Source: Candidatus Methylomirabilota bacterium
GTDB taxonomy: Bacteria; Methylomirabilota; Methylomirabilia; Rokubacteriales; CSP1-6
Length of the DNA: 45,520 nt
Reading direction: 5' to 3'
Assembly (NCBI GenBank): GCA_046726415.1
Contig: JBKPAK010000178.1
Location: forward strand, 1 to 45,520
This document shows positions 1 to 45,520 of the stretch, in pieces. Each line of letters starts with the position of its first letter. Within the stretch, counting starts at the first letter, position 1. The notes under the pieces were generated by a model that was given only the letters and a program-made list of their open reading frames with translations, had not been told where the DNA came from and ran no database searches. A program made the position numbers and the translations under genes.

Positions 1-30
1 TTCGTCAAGGAAAACACCGGCGAGAATTAG
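1..30 (+). CDS. 3' end of a gene entering the window (FVKENTGEN*), product unknown
   Basis: Frame 1 is open with GC3-rich codons to TAG at 28-30; hairpin-rich intergenic DNA follows. Confidence 0.4.
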   Translation, partial: FVKENTGEN

Positions 31-216
31 TCACTATTTCGGCCATCAACGCAGGTCGCGCACGAAATCACGCGTACTTGCGGCGCGGCGATGGCCGGAA
101 TCGGCCGTTTCGCCGTTCGCTACCGTGGAAGTTGGGCTAGCGCGCGGCGCGCCCCGGCTTGGCCGAGGCCGCCGCGCTTTGAGGTGAGGGGGGCCTATCC
201 AGACCCTCCTACGTCA

Positions 217-702
217 CTAGGCCGCTTTGATGGACTTCTGCGCGCCGCCCTCGACTTCGACCGTGACCTTTCGCGGTGCCTCGGCCATCGGCCTGGGTAC
301 CCGCACCTCGAGCATTCCGTTGGTGTAGCGCGCCGTCACCTTGGAGTGGTCGACGCCCTCGGGCAGCGTGAAGCTGCGCTCGAAGCGCCCGTAGCTCAGC
401 TCACGGGCGAAGTAGTTGTCCTGTTTCGTCTCGCTCCCCTGCTTGCGCTGCCCCTTGATGGTCAGCTGATTCTGGTTCAGCGACACCTCGACGTCCTTCG
501 GATCGACGCCGGGCAGGGCCACCTTGACCACCCAGTGTCCCTCCTCCTCGGACCCCTCTACGGCCGGGGTCCAGGTCGGCCACTCGGCAGCAGGACCGCT
601 CTCCCCAGCCACCTGGCCGAAGAACCGACCAAACAAATCATCAATGTCACGCCGGAGCTGAAACGCCGGGGTAAAGGGCGACCAACGAGTCACGTGAATC
701 AT
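217..702 (-). CDS. Small heat-shock protein, Hsp20/alpha-crystallin family
   Basis: VALPGVDPKDVEV, ELSYGRFERSFTLP and ARYTNGMLEV motifs; start reassigned to ATG 702 behind the SD AGGAGG. Confidence 0.95.
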   Translation of the reverse strand: MIHVTRWSPFTPAFQLRRDIDDLFGRFFGQVAGESGPAAEWPTWTPAVEGSEEEGHWVVKVALPGVDPKDVEVSLNQNQLTIKGQRKQGSETKQDNYFARELSYGRFERSFTLPEGVDHSKVTARYTNGMLEVRVPRPMAEAPRKVTVEVEGGAQKSIKAA

Positions 703-725
703 GTTCACTCCTCCTATCTTAGTGT

Positions 726-752
726 TTACTACTAATATTTTCTGTCTTCTAA
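726..752 (-). promoter_or_regulatory. Degenerate CIRCE-like (HrcA) operator candidate
   Basis: Minus strand TTAGAAGAC-N9-TAGTAGTAA versus consensus TTAGCACTC-N9-GAGTGCTAA (6/9 per half, exact spacing), between the -10 box and the SD of hsp20. Confidence 0.35.
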
Positions 753-755
753 GCA

Positions 756-784
756 ATCATATACCTCCTATTGGGAGCTGTCAA
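756..784 (-). promoter_or_regulatory. Sigma70-type promoter of hsp20
   Basis: Minus strand TTGACA (784-779), 17 bp spacer, TATGAT (761-756), in a locally AT-rich patch. Confidence 0.8.
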
Positions 785-871
785 GGGCCTCTCTTGGGCT
801 TCCGTCCATCGGTTTGGCCGGACATGGGAGACAATGGAGCCTGCCCGACAAGGCTCGGGGCGGTGAGAGTC

Positions 872-1696
872 ATGCGCCACGCCAGCTATCAGAAGGGGGA
901 CGTGATCATAGCCGAGGGGGAGTACACCTCGGACGCTTACATCATCAATCGTGGGTTCGTAGAGGTGTACCACGCCGGGCCCCCGGAGCAGCGGCTCTCC
1001 ATCCTGGGGCCAGGGGACATCTTCGGGGAGATGGCACTGATCACCGAGCGTCCGCGGTCGGCGAGCGTGCGAGCACTGGAGGAGGTCAAGGCCCGTGTCT
1101 TCAACCGGGACGCGTTTCTAGGCCTCTGGAGATCTGACCCCGATGCGATGCTCCCCCTGGTGGCGATGCTGTGCGAGCGCATCAGGATCCTGGACGCGCT
1201 CGTCTTCGAGCTGGCGCGCCAAGCTCGATTCGACAGCGACGCCACCGACTCCCTCATGACCATGGGGGAGGGCTTTCTGCACCCTTCCCCAGCCGCCGTG
1301 CTGACCGCTCCGATCCTGTTCATCGAAGGGCTCACCCCAGAGGCCTCGCGGAGCTTGCCGGAGGCGTGCGTATCGGTGAAGCGTTTTCCCTTTCGCATCG
1401 GGCGAAAGACGGAAATCGAGGATCCTCTCTCGCGAAACGAGCTGTCGATCGAGAGCGACGGGGACGGCCAGATTTCACTCAACCACTGCGCCATCGTCCG
1501 CCTGGGGACGCGCTACTTTCTGATCGACCGCGGCAGCCGCCGGGGGACGACCGTCAACGGTGTGACGATCGGCGGACAAGCCCGGGCCGGCTGTGTCGAC
1601 CTGAACGAGTGGGCGAACGAGATCGCGCTCGGCGATCTAGCCACGCCGTATCGCTATCGCGTCACCATCGTCGCTTCGGACGTGACACGACCGTAG
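872..1696 (+). CDS. Cyclic-nucleotide-binding domain plus C-terminal FHA domain protein
   Basis: GDIFGEMALI..PRSASVRA (cNMP pocket); FRIGR, ISLNHC and DRGSRRGTTVNG (FHA). Start uncertain (824-872). Confidence 0.85.
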   Translation: MRHASYQKGDVIIAEGEYTSDAYIINRGFVEVYHAGPPEQRLSILGPGDIFGEMALITERPRSASVRALEEVKARVFNRDAFLGLWRSDPDAMLPLVAMLCERIRILDALVFELARQARFDSDATDSLMTMGEGFLHPSPAAVLTAPILFIEGLTPEASRSLPEACVSVKRFPFRIGRKTEIEDPLSRNELSIESDGDGQISLNHCAIVRLGTRYFLIDRGSRRGTTVNGVTIGGQARAGCVDLNEWANEIALGDLATPYRYRVTIVASDVTRP

Positions 1697-2968
<1,272 letters not shown>

Positions 2969-2998
2969 GGCGGAGGGCGGCCGGCGTCTCTCGCCGTG

Positions 2999-3664
2999 TC
3001 AGGCCACGAGACTCAGGAATCCGGTGACGATGCGCTCCGCCAGAGGGGGCCGCGACGACCGTCCTCGGGCTGCGCCCAGGTCGTGGGCCGCCTCGACGGC
3101 GAGCAACTCGGTGGGGGCGGTGATCAGCCTCCGCGAGACGTCTACCTCGTCAACGGTGCCGAAGGGATCGCGCGTGCCGTGCACGAAGAGAGTCGGAACG
3201 CGCAGTGAGGAAAGGTGCGCGGTTCTCAATGCGCCGGGGCGTCCTGGGGGATGCAGGGGGTACGACAGCAGAAGGAGACCGCTGGCCGCCTGAGGATCTT
3301 CGGCCAGGAGCACGCTGGCCTGGCGGCCCCCGTAGGAGTGACCTCCGGCGAATGTCCGGCGCGGCGCGAGCTGATGCAGAGCCCCGATGGCCTGGCGCAG
3401 GCCCTCCCGATCCCGTGCGGCGGTGGCGGGCGAAGGAGGTCCTCGCCGTCTGGCCTGCCGGAATGGCAGATCGCACCGGAGCGCGGCGACGCCTCGCTCG
3501 GCGAACGCCGAGGCCAACTGGACCAACAGCGGCGCGTCGCAATCCGATCCGGCCCCGTGCGTCAAGGCGATCGCGTCGGTGATCGGCCCGGCGGGACGGT
3601 GCAGGAAGCCCGAAACCGCGGGGCCCTGGCCACGGACGAAGTCGAAGCGTTCGATGCTCACCAT
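2999..3664 (-). CDS. Alpha/beta hydrolase (KANL3/Tex30-like small hydrolase)
   Basis: HGAG, GGHSYGG nucleophile elbow, LSYPLHPPG, GTRDPFG, C-terminal His. Confidence 0.88.
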   Translation of the reverse strand: MVSIERFDFVRGQGPAVSGFLHRPAGPITDAIALTHGAGSDCDAPLLVQLASAFAERGVAALRCDLPFRQARRRGPPSPATAARDREGLRQAIGALHQLAPRRTFAGGHSYGGRQASVLLAEDPQAASGLLLLSYPLHPPGRPGALRTAHLSSLRVPTLFVHGTRDPFGTVDEVDVSRRLITAPTELLAVEAAHDLGAARGRSSRPPLAERIVTGFLSLVA

Positions 3665-3717
3665 GTCTTCGATTGTGCACGTTTCCCTCCCGCCCGTAGC
3701 TCGACTACCATCGACGT

Positions 3718-5568
3718 GTGGCTGACGCCGACCCGATCGCCCCCATTCGCGAGACGCTCCGGCGCGTCTGGGGCTATCGCGATTTCCTCCCGCGCCAGGA
3801 GGCGGCCGTGCGGGCAGTCCTCGCCGGCCGGGACTCCGTGGTGGTGCTGCCCACGGGCGGCGGCAAGTCGCTCTGCTACCAAGCGCCCGCTGCCCACCTC
3901 GGCCGACTCGCCATCGTGGTCTCGCCGCTCATCGCGCTCATGAAGGACCAGGTCGATGCGCTGCGGCAGAACGGTGTCCAGGCCGCCTATCTCAACAGCA
4001 GCCAGCTGCCGGCCGAGCGGGCGGCCGTAGAGCGCGAGGTGGAGTTGGGGCTGGTGAGCTTGCTCTACGTCGCCCCCGAGCGGCTAACGATGTCCGGTTT
4101 CGTCGCGCGCCTGCAGCGGCTCCGCCCCGCGTTCTTCGCCGTGGACGAAGCGCATTGCATCAGCCAATGGGGGCATGACTTCCGGCCGGAATATCGCCAG
4201 CTCCGCCGTCTGAAGGACACCTTTCCGGGCGTGGCGGTCCATGCGTATACGGCGACCGCGACCGCGGAGGTGCGCGCCGACATCGCCAGCGAGCTGAGGC
4301 TGGAGCGGCCTGCCGTCCTCGTCGGCCCCGTGGACCGCCCGAACCTGGTCTACCGCATCCAGTCGCGAGGCGAGCGATTGCGCCAGGTCCTGACCGCCAT
4401 CGACCGCCACCGCGGGCAGGCGGGGATCATCTACTGCATCCGTCGGGCCGAGGTCGACGAGCTGAGCGCCGCCCTTGCGCGGCGCGGACTTCGTGTGGTG
4501 CCATACCACGCCGGGCTGGACGACGCGCGGCGCCGAGAGCACCAGGACGCCTTCGTCCGCGAGCGTGTCGACATCGTGGTAGCCACAGTAGCCTTTGGCA
4601 TGGGGATCGACCGTTCCAACGTCCGGTACGTCGTCCACGCCGGGATGCCCAAGTCACTCGAGCACTACCAGCAGGAAGCAGGCCGCGCAGGGCGCGACGG
4701 CCTAGCGGCGGAGTGCCTCCTCTTGTGGAGCGGGGCCGACTACGCCTTCTGGAAGTCGGTGCTCGAGTCGGAAGCAATCCTCGCGCCCGGTGCCCTCCGC
4801 AAGCTCGGAGAGATCTTCGCCTTCTGTCAAAACGCCATCTGCCGCCATCGGGCCCTGGCCATGTACTTTGGACAGGCGTATCCAGCGATCGGGTGCCGCG
4901 CCTGTGACGTGTGTCTCGGGGAGGTGGCTTCGGTTGACGGCGCCGCCGAGATCGTCGCGAAAATCCTCCGCGCGGTCGCCGAGCTGCGCGGCCGCTTCGG
5001 CGCGGCCCACGTGGCCGATGTGCTCGCCGGGAGGTCCTCGGCTCGCGTCGAGGCCCTCCGGCACGATCAGCTGGGCTGCCACGGCGCGCTGCGTGATGCG
5101 AGCAGGGCCGAGGTGCGCGGATGGATCGATCAGCTTCTCGGTCAGGGCCTCCTCGCCCGGAGCGGTGGCGAGTATCCGACGGTGGCGCTCACGAAGTCCG
5201 GCGCCCAGGTGCTGCGAGGCGAGGCCGCGGCCGGGCCCCTCAGTCGCCTCGCCCCGGCGCGGCGCGAGCGACGGCGGGCCTTACTGGTCGACGCCGCGGC
5301 GGACGGCGCGGGCGGTGCCGACGAGCAGGCGCTCTTCGAAACCCTGCGACGGGTCCGGCGCGGTTTGGCAGATGAGCGCGGCGTTCCACCCTACGTCGTC
5401 TTCAGCGACGCCACCTTGCGCGAGATGGTCCGCGTCAGGCCCACCACGCGGCCGGAATTCCTCGCCGTAAAGGGCGTCGGCGAGCGCAAGTGCGAAGCGT
5501 TCGGCGCCCGGTTCCTGAGCGCGATCACGTCGCACGGCAGTGGCGGTCCCGCGGAGCCCAATCGATGA
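3718..5568 (+). CDS. recQ: ATP-dependent DNA helicase RecQ (helicase, RQC and HRDC domains)
   Basis: [36 protein letters not shown], Zn-binding cysteines, [16 protein letters not shown]. Confidence 0.96.
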
Positions 5569-7172
5569 ACACCGTCTTCGACGCATTCATGGCGATTGCC
5601 GAGAGCGCCCCCGACAATGCGTTCTTCTGCGCTCCGCCGGCGCCCGGTCGCGCCTACCACCCGGATGGCGTCGAGTTCACATACGGCGAGACGCGAGCTC
5701 GCGTGCTCGAGCTTCAGGAGCGCTACCAGGCGGCCGGTTATGGGCACGGCTATCGGGTGGCCCTGTTGCTCGAGAACCGGCCGGAGTTCTTCTTTCACTA
5801 TCTCGCCCTGAACGGCCTGGGCTGCGGGATCGTGCCGATCAATCCCGATTATCGTCGCGACGAGGTGCTCTATCAGATGGATCACTCGGAGGCCGCTCTG
5901 GTCGTGTCCATCAGCACGCGAGTGGCAGAGCTCGAAGCCGTGGCCGGCGACCTGGGCAAGCCGCTGCCGGTCGTCGACGCCTCGTCGCTTCCCGCGCGGC
6001 TCCCCCGAGGGGGCCCGCCGCCCCGAGCCGGCGAGCCGGGGCTCGACACCGAGTGCAGTCTCCTCTACACGTCGGGCACGACGGGACGGCCGAAGGGCTG
6101 CATCCTCACCAACTTCTACTATCTGAACGCCGGCGCCTGGTATCGCGACATCGGCGGCGTGGTGCGGCTCGAGCCGGGGCGCGAGCGCGTGCTGAATCCG
6201 CTGCCCCTCTACCACGTGAATAGCCAGGGGATCGCGGCGACCGCATGCATCCTCACCGCCAACTGCCTGGCCATGCCGGAGCGCTTCAGTCCGTCGCGCT
6301 GGTGGAAGGACGTCGTGGCCGCGCGCGCGACGGTCATTCACTACCTGGGCGTGATGCCGCCCTTGCTCCTGAAACAGCCGCCGGTGCCGGAGGAGCGCGC
6401 GCATCAGGTGAAGTTCGGCCTGGGCGCCGGCGTGGAGCCCGAGCTGCACGATGGGTTCGAAAAGCGCTTCGGCTTCCCGCTCGTCGAGGTGTGGGGCATG
6501 ACGGAAACGGGTCGGCTCTACGCGGACAGCGTCGAGCCGCGCCAAATCCACACGCGAGCCGTCGGGCGGCCGCGGGGTGTCCTGGAGGCGCGGGTAGTGG
6601 ATGACCACGACCGCGAGGTGCCGCGAGGTACGGACGGTGAGCTGGTCGTCCGGTGCGCTGGCCCCGACCCGCGCCACGGATTCTTCTCAGGCTATCTGAA
6701 GAGCTCCGAGGCGACGGAGGAGGCGTGGCGGGGGGGATGGTTTCACACTGGTGATGTCGTGCGGCAGATGCCCGATGACATGCTGGTGTTCGTGGAGCGC
6801 AAGAAAAACATCATCCGTCGGGCCGGCGAGAACATCGCAGCGGCCGAGGTCGAGGCGGCGCTGCAGGCGCACGAGGCCGTGGCGCAAGTGGCGGTCCTGG
6901 CGGTGCGGGACGAGATCCGCGAAGAGGAAGTCATGGCGTGCATCGTCCCCATGCCCGGCTCGCCGCCGAACCAGGCACTCGCGGAGCGGCTGGTGGACTG
7001 CTGCCTGGCCCACCTCGCGTACTTCAAGGCGCCCGGGTGGATCCTGTTCATTGATCGACTCCCGACGACAGGCACCCAGAAGGTCCAGAAGGCCCACATC
7101 TTCGCGCGCGGCGAGGATCCACGACAGCGCCCGGGCGCGATCGATCTGCGAGATCGCAAGAAGCGCAGCTGA
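5565..7172 (+). CDS. AMP-dependent acyl-CoA ligase (CaiC-like)
   Basis: [34 protein letters not shown] overlap with the recQ stop. Confidence 0.9.
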
Positions 7173-7210
7173 TCAGTGAGATGGGGGCACTCTGCGCCAT
7201 TCTTGCCGCA

Positions 7211-7681
7211 CTAGGTCGCCCGGAGTCGCGCTATCATGTCGAGGACGCGGAGGATTTCCGTGCCGTCGCGCACCATGTGGCGGTCGCCCCCCTGGCCCCA
7301 GCGCAGCACCCCATCGCGGTCGACGACGAAGGTCGACCGCCACGCCACGTTCCGCGCTTCGTCGAGGACGCCGTAGGTGCGGATCGCGCTGCGGTGGATG
7401 TCGCTCAGCAGTGGGAAGGGGTAGCCCTCTCTCTTGGCGTAATTGGCGTGTGAGAAAGGACTATCGGCGCTGATGGCGAGGATGGCCGCGCCGCGTTGCC
7501 GGATGTCAGGGTCGACCTTGACCAGGCCGGCGAGCTCCGGCGTTCAGATGCTGCCCCAGTCGTAACAGTAGAACACGAGCACCACGTCCTGTCCCCGCAA
7601 GGCCGACAGGGTGACGTCGCCTCCCGAAGTGGACGGCAGGGTGAAGTCCGGCGCGGGCTGACCGAAGCGCAAGCCACTCAT
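7211..7681 (-). CDS. AhpC/TSA-family peroxiredoxin with in-frame TGA (7546-7544) at the peroxidatic position; probable selenoprotein, 156 aa
   Basis: MSGLRFGQPAPDFTLPST..VVLVFYCYDWGSI-[TGA]-TPELAGL..ILAISADSPFSH..YPFPLLSD..YGV..AWRSTFVVDRDGVLRW..TAG 7213-7211; both halves are in the same frame; ATGA overlap with the upstream gene. Confidence 0.85.
7511..7531 (-). promoter_or_regulatory. Putative bacterial SECIS hairpin of the peroxiredoxin gene
   Basis: mRNA 13-33 nt after UGA reads GCC-GGCCU-GGUCA-AGGUC-GAC; 5-6 bp stem with one G-U pair, apical loop starting GG about 21 nt after UGA. Confidence 0.55.
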
Positions 7682-8547
7682 CGATGTGCCCTCCACCATT
7701 CGCAGATCTCCTCGCCGGTGGTGAACCATACGCCCTTCTTCTTGCGCATGTAGTCGTACACCGCTTCGAAATACTTGATCCGATGCGGCACGCCCGAAAT
7801 ATAGGGATGGACCGCGATGGCCATGACGCGGGGGTTCACCGCCCCCTCTGCATACAGGCGGTCGAACTGGTCCCGGCAGCGCTGAACCCAGAGGTCGGAC
7901 CTATGGTGCTGGATGACCATCACCGGGATGTCGTTCAGCTCTAGGGTGTAGGGGACCGATACCAGGGGGCCGGCGGTGGTGCGGATCTCGTAGGGCTGAT
8001 CGTCGTTGACCCAGTCGGACACGTACTCGATGCCCTCTTCGGCGAGGTAGTCCAGCGTTTCCCACGTTTCGGTGAGGCCGGGACCCAACCAGCCCTTGGG
8101 GCCCTTACCGGTGAACTTCCGGATGAGCTCGATCGACTGGCGTATGGCGGCGCGCTGGTCGGGCAAAAGATGAAGGGCGCCTTGAATGACACCGTGGCCC
8201 ATGAACTCCCAGCCCGCGTCGAGCATGGCGCGGGCCACGGGCTCATAGCTCTCACACACCTGAGCGTTGATCGAGGTCGTGGCCCGGAGCTTTCGCGTCC
8301 GCAGCGCCTCCAGGAGTCGCCAAAATCCCACCCGCATGCCGTACTCGTGCCAGGCCCAGTTCGGCACGTCCGGTACCGTCGACACGCCCTGTGGCGCCGT
8401 CAGGTACTGACGAGCCATGGGTTGGTGAATGTCCCACTCCTCGACATTCACGATGGTCCAGACGGCGATTCGTGCGCCTTTGGGGAGCTTCCATGGGCGC
8501 CGGCTGACGATGGGAGAGTAGTCGAAGCGCTCCGCAGGCAGCTTCAC
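7678..8547 (-). CDS. Polysaccharide deacetylase (CE4) family, PuuE/allantoinase-like
   Basis: VNVEEW, HEYGMRVGFWR, WEFMGHG, GWLGPGLTE, AVHPYISG; GTG start at 8547 after SD AAGGAGG (the longer ORF extension is spurious). Confidence 0.88.
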   Translation of the reverse strand: MKLPAERFDYSPIVSRRPWKLPKGARIAVWTIVNVEEWDIHQPMARQYLTAPQGVSTVPDVPNWAWHEYGMRVGFWRLLEALRTRKLRATTSINAQVCESYEPVARAMLDAGWEFMGHGVIQGALHLLPDQRAAIRQSIELIRKFTGKGPKGWLGPGLTETWETLDYLAEEGIEYVSDWVNDDQPYEIRTTAGPLVSVPYTLELNDIPVMVIQHHRSDLWVQRCRDQFDRLYAEGAVNPRVMAIAVHPYISGVPHRIKYFEAVYDYMRKKKGVWFTTGEEICEWWRAHR

Positions 8548-8639
8548 GGTAGCCCTCCTTGGCGAAGTCTCCCGCACTATACGGCATGTCAGGCCCGCGG
8601 GGAGCGTCGAAGCCAACCGAGCTTGTGGCACCGGGTCGA

Positions 8640-9836
8640 TCAGGGAATCGGCATACTGACCTCGACGACTTCGGAGTCGTCCTCGATCGCCGCTGCGTCG
8701 TAGCCGCCCAGGGCCACCGGGACGAGGGCCGATTCGCCCCGGCCGAGCGTGGTGGAACCGGGATCGACCACGATGGCACCGCTGAGGACGTGTAGGCTGC
8801 GGACGCCTCGGCTGGACGGTCGGGAGACGCGGGCCCCGCGGTGTAGGCGCAGGTGCACGGCGGCAAAGGCTCGGCATTCGACCGAACGCAGGATGCCGGG
8901 ACCGATCGGTTGCGGGACGGCAAAGAAGCTCGCCGGGTCTCGGCGCCGCCCATCGATGGTGGCGAGCGCGCGCTCGATGTGGAGCGGCCGGGGCGGGATG
9001 CGGGCGTGGTCCCACATGCGGAAGGTGGGACCGGTCCGGCGGATCTCGAAGAGCAGGATCCCCCGTCCTTCGGGATTGCCGAGCGCGTGAACGTCGGCGG
9101 AGCTCCCGTCGGACGTAGCGTTGAGGACGACCTGACCGGGCGCGACGGGAATTTCGTTGAGTGCGTCGAGCGCGAGCCGGTGGCCCCTCGCCAGCTTGCG
9201 GAGAAGCGATTCTACTTTCGACGCCCGCCGGGGCGCGATGTCGCGAGCCAATGCCGCGGCGCTCCCCCCCGGCGTGGCCAGCCATGGTCGTAGCCGCGTT
9301 TGCAATTGGGCCGTGTCCGGAACCAGCGCCAGCAATCCCTCGAGGGCCAGCCGCCCTGCAAGGTGCTGCGCCCCAAGATCGCCGAGGTCCACGTCGCGCC
9401 GAAACCCGAGTCGAATCGTCGCGCCAGGCTCGGCCCGGATGATGACGTAGGCCTCCGGGTGACCGGGCGGATGTGTCTGAACTGACAACATCTCCCTCAC
9501 GTCGAGGAACTTCGGTAGAAGGGGAATTCGCGGTCCCCACGCCGTCGCGTGCTTGCCTCCGAGGATCGCCTCCGGCGCGGCGCGGAGTAGATCGACCAGC
9601 GAAACCTCGCTTCCGTCGGGCATCACCACCACGCTCGGGCGCGCGGCCGTCTCGGGATCCCCAGGGTCCGCCGCCACCTCGAACGACTCCCCGTAGCGCT
9701 TTCCTGGCGGCGGTTGTCCGAGGCGCTTGAAGTCAAAGAGGCTGACGCCACCCCATGGACGCTCGACCAGGTTGTCCGGCCGCAGGCGCAGAATGCCACG
9801 GGGGACGTCGGCCCTTACGGCGACCGATGCTCCCAT
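8640..9836 (-). CDS. Type I phosphomannose-isomerase-like cupin protein
   Basis: ERPWGG, YGESFE, LLPKFLD..LSVQTHP, VHALG..LFEI motifs. Confidence 0.7.
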   Translation of the reverse strand: MGASVAVRADVPRGILRLRPDNLVERPWGGVSLFDFKRLGQPPPGKRYGESFEVAADPGDPETAARPSVVVMPDGSEVSLVDLLRAAPEAILGGKHATAWGPRIPLLPKFLDVREMLSVQTHPPGHPEAYVIIRAEPGATIRLGFRRDVDLGDLGAQHLAGRLALEGLLALVPDTAQLQTRLRPWLATPGGSAAALARDIAPRRASKVESLLRKLARGHRLALDALNEIPVAPGQVVLNATSDGSSADVHALGNPEGRGILLFEIRRTGPTFRMWDHARIPPRPLHIERALATIDGRRRDPASFFAVPQPIGPGILRSVECRAFAAVHLRLHRGARVSRPSSRGVRSLHVLSGAIVVDPGSTTLGRGESALVPVALGGYDAAAIEDDSEVVEVSMPIP

Positions 9837-9871
9837 CGGAAGTCCAAGTCAGTGGTTCCCAGTGAGGACGA

Positions 9872-10447
9872 TTAGCGATCGGACCCCATGCTCGCCATGA
9901 AGTGTGCCAGGTTTTCGATGTCCGCCTCGCTGAGAGGCTGCGCGGCCATGGTCATCGTGCCATCGAGGTCCGAGGCCGTCTGGGCCTTGAAGCCGCGAAG
10001 GAGCCTCAGGAGATAAGCCAGATCCTGGCCGGCCAGGCGGGGTATTTGCTCGTGCCCGACGAGGCCGGGCCGGTGACAGGAGGTGCAGTGATACACCTCG
10101 GCTAGCCGCTGGCCGACGGCGACCTTGGTGGGATCGCTGGGATTGGGGCGCGCCCTTGGCAACTGGGCGGCGTAGTAGGCGGCCAGGTCCGCCATGTCCG
10201 CGTCGGTGAGATTCGCCGCCAAGGGCGACATCTGGGGATCTTTGCGACGTCCGTCGCGAAACTTGATGAGCTGCCAGTGCGTGAAGAGCGTCGGCTGCCC
10301 GGCGAGTGACGGCATCCCCGGTATGCTCGCGTTGCCGTCCTGACCATGGCAGGCCGCGCACGGCTCGGCCTTTCGTCGGCCGGCCGCCACGTCCGCGGCC
10401 CTCGCGGGTCCAACGGCCACCATGGCGCTGCTGACGATGACGACCAT
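9872..10447 (-). CDS. Di-heme cytochrome c (c4/c553 type), exported
   Basis: Two CxxCH motifs (CAACH, CTSCH), each followed by PxLAGQ; signal-peptide-like N-terminus. Confidence 0.9.
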   Translation of the reverse strand: MVVIVSSAMVAVGPARAADVAAGRRKAEPCAACHGQDGNASIPGMPSLAGQPTLFTHWQLIKFRDGRRKDPQMSPLAANLTDADMADLAAYYAAQLPRARPNPSDPTKVAVGQRLAEVYHCTSCHRPGLVGHEQIPRLAGQDLAYLLRLLRGFKAQTASDLDGTMTMAAQPLSEADIENLAHFMASMGSDR

Positions 10448-10527
10448 CGCGCCGAGAGCGAACCGGTCGGACAGGCGAATCCCCCCGCCATGTCTGGCGA
10501 GGGCGCTCGCGCGCGTCTTCGGGGGGA

Positions 10528-11727
10528 TCAGCGCTGGTAGGTGACTCGGTAGATCGCCCCGGCGTAGTCGTCGGACACTAATAGCGAGCCGTCCTTCATT
10601 TCCTGCAGGTAGACGGGCCGCCCCCAGGGCTGATCGCCCTGAAGCCAGCCTTCGGCGAACGCTTCGTACTTCGGCATGTCACCGTCCCGAAGCGTGACCA
10701 TCATCACCCGGTAGCCGATCTTCTGGGTGCGATTCCAGGAGCCGCGCTGGGCGAGGAATGCCCGATTCTTGTATTCGGGGGGGAACATGTTGCCGGTGTA
10801 GAAATGCACCCCGTTGCCCGCCACGTGCGGACCAGTCTTGATGAGCGGCGGGGCGAACTCGCTACAGGACCTTCCCTTGCCGAACTCGGGGTCGGGAATG
10901 TCACCTTGGTGGCAGTAGGGGAACCCGAAGTGCAGACCCTTGCGAGGCGCGTGGTCGAAGCGGTCGCTCGGCACGTCTTCCCCGAGCCAGTCGCGGGCGT
11001 GGGTGGCGAAGTAGAGCTCCTTGGTCACCGGGTGCCAGTCGAACCCCACGGTGTTGCGGACGCCGTGCGCCCAGTACTCGAATCCGGTGCCGTCGGGGTT
11101 GACCCGGGAGATGTTGGCGTGTGTGTCGGGCGGGATGCAGATGTTGCACGGCGCGCCAATGTTGAAGTAGAGCTTGCCGTCCGGGCCGAAGGCCAGGTAC
11201 TTCCAGCCGTGTGGCAGATCGCGCGGCAAGACGTCGTAGACCACGGTCATCGTCGGCGGATTATCGAGCCGATCCTCGATCCCCTCCATCTTGGTGATCC
11301 GGGAGATCTCGGCGACGTACAGGGTGCCGTTCTTGAAGGCCACGCCGTTGGGCTGGGTAAGGCCCTTGGCGATGACCTTGACCTCGCGCGTGGCTCCCTT
11401 GTCCAAGACCGCGTAGACGTTGCCGGCCACGCGGCTAGAGACGAACAGCGTGCCCTTGTCGCCCCAGGTCATCGCCCGCGCGTTGTTGATCCCGTGCGCC
11501 CACAGGGACGCCTTGAAGCCCGGTGGCAGCTTGATCTTGTCGACCGGGATCTCTCCGGGCGCCTTGGGCGCCGGCGGCTGCGGGACGGGCGCCAGGGGCG
11601 AGTTGGCCATATCGGCCGGCCGCCCCTGCTGCCAGGGTGGGGGGGCCTGCTGGGCGGGAACCAGCGGAGCGAGCGCGAGCACGACGGCAAGGACCGCGGT
11701 GAGCGAGATCAGTGTGATGCGCCGCAT
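10528..11727 (-). CDS. Periplasmic PQQ-dependent sugar/sorbosone dehydrogenase family (beta-propeller)
   Basis: Signal peptide; HGWKYLAFGPDGKLY, GAPCNIC, GVRNTVGFDW, RGSWNR, LLVSDD; directly downstream of pqqE. Confidence 0.88.
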   Translation of the reverse strand: MRRITLISLTAVLAVVLALAPLVPAQQAPPPWQQGRPADMANSPLAPVPQPPAPKAPGEIPVDKIKLPPGFKASLWAHGINNARAMTWGDKGTLFVSSRVAGNVYAVLDKGATREVKVIAKGLTQPNGVAFKNGTLYVAEISRITKMEGIEDRLDNPPTMTVVYDVLPRDLPHGWKYLAFGPDGKLYFNIGAPCNICIPPDTHANISRVNPDGTGFEYWAHGVRNTVGFDWHPVTKELYFATHARDWLGEDVPSDRFDHAPRKGLHFGFPYCHQGDIPDPEFGKGRSCSEFAPPLIKTGPHVAGNGVHFYTGNMFPPEYKNRAFLAQRGSWNRTQKIGYRVMMVTLRDGDMPKYEAFAEGWLQGDQPWGRPVYLQEMKDGSLLVSDDYAGAIYRVTYQR

Positions 11728-11821
11728 GGGTGAGCCTCCCTGTGAGATGCGTTACGTTGAAGGCCCGCTCGGCGCGGACCCTGCGCGCCGGCCGGACGAT
11801 ACGACCCGCAGTCGAGACTTG

Positions 11822-12919
11822 TCAAGGCTCGATGCGACCGTTCCGGGCCCGATAGCGAAACGGGGCCGGACCCCGCGCGAGAGCTGCTGCGCGCGCAGCT
11901 TCGATCAGGCCGTAGTCAGGCGAGAGGCGGCACGCGGGATCGGTGGCCGCCGCGTTGCCGGTGAGGTGGAAGGCCTGACAGCGACAGCCCCCGAAATCGA
12001 CCCCTCGCCGCTCGCAGCTCCGGCAGGGCTCGGGCATCCATGCCTCCCCGCGGAAGGTCTCGAAGCCCGCCGACTGCTGCCAAAGATCGTCGAGCGAACG
12101 ATCCTTCACATTCTGGAAATGGAGGCCCGCGACGGTGTGCGCTGCGTGGCACGGCAGGGCGAGACCGTCCGGGCTGATCACGATGAAGCGGCGCCCCCAG
12201 CCGTCCATGCACGCCTTGGGAAGGTCGGTGTAGTAGTCGGGGATGACGAACAGAACCTCCATCCGCCCGCGCAGGCGCTGGCGGGCCTGCCCCGCGATTG
12301 TCCGCGCGCGCGAGAGCTGCTCTCGCGTGGGGAGCAGGGCCGCGCGGTTGGCCAGCGCCCAGCCGAGATACTGGGTGTTGGCCAGCTCCAAGCGATCTAC
12401 CTGTAGGCGCTCGGCCAGGGCGATCACGTCAGCCACGTGGTCGAGGTTCTCGCGATGCAAGACGGTATTGAGGGTGAGGGGGAACCCCAGCTCCTTGACC
12501 CAGCGAGCGACCCCGAGCTTCCGGTCGAATGATCGCCGCCCCGCGATGCGGTCAGAGTCGGCCGCCGTCACGTCCTGGATGGAGATCTGAACGCTGTCGA
12601 GTCCCAGCTCGCGGAGTCGGGCGAGACGTTCGCGGCTGAGGGGAACGCCGCTCGTGATGAGGTTAGTGTAGAGGTCCAGGCGACGGGCCTCGGCGATGAG
12701 CGCTTCGAGATCGTCGCGCACGAGCGGCTCGCCACCGGTGAGGTTGAGCTGGACGACCCCGAGCTCCTCGGCCTCGCGGAAGACCCGCTGCCAGGTCGCG
12801 GTGTCCAGTTCGTCGGAGTGACGCGCGTAGTCGAGCGGATTGGAGCAGTACACGCAGCGAAGCGGGCAGCGGTACGTGAGCTCGGCGACGAGGGTATAGG
12901 GCCGGAACGCCTCACTCAC
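11822..12919 (-). CDS. pqqE: PqqA peptide cyclase, radical SAM/SPASM
   Basis: AELTYRCPLRCVYCSNP (CxxxCxxC), PKACMDGWG, DFGGCRCQA; operon context. Confidence 0.96.
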   Translation of the reverse strand: MSEAFRPYTLVAELTYRCPLRCVYCSNPLDYARHSDELDTATWQRVFREAEELGVVQLNLTGGEPLVRDDLEALIAEARRLDLYTNLITSGVPLSRERLARLRELGLDSVQISIQDVTAADSDRIAGRRSFDRKLGVARWVKELGFPLTLNTVLHRENLDHVADVIALAERLQVDRLELANTQYLGWALANRAALLPTREQLSRARTIAGQARQRLRGRMEVLFVIPDYYTDLPKACMDGWGRRFIVISPDGLALPCHAAHTVAGLHFQNVKDRSLDDLWQQSAGFETFRGEAWMPEPCRSCERRGVDFGGCRCQAFHLTGNAAATDPACRLSPDYGLIEAARAAALARGPAPFRYRARNGRIEP

Positions 12920-13197
12920 CGGACTGTCTCACAGACCAGGCCGCGCTCGGCCATGGCTCGCAAGAAGCTCATCACCTCGCGCTCGACGGCCAGCACCTCC
13001 TGGCCGTACCGCTCCGCCAGCTCCTCGACGATGTTCTGCACCGAGCGCTCGCCCGTGCAGAGCTGGAGGACGTCGGCAGCGGTGGCATTCAACACGAGGC
13101 CGCGCTCGGGATAGAGCAGCATGTAGCGCGACGCTTTGCGATCGAAACGGAGCCGGGCCTTGGCCGCCAGCCGGAGTCGGCTGTCCGTGGAGATCAT
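12916..13197 (-). CDS. pqqD: PQQ biosynthesis peptide chaperone (RRE domain)
   Basis: MISTDSRLRL..LLYPERGLVLNATA; 93 aa; 4-bp overlaps with both pqqC and pqqE. Confidence 0.92.
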   Translation of the reverse strand: MISTDSRLRLAAKARLRFDRKASRYMLLYPERGLVLNATAADVLQLCTGERSVQNIVEELAERYGQEVLAVEREVMSFLRAMAERGLVCETVR

Positions 13198-13934
13198 GTC
13201 GCGCGCGGACCTCCCGGACCCCACCCCGGGTCGATGTACGCGGCGTAGGTGCAGTCCAGGAGGTGCCAGAGGATCTCCGTCTTGCGGATGAGCGCCGCCA
13301 CACAGCGCTCCTGCAGCGCGTAGGTGGTGGCGTGCTGCAGCACGAATTCGATGGCCTCTTCGGAATCGCGACGGGCACGCGGCACCCGGGAGCGGAAGTA
13401 CGCGAGCATGTCCGCGCTCACCCACGGATAGTGCTTCTCCCAGGCCAGCACGCGCCTGGACATGAGGTCGGGCGCGAAGAATTCCGTGAGGGAAGAGGCC
13501 ACCGCTTCGACCAGGCTCCGCTCTCGCACCAGCTCGACGTAGGCGTCGCAGGCGAAGCGCACGCCCGGGAGGACGGACCGGCAGCTGGCGACCTCCGCGC
13601 GATCCAGACCAACCCCCTCGGCCAGGCGCAACCACAGCTGCAGACCACCCTCGCCAGCCTCGTCACCGTCGTGATCGCGAATCCGGCGAAACCACATTCG
13701 CCGGAAGTCGGAATCCTCCGACTTCGCCACGATGATGGCGTCCTTGATGGGAATCCGCGTCTGGTAGTAGTAGCGGTTCAGCACCCACTGCTGGAGCTGG
13801 ATCTTGGTGAGCGCGCCCTCGTGCATGAGCACGTGATAGCGGTGGTGATCGTGATAGCGCTGCTCACCCTCGCGCCGAATCCAGGCGATGAACCCATCGC
13901 GCGGTAGGGGCGGTCGCAAGGGCTCCGCCGTCAC
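13194..13934 (-). CDS. pqqC: Pyrroloquinoline-quinone synthase
   Basis: RYHDHH, WVLNRYYYQTRIPIKD, RIRDHDG, SSLTEFFAP; GTG start overlaps the pqqB stop. Confidence 0.96.
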   Translation of the reverse strand: MTAEPLRPPLPRDGFIAWIRREGEQRYHDHHRYHVLMHEGALTKIQLQQWVLNRYYYQTRIPIKDAIIVAKSEDSDFRRMWFRRIRDHDGDEAGEGGLQLWLRLAEGVGLDRAEVASCRSVLPGVRFACDAYVELVRERSLVEAVASSLTEFFAPDLMSRRVLAWEKHYPWVSADMLAYFRSRVPRARRDSEEAIEFVLQHATTYALQERCVAALIRKTEILWHLLDCTYAAYIDPGWGPGGPRAT

Positions 13935-14851
13935 AGGGTCACCTGCATGCCGTCGTACGCCACTTCCCAGCCAGCGGCCTCGACCGCCTGGCGTTCGGGG
14001 GAATCGTCGCAAAGGATCGGGTTGGTGTTGTTCACGTGAATGTAGATGCGGCGGGGGGCCGCGAGACTTCGCAGGAGCGCCAGGCTCCCGCCCTGACCGC
14101 CCACCGGCAGATGGGCCATGTCCTCCGCGCGCTTCTGTCCGAGCCCCAGGGTGAGAAGCTCGTCGCTGGCCCAGAACGTTCCGTCGAAGAAGATGCACCG
14201 GGCATCGGCGAGCGCGTCCTTCATTTCGCTCGTGACGCGTCCCACGGCCGGGAAGTAGGCGAGGAGGCGCCCGCTGGAGGCCTCGCGAACCCTCAGGCCG
14301 ATGTTGTCCTCGGGGTCGGGTGGAGCCAACCCTTCGAGGTGGACCGGAGGCTTTCCGGGAACGGCCACCGCCTCGATGAGAAGCCCGGATCCAACGCCGT
14401 CCGACCCGGCGAGGCCCTCCTCGCGACCGAGCTTCAGGGCGCGCCAGGTCACCTGTTCGGGGAAACGCTGGAGAGTCCGGTAGAGGACGTTTCCCTCCGT
14501 GAACCCGCGGCGAACGCGCTCGGTAGCGTAGATGACGAGCGGATGGGACTCGCGGAGGGACAGGAGGCCGAGGGCGTGGTCGAGGTCGCCGTTGGTGAGG
14601 ACGATGGCGGCCAGGGGCGAATGGCGCGGCGCGCGGGGGTGAAGACCCTCGAATCCCTCGATCTGCTGGCGGATCTCAGGCGATGCGTTCAGCAAGAACC
14701 AGAGGTCGCCGTCCGCGCTCACCGCGACGCTTTCCTGCGTACGCGCGAGAGCCCTCACCGTCCCGGCTCGAGCGCCCCGACAGTTCGGACAGCCGCAGTT
14801 CCACTGCGGAAAGCCTCCCCCGGCAGCGGCGCCGAGGACCCGGATGTGCAC
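13931..14851 (-). CDS. pqqB: PQQ biosynthesis protein B (metallo-beta-lactamase fold)
   Basis: LGAAAGGGFPQWNCGCPNC, RTQES, LNASP, DGTFW, HVNNTNP; start reassigned to GTG 14851. Confidence 0.96.
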   Translation of the reverse strand: MHIRVLGAAAGGGFPQWNCGCPNCRGARAGTVRALARTQESVAVSADGDLWFLLNASPEIRQQIEGFEGLHPRAPRHSPLAAIVLTNGDLDHALGLLSLRESHPLVIYATERVRRGFTEGNVLYRTLQRFPEQVTWRALKLGREEGLAGSDGVGSGLLIEAVAVPGKPPVHLEGLAPPDPEDNIGLRVREASSGRLLAYFPAVGRVTSEMKDALADARCIFFDGTFWASDELLTLGLGQKRAEDMAHLPVGGQGGSLALLRSLAAPRRIYIHVNNTNPILCDDSPERQAVEAAGWEVAYDGMQVTL

Positions 14852-14873
14852 GCTACACCCCCCCGAGACACGG

Positions 14874-14955
14874 CAGCCCCCCGATCGAGAATGCCGATCC
14901 GGAGGGCTGAGGTACCGATGGGGTTGGGGCCCCGGAAAACGGCCGCCCCAACCCC
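14874..14955. terminator. Two GC-rich stem-loops between pqqA and pqqB (attenuator or mRNA-stabilising element)
   Basis: Perfect 11-bp stem GGGGTTGGGGC (14920-14930)/GCCCCAACCCC (14945-14955); second imperfect stem CAGCCC..GATCG/CGATC..GGGCTG (14874-14909); no U-tract. Confidence 0.55.
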
Positions 14956-15006
14956 CAGCGCTCGGAGCACCCCGGCGAAGCCAAGGCGCTCCTCGTCTCG
15001 ATGCTC

Positions 15007-15105
15007 CTAGAAGCGGTCGTCCTGCTCCCGCTCGAAGTCGTCCTGGTACGAATTGATCTCGGCGTCCATCTTCACTTCCACGAATTCCGGTACTTCCCAG
15101 GTCAT
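15007..15105 (-). CDS. pqqA: PQQ precursor peptide, 32 aa: MTWEVPEFVEVKMDAEINSYQDDFEREQDDRF
   Basis: W-x-x-P N-terminus and E-x3-Y core (EINSY); SD GGGAGGTG; directly upstream of pqqB; below the ORF-track size cutoff. Confidence 0.93.
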   Translation of the reverse strand: MTWEVPEFVEVKMDAEINSYQDDFEREQDDRF

Positions 15106-15221
15106 TTCGCTCACCTCCCGTCGACCGCGTGCCAGTGAGGGAAAGCCGCTCGTGGCTCATGCTAGTGGAGCGGCGGCGGCCACGTCAAGCGCGGTCCCTC
15201 CAGCCCGACGCCGATCGACAG

Positions 15222-16316
15222 TCAAGCGGTCGATCGGGCCAGCTCGCGCTCCGACGATGGTTTCCGGCGAAGGCGCGGCCGGATCGATAGCCAGGCCTTG
15301 CCCATACAGAGAAGGACCACCATCAGGAGCAGGTTGGCCACCCAATAGGCGAGCCAGGACTCGAAGGCCACGCCGAACCAGCGCTTCACGATGGTGAGGA
15401 CGATGATCTGGTGGACGAAGTAGAGCATCATCGCCGTCTGCCCCAGCTCGACGAGCCAGGCCGGCGCCCAGCCGCGGACGTCCATCAGATACCAGGCGGC
15501 TGGCGTCGAGCACAAGAGGACCGCCCCCACCCAGAAGAGCGTCACTCCTCGGGGCGTCCAGTGGCGATTCACGATGAAGTCGCGCATGAAGCCGAAGCGC
15601 ACCGGCGTGTGGGCCCAGATGTCGTAGGCCACGAAGGCCACCAGGCACAGCGCGCCGGCAGTGGCCATCACCCGGAAGTAACGCGCGCGTTCGGCGGCGC
15701 CGCGCTGATTCGCCTCGCAGAAGTTCCAGCCGAGGACAGCGGAGACGAGTACCAGCGCGGTCCACGGCCACGGTGGGAAATCGGCAAAGGCCACTTGGGC
15801 GATCGCGCGATGGTCGCCGAGCCACCGTTCGAGCGGCACGTAGACCAGGCTAAAGGCAACGTAGATGCCCACCGAGACCGCCACCACCAACGCGCGGCCC
15901 CAAGCGGAGGGGAGGACCCACAGCGCCGGCACGAGGGCGAGGATGCTGAAGCCGATCGTCTGGAGGACGCCGAGTTGCCAGAGGGGGTCCTCGGGGAACA
16001 CGATGAGATTCAGGAGGTAACCGGCGAGGATGACTTGCACACCGCGGCGGAGATAGCGCGGGGCGACCTTGGCCGCGCTCTGCCCACGCAGGACGACGGC
16101 GTTGTAGTGGGCGATGGCCTGACAGAAGCCGACCAGGAAGAGGAAGATGGGGGCGGCCACGGTCGTGGTGATGTAGATGAGGTGATAGCGCGGCCAGCCG
16201 AACGCGCTGCCGATCCACCAGCGCCCGGTGTGGTTGACCACCATCGCGATGATCGCGATGGCCCGCAACCCGTCGAGGAAGGGCATCCTCGCGGGCCGAG
16301 TCGGCCGTTCCATCAT
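15222..16316 (-). CDS. Multi-pass membrane protein, HGSNAT-catalytic/DUF1624 acyltransferase-like
   Basis: FLDGLRAIAIIAMVVNH, APIFLFLVG, GVLQTIG, FPPWPW; many hydrophobic segments. Confidence 0.8.
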   Translation of the reverse strand: MMERPTRPARMPFLDGLRAIAIIAMVVNHTGRWWIGSAFGWPRYHLIYITTTVAAPIFLFLVGFCQAIAHYNAVVLRGQSAAKVAPRYLRRGVQVILAGYLLNLIVFPEDPLWQLGVLQTIGFSILALVPALWVLPSAWGRALVVAVSVGIYVAFSLVYVPLERWLGDHRAIAQVAFADFPPWPWTALVLVSAVLGWNFCEANQRGAAERARYFRVMATAGALCLVAFVAYDIWAHTPVRFGFMRDFIVNRHWTPRGVTLFWVGAVLLCSTPAAWYLMDVRGWAPAWLVELGQTAMMLYFVHQIIVLTIVKRWFGVAFESWLAYWVANLLLMVVLLCMGKAWLSIRPRLRRKPSSERELARSTA

Positions 16317-16345
16317 CTCTCCTCCGCTGCTACACTAGGCGGCCG

Positions 16346-17308
16346 ATGAAGATCATCTACACGCCCAACCTGATCGTCCCGTCGCTCACCGACGAGGAGC
16401 GCGCCCGAATCCTGAAGGCGGCCGGGCCGGCCGCGGCGCTCGTCGAGGCCAAGGATGCCGCGGCCCAACGCGAGCTGATCCTCGACGCCGAGGTTCTGTT
16501 CGGGCGCGTGCCTCCGGACATCTTCGCCCTGAACCAGCGGCTCCGCTACTACCATTCGCTCGGTGCGGGTGTCGACGCCATCCTCACCCAGGAGCTGGTG
16601 CAGAGTGAGGTCATCCTGGCCAGCGAGAAGGGTGACGTCGGCATTCACCTCGCCGAGCACGCCTTCGCTCTGCTCCTCGGGCTCACGCGCGGGCTGCACA
16701 CGGTCATCCGGCAGCCCGACTTCAAGCTGCGCGAGTCGATCCGCCGCGCTCAGCGCGAGCTGTACGAGCAGACCATGGGCATCGTGGGCTTCGGCGGCAC
16801 CGGGCGGGCGGTGGCGCGCCGCGCGCTGGGCTTCGGCATGCGCGTGCTCGCGGTGGACATCGAGGACGTGGCGCCCGAACCCGGCGTCGAAGCCATTTGG
16901 AAGCCCGATCGGCTGCCCCGGCTGCTCGGCGAGTCGGACGCCGTCGTCATCTGCCTGCCGCTCACCAAGGCCACGCATCACCTCTTCACCCGCGACCTCT
17001 TTCGCCAGATGCAGCGCCACGCGATCCTCGTCAACGTCACGCGCGGTGCCATCGTGTTCGGAGAGGATCTGCTGAAGGCTCTGGAGGAAGAGCTGATCTG
17101 GGGGTCGGGGCTCGACGTGACGGATCCCGAGCCGCTCCCGCCTGGCCACCCGCTGTGGACGCACCCACGGGTGATCGTCACGCCCCACACGGCCGGAGGA
17201 TCGCCGCGCCGCGCGGGACGGGCCATCGCCACCTTCTGCGAGAACCTCCGCCGCCTGCAAACGGGCGAGCCACTGCTCGCGCTCATCGACAAGCGCAAGG
17301 GCTACTAG
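16346..17308 (+). CDS. D-isomer-specific 2-hydroxyacid dehydrogenase
   Basis: GAGVD, GFGGTG, NVTRG, LDVTDPEPLP, TPHTAG. Confidence 0.92.
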   Translation: MKIIYTPNLIVPSLTDEERARILKAAGPAAALVEAKDAAAQRELILDAEVLFGRVPPDIFALNQRLRYYHSLGAGVDAILTQELVQSEVILASEKGDVGIHLAEHAFALLLGLTRGLHTVIRQPDFKLRESIRRAQRELYEQTMGIVGFGGTGRAVARRALGFGMRVLAVDIEDVAPEPGVEAIWKPDRLPRLLGESDAVVICLPLTKATHHLFTRDLFRQMQRHAILVNVTRGAIVFGEDLLKALEEELIWGSGLDVTDPEPLPPGHPLWTHPRVIVTPHTAGGSPRRAGRAIATFCENLRRLQTGEPLLALIDKRKGY

Positions 17309-17332
17309 CCCGGCCGCTGCGAGGGGAGTCTC

Positions 17333-18373
17333 ATGAGAGGAATCGTCTTTCTCGGCAACCGCACCCTTGAGATTCGAGACTTCCCCGATCCCGTTCCCGG
17401 TCCCGGCGAGGCCGTCATCGCCACCAAGGCTTCGGGAATGTGCGGGAGCGACCTTCACGCGTACCGCGCCGTGGGCAACGCCGCGGCGTCGCTCGGCCTA
17501 GGGGGGAAGGGCGGCCCCGTCATCGCGGGCCACGAGCCATGCGGAGTGATCGCCGAGCTGGGTCCGGGCGTCACCGGCCTCGCCGTCGGTGAGCGCGTGA
17601 TGAATCATCACTACAAGGGCTGTGGGCGCTGCCGTCATTGCCGTGTGGGCTGGTCGCAGCTCTGCCGTGGTGATCGGATCGTCTACGGCGTCACCGGCCA
17701 CGGCGGTCACGCGGCGTATATGAAGGCGCCGGCCAGTACGATGGTGCCGCTGCCCGACGAGATGACGTTCGAAGAAGGGGCCGCCGTCTCCTGTGGAACG
17801 GGCACGGCATACGGCGCCCTCAAGCGCCTGGACGTATCCGGCCGCGACACCCTCGCCGTCTTCGGGCAGGGACCAGTGGGACTGAGCGCCACCATGCTCG
17901 GCAAGGCCATGGGAGCGCGGGTCATTGCCGTCGACATCGCTCCCGAGCGCCTGGCGCTGGCGAAGGAGATGGGGGCCGACGAGCTCGTAAATCCCAAGGA
18001 TGTCGACCCCGTGAAAGCCATCCACGACCTCACCGATGGGGAAGGCGCAGAGGCGACGATGGACTGCACCGGCCAGGCCGATGCGCGGGTGGCAGCGGTG
18101 CGGAGCGCGGGGACGTGGGGCCGCGTCTGCTTCGTGGGCGAGGGGGGAACCGCGACCTTCGACATCAGCCAGCACATGCTGCGGCGCCAACTCACCATCC
18201 ATGCTTCGTGGACGTTCAGCGCCGTGGGCCAGGAGGAGTGCGCGCGCTTCATCGTCAAGCGTCGGATTCCCCTCGCCAAGCTCCTGACCCACCACTTCAA
18301 GCTGGGCCAGGCCGTCGAGGCCTACCGCCTGTTCGACACCCAGACCACCGGCAAAGGGGTGTTCGTCTTCTAG
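17333..18373 (+). CDS. Zn-dependent alcohol/polyol dehydrogenase (MDR family)
   Basis: GMCGSD, GHEPCG, CGRCRHC..C, GQGPVG. Confidence 0.92.
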   Translation: MRGIVFLGNRTLEIRDFPDPVPGPGEAVIATKASGMCGSDLHAYRAVGNAAASLGLGGKGGPVIAGHEPCGVIAELGPGVTGLAVGERVMNHHYKGCGRCRHCRVGWSQLCRGDRIVYGVTGHGGHAAYMKAPASTMVPLPDEMTFEEGAAVSCGTGTAYGALKRLDVSGRDTLAVFGQGPVGLSATMLGKAMGARVIAVDIAPERLALAKEMGADELVNPKDVDPVKAIHDLTDGEGAEATMDCTGQADARVAAVRSAGTWGRVCFVGEGGTATFDISQHMLRRQLTIHASWTFSAVGQEECARFIVKRRIPLAKLLTHHFKLGQAVEAYRLFDTQTTGKGVFVF

Positions 18374-18396
18374 ACCGTGGGACAGGGGGTGCGGCG

Positions 18397-19029
18397 ATGA
18401 AACCCACCGGACAGGACGTGCTCCTCGTGGTGGACGTGCAGAACGGCTTCATGCCAGGCGGCACCTTGCCGGTGAAGGATGGCCACCAGGTCGTCCCCAT
18501 CATCAATCGACTGGCGTCGGCCTTCGAGCACGTGATCCTGACTCAGGATTGGCACACACCGGATCACATGTCCTTCGCCTCGTCGCACGCCGGCAAGAAG
18601 CCGTTCGAGACCATGCCCTTGTCGTACGGGCTTCAGATCCTGTGGCCCGACCACTGCGTGCAAGGCACGCCGGACGCCGACTTTCACCCGGGACTGAGAA
18701 TTCCCCACGCAGAGCTGATCATCCGCAAGGGCTATCGCAAGGGCATCGACTCCTACTCCGCGTTCGTCGAGGCGGATGGAAAGACGCCGACCGGCCTGAC
18801 CGGCTATCTGCGTGAGCGTGGGCTCCAGTGCGTGTTCCTCGCCGGCCTGGCCACTGACTTCTGCGTCGCCTGGTCCGCTCTGGACGCGCGCCGGGCTGAC
18901 TTCCCCACCGCGGTCATCGAAGACGCCTGCCGCGCGATCGACACCGGCGGATCGCTGACCAAGGCGTGGGCCGACATGCAGGCCGCCGGCGTGCAGCGCA
19001 TCCAATCATCCGACATCGAGGGGGTCTGA
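18397..19029 (+). CDS. pncA: Nicotinamidase/pyrazinamidase
   Basis: VVDVQNGF, TQDWH, WPDHCVQGT, RKG..DSYSAF, GLATDFCV. Confidence 0.93.
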   Translation: MKPTGQDVLLVVDVQNGFMPGGTLPVKDGHQVVPIINRLASAFEHVILTQDWHTPDHMSFASSHAGKKPFETMPLSYGLQILWPDHCVQGTPDADFHPGLRIPHAELIIRKGYRKGIDSYSAFVEADGKTPTGLTGYLRERGLQCVFLAGLATDFCVAWSALDARRADFPTAVIEDACRAIDTGGSLTKAWADMQAAGVQRIQSSDIEGV

Positions 19030-19445
19030 TGGCGTACCGGATCAATCACATCCACCTGAAGTCGCCCGATCCGCGCAAGACCGCCGAATGGTATGTGCAG
19101 GCGTTCAACTTCAGCATCGTCAATGACGAGGTCCGGGTGTTCGGCGATCGCTTCGTCCGCTGCCTGAGCGAGGGGGGCGCCCTGGCCGTCAACATCTCGG
19201 GCGCTCGCCGCGGTGAGACCTTGGCGTCCGGCGACGCCAGCGCGCACCACGGACTCGAACACTTCGGGTTCGATTCCGAGGATGTCGAGGCGGACATCGC
19301 GCGGCTGCAAGGTCTTGGGGCGATGCTGCTGGAGGGACCGATCCAGCTGCCGAATGGGCCGCGCATCGCCTTTCTCCGCGGGCCCGACGACACCCGCCTC
19401 GAGCTCGTCGAACGCCGGGCGATCGCAGGAGGCTGCGGCTGCTAG
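19029..19445 (+). CDS. VOC/glyoxalase family protein
   Basis: INHIHL, GLEHFGF, FLRGPDDTRLELVE; TGATG coupling to pncA. Confidence 0.88.
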   Translation: MAYRINHIHLKSPDPRKTAEWYVQAFNFSIVNDEVRVFGDRFVRCLSEGGALAVNISGARRGETLASGDASAHHGLEHFGFDSEDVEADIARLQGLGAMLLEGPIQLPNGPRIAFLRGPDDTRLELVERRAIAGGCGC

Positions 19446-19465
19446 GCCCACGGACACCACACGCG

Positions 19466-19909
19466 ATGCCGATCTTTCACCTGGTGCCGGGCGCGCCCAA
19501 GCCTGTCGCCCCGTACAGTCACGTCGTCGAGCTGGACGGCTGGCTGTTTCTCACTGGGCAACTTCCCACCGATCCGCGCGACGATGGCGCACCCATACCC
19601 GAGGGGATCGAGGAGCAAACGCGCAAGACGTTCGAGAATCTCCGCGCGGTGCTCGCTGGCGTGAGCGCCCGGCTCGATCACATCGTCGCCGCGCGCGTAT
19701 TCCTCGTGGACTTTCCGCGTCACTACGAGCCGATGAACCGCGTGTATGCGACGTACTTCGCCCCCGACGCCCTGCCCGCCCGCACGTGCATCGGCGTGAC
19801 GCATCTCGCCCGCGGCTGCCTGGTGGAAATCGACGCGGTGGCCCGGCGCCCGGCCGCCGGCGATCCACCACACCCGAGCCAGCGGTCAGAATCCAGGCGA
19901 AGCGATTGA
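19466..19909 (+). CDS. RidA/YjgF family protein
   Basis: APYSH, LTGQLP, MNRVYATYF, PARTCIGV, VEID. Confidence 0.92.
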   Translation: MPIFHLVPGAPKPVAPYSHVVELDGWLFLTGQLPTDPRDDGAPIPEGIEEQTRKTFENLRAVLAGVSARLDHIVAARVFLVDFPRHYEPMNRVYATYFAPDALPARTCIGVTHLARGCLVEIDAVARRPAAGDPPHPSQRSESRRSD

Positions 19910-19941
19910 TCTGACTGCCCCGGAGGTTGGTCGGCGGCGCG

Positions 19942-21354
19942 TCACTCGAGGCCGTACTCGGCCCACTGAGCGTCGACTCGGTCGAGATCCTCCTGGGGAG
20001 GGATGGAGCGGGCCGGGAAGGTGTGCTTCCGGGTTGCGTCGACTCCCACCTTGGAGGATAGAACGGTCTTCCGTTCCAGCTGGTCCACGTCCTCCTCGGC
20101 GATCGACGGGTCCAGCGCCACGCCGGCGGTATCGCGGTTGACGTAGAGGTCGCGCCCGGGCTGGACGTGCCAGGACATCGCCCACAGCACCTGAAAGTAG
20201 TCGCGGATGTCGATGTCCTCGTCGACGACCACCACCCACTTCGAGAACGACGGATCGTAGGCCCAGACGGCCCACATGGCCCGCTGGGGCAGCGCCGGAT
20301 GCTCGCGGCGGAGGGAGATCGCGAGGAAGGCCGCGCCGCCTCCGGCCTCGAGCAGATGCACGTCCCTCACGGGGAGCCGGAGATCCCGGGCGAGATGCTT
20401 GAGGAGCGCGATGTCGCGGCCGGTGCCCCGGATGCAACTGGACTCGCTCGGGGGCATCTGGCTGAAGAAGGCCTGGTAGATGGGATCCGTTCGGTGGGTG
20501 ATGCAGGTGATCTCCATGACGAAGCTCGGGCCAGACGACCCCATGTAGCCGGTGTATTCGCCGAACGGTCCTTCCTGCTCCCGAACACCGGGTGGCACGA
20601 AACCCTCGATGACGATCTCGGCGTGGGCCGGGACCTCGAGATCGCTGGTCTCGCAGCTCACCACCTCCAGCGGGGCGCCGCGGAGCGCGCCGGCCACGCC
20701 CAACTCGTCCCCGCGAATCCGCGCCACCGACGTCAGCGGAACCGGCGGATCGCAGCCGAGCACCACGGCGCACGGCGTGGGCTTCCCCTGCCGCTCGTTC
20801 TTCCGGATATGGGCGTACATGTCGCGCCAGGTCGTGCTCAGGAACAGGCCCAAACGCCGAGGCCCTTTCAGCATGAGGCGGTAGGTGCCCATGTTGCGCT
20901 CACCGGTCTCGGGATCCTTGGAGATCACGCAGGGCCCCGTGACATAGGGTGCGGGATCCTGGTCGCGGGTCCACCGGCAAAGCGGCAGCGCCGTCGCATC
21001 GATCTGATCGCCTCTGAGGATGACCTCCTTGACGGGTCCGCTGTTCACCCGGACCGGCGGGATAGGGTGGCTCTGGGCCTGCGCCCACTTATCGGCGATC
21101 TGGTCCACCGTGGTCTCCAGGGCGAGCGCATAGACTTCCGGCGAGGCCCCGAGAACACCGGCCACCAGCGGCATCCGGTGGCCCTTGATGCGCTCGAACA
21201 TCATCGCCGGCCGGCGGGGAGGCGGGATGCGCTGGAACACGCGGCGCATGACGGCAGCCACCTCCCAATCGGGATCCACTTCTTTCTTCACGCGATGAAG
21301 CTTGCCCCGCATCTCGAGGGCGGCCAGATACTCGCGCAGATCCCTGTACGCCAT
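19942..21354 (-). CDS. UbiD-family prFMN-dependent (de)carboxylase
   Basis: MAYRDLREYL, NMGTYR, EGPFGEYTGY, VVVDEDIDI, KVGVDAT; start at ATG 21354 after GGAGG. Confidence 0.92.
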   Translation of the reverse strand: MAYRDLREYLAALEMRGKLHRVKKEVDPDWEVAAVMRRVFQRIPPPRRPAMMFERIKGHRMPLVAGVLGASPEVYALALETTVDQIADKWAQAQSHPIPPVRVNSGPVKEVILRGDQIDATALPLCRWTRDQDPAPYVTGPCVISKDPETGERNMGTYRLMLKGPRRLGLFLSTTWRDMYAHIRKNERQGKPTPCAVVLGCDPPVPLTSVARIRGDELGVAGALRGAPLEVVSCETSDLEVPAHAEIVIEGFVPPGVREQEGPFGEYTGYMGSSGPSFVMEITCITHRTDPIYQAFFSQMPPSESSCIRGTGRDIALLKHLARDLRLPVRDVHLLEAGGGAAFLAISLRREHPALPQRAMWAVWAYDPSFSKWVVVVDEDIDIRDYFQVLWAMSWHVQPGRDLYVNRDTAGVALDPSIAEEDVDQLERKTVLSSKVGVDATRKHTFPARSIPPQEDLDRVDAQWAEYGLE

Positions 21355-21374
21355 GTCGCCTCCATTGTGTCGGA

Positions 21375-21498
21375 GGGGGCGGGACGCCCCCTGCAAGCCT
21401 CCCCGTTGGCGCGGGGTGCGACGACCGTTACCTGTCTGGAGTCGGGGGCGGGACGCCCCCTGCAAGCCTCCCCGTTGGCGCGGGGTGCGACGACCGTT
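21375..21498. repeat. Tandem duplication of a 55-bp palindromic REP-like element (period 69 bp)
   Basis: GGGGGCGGGACGCCCCCTGCAAGCCTCCCCGTTGGCGCGGGGTGCGACGACCGTT is identical at 21375-21429 and 21444-21498; each copy holds GGGGGCG-GGA-CGCCCCC and CCCCG..CGGGG hairpins. Confidence 0.9.
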
Positions 21499-21680
21499 TA
21501 CCTTGCCAGCGATTAGATACGACCGCGCGACTGTCGGCAATGGGTAAGCAGTCACGTCGAGCGGCCAACCCTCTCCGAAGCTCGCCGACACGGCCATTCG
21601 CACTTGCCCCGGCGCGTGTCGATGGCATTGAAAACCCTTACACCGCCCCTGCATGGTTCGCCGAGCGGAGGAGGTCACGA

Positions 21681-21884
21681 ATGAAGCAGCGCTTCCCCGT
21701 CCGTGGCGCGACCGCAGTAGTTCTCGTCGGGCTCGTCGCGGGCCTCGGTCCCGCGTATGCCTAGGATCCGAGCCAGAAGCCCTCGAGCTACATGCCGGTG
21801 GACATCAAGAACTGGTCGCCTTCCTTCGCGCTCTCTGACACCGGCGGAGCTCGCCGCTCGACCGGGCCGCCCCCTTCGTGGTAA
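21681..21884 (+). pseudogene. 5' stub of an exported protein: signal peptide, premature TAG, short remnant
   Basis: SD GGAGGAGG; MKQRFPVRGATAVVLVGLVAGLGPAYA-[TAG 21762]-DPSQKPSSYMPVDIK.. ending at TAA 21882-21884. Confidence 0.55.
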
Positions 21885-21911
21885 CAAGGGCTCCGGTCGC
21901 CGACGACAGCC

Positions 21912-22840
21912 ATGCGCGAATTCAAGAGCGAGATCCGGGACGGGATGCGCATCGACTGGGACGTCCCCATCACTATGGATGACGGCCTGGTCGTTCGCGC
22001 GGACGTCTATCGGCCGCCCGCAGCTGGACGGTACCCGGTCATCTTGGCATACTTTTCGGCCACTTCTTGAAGGGCGAGGATACCGGATGGAGGGACCAGC
22101 CGAAGGTCGTTCTCCAGGTGCGCCATCCCGGCGAGAGGTTCGCCGAGCGCCACGAGGGTGAGTGGCCGCTGGCCCGCACGCGCTGGACCAAGCTCTACTT
22201 GCACCCGACCGACCTGAGCCTCGTGGCCGAGCCGCCGCCCCGCGACGGCCGCGTGGCGTACCGCGGCTTCAGCGACGGAATCACATTCCTCACGAAGCCG
22301 CTCGACGAAGCGACCGAGATCACCGGTCCTCTCGCGGCCAAGCTCTTCGTCTCGTCCGAAACCGCGGACGCCGACCTCTTCCTCGTGGTCCGGGTGTTTG
22401 CGCCGGACCTGAAAGAAATCACCTTTCAGGGAGCGCTCGACCCGCACACCCCGATCGCGCAGGGGTGGCTTCGCGCGTCACATCGCAAGCTCGACCCCAC
22501 CCTCACACGACCCTATCGCCCGTACCATACCCACGACGAGAAGCAGCCGCTCGCTCCGGGGCAGGTGTACGAGCTGGATGTCGAGATCTGGCCGACGTCC
22601 ATCGCGATACCGGCCGGCTATCGACTCGCGCTGAGCATCCGCGGTCGCGACTACGAGTATCCCGGCGGGGCCGGGGCGGGGCTCGGGACCCTCGGTGCGG
22701 TGTTCACCGGCGTCGGTCCCTTCCAGCACAACGACCCGCGCGACCGGCCGCCGGACGTCTTCGCGCGGAAGGTTACCCTTCATTGCGGTACTGGGCGCCC
22801 ATCGCACCTCTTGGTGCCCATCCTTCCGCCGACTCCGTAG
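21912..22840 (+). pseudogene. CocE/NonD-family hydrolase with a large internal deletion and frameshift
   Basis: N-terminus MREFKSEIRDGMRIDWDVPITMDDG..RADVYRP..YPVILAY (21912-22052) is joined out of frame to the C-terminal domain FGHFLKGEDTGW..EITGP..GWLRASHR; the catalytic core is absent. Confidence 0.8.
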
Positions 22841-22866
22841 AGCGTGACACGACAGGGAGGGAAAGC

Positions 22867-23214
22867 ATGGAAATTCTCGATCTGAAGGGCTCGCTGGAGT
22901 TCTCACCCACCCATCACGTGTACAAGTTCCTGTCGGAGACTCCCCACAGCTCGATCAGCATCGTCGGCTGGGAGCCCGGGCAGATCTCCCCCATCCATTC
23001 CCACCCGGACGCCGATGAGATCTACTACATCCTCGAAGGCGAAGGGCTCTTCAACGACGGCCGGAAGGAACGGCAGCTCGGCCCCGGAGCCACCGTCATC
23101 TTCCCGGCTGGGGAGGTGCACCAGGTCCGCGCGGTCACCCGCATGGTGCTCTACCGCGTCCAGGCCGGCGCCGACCGCCATCCAGAGTCACGCGACGCCT
23201 GGCCGGCGCGTTGA
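22867..23214 (+). CDS. Cupin-2 domain protein
   Basis: PIHSHPDADEIYYILEGEG..FPAGEVH; ATG 22867 after GGGAGG. Confidence 0.88.
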   Translation: MEILDLKGSLEFSPTHHVYKFLSETPHSSISIVGWEPGQISPIHSHPDADEIYYILEGEGLFNDGRKERQLGPGATVIFPAGEVHQVRAVTRMVLYRVQAGADRHPESRDAWPAR

Positions 23215-23281
23215 GGTCCGAGAGAGGATCGGCAACCGTCCAAGCGCCGACACGGCTGCGAATCCCGTTGGCCACGCCGAA

Positions 23282-25096
23282 CTAGGCGCTACTGCGCCAG
23301 TCCCAACCGGCCGCCTCAAGCTCCAGCAGCGCCGCGAAACGGCCCTTGCCGGCGATCAGCGCGGCCGGCGCTCCTTCTTCCACGATCCGTCCCCTGTCGA
23401 GGACGATCACGCGGTCGGCCTCGAGGGCCGTGGTCAGCCGGTGCGCCACCGTCACCACGGCGCAGCCACGCCGTAGCACTCGCTCGCGGAGGGCTGCCCG
23501 GAGCGCCGCGTCGCTCGTGTTGTCGATGGCCGCGGTGGCCTCGTCCAGGAGCAACACCGCGGGGCGATGAACCAGCGCCCGGGCGAGTGCGAGCAGTTGT
23601 TGTTGCCCGGCGGAGAGGTGGGCTCCAGTGCCGCTTCCGGTGCCACTGAGCGGCGTCCGGTAGCCGTGGGGCAAAGCCCGAATGAACGAATCCGCCCCCG
23701 CGACCGCGGCCGCTTCATACACCGCCTCTTCCGCCACCGAGGTGTCGCCCAAGGCGAGGTTGTCGAACACGGTGCCCGAGAAAAGCTGGACCACCTGGGG
23801 TACGACACCCAGCATACGGGGGCGCTCGGATTCGCCGAGCCGGGCGGGGTCGCGCCCGCCCACGGCGACGGTACCGGCCCACGGGCGGTACAGCCCCGCC
23901 AGCAGGTGGAGTGCGCTCGTCTTCCCCGCACCGGTACGACCCACCAGCGCGACGTGTTCGCCAGGGCGCACCTGCAGGGACAGACCTCGCAGAACAGGGT
24001 GCCCCTCCGCGTAGCCGAATTCCACGTTGCTGAGCACGACCGACCACGCCGAGCGATCGGGGGCGGGCGGAGCCTGCGCGGGAACAGGGACCTCGTCCGG
24101 AGGCAGCGCGAGGGTGTCGAGAATTCGCTCCGCCCCCGCCAGCGCTCCCTGAACGGTCTGCCACTCCTCGCCCAAGGCCGTGATGGGCTGGAAGAAGCGC
24201 TGCAGGAGGAGAAGAAACGCGGTGAGCGTCCCCAGGGAGACGCTCGTGGCGCCCAAGGCTGGCTGGGTTCCGGCGGTGAGGAGGGCCGTGACGGCGACCG
24301 CGGAGAGCATCGCAGTCGTGGGCGTGTAGAGCGCCGAGTAGAACATCGACCGGTTCGTGGCGGCCAGAGCCCGGCCGAGCACCTGGCGGAAGCCGGCGAC
24401 GAATTCAGGCTCGCGGCCGAACGCGCGAATCACCTCGATGCTTCTCAAATCCTCCTGCAGGCGCGTGTGGATTGCGCCGACCGCCACGCGGTTCTCGCGT
24501 TCCGCCTGTCGTACTCGCACCTGCAAGCGACGGGTCACCAGCAGCACGGGTGCGGCGATCGCCGCGGCGATGAGGCTGAGCATCGGACTGAGCGCCACCA
24601 TGGCGACCGCGATGGTCACCAGCCGCACCAGATTGGCCATCAGGAGGGCGACGCCCGACGAGAATACGGTGTCGAGCGTGTCGACGTCGGACGTGCAGCG
24701 ACTAATGACATCGCCCAGGGGACGGCGATCGAAATAGCTGGTCGGCAAGCGCTGCAGGTGACCAAACAGTCGGGTTCGCAGGTCGCGGAGGGCGCCTTGA
24801 GCGCCGGTGGCCGCGAGATAGCCGTACAGAAAGGTCACCGCCTGCATGGCGCCGACGGCGAGGAGGTAAAGGAGTGCGAGGGCCGGCACGCCCACGGAGT
24901 CCCTGACGGTGAGGTGGTGATCGACGATCGCGCGAATGATCAGCGGCGGGACGAGCTCGAGGGCCGCGGCCACCAGCACCAGGAGCCCGACCATCACGAC
25001 CTGCCTCCGCTGCGGCGCCAGCAGATTCAGCAGACCCTGGACCACCGACGGGCGGGCGCGCGGGGCCTCCTGGCAATCCGCCGTGAGGCCAGTCAT
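23282..25096 (-). CDS. ABC exporter subunit (fused TMD and NBD)
   Basis: Hydrophobic N-terminal half; GRTGAGKT, LSAGQQQ, LLLDEAT; ATGA overlap with the partner gene. Confidence 0.92.
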   Translation of the reverse strand: MTGLTADCQEAPRARPSVVQGLLNLLAPQRRQVVMVGLLVLVAAALELVPPLIIRAIVDHHLTVRDSVGVPALALLYLLAVGAMQAVTFLYGYLAATGAQGALRDLRTRLFGHLQRLPTSYFDRRPLGDVISRCTSDVDTLDTVFSSGVALLMANLVRLVTIAVAMVALSPMLSLIAAAIAAPVLLVTRRLQVRVRQAERENRVAVGAIHTRLQEDLRSIEVIRAFGREPEFVAGFRQVLGRALAATNRSMFYSALYTPTTAMLSAVAVTALLTAGTQPALGATSVSLGTLTAFLLLLQRFFQPITALGEEWQTVQGALAGAERILDTLALPPDEVPVPAQAPPAPDRSAWSVVLSNVEFGYAEGHPVLRGLSLQVRPGEHVALVGRTGAGKTSALHLLAGLYRPWAGTVAVGGRDPARLGESERPRMLGVVPQVVQLFSGTVFDNLALGDTSVAEEAVYEAAAVAGADSFIRALPHGYRTPLSGTGSGTGAHLSAGQQQLLALARALVHRPAVLLLDEATAAIDNTSDAALRAALRERVLRRGCAVVTVAHRLTTALEADRVIVLDRGRIVEEGAPAALIAGKGRFAALLELEAAGWDWRSSA

Positions 25097-26958
25097 CGGC
25101 CTGCCGGCTCCAGCGGCGACGACTCGGCGATGCACTGCGCCCGGTAGATGCGCGCGTAGAAACCGCCGGCGGCCATGAGACTGGCGTGCGTCCCCGTCTC
25201 CACCACCTCACCCCGGTCGAGCACGAGCACGATGTCGGCGTAGGGGAAGCCCGCCAGGCGGTGTGAGCACAGGACGATGGTGACCCGCCGCTCGGGAGGC
25301 GCCTCAGGACCCAAGGCGTGCCTGAGCGAGGCGACGATGGCCGCTTCGGTCGTGACGTCGACGGCCGAGAACGGATCGTCGAGGACGAGGAGCGCAGGAA
25401 AATGAGGTGCCCCCGCCGCCAGCGCCCGGGCCAACCCGACGCGCTGTCGCTGGCCACCCGAGATGCGGATGCCCGACTCGCCGATCTCGGTGTCGAGGCC
25501 GTGGGGGAATTCGGCGACGTCGTCGGTGAGCGCGGCCAGCCGGACGGCCTGGATGTGAAAGCCGTCTTCTGCTCCAGGGTCAAAAGGGTCGAAGGCGACG
25601 TTCTGCCGCAGCGAGCCCGAAAACAATAGGGTGTTCTGCGGCAGGTACCCGACGAACCCGCGGCGCCCGGTGGCCGGCAAGTCGGCAACCGGCTTGCCGT
25701 CGACGAGGAGCGTTCCCGAGGTCACCGGATACACGCCCAGGATCGCGCGAGCGAGTGCGCTCTTGCCGGACCCCACCGGCCCGGTGACGGCCACCAGCGC
25801 CCCCGCCGGGATATCGAGGTTCACGCCGCGGAGCGCCCATCCGTCGGTCCCTGGATACTGGAACGTCACGTTCTGCAGAGACAGCGCGGCGGGTCCGGAA
25901 GGGCTACCTCTCGCCGCCGTGGTCCTCCGGGCGATGCCCGCCAGGTGGCCAGCGCGGAACGATGCGAAGCGAGGCTCGCCCGTCGCTGGGAGCGGAGTGG
26001 CCAGCAGTGGTCGAAGCCGCGCATAGGCGGCGGCCCCGCTCTGGAGGGAGTTGACCAGCTGGGGAATGCGATGGCCACGGTTGACGAACCTCAGGAAGAG
26101 CTCGAGGTACGCGACGAAGGCTCCCACCGTCATCGCCCCCGCAATGACTCGCTCGCTCCCCTGCCACACGACGAGGGCTACGCCGCTGGTCATGAGGGTC
26201 GCGTACACAGGCTGCAACCCCCCTTTCAGTCGAATGAGCCGAAGACTCCGCTGGGCGAACCGGTCGGAGAGGCTGGCTACCCGCTGAACGGAGGCGCTGG
26301 CCCGCCCGAACAGGCGCAGCACCCGGATGCCAGTCAGGTACTCCTGGAGGGTCGATGTCAGCTCGGCGTTCGCCTCGCGCGCCATGGTGGTGCGGCGCGC
26401 CACCCACCGGCCGGTCGCGTGCGCGAGGAGCATTGCGAACGGCACAGGGACGAGGGACAGCAGGGTCAACCGCGCGTCGATCACGAGCATCGCCACGATG
26501 AAGGAGAGGGAAAACAGAAGAGTGTCCCAGATCTCGATCGTGAACTCGCGCACGCCGACGCCTAGCACTTCGACATCGCCGACGATGCGGGCCATCAGAT
26601 CACCCAGGGACGTCCGCTGCAGTTGGGCCATGGGCCAGGCCAGAACGCCGCGAAAGGCGTCAGCCCGCACGTTGGCCCGGATGCGGGCGTTGGCGGTCAT
26701 GAGCCACCACCGCTTGCTCATGCGCGGCCCTTCGGTGAGGAGGGTCCCTCCCAGGAATGCCAACGCTGCCCAACCAACTTCTGCGCTGCTGGCCTGCCCC
26801 CGCTCGAACGCCAGCGCGCGGTCGATGGCCCACCCCAGCAGAATCGCGGGCAGGACGACCGCCGTGTTCATGGCGATACCGGCGAGCGAGCCAAGCGCGA
26901 GCTGACCCGCCACCTGGCGGAAGTACGGCCGCATCTCCCAGAGGAACCCGAGCATCAT
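25093..26958 (-). CDS. ABC exporter subunit (fused TMD and NBD) with degenerate Walker B; heterodimer partner
   Basis: GPVGSGKS, ISGGQRQR, LVLDDPFSAVD (D in place of the catalytic E). Confidence 0.92.
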   Translation of the reverse strand: MMLGFLWEMRPYFRQVAGQLALGSLAGIAMNTAVVLPAILLGWAIDRALAFERGQASSAEVGWAALAFLGGTLLTEGPRMSKRWWLMTANARIRANVRADAFRGVLAWPMAQLQRTSLGDLMARIVGDVEVLGVGVREFTIEIWDTLLFSLSFIVAMLVIDARLTLLSLVPVPFAMLLAHATGRWVARRTTMAREANAELTSTLQEYLTGIRVLRLFGRASASVQRVASLSDRFAQRSLRLIRLKGGLQPVYATLMTSGVALVVWQGSERVIAGAMTVGAFVAYLELFLRFVNRGHRIPQLVNSLQSGAAAYARLRPLLATPLPATGEPRFASFRAGHLAGIARRTTAARGSPSGPAALSLQNVTFQYPGTDGWALRGVNLDIPAGALVAVTGPVGSGKSALARAILGVYPVTSGTLLVDGKPVADLPATGRRGFVGYLPQNTLLFSGSLRQNVAFDPFDPGAEDGFHIQAVRLAALTDDVAEFPHGLDTEIGESGIRISGGQRQRVGLARALAAGAPHFPALLVLDDPFSAVDVTTEAAIVASLRHALGPEAPPERRVTIVLCSHRLAGFPYADIVLVLDRGEVVETGTHASLMAAGGFYARIYRAQCIAESSPLEPAGR

Positions 26959-27121
26959 CGATGGTGGGCCGGCATGGCGGGCGACTGCAGGCCGCCCGCG
27001 AGCATCCCAGCCAGAACTCCCCCGCCCGCGTCCATGGCTGGCCTCAGGCGGCCCTCATCGGCAGCCTCACGGCGCACGCTGGGCTCGCATGAACGGCGAA
27101 GGCGCGAGTCTGCGGTCCAGG

Positions 27122-28330
27122 CTAGGCTCGGGCGTGTAGCAGGAGTGGCGAGGAGCGCACCGGCCAGTGTCCGGGGACCTCCACATACGAACGATCCAGC
27201 TCCGACACCGACCCGCACCCGAGCAGCTTCAGCGTGCGCACGAGGTCGGTGCGCAGGATGTCGATCGCGCGCATGACGCCCGCCTCGCCGCCCGCGCCAA
27301 GGCCGTAGGCGTACGCGCGCCCGACGAGCACGGCCCGCGCGCCGAGTCCGAGCGCCTTGGCGATGTCGCCGCCGCGGCGGATCCCGCCGTCCAACAGCAC
27401 CTCGATCTGCCCGCCGACCGCGGCGATCACTTCCGGGAGCACGCGGAGTGTCGGCGCGACGCCATCGAGCTGACGCCCGCCGTGGTTCGACACCACGATG
27501 GCGCTTCCGCCCGCCTCGACCGCGCGCCGCGCATCGTCGGCCGTGTGCACGCCCTTGATGACGATGGGCCCCCTCCACGCGTCGCGGATCCAGCGCAGGT
27601 CGTTCCAGCACACCGCGGACGATTCGAGCGCGGCGCCCACGTCCGCGTAGCCCATCGGCCCGTCCGGCAGCACGATGTTCGGGAAGCGCATGAGGCCGCC
27701 GTCGGCCAGGAAATCCTTCACCCAGCGCGGGCGCGCCAGGAACTGCCCCACGAATGGTGCCATCGCCCAGAGGCGTCGGGCGACGATCTCCCTCGTGCCG
27801 TTCCGCAGATCGCGCTCGCGCAGCCCGGCCACCGGCGTGTCGATGGTGACGACCAGGGCGGAGTAACCCGCCGCTTGCGCGCGGGCGATGGCCGCCGTGG
27901 CGACGTCGCGGCCGCCGCACAGATACACTTGATACCAGCACGGGCCGCGCGACGCCGCCTTCACCTCTTCGAGCCGTGTGCCCGACAGGGTCGAGAGGAT
28001 GTACACGGTGCCCGCTACCCCCGCCGCCTTCGAGGCCACGGCTTCGCCGCGTGGCCAGAACATCCGGGAGCTCCCCACTGGCGCCAGCAGGAACGGCAGC
28101 GCGAGGTGTTGGCCCATGACGGTCGTCCCCAGGTCGACCTTGTCGAGGGCCACCGCGGAGCGTGGGCGAAACGCGACATCGTCGAACACGCGGCAATTCT
28201 CGCGCAGGGTCACTTCGCCGTCGGCGCCGCCATCGATGTAGTCGAACACGACTCGCGGCAGCCGTCGGCGCGCGAGCTCGCGGAGATCGGCGATATTGAC
28301 GACGCGCGAGGACGTCACGGCGCCTGCCAT
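27122..28330 (-). CDS. FMN-dependent alpha-hydroxy-acid oxidase/dehydrogenase (LldD/MdlB family)
   Basis: FDYIDGGA, LVVTID, SNHGGRQLD, DGGIRRG, VLVGRAY. Confidence 0.93.
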   Translation of the reverse strand: MAGAVTSSRVVNIADLRELARRRLPRVVFDYIDGGADGEVTLRENCRVFDDVAFRPRSAVALDKVDLGTTVMGQHLALPFLLAPVGSSRMFWPRGEAVASKAAGVAGTVYILSTLSGTRLEEVKAASRGPCWYQVYLCGGRDVATAAIARAQAAGYSALVVTIDTPVAGLRERDLRNGTREIVARRLWAMAPFVGQFLARPRWVKDFLADGGLMRFPNIVLPDGPMGYADVGAALESSAVCWNDLRWIRDAWRGPIVIKGVHTADDARRAVEAGGSAIVVSNHGGRQLDGVAPTLRVLPEVIAAVGGQIEVLLDGGIRRGGDIAKALGLGARAVLVGRAYAYGLGAGGEAGVMRAIDILRTDLVRTLKLLGCGSVSELDRSYVEVPGHWPVRSSPLLLHARA

Positions 28331-28372
28331 GCCGACGAGATTCTATCGCGGTTCCGAGCGCGGCCGGGCTCT

Positions 28373-28651
28373 CGCATCGTGCGCAGCGACGGACGAATCA
28401 ACGACTACATCTTCGGCGGCGAAGCCAAGCGCACGCTGCTGGCCCACGAGGGGGCGAACCCCGCCGATCTCGAGCGCCTAGCCCGCGAAGGCGTGCGCTA
28501 TGTGGGCAGCGACACCACGCACATCTATTGCTTCCCCACCTGCCGAGCCGCCCGGCGGATCACCGAGCGCCACCGCGTGCCCTTTCATTCGGAGCGGCAG
28601 GCGGCCGGGGCCGGCTACCGGCCGTGCCACCTCTGCCGGCCGGCCGCCTGA
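28373..28651 (+). pseudogene. 3' fragment of an O6-alkylguanine methyltransferase fused to an Ada-like Zn-binding domain
   Basis: RIVRSDG..YIFGGEAKRTLLAHEG (Ogt tail lacking PCH) followed by GSDTTHIYCFPTC..GYRPCHLCRP; no start codon and no room for the 5' part. Confidence 0.7.
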
Positions 28652-28672
28652 GCGCCGGCGATGCGCGCGCAG

Positions 28673-30427
28673 TCACTCCCCGCGCGGACCCTCCTTGGCG
28701 AATGGCGACTGGACCTGCCAGAACGGCGCGTCCTCGGTGGTGACCACGTCGAGGACGACGGGCTCCTTGGCACCGGTAATGCGGTCCAGCTCGCCCACCA
28801 AGTCCTTGATCGTCTCGACGCGGATCCCGATGCAGCCCATCGCCTGGGCGATGCGGGCGTGGTCGTTCCGGCCGAGCTCCGAGGCGATGAAGCGATTGCC
28901 GCGGCGGCGCTGGCCGTCCTTCACCCAGCCGAGCACGCTATTGTTCAGCACGACCGTCACCACCGGAATGCGGTACTGGGCCGCGGTCAGGAGCGCGCTC
29001 ATCGTCATGGCGAAGCCCCCGTCGCCGCAGACTGCCACACAGTCGCGCTCCGGGAACGTGAGCTTGGCCCCCATGGCCGCCGGCAGCGCGTATCCCATGC
29101 CTCCGATGGAGGACGGCTGGTAGACGGTCCCGGCGCCCCGGCACTGGAAGTAGTGCGTCATGTAGAGCCGGTTGGCACCCGCGTCCATGGTGACCAGGGC
29201 GCACTCGTCGAGGCGCCGTCCCAGCTCGGTGATCACGCGCTCGGGGCGGAGGGGGACGTCGTCCGACTGTTGCCCGGGCTCGGCAAAGTAGCGATGCAGC
29301 GCCTTCACCTCGCCCAGGTGCTCGCGCCGCCGTCCCCCCGCCTCGCGCACCGCCGCCGTCAGTCGCGGCCTGGTCTCGGCGATCAACGACACGAGGGCCT
29401 CGCGGGCGTCGGCCACGATCGCCGCCGCCACCGGGAAATGACGGCCGATGTTGAGCGGCTCCACGTCGATCTGTAAGAATTTCTGGCGGTCGGGGTCGAG
29501 CAGCTCCGGGTTTTCGAAGCACGTGTCGGTGGGGGCCAGGCGCGAGCCGACGACCAGCACGGTGTCGGCGATGGAGACCACGTGGTTGGCGGCCGCTTGC
29601 CCCCAGTTGCCGAAAACGCCCATGGCGAGGGGATGAATTTCGGCCATGGCGCTCTTCCCCGTCGCCGTGGTCGCCACTGGGATCGATAGCAGGTCGGCCA
29701 GTTCCGCGAGCTCGGCCCAGCCGCGCGAGGCGTGGACCCCGTTGCCGGCGATGATCACGGGACTGGCCGAGGCGAGCAGTGCGTCGGCGATGCGCGTCAC
29801 GTCGGCCGACGCCGGACGAGCGATGCCGTGCGCGAGATGGCGCTCCGTCGCGTGGACACGCGGCGGCCGCTTGGTCTTCACGGTGCCCGCCAGCGAGCGA
29901 CTCCCGAAGACAACCGCCACCGGCCCCGGCGTGCCCGTGGTGGCGTGCTTGATCGCGAGCTGGATCGTCTGCACCGCCTGCTTTGGCTCGGACACGGCCG
30001 CCGTGTACTTGGTGGCACTGGCGAGCAGATTCCGGAGGTCGTGGTTGCCGTGCTCGCCAGTGCCCGCTTGATACGGCGCATGGTGCATGAAGGGCGCCAT
30101 ATCGGTGAAGTCGCCGAGAAGAAGCATCGGAGAGGCGCCCTTCACGGCTTCCAGGGCGCCGAAGAGGGCGTTGCACGCCAGAAAGATCCCCTGGCCCATC
30201 ACCGCGCCCGGCTTGCCCGTGAGCCGGCCGTACATCTCCGCCATGATCGACCCCACCTGCTCGTGGCGGACGAGGATCGTCTGGATCTCGGTGGAGTCGT
30301 ACAGGGCATCGAAGATGCGACCGGTGTCGCCCCCCGGCATGCCGAAGACGAACTGAATGCCCGCCTCCTCGAGCACGCGCACTACGGCATGGGGGACGTC
30401 GAGCTCATCAGGCATCATCGCAGTCAC
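28673..30427 (-). CDS. ThDP-binding enzyme (acetolactate synthase large-subunit-like)
   Basis: VFGMPGG, VRHEQ, GGMGYALPAA, CGDGGF..NN. Confidence 0.9.
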   Translation of the reverse strand: MTAMMPDELDVPHAVVRVLEEAGIQFVFGMPGGDTGRIFDALYDSTEIQTILVRHEQVGSIMAEMYGRLTGKPGAVMGQGIFLACNALFGALEAVKGASPMLLLGDFTDMAPFMHHAPYQAGTGEHGNHDLRNLLASATKYTAAVSEPKQAVQTIQLAIKHATTGTPGPVAVVFGSRSLAGTVKTKRPPRVHATERHLAHGIARPASADVTRIADALLASASPVIIAGNGVHASRGWAELAELADLLSIPVATTATGKSAMAEIHPLAMGVFGNWGQAAANHVVSIADTVLVVGSRLAPTDTCFENPELLDPDRQKFLQIDVEPLNIGRHFPVAAAIVADAREALVSLIAETRPRLTAAVREAGGRRREHLGEVKALHRYFAEPGQQSDDVPLRPERVITELGRRLDECALVTMDAGANRLYMTHYFQCRGAGTVYQPSSIGGMGYALPAAMGAKLTFPERDCVAVCGDGGFAMTMSALLTAAQYRIPVVTVVLNNSVLGWVKDGQRRRGNRFIASELGRNDHARIAQAMGCIGIRVETIKDLVGELDRITGAKEPVVLDVVTTEDAPFWQVQSPFAKEGPRGE

Positions 30428-31503
30428 TGGTTCCGGTAGGCCGCCAGCACCGCGGCGGCCATCTGCTTCGTCGTCGCCGTCCCCCCCTGGTCGGGGGTGA
30501 GCGTCTTGCCGTCGCGGTAGACGCGCGCCACGGCGGCCTCGAGTCGCGCCGACTCGGCGGCCAGTCCCATGTGCTCGAGCATCAGGACCGCCGAGAAGAT
30601 CGTCGCGGTCGGATTCGAAATGCCCTGGCCCGCGATGTCGGGGGCCGACCCGTGGACCGACTCGAAGTAGGCCCAGCCGTTGTCGCCGTGGTTCGCGGAG
30701 GACGCGAGCCCGAGGCCCCCCACCACCTCGCCGGCGATGTCGGAGAGGATGTCGGCATACTGGTTCATACAGACCACGACGTCCATGGCCTTGGGGAAGC
30801 GCACGAGGCGTCGCGCAGCGTCGTCCACGTGGAAGTGCTCGAAGGTGAGGTCGGAGTAGGTGCCGACGATCTCCTCGACGGTCGTGTGGAAGAGTCCATC
30901 GGCCTGTTTGAGGACGTTGGACTTGGTCACGCAGGACACCTTGCCGGAATGACCGCGCGCCGTGCGCTTGCGGGCCAGCTCGCAGGCGAAGCGGGCGATG
31001 CGTTCGGCGCCGGCGCGCGTGACCACCTTGACCGCGAAGCGGCCGTCGCCGTAGCGGTCGAGGCCGCGGCCGAGGTTATCGCGCAGGTTGGGGAGCGCGC
31101 GCTTGAGATCGGCGAGATCGCCTTCCCGACCTGGATAGATTCCCTCGGAGTTCTCGCGGATCACGACGAAGTCGATGCCCTCTGGATCGGTCAGCGGCGA
31201 GTGCATTCCCGCGTAGAACTTCGCGGGCCGGACACCGCCCCAGGCGTCCATCTCCCAGCGCAGCCAGCCGACCACGGCCGACGTCGCCGGACCCGCTGCC
31301 CCGAAGAGGATGCCGTCCGCTTCGCGGCACGCCCTGCGGGTTTCTTCGGGTACGCGCGCCCCCGACGGCGTGGATTCGACCTGGATCGGGGTGAGGATTT
31401 TTACAGGCATGCCGGCGGCGGTCATGATCTCGCAGGTCGCGTCGACGATCTCGACGCCGATGCCTTGTCCAGGCAGCGCAACGACAGTCTTCATGGTGCG
31501 CAT
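30424..31503 (-). CDS. Isocitrate/isopropylmalate dehydrogenase family
   Basis: PGQGIGVE, VIRENSEG, KSNVL, FESVHGSAPDIAGQG. Confidence 0.9.
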   Translation of the reverse strand: MRTMKTVVALPGQGIGVEIVDATCEIMTAAGMPVKILTPIQVESTPSGARVPEETRRACREADGILFGAAGPATSAVVGWLRWEMDAWGGVRPAKFYAGMHSPLTDPEGIDFVVIRENSEGIYPGREGDLADLKRALPNLRDNLGRGLDRYGDGRFAVKVVTRAGAERIARFACELARKRTARGHSGKVSCVTKSNVLKQADGLFHTTVEEIVGTYSDLTFEHFHVDDAARRLVRFPKAMDVVVCMNQYADILSDIAGEVVGGLGLASSANHGDNGWAYFESVHGSAPDIAGQGISNPTATIFSAVLMLEHMGLAAESARLEAAVARVYRDGKTLTPDQGGTATTKQMAAAVLAAYRNQ

Positions 31504-31600
31504 TCCTCCACGGATCTGGCGTGTGTCCTGCGAGGGTAGAGCGAACGTGCGACCCGCGCAACCGCCCGGCGTGGGCAGCGTGCCTCGAGTATCTGGCGCG

Positions 31601-32770
31601 TCATCCGAGGCCCCACAGCTGCTTGCTGGCCAGCCGGGCGCCGTCGCTCAGGGACTTGAGCTTGGCCCAGGCGATGGTCGGGTGGATCTCCATCGAGCCG
31701 GCGAAGGTGGCGAAGCCACAATCGGCACCCGCGATGACGTTTTCGCGTCCGACCACGCTCGCGAATCGCACGATCCGCTCGGCCACTAGCTCCGGGTGCT
31801 CGACGAGGACGGTCGACTGCGTGATGACCCCGGGAATCAGCAGGGTGCCTTCGGGCAGCGTGACGGTCTCCCAGACCCGCCACTCGTGCTCGTGGCGCGG
31901 GTTGGCGGCCTCGAACGAGTAGGCCCCGGCTCGAATCTTCAGAATGATGTCGACGATGTCTTTGAGCTCCATATCGTGGACGCGCGGCCCCATGTTGATG
32001 CCGTAGCAGGTGTGAAAGCGCACGCGGTCCCGCGGGATGTCCCGGAGCGCGTGATTGAGCGCCTCCACGCGCACCTCGGCCCAACGGCGGCATTCCTCGA
32101 CGGTGGAGTTCGGCTCGGCGATGTAGTAGGTCACCAGGCGGGGGTCGTCGATCTGTACGAGGAATCCGGCGTCGACGATGGCCTTGTACTCCTCGTGCAT
32201 GGCCTCGGCGATGGCGAACAAGTACTCCTCATCCGTCTTGTAGTACCGGTTCTTGTGCCAGCCCTCGACATTCGCCGGGGAGATGGCCGGAATGAATGCC
32301 TCCTCGACGCTCGTTCCCGCCAGCGCCGCCTTGAGATTGTCGATATCGGTCTGCACCTGGGCGTGCCCTCGGTACGACACGGGGCCGGTACAGGCGCGAG
32401 GAGCGCCGCGCGCCGCGGCGTTCGCGCTCTGCCGCACGGTCGAGTCGTAGAATTCCGGGAAGGAGGTCGCCTCTTTCGATCCCGCCCACGGCAGCTCGGC
32501 GCGCTCTCCACTCGGCGCGAACCCGGTCAGACGTTCGGCGACGTAGGTCACGAAGCTCGGTTTGCCCATCTCGCCGTCGTCGACGATGTCCAGACCATGC
32601 TCGACCTGCGTGCGGACGACCTCCGCCACGGCGCTGCGGACGCGAGTGGCATAGGTCGCTCGCGCATCGGTTTGGCCACCCGTCCGAGCCCGCAGCATCT
32701 CGAGCAGGTCGGCCGGACGCGGCAAGCTTCCGGCATGGGTCGTGAGAATCCGGCGGCTGCTGCGCTTCAT
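31601..32770 (-). CDS. Cobalamin-independent methionine synthase II family (catalytic domain only)
   Basis: ILTTHAGSLPRP, DGEMGK, FHTCYG, FEAANPRHEHE, ADCGF; start at ATG 32770. Confidence 0.9.
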   Translation of the reverse strand: MKRSSRRILTTHAGSLPRPADLLEMLRARTGGQTDARATYATRVRSAVAEVVRTQVEHGLDIVDDGEMGKPSFVTYVAERLTGFAPSGERAELPWAGSKEATSFPEFYDSTVRQSANAAARGAPRACTGPVSYRGHAQVQTDIDNLKAALAGTSVEEAFIPAISPANVEGWHKNRYYKTDEEYLFAIAEAMHEEYKAIVDAGFLVQIDDPRLVTYYIAEPNSTVEECRRWAEVRVEALNHALRDIPRDRVRFHTCYGINMGPRVHDMELKDIVDIILKIRAGAYSFEAANPRHEHEWRVWETVTLPEGTLLIPGVITQSTVLVEHPELVAERIVRFASVVGRENVIAGADCGFATFAGSMEIHPTIAWAKLKSLSDGARLASKQLWGLG

Positions 32771-32967
32771 GCGCGGGTCACCCGCGCGGCTACCATAGCA
32801 CGGGCTTGAACCCCCTTTGGGTATAGGCACAACGTCTGATTTACCGCGGCGGACATCTTCGGCGACACTAGTCGGCGGCGCCATGACGGGAGCGACCGCG
32901 ATGGGACAGGTTCGTTCACGTGGGCTTCGGCGCGCTGATGTGAACTGGCTGGTGTGAGGAGACGGCC

Positions 32968-33681
32968 ATGGCGATGGCGAACAAGCTCGGGGCGGAGTTG
33001 ATCGGCACGTTCTGGTTGGTCCTGGGGGGGTGCGGGAGCGCCGTTCTGGCCGCCGCGTTTCCCCACGTGGGCATCGGCCTCCTGGGCGTCTCCTTGGCCT
33101 TTGGGCTGACCGTCCTCACGATGGCCTACGCGGTCGGTCACATCTCCGGATGCCACCTGAACCCGGCGGTGTCCGTGGGGCTGTGGGCCGGCGGACGATT
33201 TCCTGCCTCCGATCTTATCCCGTACATCATCGCCCAGGTGGTGGGGGGCACCATAGGAGCGGGCACCGTGTATCTCATCGCGAGCGGCAAGGCTGGATTC
33301 GACGTGGCCAGCGGCCTGGCCTCGAACGGCTACGGGGCCCACTCTCCGGGCGGCTACTCGCTGTTCTCCGGTGCCGTCACCGAAGTGGTCATGACGTTTC
33401 TGTTTCTCATCATCATCCTCGGCGCCACGCACGGGCGCGCGCCGGCCGGTTTCGCGCCGATCGCCATCGGGTTCGGCCTGACCCTGATCCATCTGATCAG
33501 CATCCCCGTCACCAACACGTCGGTGAATCCCGCGCGCAGTACGGGACCGGCGCTCTTCGTCGGGGGCTGGGCCCTGCAGCAGCTGTGGTTGTTCTGGGTC
33601 GGCCCCATCATCGGCGCGCTGCTGGCGGGTGTCGTCTATCGCTGGCTGGGTGGACCGTCGACCGAGGTATCTGGGGCGTAA
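32968..33681 (+). CDS. aqpZ: Aquaporin Z
   Basis: [13 protein letters not shown] and [12 protein letters not shown] boxes; [18 protein letters not shown]. Confidence 0.96.
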
Positions 33682-33715
33682 GCGGGCGCCCTGCCGTCGA
33701 TACTTTCTGCGTGGC

Positions 33716-34114
33716 TCACCGCAGGGTGGTGGGCGGAGGCCCCGTCGGAGGCACCACCGTGAGCCACGATGTGCTGCACCGTTGGACATAGGGGTAGTAC
33801 CCCGCGGGTTCCGGGCAGTAGTACCAGTAGGCGGTCGGGGCCGGCGCCGGGGGCGCCGGCCGGGCCACGACGACGGGCGCCGGCGACGACACCACCATAG
33901 GGGGCACCGGCGCAACGGCGGGAGGAGTGGTCGCCGCGACGGCGGAGCCGACGATGATGAGCGGCGCCGCCACCAGGGCGCTGGCCACGACGAGGGGAGC
34001 GGCCAGGATCGCTACCGGCCAGGGCCAATAGGCACAACCCCAGGCATGCGCCGGGGTGGCCGCCGTGCTGACCAAGAGGACGACCATCAGAAGCGCCGTC
34101 AACAAGGGCTTCAT
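33716..34114 (-). CDS. Exported Pro-rich hypothetical protein with a C-terminal YWYYC..YYPYV..C module
   Basis: Signal peptide ending AHA, Pro/Val-rich linker, YWYYCPEPAGYYPYVQRC; SD GGAGGA before ATG 34114. Confidence 0.75.
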   Translation of the reverse strand: MKPLLTALLMVVLLVSTAATPAHAWGCAYWPWPVAILAAPLVVASALVAAPLIIVGSAVAATTPPAVAPVPPMVVSSPAPVVVARPAPPAPAPTAYWYYCPEPAGYYPYVQRCSTSWLTVVPPTGPPPTTLR

Positions 34115-34349
34115 GTCTTCCTCCTCCCCGCGGGTCTCGACGGCTCCGTCCAGACCAGGGCGGCCAGCGCCAACGCCGCCACCATGAGCATGCTCTGTGT
34201 GGCCGGGCCTGGTCAATTGAGAAGGCTCAACCGGTCGCGCGCGCCGGCATGGGGGCGGACCCGGATGCTTCTGCTTCATGGGGATGTGGCGTAGAGTGGG
34301 CCCCGGGTCGGGTGTGCTGCTCCAGACCTTCACGAACGTGGAGACCGCG

Positions 34350-35093
34350 ATGAAGCCAGTCGTCTACTACAAGCCCGGCTGAAGCTCCTGCGCCAAGACG
34401 AAAGAGTTGCTTTCGTCATGGGGCCTCTCCTTCGACGGGGTCGATCTCGAGCGGTCGCCCGAGCGCTGGGGCGATCTCACGCAGCGCGGGATTCCGAGCT
34501 ATCCCGCCACGATCCTGGGCGAGCGCGCGGTTCATGGATGGAACCCCGCGGCCCTGGCCGAGCTGGTGGGCGTCACCTACGATGCGGCAAAGCGCTTCAG
34601 CGCCCCGGAGCTGGCCGAAAAGCTCGACGCCATCCTGGCCGCCAATCAGCGCGTGCTGCGGCAGATCCCGCCGAGCCAGCTTGGGATGCGACACCCGCTA
34701 CGAGATCGGAGCGTGCGGGATCTCGGATTCCATATCTTCCGCTTGAGCCAGGCCTTCCGCGACTGCCGGGAGCAGGAGCGCTTTCCGGAAACGTGGCTGC
34801 GCGAGGGAGCGCCGACGGAGATGCACGACGGAGAGGCGGTGGCCCAGTATGGCCAGGCGGTGCGCGATCGGCTGGCCCAGTGGTACCTCCGGCCCGCCTG
34901 GTGTGACGGCATCGTGCATACCTACTACGGGTCTCACCCGGCGTTCGAGCTGATGGAGCGGACCACCTGGCACGCCGCTCAGCACCTGCGCCAGATGTAC
35001 TGGTTCCTCGATCAGCTGGGCATTGTCCCCCATGGAAAGCTCACCGATGCGGATCTCGCCGGGCTGCCATTCCCGACGGAGGTGTGGTCGTGA
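34350..35093 (+). CDS. Glutaredoxin-like (UxxC) domain fused to a DinB-like four-helix domain; probable selenoprotein, 247 aa
   Basis: ATG 34350 MKPVVYYKPG-[TGA 34380-34382]-SSCAKTKELLSSWG, in frame with the 228-aa ORF; cis-Pro loop GIPSYP; DinB histidines RSVRDLGFH and WHAAQH. Confidence 0.85.
34384..34424 (+). promoter_or_regulatory. Putative bacterial SECIS hairpin
   Basis: Perfect 8-bp stem GACGAAAG (34397-34404)/CTTTCGTC (34410-34417), loop AGTTG starting 23 nt after UGA with G second; possible lower stem GCTCC/GGGGC. Confidence 0.7.
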
Positions 35094-36196
35094 AGCGCGG
35101 TCGCATCGCCGAGCTCGAGCCGATTCTCGTCGAGGTGCCGTTCAAGCAACCGGTGGCGGGTGTGCACGGCACACGAGCGAACCAGCAGAGCGTGCTCCTT
35201 CGCGTCGTGTTGGACGACGGCGTCGAGGGATGGGGCAATGTGGACCCCACGCCCGGCTACTCCGCGATGAGCGGCCAGGAGGTGTGTGCGACCGTCCACC
35301 AGCTCGCCGCCGCGGTGGTGGGCCTCGACCCGTTCAACATTCACCGCGTGCTGGCCGCGATGGACGCGGCGGTTGAGCATCGATTCGAAGCCAAGGCCTT
35401 GGTGGAGATGGCGCTCTGGGATCTCGAGGGACGCGCGCTGGGCGTTCCGGTGCATCTCCTGCTCGGCGGCCGTCTGCGGGACCAGGTCACGCTGAACGCG
35501 TGGATCGGGACGGTGGCTCCCGAGCAGGCCGCGCGCGAGGCGCTGGACTGGCTGGCCCGCGGGTTCACGACGGCCAAGATCAAGGTCTCGGGTACCGGGC
35601 CCGAGGGGCAAGAGCGCGTGGCCGCTGTGCGGAAGGCGGTGGGCGATCGCATGGCCCTGCGCGTGGACTTCAACGAGAGCCTCCGCGCCGAGGAGGCCAT
35701 CGCCTGCATCGATGCCCTCGAGCCGTACGGTCTCACGCTCGCCGAGCAGCCGCTCCCCCGCGACGACATCGCCGGGCTGGCCGCGATCCGCCGCGCGGTT
35801 CGCACCCCGCTGATGGCGGACGAGAGCGTGCAGGACGAGGCCTCGTTGATGGAAATCATCCGCTGCGGGGCGGCGGACATCGTCAAGGTCAAGGTGATGA
35901 AGCAGGGAGGGCTTCTGCGCACCCTCCGGATGATCGAGATCGCCGCCGCGGCGGGAATTCGCTCGGTGGTCGGGCACGGCTTCGGGCTGTCGCCGAGCAC
36001 ACTGGCCGAGGCCCAGATTGCCGCGTGCAGCGCCGCCGTGCTGCCCGGCTGCGAGGCGGTGGGGCCGCTCAAGATGGCGAGCGACGTCGTCACCGCGCCG
36101 GTCGAGCTCGATCACGGGGTGATCGAGCTCTCCGACGCCCCTGGCCTGGGCTTTGCCATCGACCGCGACGCCGTCAAGCGGCTACGGGTGAGCTGA
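35090..36196 (+). CDS. Mandelate racemase/muconate cycloisomerase (enolase superfamily) protein
   Basis: KIK, RVDFNE, EQP, ADES, KVMKQGG; GTGA overlap with the upstream fusion gene. Confidence 0.9.
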   Translation: MKRGRIAELEPILVEVPFKQPVAGVHGTRANQQSVLLRVVLDDGVEGWGNVDPTPGYSAMSGQEVCATVHQLAAAVVGLDPFNIHRVLAAMDAAVEHRFEAKALVEMALWDLEGRALGVPVHLLLGGRLRDQVTLNAWIGTVAPEQAAREALDWLARGFTTAKIKVSGTGPEGQERVAAVRKAVGDRMALRVDFNESLRAEEAIACIDALEPYGLTLAEQPLPRDDIAGLAAIRRAVRTPLMADESVQDEASLMEIIRCGAADIVKVKVMKQGGLLRTLRMIEIAAAAGIRSVVGHGFGLSPSTLAEAQIAACSAAVLPGCEAVGPLKMASDVVTAPVELDHGVIELSDAPGLGFAIDRDAVKRLRVS

Positions 36197-36258
36197 CCGG
36201 CGCCCTTATGCGAGGGCGCCGGTCACCTCGCCGGTGGCCCAGAACGCGAGTGCGCCCG

Positions 36259-37725
36259 TCACCTGGCCGCTGGCCCTGCCGCCAGTACCTCCGCCGCCTG
36301 CTTTTGCACCGCGGTGCCCTTGAAAAAGTCGGGGTTGACCTCACCCCAGAAGCGCACCGCGTTCGTGAACATGAAGTCGCGAAAGTCGTCGGCGGTGATC
36401 AGCTCGTGCTCGACCAGTTCGTACGCCTCCGGCACGACGTCTTCCATGTCCGGGACGTCGAAGTGGCCGATGTCGGAGCTGAACAGCGCGTTGAGCCGCG
36501 CTTTCATGGGATTGGCGCGGCGGTTGAACGCCCACGCGTTGACGGGGTCGTCGGCCTCGCAGCCGAAGTAGAATCGCGGCACGAACAGCTCGCGGATGTC
36601 TTCCTTGCGCGTGATCTTGCAGCGGAAGTAGTCGTCGAGGTCCTCGATGCCCCCGGTCAGCGTGGAGTTCGAGTCGCCCTCCAGCCCCTCGCCGCGCCGC
36701 ACCGCCTCGACCACCGCCTCGCCCCCGTACTTCTCCGCATAGCGGAGCAGGGCGGCGCGGTCGAGGTTGCTTGGATTGGTGTTCTCGAGCGCCTGGCGGT
36801 TGCGCTTCTCCCAGTGTCCGATGAGGTCGGCGTAGAGCATGCACGCCCAGCCCACGCCCCCTTCGAGAAAGGCGAAGTTGAGATCGGGAAAGCGGCGGGT
36901 GACGCCGCCGAAGAACAACGCCTTGGCCACCGCGTGACCCGCGGAGGCGAAGTGGCCGATGTGGTTGTAGCAGAAGTTCGACGGCGAGTTGCGCAGGAGG
37001 ATCGAGCGCGCGCCATTGTGGAAGCTCGGCGCAATGCGCAGCGCGCGGCACTTTTCCCAGACCGAATCGTAGTCATTGGGGCTGTCGAGGCCGACCACGT
37101 CGTACCATTCGACGAGGCGCGAGACCTCGGGCTGCTCCGCGGCGAGCGCCGGGACCTGACGGCGCATGAGACCGCCGACCATCATCACTTTGTAGCCCAG
37201 CTGCTGCGACGCGAACTCCAGCTCTTCGATGGCCTCCTCCGGCGTGTACATCGGGATGATCGCCGCCGGGATGATGCGGTCCTCGAGCCCCCGGAACTGA
37301 TCGGCGGTGAACACGTTGTAGGCGCGGCAGATGGCCCGGCGCAGCCGGGTGTCCGGCATGCGGTGATAGCCGAGGCCGGCCGTCGGGTAGACGACGCAGA
37401 AGTCGATCCCGAGGTCGTCCAGGCGCTCGTACATGAGGCGCGGCAGCATCGCCGTCGCCCGATCCAGCACGTTGGCGCATGGCGAGCCCCAGAAGGCCTC
37501 CTGAGCCACCCGCCGCCGGGTCCGCTCGGCCAGGGACATCTTGAGCGAGTTAGGGACGCGCTGGCTGGCGATCTCCAGGGCCTCGGCCGCCGCTTCCCCG
37601 CCGATGCGCCTGAACTGCTCGCGCATGATCGGCGAGTACTCGAGCCAATGCCCATCGGCGTCGATGATCGGATGGTTCAGGCGTGAGCGAAGCTTCCGGG
37701 CCTCGGACACTCCATTGCTGCCCAT
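36259..37725 (-). CDS. Amidohydrolase_2 family protein
   Basis: IIDADGH, FAFLEGGVGW, FGCEADD, FSSDIGHFD. Confidence 0.88.
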   Translation of the reverse strand: MGSNGVSEARKLRSRLNHPIIDADGHWLEYSPIMREQFRRIGGEAAAEALEIASQRVPNSLKMSLAERTRRRVAQEAFWGSPCANVLDRATAMLPRLMYERLDDLGIDFCVVYPTAGLGYHRMPDTRLRRAICRAYNVFTADQFRGLEDRIIPAAIIPMYTPEEAIEELEFASQQLGYKVMMVGGLMRRQVPALAAEQPEVSRLVEWYDVVGLDSPNDYDSVWEKCRALRIAPSFHNGARSILLRNSPSNFCYNHIGHFASAGHAVAKALFFGGVTRRFPDLNFAFLEGGVGWACMLYADLIGHWEKRNRQALENTNPSNLDRAALLRYAEKYGGEAVVEAVRRGEGLEGDSNSTLTGGIEDLDDYFRCKITRKEDIRELFVPRFYFGCEADDPVNAWAFNRRANPMKARLNALFSSDIGHFDVPDMEDVVPEAYELVEHELITADDFRDFMFTNAVRFWGEVNPDFFKGTAVQKQAAEVLAAGPAAR

Positions 37726-37792
37726 GCGTGACCTCCCTGCGGCCTTCCCCGGCCGCCGATGTTCGGGACCCCCCTGACGAGGGACACCGACC

Positions 37793-39439
37793 CTACAGGG
37801 CGCGTCGGTGCGAAAAGGCGATCTCCTCGCTCGTAATGAACTCTAGCAGCACCGCCTTTCCTTCGTCATTCATCTTCCGGGCGCGCTCGAGCGCTGGCAC
37901 AATCCCCGCCGGCTTCTCGACTCGCTCCGCATAGCCACCCATCGCCTGGCCCATGGCCGCGTAGTCGCCCCCAATATCTCGTGTCCGGTAGCGGTCGTGC
38001 GAGACGACCAGCGCGTGCCGTTCGATGGCCATGGCGGAGTTGTTCATGACGATGATGGTGATGGGAATGCCGCAGCGGACCGCCGTCTCGAAATCCAGTC
38101 CGGTCATGCCGAAGGCGGCGTCACCCATGAAGTTGGCGCAGAACTTGTCGGGAGCGGCCAGCTTCGCCCCCATGATGAGGCCCAGGCCGGTGCCGAGCGC
38201 GTGGGACTTCCCCCAGCCCATGTAGCTCCGGGGAGCGGTCGCCCGATAGAAGGGGACGAGCTGGTTTCGCGGACTGCCGGAATCGTGGGTGACGATGGCC
38301 TGGGCGGGATCGATCGTCCGCATGAAGTCCCAGATGATTCGGTATGGCGTGATGGGCACTTCCTCCGAGGTGAGCTTGGGCATCCATTCCCCGAGCCAGA
38401 CCTCTCTGGCCGCTTGGACCTCTCTCGCCGTCGCCCCGTCGCGCGGCTGGCGAGAGCCGACGAGCTCCTTCACCGCGTCGATGACCTGGCGCAAGACGAG
38501 CTTGGCATCCCCCAGGATGGGATGGTCCGCGAAGTAGTTTTTGTTGAGGTCGCGCTCGTCGTTGGTCGCATGGATGATGGTTTTGCCGGGCGGAATGTTG
38601 GTGGCCATACCATGGCGGGTGAAGCTGCACCCGACGCCGAAGACCACATCGGCCTGAAGGAGAAAGTGATGGACCGGTCCCGACATCACGCCACCGCCAC
38701 CGGTGCCGAGCGACAGCGCGTGGTCTTCCGGAAAAGCGCTCTTGCCCTCCAAGGTCGTCATCACCGGGGCCTGCAGCAGTTCGGCCAACTCCCGCAGCTC
38801 ATCGCAGGCCTCGGCATACAGCACGCCTTGGCCGGCGTGGATCACCGGCCTGCGTGCCTGCATGAGCACGCGAACCGCCGCCGCCACGTCGAGGGGATTG
38901 CCCGAGGGGCGCGTGGCCTTCACCGGCCGGTAGCTCAGCGCCGCGTCGCCGGCTTCGGCGACGGCCACATCGGCAGGGATCTCCACCATGACCGGCCCCG
39001 GCCGCCCCATCTTCAACAGATTGAACGCCCGCCGCATGACCTCGGACACCTGCTCCGCCTGGTTGAGTGTCTCGACCCATTTCGTTACCGACGCGTACGT
39101 CCGGGCCGAGCTGAAGAGGGGAAAAATCTGCGCCCGGTCTCGCTGGTGTCCCAGCGGGAGCACCAGGGTCGGCACCGAATCTGAGTACGCGGTGGCGACC
39201 CCGGGGAAGGCATTCTCCGCGCCGGGGCCGTACTGCATGGCGAACACGCCGATGCGCCGGCCATTTGTCGTCCGGCTGTATCCGTCGGCGATGCCGACGC
39301 CGACGCGCTCCTGACGGCAGAGCACTGGCCGGATCCCCGCCGCGGCCGCCGCATCGATGATGGGCGTGGTGGGGTACGTGCTCAGATACTCGACGCCCTC
39401 TCGCTTCAGGATCTCCGCGATCGCATCGACGACCTTCAT
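37793..39439 (-). CDS. ThDP-requiring enzyme
   Basis: CRQERVG, YGPGAEN, GRPGPV, MGDAAFG..NN. Confidence 0.9.
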   Translation of the reverse strand: MKVVDAIAEILKREGVEYLSTYPTTPIIDAAAAAGIRPVLCRQERVGVGIADGYSRTTNGRRIGVFAMQYGPGAENAFPGVATAYSDSVPTLVLPLGHQRDRAQIFPLFSSARTYASVTKWVETLNQAEQVSEVMRRAFNLLKMGRPGPVMVEIPADVAVAEAGDAALSYRPVKATRPSGNPLDVAAAVRVLMQARRPVIHAGQGVLYAEACDELRELAELLQAPVMTTLEGKSAFPEDHALSLGTGGGGVMSGPVHHFLLQADVVFGVGCSFTRHGMATNIPPGKTIIHATNDERDLNKNYFADHPILGDAKLVLRQVIDAVKELVGSRQPRDGATAREVQAAREVWLGEWMPKLTSEEVPITPYRIIWDFMRTIDPAQAIVTHDSGSPRNQLVPFYRATAPRSYMGWGKSHALGTGLGLIMGAKLAAPDKFCANFMGDAAFGMTGLDFETAVRCGIPITIIVMNNSAMAIERHALVVSHDRYRTRDIGGDYAAMGQAMGGYAERVEKPAGIVPALERARKMNDEGKAVLLEFITSEEIAFSHRRAL

Positions 39440-39505
39440 CAGATTTCCTCCCGGGAACCTCGCCGTTTGGCGCCGATCATAGCCCTTTTCCGCGCGAAGA
39501 GCTCA

Positions 39506-40573
39506 TCACGGGAGCAGAACGACCTTCAATGGATCCCCGATGCGCTTCTCGAGCACGTCGAAGGCCTCGTGTACCTGGCTCAGCTGGAAACGATGGGTCA
39601 CCAGTGGGCGCGCGTTGATGCGGCCGGCCGCCAGTAGCGCCAGGCAGCGTCCCACGCTCATGCCGCCTTCACCCCGCTCGGTATAAATGGTGATGTTGCG
39701 CCGCACGGCATGACTCATGTCGGCGGTCACCGGTCCGTGGTAGAAGCCGACCAGCAGGACCCGGCCACCGGGTTTGGCCATCTTGATGGCCTGATCGAAG
39801 GTATCGTCAGCGCCGGCGCAGTCGATCACCAGGTCGGCGCCCTTGCCCGCCGTCGCATCGAGCACGGCCGTGACGGGGTCGGTGCGACGGCTGTCGACGA
39901 TCACGTCGGCGCCCAGCTCACGGCCGATGGCGAGACGCGACTCGCGGGTGCCGGTCAGGATCACGCGTGTGGCGCCGAGGGCCTTCACGAGCTGAACGGC
40001 CATGAGCCCGATGGGGCCCGGGCCCAGAACGGCTACCGTCTCGCCGGGGAAGTAGCCGCCCGCGTTCTCGAGCCCGAACAGCGGGCTACCCGCCGTCATG
40101 ACCACCACCGCTTCCTCGTAGCTCACGCGGTCGGGCATCCGGTACAAGGTGTTGACGTGGTTCAGGGCGTATTCCGCCAGCCCCCCATTGGTGGTGAATC
40201 CGTTGGCGCGATGCCCGCGCCGCGTATTGCCATAGTTGAGGCACGCCGTATACATGCCCCGGATGCAGTTCTCGCACCGCCGGCAGCCCATGTGCGCCTC
40301 GACGACCACGCGGTCGCCGACGCTGAACTCGTCCACCGTGGGGCCCACCGCCACGATGTCGCCAGCATACTCGTGGCCGAAGATGAACTCCCCGTAGGGC
40401 GGCATCTTCGGCATGCCCTCGTGCACAATCTTCAGGTCGGTCCCGCAGATTCCGCAGGCGCGCACGTGGACCAGGACGTCCTCGTCGCCGACGGCCGGGA
40501 CGGGGCGATCCAGTAGCTCGAATCGGTGGGGCTCGACCAGGACCGTGGCCTTCATGGTTGGCGGTACGGCCAT
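39506..40573 (-). CDS. Zn-dependent alcohol dehydrogenase (threonine/sorbitol dehydrogenase-like)
   Basis: GICGTD, GHEYAG, CRRCENC..C, GPGPIG; start reassigned to ATG 40573 after AGGAGG. Confidence 0.9.
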   Translation of the reverse strand: MAVPPTMKATVLVEPHRFELLDRPVPAVGDEDVLVHVRACGICGTDLKIVHEGMPKMPPYGEFIFGHEYAGDIVAVGPTVDEFSVGDRVVVEAHMGCRRCENCIRGMYTACLNYGNTRRGHRANGFTTNGGLAEYALNHVNTLYRMPDRVSYEEAVVVMTAGSPLFGLENAGGYFPGETVAVLGPGPIGLMAVQLVKALGATRVILTGTRESRLAIGRELGADVIVDSRRTDPVTAVLDATAGKGADLVIDCAGADDTFDQAIKMAKPGGRVLLVGFYHGPVTADMSHAVRRNITIYTERGEGGMSVGRCLALLAAGRINARPLVTHRFQLSQVHEAFDVLEKRIGDPLKVVLLP

Positions 40574-40841
40574 CGGAGGGCCTCCTTTCGGCACGGCCCC
40601 AGGCGCCATGCTGCCACAACGTAGATGACCGGCGAGCAGCCGGTCAAGGCGTGCCGGGGCGAATGCCGCGGCCGGCGTCCGTTCAACACGCCCAACTTCG
40701 CCCTTGGCTCCACCGTTCCGCGCGGCATTCGCATCGCGCGGTGGCGCTGGATCGAAGGCGAAGGAGCGCCTACGATGGCCACGAGCAAGCCTACCCGGAC
40801 CTGCACGGGCGCTGGACAAAAGATCGCGCGGGAGGTCGTCG

Positions 40842-41710
40842 ATGAAGTTCGGCGTGCGGTACGCGAATCTCGGTCGCTACGTGGACGGCCGGGCCGCGGT
40901 GGAGCTGGCCCAGGCCGCGGAGGCGGCCGGATTCGACTCGATCTGGACGGTGGAGCACGTGGTGGTCCCGCTCGGGTATCGGTCTTGCTACCCATATTCT
41001 CCGAGCGGTCGCATGGGCTCGGGGCTCGAAGACTTTCCCATTCCGGATCCCTTGATGTGGCTGGCCTACATCGCCTCCGGCACGCGCGCCATCAAACTCG
41101 GCACCGCGATCCTCATCCTTCCCCAGCGCAATCCCGTGATCACCGCCAAGGCCGTGGCCACGCTCGATCACATGGCGGGCGGAGGCCGCGTGCTCCTGGG
41201 AATCGGCGTGGGCTGGCTGGCGGAGGAGTTCGCCACTCTCGGCGTGCCGTTCGAGGACCGCGGAGCGCGTACCGACGAATACATCGCCGCCATGCGCGCC
41301 CTGTGGAGCCAGGAGTGCGCGAGTTACCAGGGGCGGTTCGCCTCGTTCGATCAGGTGTACTGCCGGCCGCGCCCTCCCCATCGGAGGATCCCATCATCGT
41401 CGGCGGCGACACGAAGGCGGCCGCCCGGAGAGCCGGACGCCTCGGCGACGGCTATTTCCCGGCGCGAGGCGCTCCCGCCGAGCTCTTCGACGAGATGCGC
41501 CGCGCCGCCGCGGAGGCCGGCCGGAATCCCGCCGAGATCGAGCTCACGGTGGCGGCGCCGTCCGAGCCCGCCGAGATCGAGGCGCTGGCCACGCGCGGGG
41601 TCGCGCGCGTGGCCGTACCCGTCAGCGCGGCCGCCGGGCTGCCGGCGCAGCTCAGGACGCCTGACGATGTCCTGCGCTACGGTAAAGACGTGATCGCGCA
41701 CTTTCGCTGA
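40842..41710 (+). pseudogene. LLM-class (probably F420-dependent) oxidoreductase with a single-base frameshift at about 41390
   Basis: MKFGV..GFDSIWTVEH..KLGTAILILPQR..GIGVGW..RRIP in one frame, then PIIVGGD..AARRAGRLGDGYFP..TGA 41710 in another; one extra C in the run at 41390-41392 restores the frame. Confidence 0.8.
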
Positions 41711-41738
41711 GGCCGACCCCGCGGTCAGGCAGTGGGAC

Positions 41739-42482
41739 ATGGCGCGGCTTTTGATCGGGACGAGCGGTTATGTGTACTCCCACTGGCGCGGTGTCTTCTA
41801 TCCGCGCGGGCTGCCGGTGCGCGAGTGGCTCGCGTACTACGCCGGCCACTTCGGCACCTTGGAGCTGAACAACTCCTTCTACCGCCTGCCCACGGCTGCC
41901 ACCTTTCGCGCCTGGCACCAGGCCACGCCCCCCGGCTTTCTCTTCGCCGTCAAGGCCAGCCGTTTCCTCACCCATCTCAAGCGGCTCAAGGATGCCGGCC
42001 CGCCACTGCGCCTGTTCCTCCGGCGCGCGCGCGCGCTGGACGCCGGCCTCGGGCCCGTGCTCTTTCAGCTGCCGGCCCATTTTCACCTGAACCTGGACCG
42101 GCTCGAGCGCTTCGTAGCCGCCCTGGGCCGACAGCGCATCGCGCCGGGGATACGGGCGGTACTCGAGGTGCGTCACGCCTCGTGGCTGGCCCCGGAGCCG
42201 CTGGCCGTTCTGGAGAAGGCGGGCATCGCGCTCTGCCTGCACGACTGGCGCGAGCTGCCAGTTCGTGGTCCGCTCACCGCCCCCTTCGTCTACGTGCGCC
42301 GTCACGGAACGAGCAAGCGCTATGGCGGGAGCTATACGGAGGCGATGTTGCGCGCCGATGCCCGCAATGTGCGGCGCTGGCTGAGCGAGGGTCGCGACGT
42401 GTACGTCTACTACAACAACGATGGCGGCGGGTGGGCCGTGAGGAACGCGCGGCGGCTAGCGGCGCTGCTACGCCGTCGCTAA
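41739..42482 (+). CDS. DUF72 family protein
   Basis: IGTSGY, ELNNSFYRLP, FAVKASRFLTH, LFQLP, EVRH, VYYNND. Confidence 0.93.
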   Translation: MARLLIGTSGYVYSHWRGVFYPRGLPVREWLAYYAGHFGTLELNNSFYRLPTAATFRAWHQATPPGFLFAVKASRFLTHLKRLKDAGPPLRLFLRRARALDAGLGPVLFQLPAHFHLNLDRLERFVAALGRQRIAPGIRAVLEVRHASWLAPEPLAVLEKAGIALCLHDWRELPVRGPLTAPFVYVRRHGTSKRYGGSYTEAMLRADARNVRRWLSEGRDVYVYYNNDGGGWAVRNARRLAALLRRR

Positions 42483-42964
42483 TTTCGGAATGGGGTTCCT
42501 CGGCGCGTCGAGTGATCGAGCGCGACGCGGATGTCCTTTACGCGATGGGCCCTCGAGTGTCCATCGAAATCAGCTGGCCACTGCGGCGAGCGCTCCCGCC
42601 GACCGAACCATTCGCCCGGCGTCTTCGCCAGCGTTCGCAGCACCTCGGCATGGACCTGGCGGTGCCAGGCGACGACCTCGCTCGGTTTCTGGTGGCGCCA
42701 GCGCTCATAGATAATTTGGTTGATTTGGTTCACGTCGAGGCCGCGCATCTCGGGGAGACGCCGCTCGCCTCGGATCACGCGGGCGGTGTGCTCCTTCCAG
42801 TAGGTGATGTGGGCGAGGGCGTCCTTCACCGTCCAGGGGTCGCGCGTGGACGGGCGCGGCACCGGCCGGTTCCAATCGGCCGGGCGCAGCTGGGCCACGA
42901 GTCGGTCGAGCCTGGAAAACTCGCGGCGCGTTCGGTCGATGACCTCCTTGCGCGTGTGCCGCAT
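42479..42964 (-). CDS. DinB-superfamily protein (ClbS/DfsB- or MDMPI-N-like)
   Basis: WTVKDALAHITYW and GHSRAH motifs; start reassigned to ATG 42964. Confidence 0.8.
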   Translation of the reverse strand: MRHTRKEVIDRTRREFSRLDRLVAQLRPADWNRPVPRPSTRDPWTVKDALAHITYWKEHTARVIRGERRLPEMRGLDVNQINQIIYERWRHQKPSEVVAWHRQVHAEVLRTLAKTPGEWFGRRERSPQWPADFDGHSRAHRVKDIRVALDHSTRRGTPFRN

Positions 42965-43055
42965 GTCCGGGGAGCATCCTACCGCGATAGCGACACCTAA
43001 GCCACCGCCTGGCGTATCTTGAGAGGTCTCGCGCACTGTTTCGAAGGAGAGCCAC

Positions 43056-43198
43056 ATGAAACCGCTGGCGGACGCGCCGCTGCTCGACGCCCTGATCGGC
43101 CGCCGATCTCGCCGCTTCGCGCCCGGATTCCGCCTGAACGGCGGGCCTCTCGCGTTCGAGAGCCAGCGGCCCGCCGATCCTCTCAGCCTGGACGAGGG
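43056..43198 (+). pseudogene. N-terminal stub of a conserved hypothetical (nitroreductase-like) protein
   Basis: SD AAGGAG; MKPLADAPLLDALIGRRSRRF..GPLAFES..PLSLDE, then low-complexity, non-coding-like sequence. Family recalled from memory. Confidence 0.45.
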
Positions 43199-43360
43199 AG
43201 GCGGGCGCTTTCGGAATTGCCCTTCGACGCCGGGAGCGTCCCGGCCGCCGGGGGCGGGCACATCATGGTGCACTTCGTCGGCCGCACCGGGGCCAGAGCG
43301 GGGACGCCATGCAACTGCCAGGACGCCCTCACCGAACGCCACCACCTGCACGTAACACGG

Positions 43361-43375
43361 TGGCACTCGCACCGC
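43361..43375 (+). promoter_or_regulatory. Possible sigma54 -24/-12 element upstream of the Tat amidohydrolase
   Basis: TGGCAC-TCGCA-CCGC gives GG-N10-GC, but the TT before GC is missing. Confidence 0.25.
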
Positions 43376-43400
43376 GGTGAAGGACCGCCAGGAGGACGCA

Positions 43401-44885
43401 ATGTGTGATCTCGATCGGCGAACGTTCCTGACCGTGGCGACAGGGGCAGGGCTCGGGATCGCGCTCGCGGCCTGTGCGAGCCCCAGCGCGACGCAGATGC
43501 GCCCGGCGACTGTCGGCGCGCCGCCCCAGATGGGGCCAGCGACCGCCGGCGCCTCACCCCAGGCGCCGACCGACAATCTGCCCGATCCCGGCCTGCGCAA
43601 TATCGACCCGTCTGAGTTCCGGCGGCCGGTCGTGCTCACCCGGGGGAATATCATCGACGTGACCCGCGGCGCGGTGCGCGAGCGAATGGACGTCCGCATC
43701 GCCGAGGGCAAGATCGAGGCGATCGGCGTGGATCTGCCCGCAGCCGATGCCGCGGTCGTCGATCTCTCCGGCCGGTACGTGATGCCGGGGCTGATCAGCA
43801 CCCACTGCCATCCGGGGGTGATGCTCGGCCTGCGCATGGATCCTAACGGCCAGACCCCGGAGCGAATCAAGCACCACCTCGCCGTATGGCTGCGCTATGG
43901 GGTGACGACCGTGCAGAGCCTGGGAACCGATCGCTCCTTCGCGTTCGAGGTGCAGCGCGAGGAGCGCAGCCCGGGTACGCTGATCGGGGCCCGCTTGCTG
44001 AGCGTCGGCCGTGGCTTCGGGGTGTCTCAAGGCTTGCCGCCCTTCCGCATGGATCCTCCAGGCTTCGTGCGGGAGACGGAGCCCGAGCCCATTCGCCGGG
44101 CGCTGGAAGACTCCGCGCAGAAGGGCGCCAGCGGGATCAAGATCTGGTACGACGCGTGGTATGGGCAGTTCCCCAAGATGCAACCCCAGGTCGCCCGAAC
44201 GATCATCGCTGAAGGCGCTCGGGTGCGCCTCAAGACGTACGCACACGTCTACGCCGTGGATGACGCCAAGCTCCTCATCCGGTCGGGCCTGCACGCGGTG
44301 GCCCACATGCCGCGCGATCGCGAGGTGGACAGCGAGCTGATCAACCTCATGCTCGCGCGCAAGGTGTCGGTGATCCCGACGCTCGCCGTGGCCGAGAGCA
44401 ACTACATCTTCGTGGATCGTCCATCCTGGGTGGACGACCCGCTCTTCGGGAAGTTCCTGCCGCCGGGAAGCGCCGACTACCTGCGCCACGAGGCGTTCCT
44501 CAATACATACCGGGCCCGGAAGGAGTTTCCCGAGCTCCGGCCGGACTACGAACGGGCCGTCCGCAATGTGGGGAAGCTGCATGCGGCCGGCGTCCCGTTC
44601 GGATTTGGCACCGATACTGGAGTCGGCAACCGCGTGCCGGGATTTTACGAGCACCGCGAGCTGGAGCTGCTCGTCAGCGCCGGCGTGGCCCCCATCGACG
44701 CCTTGCGGATGGCCACCGTTGGATCAGCCGAGATCGTCGGCCAGAAAGGCGTCCTGGGTGAAATTGCACCCGGTCACCGCGCCGACCTGGTCGTGCTGAA
44801 GGCCAACCCGCTCCAGAACATCCGCAACACGCGCACCGTCGAGTCGGTGTGGCTCGATGGCGTGCAGGCCTGCGGCGCCCTGTAG
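43401..44885 (+). CDS. Amidohydrolase_1 family protein with a Tat signal and lipobox
   Basis: DRRTFL twin-Arg motif, LAAC lipobox; MPGLISTHCH, IKIW, FGTDTG, GHRADLVVL. Confidence 0.88.
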   Translation: MCDLDRRTFLTVATGAGLGIALAACASPSATQMRPATVGAPPQMGPATAGASPQAPTDNLPDPGLRNIDPSEFRRPVVLTRGNIIDVTRGAVRERMDVRIAEGKIEAIGVDLPAADAAVVDLSGRYVMPGLISTHCHPGVMLGLRMDPNGQTPERIKHHLAVWLRYGVTTVQSLGTDRSFAFEVQREERSPGTLIGARLLSVGRGFGVSQGLPPFRMDPPGFVRETEPEPIRRALEDSAQKGASGIKIWYDAWYGQFPKMQPQVARTIIAEGARVRLKTYAHVYAVDDAKLLIRSGLHAVAHMPRDREVDSELINLMLARKVSVIPTLAVAESNYIFVDRPSWVDDPLFGKFLPPGSADYLRHEAFLNTYRARKEFPELRPDYERAVRNVGKLHAAGVPFGFGTDTGVGNRVPGFYEHRELELLVSAGVAPIDALRMATVGSAEIVGQKGVLGEIAPGHRADLVVLKANPLQNIRNTRTVESVWLDGVQACGAL

Positions 44886-44908
44886 GACGCTCCGCCCAGG
44901 CGAGGGCG

Positions 44909-45493
44909 ATGGCTTCGGCCAGCGAGCCAGCGGCCCCGCTCCGCCCCTCGCGCGCCGAGCTGCTGGCGGCGAGAGGAAAGACGCTGGCCGACGTGATCGC
45001 GCCTGGCCTGGCTGTCCTCTTCGTGGGGATCAACCCCGGTCTCTACACCGCGGCCATCGGCCACCACTTCGGTCGACCCGGCAATCGCTTCTGGCCGGCC
45101 CTCCACGCCGGCGGCTTCACGCCGCGTCTGTTCTCACCCTACGAGGAACGGGCGCTGCTGCCGATCGGCTATGGCATCACGAACGTGGTGGCCCGCGCGA
45201 CGGCAAGCGCCGACGAGCTGACGCCGGCCGAGCTGATCGCGGGAGGCCGGAGGCTCGAGGCCAAGGCGCGCCGCTACCGACCGAGCATCCTCGCCTTCCT
45301 GGGTATCGGGGCCTATCGCTTGGCCCTCGGTCGCCCACGAGCGGAGCTGGGGCCGCAGCCCGAGGCCATTGGGCCGTCTCGCGTGTGGATCCTGCCGAAT
45401 CCCAGCGGGCTCAATGCGCACTATCAGGCGGCCGACCTGACGCGGCTCTTCCGCCAGCTCCGCGAAGCGGTCCCGCGACGAGCGGGATGCTGA
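44909..45493 (+). CDS. mug: G/U mismatch-specific DNA glycosylase (UDG family 2)
   Basis: FVGINPG, HHFGRPGNRFW, GITNVV, LPNPSGLN. Confidence 0.93.
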   Translation: MASASEPAAPLRPSRAELLAARGKTLADVIAPGLAVLFVGINPGLYTAAIGHHFGRPGNRFWPALHAGGFTPRLFSPYEERALLPIGYGITNVVARATASADELTPAELIAGGRRLEAKARRYRPSILAFLGIGAYRLALGRPRAELGPQPEAIGPSRVWILPNPSGLNAHYQAADLTRLFRQLREAVPRRAGC

Positions 45494-45520
45494 AGACATC
45501 TTCGAACCTCGCTCGGCCGG

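Follow-up and report, generated by a model that had tools for sequence, protein, structure and literature searches.

A probable selenoprotein family of peroxiredoxin fold with C-x3-G-x2-U in place of the P-x3-T/S-x2-C motif

The window (the whole 45.5-kb stretch of DNA analysed here) carries a gene of peroxiredoxin fold that almost certainly decodes an in-frame UGA as selenocysteine (Sec). A site composed of P-x3-T/S-x2-C and an arginine is regarded as essentially universal in peroxiredoxin enzymology. In this gene and its relatives, the motif reads C-x3-G-x2-U. The family, misannotated in public databases, is a genuine one and adds to the known Sec-peroxiredoxins a variant with a new active site. 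A first-pass annotation of the window had proposed a probable selenoprotein with this rewired site, and both parts of the proposal were borne out. The selenoprotein assignment is carried by the conserved TGA, the conservation of both its flanks, a covarying SECIS-type hairpin and the use of TGA as an ordinary stop in the same family. The motif exchange is carried by the Pfam match, the alignment to AhpE, a structural model, Foldseek and all members of the family. No prior description of the family was found in the literature searched, a body of work that has many journals outside its coverage.

The gene and its read-through frame

The features of the locus are collected in Table 1. Under translation table 11, the open reading frame 7729..7544 on the minus strand stops after ...FYCYDWGSI at the TGA, exactly where the first-pass annotation had placed its end. 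Translation with TGA read as U gives a protein of 156 residues with one U, at codon 46, and with the conserved arginine in WRSTFVVD (residues 114–121), which reproduces the complete AhpC/TSA-type sequence that had been claimed. Homologues share the start of the protein, MTG/MSG..RFGQPAPDF. Cys39 is the sole cysteine of the window protein, as had been observed, but this does not extend to the family: 60 of 81 members have a second cysteine at position 77, where the others have Ser (20) or Val (1).

Table 1. Features of the peroxiredoxin-fold gene and its surroundings, in window coordinates
Feature	Position	Strand	Remarks
AhpE-like AhpC/TSA gene, predicted selenoprotein	7211..7681	-	156 codons plus TAG stop, complete
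Start ATG	7681-7679	-	read from sequence
TAG stop	7213-7211	-	ends the read-through frame
ATGA overlap	7678..7681	-	peroxiredoxin ATG (7681-7679) over the TGA stop (7680-7678) of the deacetylase-like gene
GGAGG	7694-7690	-	8 nt ahead of the peroxiredoxin ATG
In-frame TGA, codon 46, predicted selenocysteine	7544..7546	-	lies in the peroxidatic Cys column of peroxiredoxins
Cys39 codon TGT	7565..7567	-	motif Pro position (AhpE Pro38)
Gly43 codon GGC	7553..7555	-	motif Thr/Ser position (AhpE Thr42)
Arg115 codon CGG	7337..7339	-	active-site Arg (AhpE Arg116) retained
SECIS-type hairpin CGGCCU/AGGUCG	7513..7529	-	stem nt 18-23/29-34 from the U of UGA
Apical loop GGUCA	7523-7519	-	20 nt between UGA and loop
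Polysaccharide-deacetylase-like gene	7678..8562	-	upstream, translationally coupled; Pfam Polysacc_deac_1 9.7e-8

Recoding of the UGA at codon 46

The family was analysed as a set of 81 sequences, comprising the window gene and 80 related genome loci (out of 106 relatives in genome contigs). The loci come mostly from Rokubacteria/Methylomirabilota MAGs, representing uncultured soil and groundwater bacteria. Codon 46 is TGA in 81/81 sequences while the flanking codons vary synonymously, and the protein is conserved among homologues on both sides of it. Homologues without Cys or Sec at this column had been named as grounds for rejecting the selenoprotein; when the column was inspected, 80/80 related loci carried TGA. 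A sequencing error, another concern raised, is excluded because the same TGA occurs in 80 independent assemblies. Nor has TGA been reassigned, since 43 of the 81 family genes end in TGA (the remainder in TAG, 19, and TAA, 19).

Public annotations present the family as pieces of ~45 to 110 residues or give the UGA as Trp. Among the best 120 database matches, 112 are C-terminal fragments cut at the TGA, and the annotated starts of such downstream fragments vary from protein to protein. Ten N-terminal database pieces terminate exactly at ...G.I, and there is no dedicated NCBIfam model for the family. Because the gene is cut into fragments or its UGA is translated as Trp, the family is invisible to routine annotation; a family model combined with a SECIS pattern would mend many Rokubacteria/Methylomirabilota entries. 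Splitting or shortening by gene callers, and the rendering of TGA as W by some pipelines, could also be taken to mean that the gene is not real, whether through sequencing error, as a pseudogene or split gene, or through a genetic code in which TGA specifies an ordinary amino acid. This explanation is effectively refuted by the identical TGA in independent assemblies, by the conservation of both halves as protein, by the inconsistency of the callers' start positions and by the many genes that use TGA as their own stop. The W (code-4-style) read-through entries run through this second TGA into unrelated sequence.

The first-pass annotation had also described a hairpin with a GGUCA loop past the UGA. 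It lies at window positions 7529-7513, which are nt 18–34 with the U of UGA as nt 1, and its core, starting ~15 nt past the UGA, folds with −9.1 kcal/mol. Folding of the window sequence alone gave a z of −1.67 over 50 nt, with 15/200 shuffles equally good (not significant), and a z of +0.38 over 70 nt, no better than shuffles. As single-sequence folding failed to separate the hairpin from shuffles, the case for it rests on the comparison of 81 sequences. Across these, 92.2% of cells are paired (0/500 shuffles as high) and the covariation score is 0.256 vs 0.139 in shuffles (0/500 reaching it), while slid controls pair merely 19–46% of cells. Pair 20:32 is AU in 38 sequences, GC in 26 and GU in 13, and unpaired in 0; pair 24:28 is GC in 46, CG in 19 and other in 12. 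One compensatory change falls in the Leu53 codon, where the third position alternates synonymously between CUG and CUC in step with the base that opens codon 55 (GC 46, CG 19). The combinations D..V (39), G..A (28), G..V (13) and D..A (0), of 80, likewise speak for a SECIS element. All 81 sequences have a loop of 3–9 nt with G in the first two loop positions, a stem of ≥4 bp, a distance of 16–37 nt from the UGA and an MFE of ≤ −7.5 kcal/mol, the properties by which the available text of PMC13188914 defines a bSECIS. Together, these data strongly support hairpin-directed recoding of UGA codon 46 as selenocysteine by SelB/tRNA-Sec, giving one 156-residue protein.

Could the recoded residue be cysteine, delivered by a SelB-dependent Cys tRNA in at least some lineages? 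The SECIS evidence is silent on the amino acid delivered, and tRNAs of the selC*/tRNA-ReC type are reported in the available text of PMC13582414. We consider this very improbable. TGC and TGT lie one base from TGA and would be expected in some of the 81 species-level lineages, but neither occurs there, and the window contains 0 tRNAs. Likewise, no Cys-for-Sec member appeared among the listed matches of the whole-protein, representative and N-terminal-region searches. The suggested conservation of a C-x6-U/C pattern thus stands for its selenocysteine form, C-x6-U being present in all 81 sequences, and not for its cysteine form. A database protein that seemed to provide one through a "C-G-C" pattern, P0155, was rejected as a misaligned 344-aa CxxC protein. 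Counting against the selenocysteine reading, two further database proteins, P0009 and P0179, show Leu in that column.

Cys homologues are numerous in most selenoprotein families; that these searches found none here points to a family unusually strict in its need for Sec.

A Sec-using host is plausible. Methylomirabilota have recently been reported to have very large selenoproteomes. The available text of PMC13188914 gives a prediction of 63 selenoprotein genes for one MAG of the phylum, and that of PMC13582414 lists the phylum among those with Sec-type hydrogenases. Another redox gene in the window also contains a TGA; it encodes a Grx-DinB fusion with UxxC, and its hairpin reaches a z of −3.1. 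Against this, selA, selB, selC and selD were absent from the 45.5-kb window (tRNA search with ARAGORN, scan of 32 large ORFs), and Rfam at gathering thresholds had no match in it.

Fold and active site of the family

Residues 7–128 of the read-through protein match Pfam AhpC-TSA (PF00578) with an E-value of 5e-37 and 127 bits vs a cutoff of 26. The AF2 model (pLDDT 93.9, pTM 0.91) superposes on Mycobacterium tuberculosis AhpE and human Prx2 with a TM of ~0.9, and Foldseek matches it to Prx2, Prx1 and AhpE (TMq 0.88–0.92, E ~1e-16). AhpE is the top PDB sequence match (2e-21) and, among structures of matching length, also the best by superposition (TMq 0.88, TMt 0.89–0.90, r.m.s.d. 1.5–1.6 Å, 38% identity), with Prx1 and Prx2 scoring as well by structure. 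A peroxiredoxin fold is therefore strongly supported; the nearest subfamily may be that of the 1-Cys peroxiredoxin AhpE. In a quick tree the family forms a clade among AhpE-like and other canonical neighbours, where deep support is weak; its stem branch measures 1.26 changes per column and is followed by tight conservation.

M. tuberculosis AhpE (Rv2238c) has the size of the window protein and the same active-site Arg and Glu. Its Pro38, Thr42, Cys45 and Pro135 correspond to Cys39, Gly43, Sec46 and Arg134, and it has no internal resolving residue. Alignment to AhpE and 15 canonical (near-)full-length neighbours places Cys39 at the motif Pro, Gly43 at the Thr/Ser, U46 at the peroxidatic Cys and Arg115 at the conserved Arg. 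The model helix 46–62 begins at residue 46. It is thus strongly supported that Sec46 lies exactly at the peroxidatic Cys site, at the N-terminus of helix α2, and that Arg115 and Glu49 have been kept.

These substitutions are fixed in the family. Cys39 is found in 81/81 members (codons TGC 69, TGT 12) and Gly43 in 81/81, with all four Gly codons in use; Pro48, too, is encoded by four codons across the set. Glu49 is present in 81/81 members and Arg115 in 81/81 members as well as 34/34 canonical neighbours. A probable second active-site arginine, Arg138, also occurs in 65% of the canonical neighbours. The neighbours (n=34) have Cys at the U46 column in 34/34 cases, Pro at the Pro position in 31/34 and Cys there in 0/34; at the Thr/Ser position, Ser is commonest (23/34) and Gly occurs in 0/34. 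Full-length neighbours, at ≤46% identity, retain the canonical Pro and Ser/Thr motif throughout. Among 385 database proteins examined, none outside the family has Cys at the Pro position, save the misaligned P0155. Residue 44 is variable (S/G/R/N/T) and so cannot replace the missing Thr.

Beyond the motif, Gln130 and Arg134 are family-specific invariant residues near the active site, and Asn111 is invariant within the family. The equivalent of AhpE Pro135, Arg134 in all 42 family rows examined, is a third change from the canonical site besides those of Pro and Thr/Ser.

Known selenoproteins share parts of this arrangement. PrxU of Eubacterium acidaminophilum (also listed as 'Prx, TxxU / PxxxTxxU' and as NF040737) is an AhpC/TSA protein with Sec at the peroxidatic position, and in proteins of this type the UGA is likewise followed by a SECIS hairpin in the coding region, according to the available text of PMC13188914 and PMC2398784. 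PrxU-type proteins, however, keep P-x3-T-x2-U, where this family has C-x3-G-x2-U in 81/81 members, and the window protein scores 73 bits against the NF040737 equivalog cutoff of 270. A GOS table in the available part of PMC2398784 puts the number of Cys homologues of the Prx family at 7,348, in contrast to the present clade, for which our searches found no Cys form. Prx-like 1-3, SelL-related proteins and Prx-SUH (NF045827) are thioredoxin-fold selenoproteins that also have a Cys partner near Sec. The available text of PMC2398784 and PMC13188914 treats the Prx-like/Trx-like selenoproteins (UxxC, UGC, CxxU) as computational predictions, mostly of unknown function. Their Sec and Cys are spaced by two residues at the helix N-terminus, whereas here the Cys precedes the Sec by seven residues and occupies the Pro position in the loop ahead of the helix. 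The window protein reaches 28 bits against SelL_rel_redox (cutoff 120). NF045827, the Prx-SUH thiol peroxidase, was not among the 14 NCBIfam families found at E ≤0.01, and its CxxU differs from C-x3-G-x2-U.

Candidate chemistry and genomic context

The reading we favour, held as a whole with slightly less than even confidence, is that of a hydroperoxide reductase with Sec46 as the peroxidatic residue and Cys39 as a resolving thiol inside the pocket. The protein would have remained a hydroperoxide reductase in which the Sec46 selenolate attacks ROOH and becomes a selenenic acid, the intrinsic reactivity of selenium making the missing Thr/Ser hydroxyl dispensable. Cys39, in place of the motif Pro, would condense with the selenenic acid to an intramolecular selenenylsulfide in the pocket, for whose formation Gly43 may give the loop its freedom. 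A thioredoxin- or glutaredoxin-type partner would then reduce the Se–S bond.

In atypical 2-Cys peroxiredoxins (PrxQ/BCP, Tpx and Prx5 types) and Cys-resolving glutathione peroxidases, the peroxidatic residue, once oxidised, is resolved by another residue of the same molecule, and the cycle proposed here would follow the same logic. The known resolving cysteines are located in helix α2, α3 or α5 or in the C-terminal arm and need local unfolding; none is known to sit within the pocket in place of the motif Pro. If true, in-pocket selenenylsulfide resolution would constitute a cycle not described for any peroxiredoxin. In the available text of PMC7231847, MtAhpE Pro38 is close to the reactive centre, and the peroxiredoxin Thr can be exchanged for Ser, not for any residue without a hydroxyl. 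Thr being intolerant of such residues, Gly43 counts against ordinary peroxiredoxin chemistry.

The same intolerance would fit a genuine selenoprotein of peroxiredoxin fold that is no longer a peroxidase, the alternative that the first-pass annotation had set beside a local selenenylsulfide. Its C-x6-U redox centre might then serve in a thiol-disulfide oxidoreductase that works through a selenenylsulfide, or reduce some different oxidised substrate, with the loss of Pro and Thr/Ser and the gain of Cys39, Arg134, Gln130 and further residues peculiar to the family as marks of a new redox job. The replacement of two defining peroxiredoxin residues throughout the family, the arginine at the AhpE Pro135 position and the long stem branch followed by tight conservation in the quick tree are all compatible with a change of function. 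Moreover, the available text of PMC2398784 and PMC13188914 already lists Prx-like selenoprotein families with redox motifs and unknown function. Against such a change, the peroxidatic position, Arg115, Glu49 and probably Arg138 have been kept, which amounts to the core of a peroxide-activating site, and the 80 loci show no conserved gene neighbour indicating another pathway. On balance, we see the loss of peroxidase activity as possible, though not probable.

We think it unlikely that the enzyme is instead an AhpE-like 1-Cys Sec peroxidase in which Cys39 has a structural or tuning role. Resolution would then fall to an external thiol, either that of a glutaredoxin-/mycoredoxin-like protein or one of low molecular weight, or to Cys77 in the majority of the family. 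The nearest solved relative, AhpE, is a 1-Cys enzyme, JGI calls several read-through forms 'mycoredoxin-dependent peroxiredoxin', and Cys77 is widespread in the family. Cys39, however, is invariant under synonymous codon turnover where Cys77 is dispensable, and, the misaligned P0155 aside, a Cys at the Pro position was seen in no protein outside the family among the 385 database proteins examined.

In those members that have it, Cys77 could be the resolving residue, which counts against this role for Cys39.

A bolder version of the favoured in-pocket mechanism, which we regard as possible, though not probable, sees the family as a selenium-obligate peroxiredoxin lineage. Two of four "universal" residues would have been lost, Sec would replace the Thr hydroxyl, Cys39 would resolve in a closed pocket without local unfolding, and Gln130, Arg134 and Asn111 might form a proton relay like that of glutathione peroxidases. 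In any case, the family is a natural experiment in which Pro and Thr were removed and sulfur was exchanged for selenium, with the outcome kept unchanged in at least 80 species-level genomes. It could be used to test the catalytic share of Thr, selenium as its substitute and a resolving residue inside the pocket.

The flanks of the gene in the window, with the deacetylase-like gene upstream and an AMP-ligase gene convergent downstream, recur only in loci L003 and L006. The deacetylase-like gene is found in 3/80 loci, adjacent and upstream only in these two and elsewhere in L057; it is context and not conserved with the family. An association with a carboxymuconolactone decarboxylase (AhpD-like fold), apparent in 38/80 loci, was rejected: direct BLAST finds it in 5/80. 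The larger figure was an artefact, since single-linkage clustering had joined ORFs via antisense ORFs over the peroxiredoxin gene. DUF58 (19 loci) and aldo-keto-reductase (17 loci) neighbours look like subclade synteny.

Recoding of the in-frame UGA

Translation through the in-frame TGA yields one continuous peroxiredoxin gene, preceded by GGAGG 8 nt ahead of its ATG (Table). As the first-pass annotation, correct in every coordinate and description, had stated, the ORF track ends with FYCYDWGSI at this TGA, and read-through gives a 156-residue product containing U46, a WRSTFVVD strand with Arg115 and a single Cys (Cys39), which takes the position of the usual Pro. The overlapping upstream gene is part of a 620-residue table-11 ORF (7678-9540, minus strand), of which the last ~294 residues alone look genuine, with polysaccharide deacetylase/GH57-like matches. 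Its N-terminal two-thirds are Arg/Pro-rich and overlapped by a high-GC3 frame (8640-9848) without a match in a Pfam search.

Table. Coordinates of the features discussed
Feature	Position	Strand	Remark
Peroxiredoxin gene	ATG 7681-7679 to TAG 7213-7211	minus	frame broken once, by TGA
In-frame TGA, codon 46	7546-7544	minus	sole interruption of the frame
Table-11 N-terminal ORF ending ...FYCYDWGSI	7729..7544	minus	from ORF list; small pieces downstream
ATGA overlap of peroxiredoxin ATG with TGA stop of upstream polysaccharide-deacetylase-like gene	7681-7678	minus	
Position 77 codon (Ser in the window)	7453-7451	minus	compared across family loci L001-L080
Second candidate selenoprotein gene, glutaredoxin-DinB fusion	34350..35093	plus	TGA 34380-34382

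The GGUCA-loop hairpin previously noted after the UGA is present: counting from the U of UGA, CGGCCU (nt 18-23) pairs with AGGUCG (nt 29-34). Folding of the window sequence alone was unimpressive against shuffles (z -1.67 for 50 nt, +0.38 for 70 nt); the case for the hairpin is instead made by a gap-free alignment of 81 sequences, comprising the window gene and 80 related genome loci. The 8-bp helix was paired in 92.2% of cells, versus 85.1% in shuffles, with a covariation score of 0.256 versus 0.139 (0 of 500 shuffles as high in either case), and slid controls paired in 19-46% of cells, no more. Pair 20:32 occurs as A-U (38), G-C (26) or G-U (13) and is never unpaired, which in protein terms corresponds to D..V 39, G..A 28, G..V 13 and D..A 0 (n = 80). 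Pair 24:28 is G-C in 46 sequences, C-G in 19 and other in 12; as column 24 falls on the third, synonymous position of the Leu53 codon, this covariation is not attributable to protein constraints. The Fig. 2 legend of PMC13188914 describes bacterial SECIS elements as having a loop of 3-9 nt with G in its first two positions, a stem of at least 4 bp, a distance of 16-37 nt from the UGA and a minimum free energy of -7.5 kcal/mol or lower. All 81 hairpins agree with this consensus, at a spacing of 20 or 21 nt and a median energy of -12.6 kcal/mol.

The 80 loci are the best of 106 relatives from a genome-contig scan with the family alignment. The reading of this TGA as Sec is supported by these homologues: codon 46 is TGA in all 80 loci examined, hence in 81/81 sequences, and F[YF]C[YF].[WF]G.I-TGA-[TS]PE occurs in 80/80 (74 by strict pattern, 6 by inspected translation). 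Cys39 is encoded by TGC in 69 sequences and TGT in 12, and four codons occur at Gly43, as at Pro48. Against this conservation, a sequencing artefact or pseudogene has a negligible probability. The genes' own stop codons are TGA (43), TAG (19) and TAA (19), which signifies that these genomes use TGA as a normal stop and that the internal TGA is read context-specifically. That a special tRNA reads this UGA as Cys is very improbable. Together, the data strongly support that one protein is made, with UGA46 recoded under SECIS direction.

Fold and rewired active site

Residues 7-128 match AhpC-TSA (Pfam, 5e-37, 127 bits versus a cutoff of 26) and also Redoxin. No NCBIfam equivalog was reached; the top model was the Sec-peroxiredoxin PrxU, where 73 bits fall short of the cutoff at 270. 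The SelL-related, WAxxUGC and deiodinase-related models scored far under cutoff, and Prx-SUH (NF045827) gave no match. The closest solved structure by sequence is the M. tuberculosis 1-Cys peroxiredoxin AhpE (2e-21), whose FFPLAFTGIC aligns with FYCYDWGSI(U), so that Pro38, Thr42, Cys45 and Arg116 of AhpE correspond to Cys39, Gly43, Sec46 and Arg115. An AlphaFold2 model (76-row alignment; pLDDT 93.9, pTM 0.91), in which residue 46 opens helix 46-62, was matched by Foldseek to human Prx2 (TMq 0.92), hookworm Prx1 and AhpE (TMq 0.88, TMt 0.89-0.90, r.m.s.d. 1.5-1.6 Å, 38% identity). A peroxiredoxin fold is thus strongly supported.

Sec-peroxiredoxins have been described with a conserved PxxxTxxU motif (PMC13188914) and are entered as 'Prx, TxxU' in PMC2398784. 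In contrast, all 81 members of the window clade carry Cys for Pro and Gly for Thr/Ser, extending to the family what had been proposed for the window protein; the residue after Gly43 is variable. As Sec-peroxiredoxins and many peroxiredoxin-like selenoproteins are already known, the kind is not new. Excerpts of the literature searched, including PMC13188914, PMC2398784, PMC12013277 and PMC1794560, yielded no description of a C-x3-G-x2-U site, nor of such a clade's phylum restriction or apparent lack of Cys forms, and none of the terms sought in PMC13326102 occurs there.

We compared 42 family rows with 34 rows of canonical peroxiredoxins. Cys39 is invariant in the family, versus Pro in 31/34 canonical rows; further family-specific invariants include Gly43, Pro48, Gln130, Gly132 and Met136. 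Arg134 is likewise invariant, in a column that aligns with AhpE Pro135 and has Pro as its most frequent residue in canonical rows. The peroxidatic position, Glu49, Arg115 and Arg138 are kept from the canonical site. In a quick maximum-likelihood tree, the 42 rows are set apart from the canonical Cys peroxiredoxins around them by one branch with a length of 1.26 changes per column (SH-aLRT 100).

Proposed catalytic mechanism

Sec at the peroxidatic position, with Arg and Glu retained, is strongly supported. In AhpE, Pro38 lies close to the reactive centre, and the Thr can be replaced by Ser but by no hydroxyl-free residue (PMC7231847). We propose that the protein would still be a peroxide reductase, its selenolate needing no Thr; that Cys39, where Pro touches the reactive centre, would make an intramolecular selenenylsulfide; and that a thioredoxin- or glutaredoxin-type partner would then reduce the Se-S bond. 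As a whole, this mechanism is a serious possibility that falls a little short of probable. An altered redox function, other than that of a peroxidase, appears rather unlikely.

A second, family-specific Cys (Cys77) is present in 60/81 sequences, where model helix 75-85 begins, in the context DSPF-C-H; the window and 19 others have Ser, one has Val, and aligned canonical neighbours have Ser or Ala. Cys77 could be a further redox partner or an alternative one. A 1-Cys-type cycle, with resolution by something other than the invariant Cys39, is unlikely, more so than loss of peroxidase function.

Distribution, database appearance and genomic context

A whole-protein search returned 1874 proteins at E <=1e-10 among 2133 candidates. 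Among the 120 matches listed, 112 hold the post-TGA part only, as fragments 89-108 residues long (67-86% identity); the other eight are full length, seven with W and one with L at the Sec column. Five of the seven W forms continue through a second W beyond the normal C-terminus into unrelated sequence, the pattern that gene calling with TGA as Trp yields. In the JGI proteins P0002-P0008, TGA is translated as Trp at the Sec site, with spurious C-terminal extensions of up to 75 residues beyond the true TGA stop, and several bear the name 'mycoredoxin-dependent peroxiredoxin'. NCBI-sourced entries are ~100-residue fragments called 'redoxin domain-containing protein'. Two database proteins, P0009 and P0179, have Leu at the Sec column, either a source translation artefact or a real TGA-to-TTA change; L044, L049 and L070, loci of the same subclade, have TGA there, and the similarity of P0179 to the family fades after ~residue 80.

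In an exhaustive search of 50%-identity representatives, all matches above 60% identity were fragments (C-terminal, or N-terminal ending at the TGA), full-length matches reached at most 46%, and 15/15 canonical proteins aligned carried FYP.D[WF][ST]..C-type motifs. Residues 1-62 gave 420 matches. Of the 120 listed, 6 are W forms, 10 end exactly ...G.I and 104 have a canonical site (100 with Pro/Thr/Cys, 4 with Pro/Ser/Cys); no family form carrying Cys at position 46 was among them.

The best 80 of 106 relatives are labelled Rokubacteria/Rokuibacteriota/Methylomirabilota (67), unclassified (4) or other (9). The genes of these nine nest within the Rokubacteria/Methylomirabilota clade on short branches, and mis-binning seems more likely than transfer; one label, an archaeon, is probably a binning error. 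That locus is L071 (Nitrosocosmicus); L048, L070 and L079 are among the others labelled outside the phylum. Among these 80 loci and the database matches listed, the C-x3-G-x2-U clade is apparently restricted to Methylomirabilota and without Cys forms.

No tRNA or Rfam match occurs in the window, and its 32 large ORFs that were scanned include no sel gene. Its glutaredoxin-DinB gene (PF00462, 9.6e-8; DinB_2, 4.7e-4) is probably a further selenoprotein gene, presumably the one counted first in the first-pass annotation. It has a UxxC motif, YYKPG-U-SSC, TGA also as its own stop, and a strong hairpin (GACGAAAG/CUUUCGUC, loop AGUUG ~22 nt after the UGA, -23.1 kcal/mol, z -3.1). For the phylum, 63 selenoproteins were predicted in a Methylomirabilota MAG (PMC13188914), and Methylomirabilota are among the phyla with Sec-type hydrogenases (PMC13582414). 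Given this second TGA redox gene and the phylum literature, a Sec-using host is plausible.

No conserved neighbour of the peroxiredoxin family was found across the 80 loci, and the window's own flanking genes recur in L003 and L006 only. A carboxymuconolactone-decarboxylase link at 38/80 loci was rejected as a clustering artefact, caused by antisense ORFs entering single-linkage clustering; the true count is 5/80. In these five (L007, L008, L012, L019 and L028), which all belong to one subclade, the decarboxylase gene (PF02627, 2.3e-15; no CxxC motif) adjoins the peroxiredoxin gene on the opposite strand, within ~0.6 kb.

Follow-up and report, generated by a model that had tools for sequence, protein, structure and literature searches.

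An in-frame TGA at position 34380 of the window (the whole 45,520-nucleotide stretch of DNA analyzed here), the eleventh codon of its reading frame, almost certainly encodes selenocysteine (Sec). As judged from the sequence, the gene very probably specifies a conserved selenoprotein in which a glutaredoxin (Grx)-like domain is fused to a DinB-type domain and in which Sec-11 and Cys-14 have a redox role.

The gene almost certainly begins upstream of its annotated start

The original prediction of a gene with a Shine–Dalgarno-preceded ATG at 34350, continuing through a TGA into a 228-aa ORF, agreed with the sequence in every detail. By direct reading, GGAG at 34340–34343 precedes this ATG with a gap of 6 nt, and the N-terminal reading MKPVVYYKPG-TGA-SSC continues in a frame that stays open until the stop at 35091–35093. 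Translation with TGA read as U gives a product of 247 residues with Sec as residue 11, whereas in the table-11 ORF list the gene begins at TTG 34407 and has 228 aa. Among public protein records, the best 120 matches were 160–230 aa in length and none covered the N terminus. In the public records consulted, the truncated version of this gene has 222–228 aa and is named "hypothetical" or "DinB". The features of the locus are as follows.

34340–34343, + strand: Shine–Dalgarno-like GGAG (from the sequence)
34350–35093, + strand: complete coding sequence of the predicted selenoprotein, 247 codons followed by a TGA stop at 35091–35093 (translation with TGA as U; full-length homologues in relatives)
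34350–34583, + strand: NrdH/glutaredoxin-like thioredoxin-fold domain, residues 1–78 (Pfam, model, and superposition)
34380–34382, + strand: in-frame TGA, almost certainly selenocysteine 11, the U of the U-S-S-C redox motif
34393–34421, + strand: SECIS-type hairpin (folding, pairing, and covariation)
34590–35054, + strand: DinB/YfiT-type four-helix-bundle domain, residues about 81–235 (profile and fold searches)
34731–34733, + strand: His-128 codon, first putative metal ligand (invariant)
34971–34985, + strand: His-208-x-x-x-His-212 (WHAAQH), putative metal ligands 2 and 3 (invariant)

A glutaredoxin-like domain is fused to a DinB-type domain

Residues 4–58 matched Pfam PF00462 with 32.6 bits (cut-off, 22.9), and the same cut-off was exceeded in all 12 of the homologues scored. 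In the AF2 model of the whole protein (pLDDT 91.3, pTM 0.87), β1 spanned residues 4–7 and a helix spanned residues 12–23, with Sec-11 at the N-terminal end of the helix and the invariant Pro-52 in a cis-Pro loop. The best structural match of this domain was NrdH-redoxin (Escherichia coli 1h75, Corynebacterium 4fiw, and Mycobacterium 4hs1), which was also the top sequence match in PDB and NCBIfam; superposition on 1h75 gave a Z of 13.2 and an rmsd of 1.5 Å over 74 residues (TM 0.86). Unlike NrdH-redoxin, however, the protein scored only 31 bits against the NCBIfam NrdH model (cut-off, 86), lacks a ribonucleotide-reductase context, carries the motif USSC, and has a fused second domain. No NCBIfam model reached its cut-off, with those for NrdH, YruB, and Grx3 falling far below. 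Invariant positions in an alignment of 32 sequences included U/C11, C14, P52, R118, R120, H128, H208, and H212. In clade A, G63-W64-x-P66 (HGWNP) is invariant too, at a place that we take to be comparable to the WSGFRP motif of NrdH.

Assignment to the UXX-star or HUGP-GUXX-star models (NF041212, NF041211, and NF045501) was rejected, as these scored 13–23 bits against cut-offs of 66–325; moreover, Sec lies near the C-terminal end in the UXX-star class, whereas here it is residue 11 of 247.

The model, the fold matches, and the profile scores of homologues all supported the second part of the prediction, that is, fusion to a DinB-type domain with a His...HxxxH triad. Residues 95–216 scored 21.0 bits against DinB_2 (PF12867), under the 24.8 cut-off, which was exceeded in 7 of 12 homologues, including a paralogue from the same genome (34.5 bits). 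The domain superposed on DR0053 (6iz2) with a Z of 15.3 and an rmsd of 2.1 Å over 141 of 144 residues, and on other DinB folds, namely a mycothiol S-transferase (MST; 8f5v, Z 12.0), a mycothiol-dependent maleylpyruvate isomerase (MDMPI; 2nsg, Z 12.1), and BstA (5wk0, Z 9.8). More than 10 DinB entries gave a Z of 12 or more, and the Foldseek TM scores were 0.73–0.82, at a sequence identity to DinB superfamily structures of just 8–16%. The triad residues H128 (34731–34733), H208 (34971–34973), and H212 (34983–34985) belong to the invariant set described above. In a wide alignment of 50 sequences, H128 was at least 90% conserved; the aligned second His (H214 in the A3/A5 alignment numbering) was invariant across the wide family, and 50 of 51 distant homologues carried the HxxxH motif. 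No Cys is conserved within the DinB domain.

The domain thus shares its four-helix bundle and His...HxxxH arrangement with BstA/YfiT, MST, MDMPI, and the DinB domains of EgtB, OvsA, and SenA, but BstA, YfiT, and MST are single-domain chains without a fused Grx domain and without Sec. Fusion of a Grx module to a catalytic partner also occurs in the hybrid Prx–Grx (HI0572, 1nm3) and in a Grx/ferredoxin-disulfide-reductase (7pwe), where the module is a built-in reductant. The partner domains in these two proteins are unrelated to DinB, and the DinB partner found here lacks a conserved Cys that could be recycled.

Possible chemistry of the two-domain protein

In the DinB/YfiT superfamily, the His triad binds a divalent metal. 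In the most likely working, a selenol/thiol redox couple would operate, with Sec-11 attacking as the nucleophile and Cys-14 resolving. The substrate would be thiol-reactive (a disulfide, S-conjugate, electrophile, or metalloid) and held or activated at the putative DinB metal site, and thioredoxin reductase or a low-molecular-weight thiol would then reduce the resulting selenenylsulfide again. Metal binding is inferred here, as are the substrate, the reductant, and the orientation of the two sites toward each other; we regard the sketched chemistry, in which the Sec-11/Cys-14 couple acts on a substrate at the DinB metal site, as plausible but tentative.

DinB-family enzymes are described as metal-dependent thiol S-transferases in which the His-bound metal contacts the thiol (PMC4360819, PMC10950700). 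The original suggestion was that Sec-based thiol–disulfide chemistry might be coupled to metal-dependent thiol conjugation or removal. In a version of this alternative, the protein might be a glutathione transferase (GST)-like S-transferase or de-conjugase for a low-molecular-weight thiol, in which the DinB metal activates a free thiol in the manner of BstA and MST, with the Grx domain confined to binding or recycling it. The superpositions of the C-terminal domain on MST (Z 12.0), BstA (Z 9.8), and the mycothiol-dependent isomerase (Z 12.1) are consistent with this, as is the domain order, in which, as in GSTs, a helical domain comes after a thioredoxin fold, although the whole-length GST matches were weak (Z about 9–10, rmsd 5–6 Å). 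Against it, profile searches of the 98%-complete genome gave no match to GshB or BshC, a suggestive result, and the matches to the MshC model (387 and 330 bits) lay below its cut-off of 485 and are probably cysteinyl-tRNA synthetases. An EgtB-like gene also scored below its cut-off (246 bits; cut-off, 360). The invariant dithiol-type UxxC/CxxC motif favors redox cycling over simple thiol binding, and the flanks examined contained no thiol-biosynthesis or exporter gene as a conserved neighbor. Together, these points make the S-transferase alternative rather unlikely.

The gene context was uninformative about function. A tblastn comparison of five neighbors in the window (MetE-like, aquaporin, Pro-rich ORF, MR/MLE, and amidohydrolase) with 31 related loci found nothing. 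Pfam searches of the longest flanking frames revealed no common partner at 29 Sec loci (53 frames) or at 52 of 80 Cys loci (100 of 150 chosen frames). The few recurrent neighbors encoded enoyl-CoA hydratase (2 + 1), luciferase-like proteins (2 + 2), ApbA (3), and γ-glutamyl transpeptidase (2). Since no neighbor was consistently conserved, the context gives no functional support.

A further reading, which we consider unlikely, is that the Sec-11/Cys-14 protein is a self-contained GST analogue built from unrelated parts, with the DinB metal binding the co-substrate and the protein's own selenolate, supplied by the fused Grx-like domain, replacing the free thiol used by BstA and MST. If this were true, the protein would work as a reductase, de-conjugase, or isomerase independently of any thiol cofactor, and the DinB superfamily would gain its first selenoenzyme. 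Such an enzyme would fit the lack of matches to glutathione or bacillithiol synthesis genes in this genome.

The TGA codon alternates with Cys and is followed by a conserved hairpin

The TGA occupied the residue-11 column of the (G)USSC motif in all 30 related loci that were read. A start codon was found 9–13 codons 5′ of the TGA in 24 of these loci; among the remaining six, two end at a contig edge and a third has an open upstream frame that lacks a start codon. The codon-position pattern indicated coding-type evolution on either side of the TGA: the codons for Arg (−3) and Pro (−2) varied mainly in the third base, and the Ser codon at +1 switched between AGC and TCC/TCG. A close homologue (L054) has GCSSC, with Cys in place of Sec, and 49 of 51 distant full-length homologues have CxxC at the Sec column, the Cys motifs being CSSC or CTSC. 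In a second clade of 38 loci, 17 have TGA and 21 have Cys, and a quick tree required at least three Sec/Cys switches. Thus, as had been expected of a selenoprotein, the homologues have TGA or Cys at this column, and the PF00462 match places it at the first position of the glutaredoxin CxxC motif.

A scan of the window for read-through UxxC/CxxU motifs returned 68 candidates; apart from the Grx–DinB gene, all look like off-frame noise of GC-rich DNA.

The perfect 8-bp hairpin with G at loop position 2, also predicted at the outset, is present downstream of the TGA and conserved. It starts 14 nt past the TGA; its core stem pairs GACGAAAG (34397–34404) with CUUUCGUC (34410–34417) around the loop AGUUG (34405–34409), and folding allows a lower stem between CCA (34393–34395) and UGG (34419–34421). 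Its distance from the UGA presumably fits the bacterial SECIS spacing rule, and its geometry is similar to that of an 8-bp hairpin after the TGA of selD in the same genome. A conserved apical G in the bacterial SECIS loop is noted in a figure legend of PMC1088965. The window contains 33 perfect 8-bp hairpins per strand with loops of 3–10 nt, and such a hairpin starts 8–23 nt downstream of only 3 of the 520 TGA triplets on the + strand. By folding energy alone, the 61-nt stretch was unremarkable (z = −1.8; 11 of 200 shuffles folded equally well), and an Rfam search of 34250–34550 gave just two chance-level matches (E above 5). Across 27 distinct sequences, however, 95.3% of the cells were paired, as against 37–57% with a slid partner. 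Compensatory changes occurred in two hairpin pairs (AU to CG and GC to AU, in either direction; 12 cells), and the covariation score was reached by none of 500 shuffles, although this signal is mixed with effects of the codons that overlap the hairpin (K/R and S/A changes) and of sequence relatedness. The hairpin lies inside the codons for K-T-K-E-L-L-S-S, and the mis-called TTG start (34407–34409) falls in its loop.

These observations bear on whether the TGA could be a true stop, with translation of the 228-aa product beginning at TTG 34407 and the ten codons before the TGA serving as a leader or being non-coding. This matches the reading of gene callers, but it would leave a product without β1 and the active-site motif, even though the Pfam domain begins at residue 4. 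The upstream codons show selection at the amino-acid level, the Cys homologues continue straight through the TGA column, and the supposed start codon is within the conserved hairpin loop. We therefore consider a true stop very unlikely.

The genome encodes a complete Sec system

Profile searches of the genome detected selA (592 bits), selB (374 bits), tRNA-Sec (71 bits), and selD (336 bits), all above curated cut-offs, and the selD gene carries its own TGA. The Sec machinery (selA/selB/selC/selD) anticipated for the source genome is thus complete. In the proposed working, translation would start at ATG 34350, the UGA at 34380 would be decoded as Sec by SelA, SelB, tRNA-Sec, and SelD of this genome, and the hairpin at 34393–34421 would direct this decoding.

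Read-through alone leaves the identity of the inserted residue unspecified, and the TGA might in principle be read as Trp, Cys, or Gly through a reassigned code or leaky termination. However, the Grx–DinB gene and its neighbors terminate at ordinary TGA stops, the genome has a complete Sec system, the codon alternates with Cys only and does so at a redox CxxC, and a hairpin of SECIS geometry follows it, all of which make another residue highly improbable.

According to the match table, 51 of 52 full-length matches have the TGA, and these 51 come from 50 of the 61 related genomes searched. Across the phylum, a sample of 151 genomes yielded 90 matches covering residue 11, every one with exactly one in-frame TGA. 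Contigs from independent soil-metagenome runs (X2 and X3) retained the TGA with no variant, so neither TGC nor TGT appeared at this codon. In the RNA run X20, one contig matched and covered only 35077–35200, downstream of the recoding site. With the TGA spread over so many related genomes and independent soil contigs, and with an intact and conserved downstream frame, a nonsense mutation, pseudogene, or assembly error of the source genome, in favor of which nothing was found, can be dismissed as exceedingly improbable.

Distribution of the family and relation to known selenoproteins

In the phylum sample, the Sec form was nearly universal in one order: of its two main families, one had it in 77 of 93 genomes and the other in 11 of 11. 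The source genome has two copies. The phylum is described as a soil phylum with very large selenoproteomes (PMC13188914). A search of the ESM Atlas with the natural Cys homologue L054 and the other homologue searches showed that the Cys form of the Grx–DinB architecture is abundant in Pseudomonadota, where automatic names include "glutaredoxin", "DinB family protein", and "DinB superfamily/Glutaredoxin domain-containing protein". These Cys-type fusions share the two-domain architecture, the CxxC column, the His triad, and a C-terminal GLPxP at 28–37% identity. They differ in having Cys for Sec, so that no recoding hairpin is needed, and are likewise uncharacterized. Cys members occur in cultured Paraburkholderia (Paraburkholderia caffeinilytica) and Enterovirga (Enterovirga aerilata). 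One relative (P0217, 721 aa) has an extra fusion to an MmgE/PrpD domain; an alignment-based search for longer fused relatives found none at E ≤ 1e-10, which is weak evidence.

It had been suggested that this architecture lacks a characterized example. Our literature search likewise found none, but the architecture itself is not rare, as the Cys forms in Pseudomonadota demonstrate. The Sec form of Grx–DinB was found neither in NCBIfam r20 nor among the 119 selenoprotein families of a 2026 list. Glutaredoxins with Sec (Grx, PF00462, UxxC) are given as experimentally verified in Table 1 of the 2026 inventory (PMC13188914), and "Grx" or "Grx-like" selenoproteins are reported in the Sargasso Sea and GOS surveys (PMC1088965, PMC2398784). 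As described there, Sec-Grx resembles the present protein in its thioredoxin fold, a UxxC Sec at the N-terminal end of helix 1, Cys homologues, and a downstream SECIS with an apical G. Those proteins are described by the Grx domain alone, whereas the protein reported here has an additional 165-residue DinB-type domain with a His triad. DinB goes unmentioned in the consulted texts of the two surveys and the inventory, a comparison made by description rather than by sequences. The older surveys may have counted the Grx–DinB Sec form as "Grx".

The database records consulted for this gene lack the catalytic residue and one whole structural element. The practical benefit lies in annotating the gene correctly and in supplying selenoproteome surveys with a profile model. 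The finding would also connect the DinB (S-transferase-like) superfamily, in which the consulted literature lists no selenoprotein, with selenium. It defines a large, uncharacterized two-domain enzyme family, whose cultured Cys members are open to bench study.

The TGA at 34380 lies within an open reading frame

According to the original prediction, an ATG preceded by a Shine–Dalgarno sequence opens a frame that passes through an in-frame TGA into a 228-aa ORF, which gene callers would start too late. Both points were borne out by the features read from the sequence:

34340–34343, + strand: Shine–Dalgarno-like GGAG, 6 bases ahead of the ATG at 34350
34350–35093, + strand: selenoprotein frame of 247 residues, from ATG 34350 to the stop TGA at 35091–35093
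34397–34417, + strand: hairpin GACGAAAG / AGUUG / CUUUCGUC, found by folding; CCA/UGG pairing lengthens it to 34393–34421

Translation gave the N-terminus MKPVVYYKPG, followed by the TGA (34380–34382; Sec11) and SSCAKTKELLSSW, with the frame open through 35091–35093. In a table-11 ORF listing, the gene started at TTG 34407 (228 aa), and the best 120 public proteins were likewise shortened at the N-terminus (160–230 aa), with names including "hypothetical protein," "DinB superfamily," and "glutaredoxin"; one was attributed to Candidatus Rokuibacteriota. The gene callers' start (TTG 34407–34409) falls within the SECIS hairpin, in its apical loop. The predicted observation is confirmed, the sequence matching its description, and its reading as a glutaredoxin (Grx)–DinB selenoprotein is supported.

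The TGA codon is conserved among relatives

We examined the TGA codon in independent assemblies and related genomes. Contigs from two independent soil-metagenome runs (X2 record 1, 34200–34423; X3 record 12, 34309–34403) covered 34380 without any difference, showing TGA rather than TGC or TGT. The codon was also not limited to one strain: by our own count, 51 of 52 whole-protein matches in 61 related genomes, spread over 50 genomes, had an in-frame TGA. In all 30 of these loci that were read, it occupied the same column of (G)USSC. A start codon was present 9–13 codons 5′ of the TGA in 24 of the 30, several with an upstream stop within 13–22 codons; among the remaining six, two ended at a contig edge and one had no start codon in an open upstream frame.

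Of 151 genomes sampled evenly across the phylum, 91 had a match at E ≤ 1e-25. Exactly one TGA was found in all 90 of the 99 match rows that covered residue 11, and the nine rows lacking it all began at residue 47 or later. Most matches came from a single order, in two of its families (f1, 77/93; f4, 11/11), the other nine families together giving 2/46. These tallies take in three unpublished genomes (G025, G135, and G011), and dropping them shifts each count by 1–2 with the conclusions unchanged.

Codon variation among the relatives shows that coding constraint continues across the TGA. The Arg codon at −3 had an entropy of 1.79 at the third base versus 0.36 at the first two, the Pro codon at −2 varied among CCC, CCG, and CCT, and Ser at +1 was encoded by AGC or by TCC/TCG. 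The stretch containing the TGA and the hairpin is the most nucleotide-conserved part among co-occurring relatives. In three soil-metagenome runs, contigs of many relatives piled up on 34370–34437, where the summed depth rose 5- to 20-fold, and their loose ends resembled the N-termini of relatives.

A SECIS-type hairpin and the Sec machinery

The bacterial SECIS model has a spacing rule. A perfect 8-bp hairpin with G at loop position 2 is present just downstream of the TGA, as anticipated, and only 3 of the 520 TGA triplets on the + strand of the window have such a hairpin beginning 8–23 nt downstream. An apical guanosine is conserved in bacterial SECIS elements, according to a figure legend in PMC1088965. 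Taken by itself, the 61-nt stretch had an unexceptional folding energy (z −1.8; 11 of 200 shuffles equally stable), and Rfam gave no match at the hairpin region.

The hairpin was predicted to covary in homologues. Pairing was maintained in 95.3% of 297 cells (27 distinct sequences) versus 37–57% when the 3′ partner was slid by 1–3 columns. Double-sided changes occurred at two stem pairs (AU to CG and GC to AU; 12 cells in the same 27 sequences). The covariation score was matched by none of 500 shuffles, a statistic to be read in light of the mutual relatedness of the 27 sequences. Since the stem overlaps the codons K/R-E-L-L-S/A-S, these pairing changes are entangled with amino-acid changes.

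The source genome (G000; 7.6 Mb, 352 contigs, 98% complete) encodes the Sec machinery that the prediction called for. selA (592 bits), selB (374 bits), and tRNA-Sec (71 bits) were clustered on contig C313 and selD (336 bits) lay on C223, all above curated cut-offs. selD contains its own in-frame TGA; a perfect 8-bp hairpin starts 13 nt beyond it and has G first in the loop, a geometry close to that of the window hairpin.

G000:C223:11994–12938 (L011): selD, itself a selenoprotein gene (SCAG-TGA-ASK)

Together, these results indicate that the window gene very probably encodes a genuine selenoprotein.

Domain architecture and structural model

Pfam Glutaredoxin matched residues 4–58 at 32.6 bits (cut-off 22.9), and Cys homologues align at the same column, placing the TGA at the first Cys of a glutaredoxin CxxC motif as predicted. 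Top PDB sequence matches of the N-domain were small glutaredoxins and NrdH, and NCBIfam gave sub-threshold matches only (YruB, NrdH, TIGR03086, and UXX-star). DinB_2 matched residues 95–216 at 21.0 bits, under the 24.8 cut-off; all 12 homologues compared passed the Glutaredoxin cut-off, and seven of them, the own-genome paralogue among these, also passed that of DinB_2.

An AlphaFold2 model built from 32 family members (pLDDT 91.3, pTM 0.87) has a strand at 4–7 followed by a helix at 12–23, and therefore puts Sec11 at the N-end of that helix, the arrangement seen in thioredoxin-fold CxxC proteins. NrdH (1h75) superposed on residues 1–75 (Z 13.2, rmsd 1.5 Å, TM 0.86). Residues ~81–235 matched DinB/YfiT (6iz2, Z 15.3), YfiT (1rxq, Z 13.2), mycothiol-dependent maleylpyruvate isomerase (2nsg, Z 12.1), MST (8f5v, Z 12.0), the DinB domains of EgtB/OvsA/SenA (Z 10–11), and BstA (5wk0, Z 9.8). 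VIA-align and Foldseek searches found no solved chain that convincingly spans both domains.

In the 32-sequence alignment, U/C11, S12, S13, C14, P52, G63, W64, and P66 were invariant in the N-domain, and R118, R120, H128, R131, H208, Q211, H212, R214, and Q215 in the C-domain, as was a C-terminal LPxP. The predicted His...HxxxH triad of a DinB/YfiT domain is thus present as H128/H208/H212. Both Cys, the Pro, one His, and RQ remained invariant in wide alignments, in which conservation of the other two His was at least 90%; the DinB domain had no conserved Cys.

Stand-alone DinB-like relatives lacking the Grx part (open frames of ~160–200 aa matching residues ~82–246) also occurred in the phylum sample and represent split versions or single-domain members of the family:

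G011:C61:6477–6959 (unpublished genome)
G106:C99:8020–8502
G082:C163
G084:C21
G115:C109

A 721-aa metagenome protein, P0217, is a triple fusion of MmgE/PrpD N- and C-domains, Glutaredoxin, and DinB_2, and an MmgE/PrpD gene also adjoins one locus (L089), possibly hinting at a role in metabolism, such as that of a dehydratase or isomerase.

Sec and Cys forms alternate

Homologues carried either TGA or Cys at the Sec11 column, as foreseen. Examples of the two forms are:

G008:C139:25657–26400 (L054): close homologue, a natural Cys version with GCSSC at the column
G000:C347:5393–6136 (L180:5393–6136; L055): second family copy in the source genome, GUSSC (G-TGA-SSC), 45% identical to the window protein

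G008 also retains a Sec copy (G008:C34). The L055 hairpin is strong (−30 kcal/mol over 60 nt). An enoyl-CoA hydratase gene (L180:4212–5387) lies directly upstream of L055, a placement that recurs at one Cys locus and two further Sec loci; beyond L055, on its downstream side, come genes for an FGE-sulfatase-domain protein and an aminotransferase.

At E ≤ 1e-3, an exhaustive search run without a profile recovered 721 relatives. Among the 51 whose match opens near residue 5 and reaches the end (50 are 247–276 aa long and one is a 721-aa fusion; 28–37% identity), CxxC was present in 49 (CSSC 29, CTSC 17, others 3) and lost in two, and HxxxH was retained in 50; many other relatives start right after the redox motif. 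Tracing one of these late-starting relatives, P0203, in metagenome contigs gave 44 loci, of which six partial ones were left out; 17 of the remaining 38, all with an N-terminus, had G-TGA-(T/S)SC and 21 had G-C-xx-C. This second clade (L136–L173) is ~35% identical to the window protein. In the majority of its Sec forms, the TGA is followed at ~32 nt by another common hairpin, UCGGCC-CGUGA-GGUCGA, and mean folding energies differed little (Sec −15.6 versus Cys −14.0 kcal/mol). In a quick maximum-likelihood tree of 110 rows (near-duplicates, partial loci, and L040 left out), L054 nested inside an otherwise all-Sec clade of the phylum (support 100); at least three Sec/Cys switches were required on well-supported branches and five overall.

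A short glutaredoxin-like match with an in-frame TGA (G000:C84:15431–15694; query residues 4–76) had counterparts in most related genomes. They are possibly small selenoproteins of the Grx-like or UXX-star kind, which, if true, would suit a selenoprotein-rich lineage.

Gene context

The neighbours in the window are a MetE-like gene, an amidohydrolase, and the following:

32968–33681: aquaporin gene
33716–34333, − strand: proline-rich ORF of 205 aa that includes a hydrophobic segment and matches no Pfam entry, between the aquaporin and selenoprotein genes
35084–36196: MR/MLE (enolase-superfamily) gene, overlapping the last 10 nt of the selenoprotein gene if it starts at GTG 35084

None of the five was found beside the gene at 31 related loci, and the flanking frames of Sec and Cys loci had no consistent shared partner. 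Gene context therefore does not help as a guide to function.

Discussion

According to PMC4360819 and PMC10950700, bacillithiol and mycothiol are the thiols used by the metal-dependent S-transferases BstA/YfiT and MST, conserved His residues hold the metal in DinB-family enzymes, and in MST the thiol is stabilised via the metal. For the window protein, we favour a selenol/thiol couple because Sec11 and Cys14 are the only conserved redox residues: this couple would attack a substrate held at the putative DinB metal site and would then be re-reduced. Alternatively, the protein could be a GST-like transferase using a free thiol. GSTs matched its whole length loosely (Z 9–10 and rmsd 5–6 Å by VIA-align; rmsd 12–16 Å by Foldseek). 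GshB and BshC had no match in the 98%-complete G000; its MshC-model matches (387 and 330 bits; cut-off 485) are taken to be cysteinyl-tRNA synthetases, and an EgtB-like gene scored 246 bits, under the cut-off of 360.

The Cys architecture is common, with relatives in at least 566 genome stretches, mostly from MAGs of Burkholderiales and Alphaproteobacteria; Paraburkholderia caffeinilytica and Enterovirga aerilata are among the cultured carriers. Automatic naming labels the ESM Atlas clusters "DinB superfamily/Glutaredoxin domain-containing protein," the source names being "glutaredoxin" or "hypothetical." The original prediction knew of no characterised protein with this architecture, and the literature likewise yielded no characterised Grx–DinB member; nothing relevant turned up in full-text searches that combined DinB with selenoprotein, or with glutaredoxin, fusion, and bacillithiol. 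Table 1 of a 2026 review (PMC13188914; 119 prokaryotic selenoprotein families) has no Grx+DinB entry, and nowhere does that article use the terms DinB, PF12867, mycothiol, or maleylpyruvate. It cites Deng et al. 2026 for a Methylomirabilota MAG with 63 predicted selenoproteins, candidates that may include the window gene. The Sargasso Sea (2005; PMC1088965) and GOS (2008; PMC2398784) surveys include UxxC selenoproteins called "Grx" and "Grx-like," which they define by the Grx domain and which may already contain members of the family of the window protein.

We conclude that the Sec Grx–DinB protein is a thioredoxin-fold UxxC selenoprotein that is new or at least uncatalogued. What is new is the documented DinB fusion, its near-fixation in a soil lineage, its duplication in the source genome, and the repeated switching between Sec and Cys.
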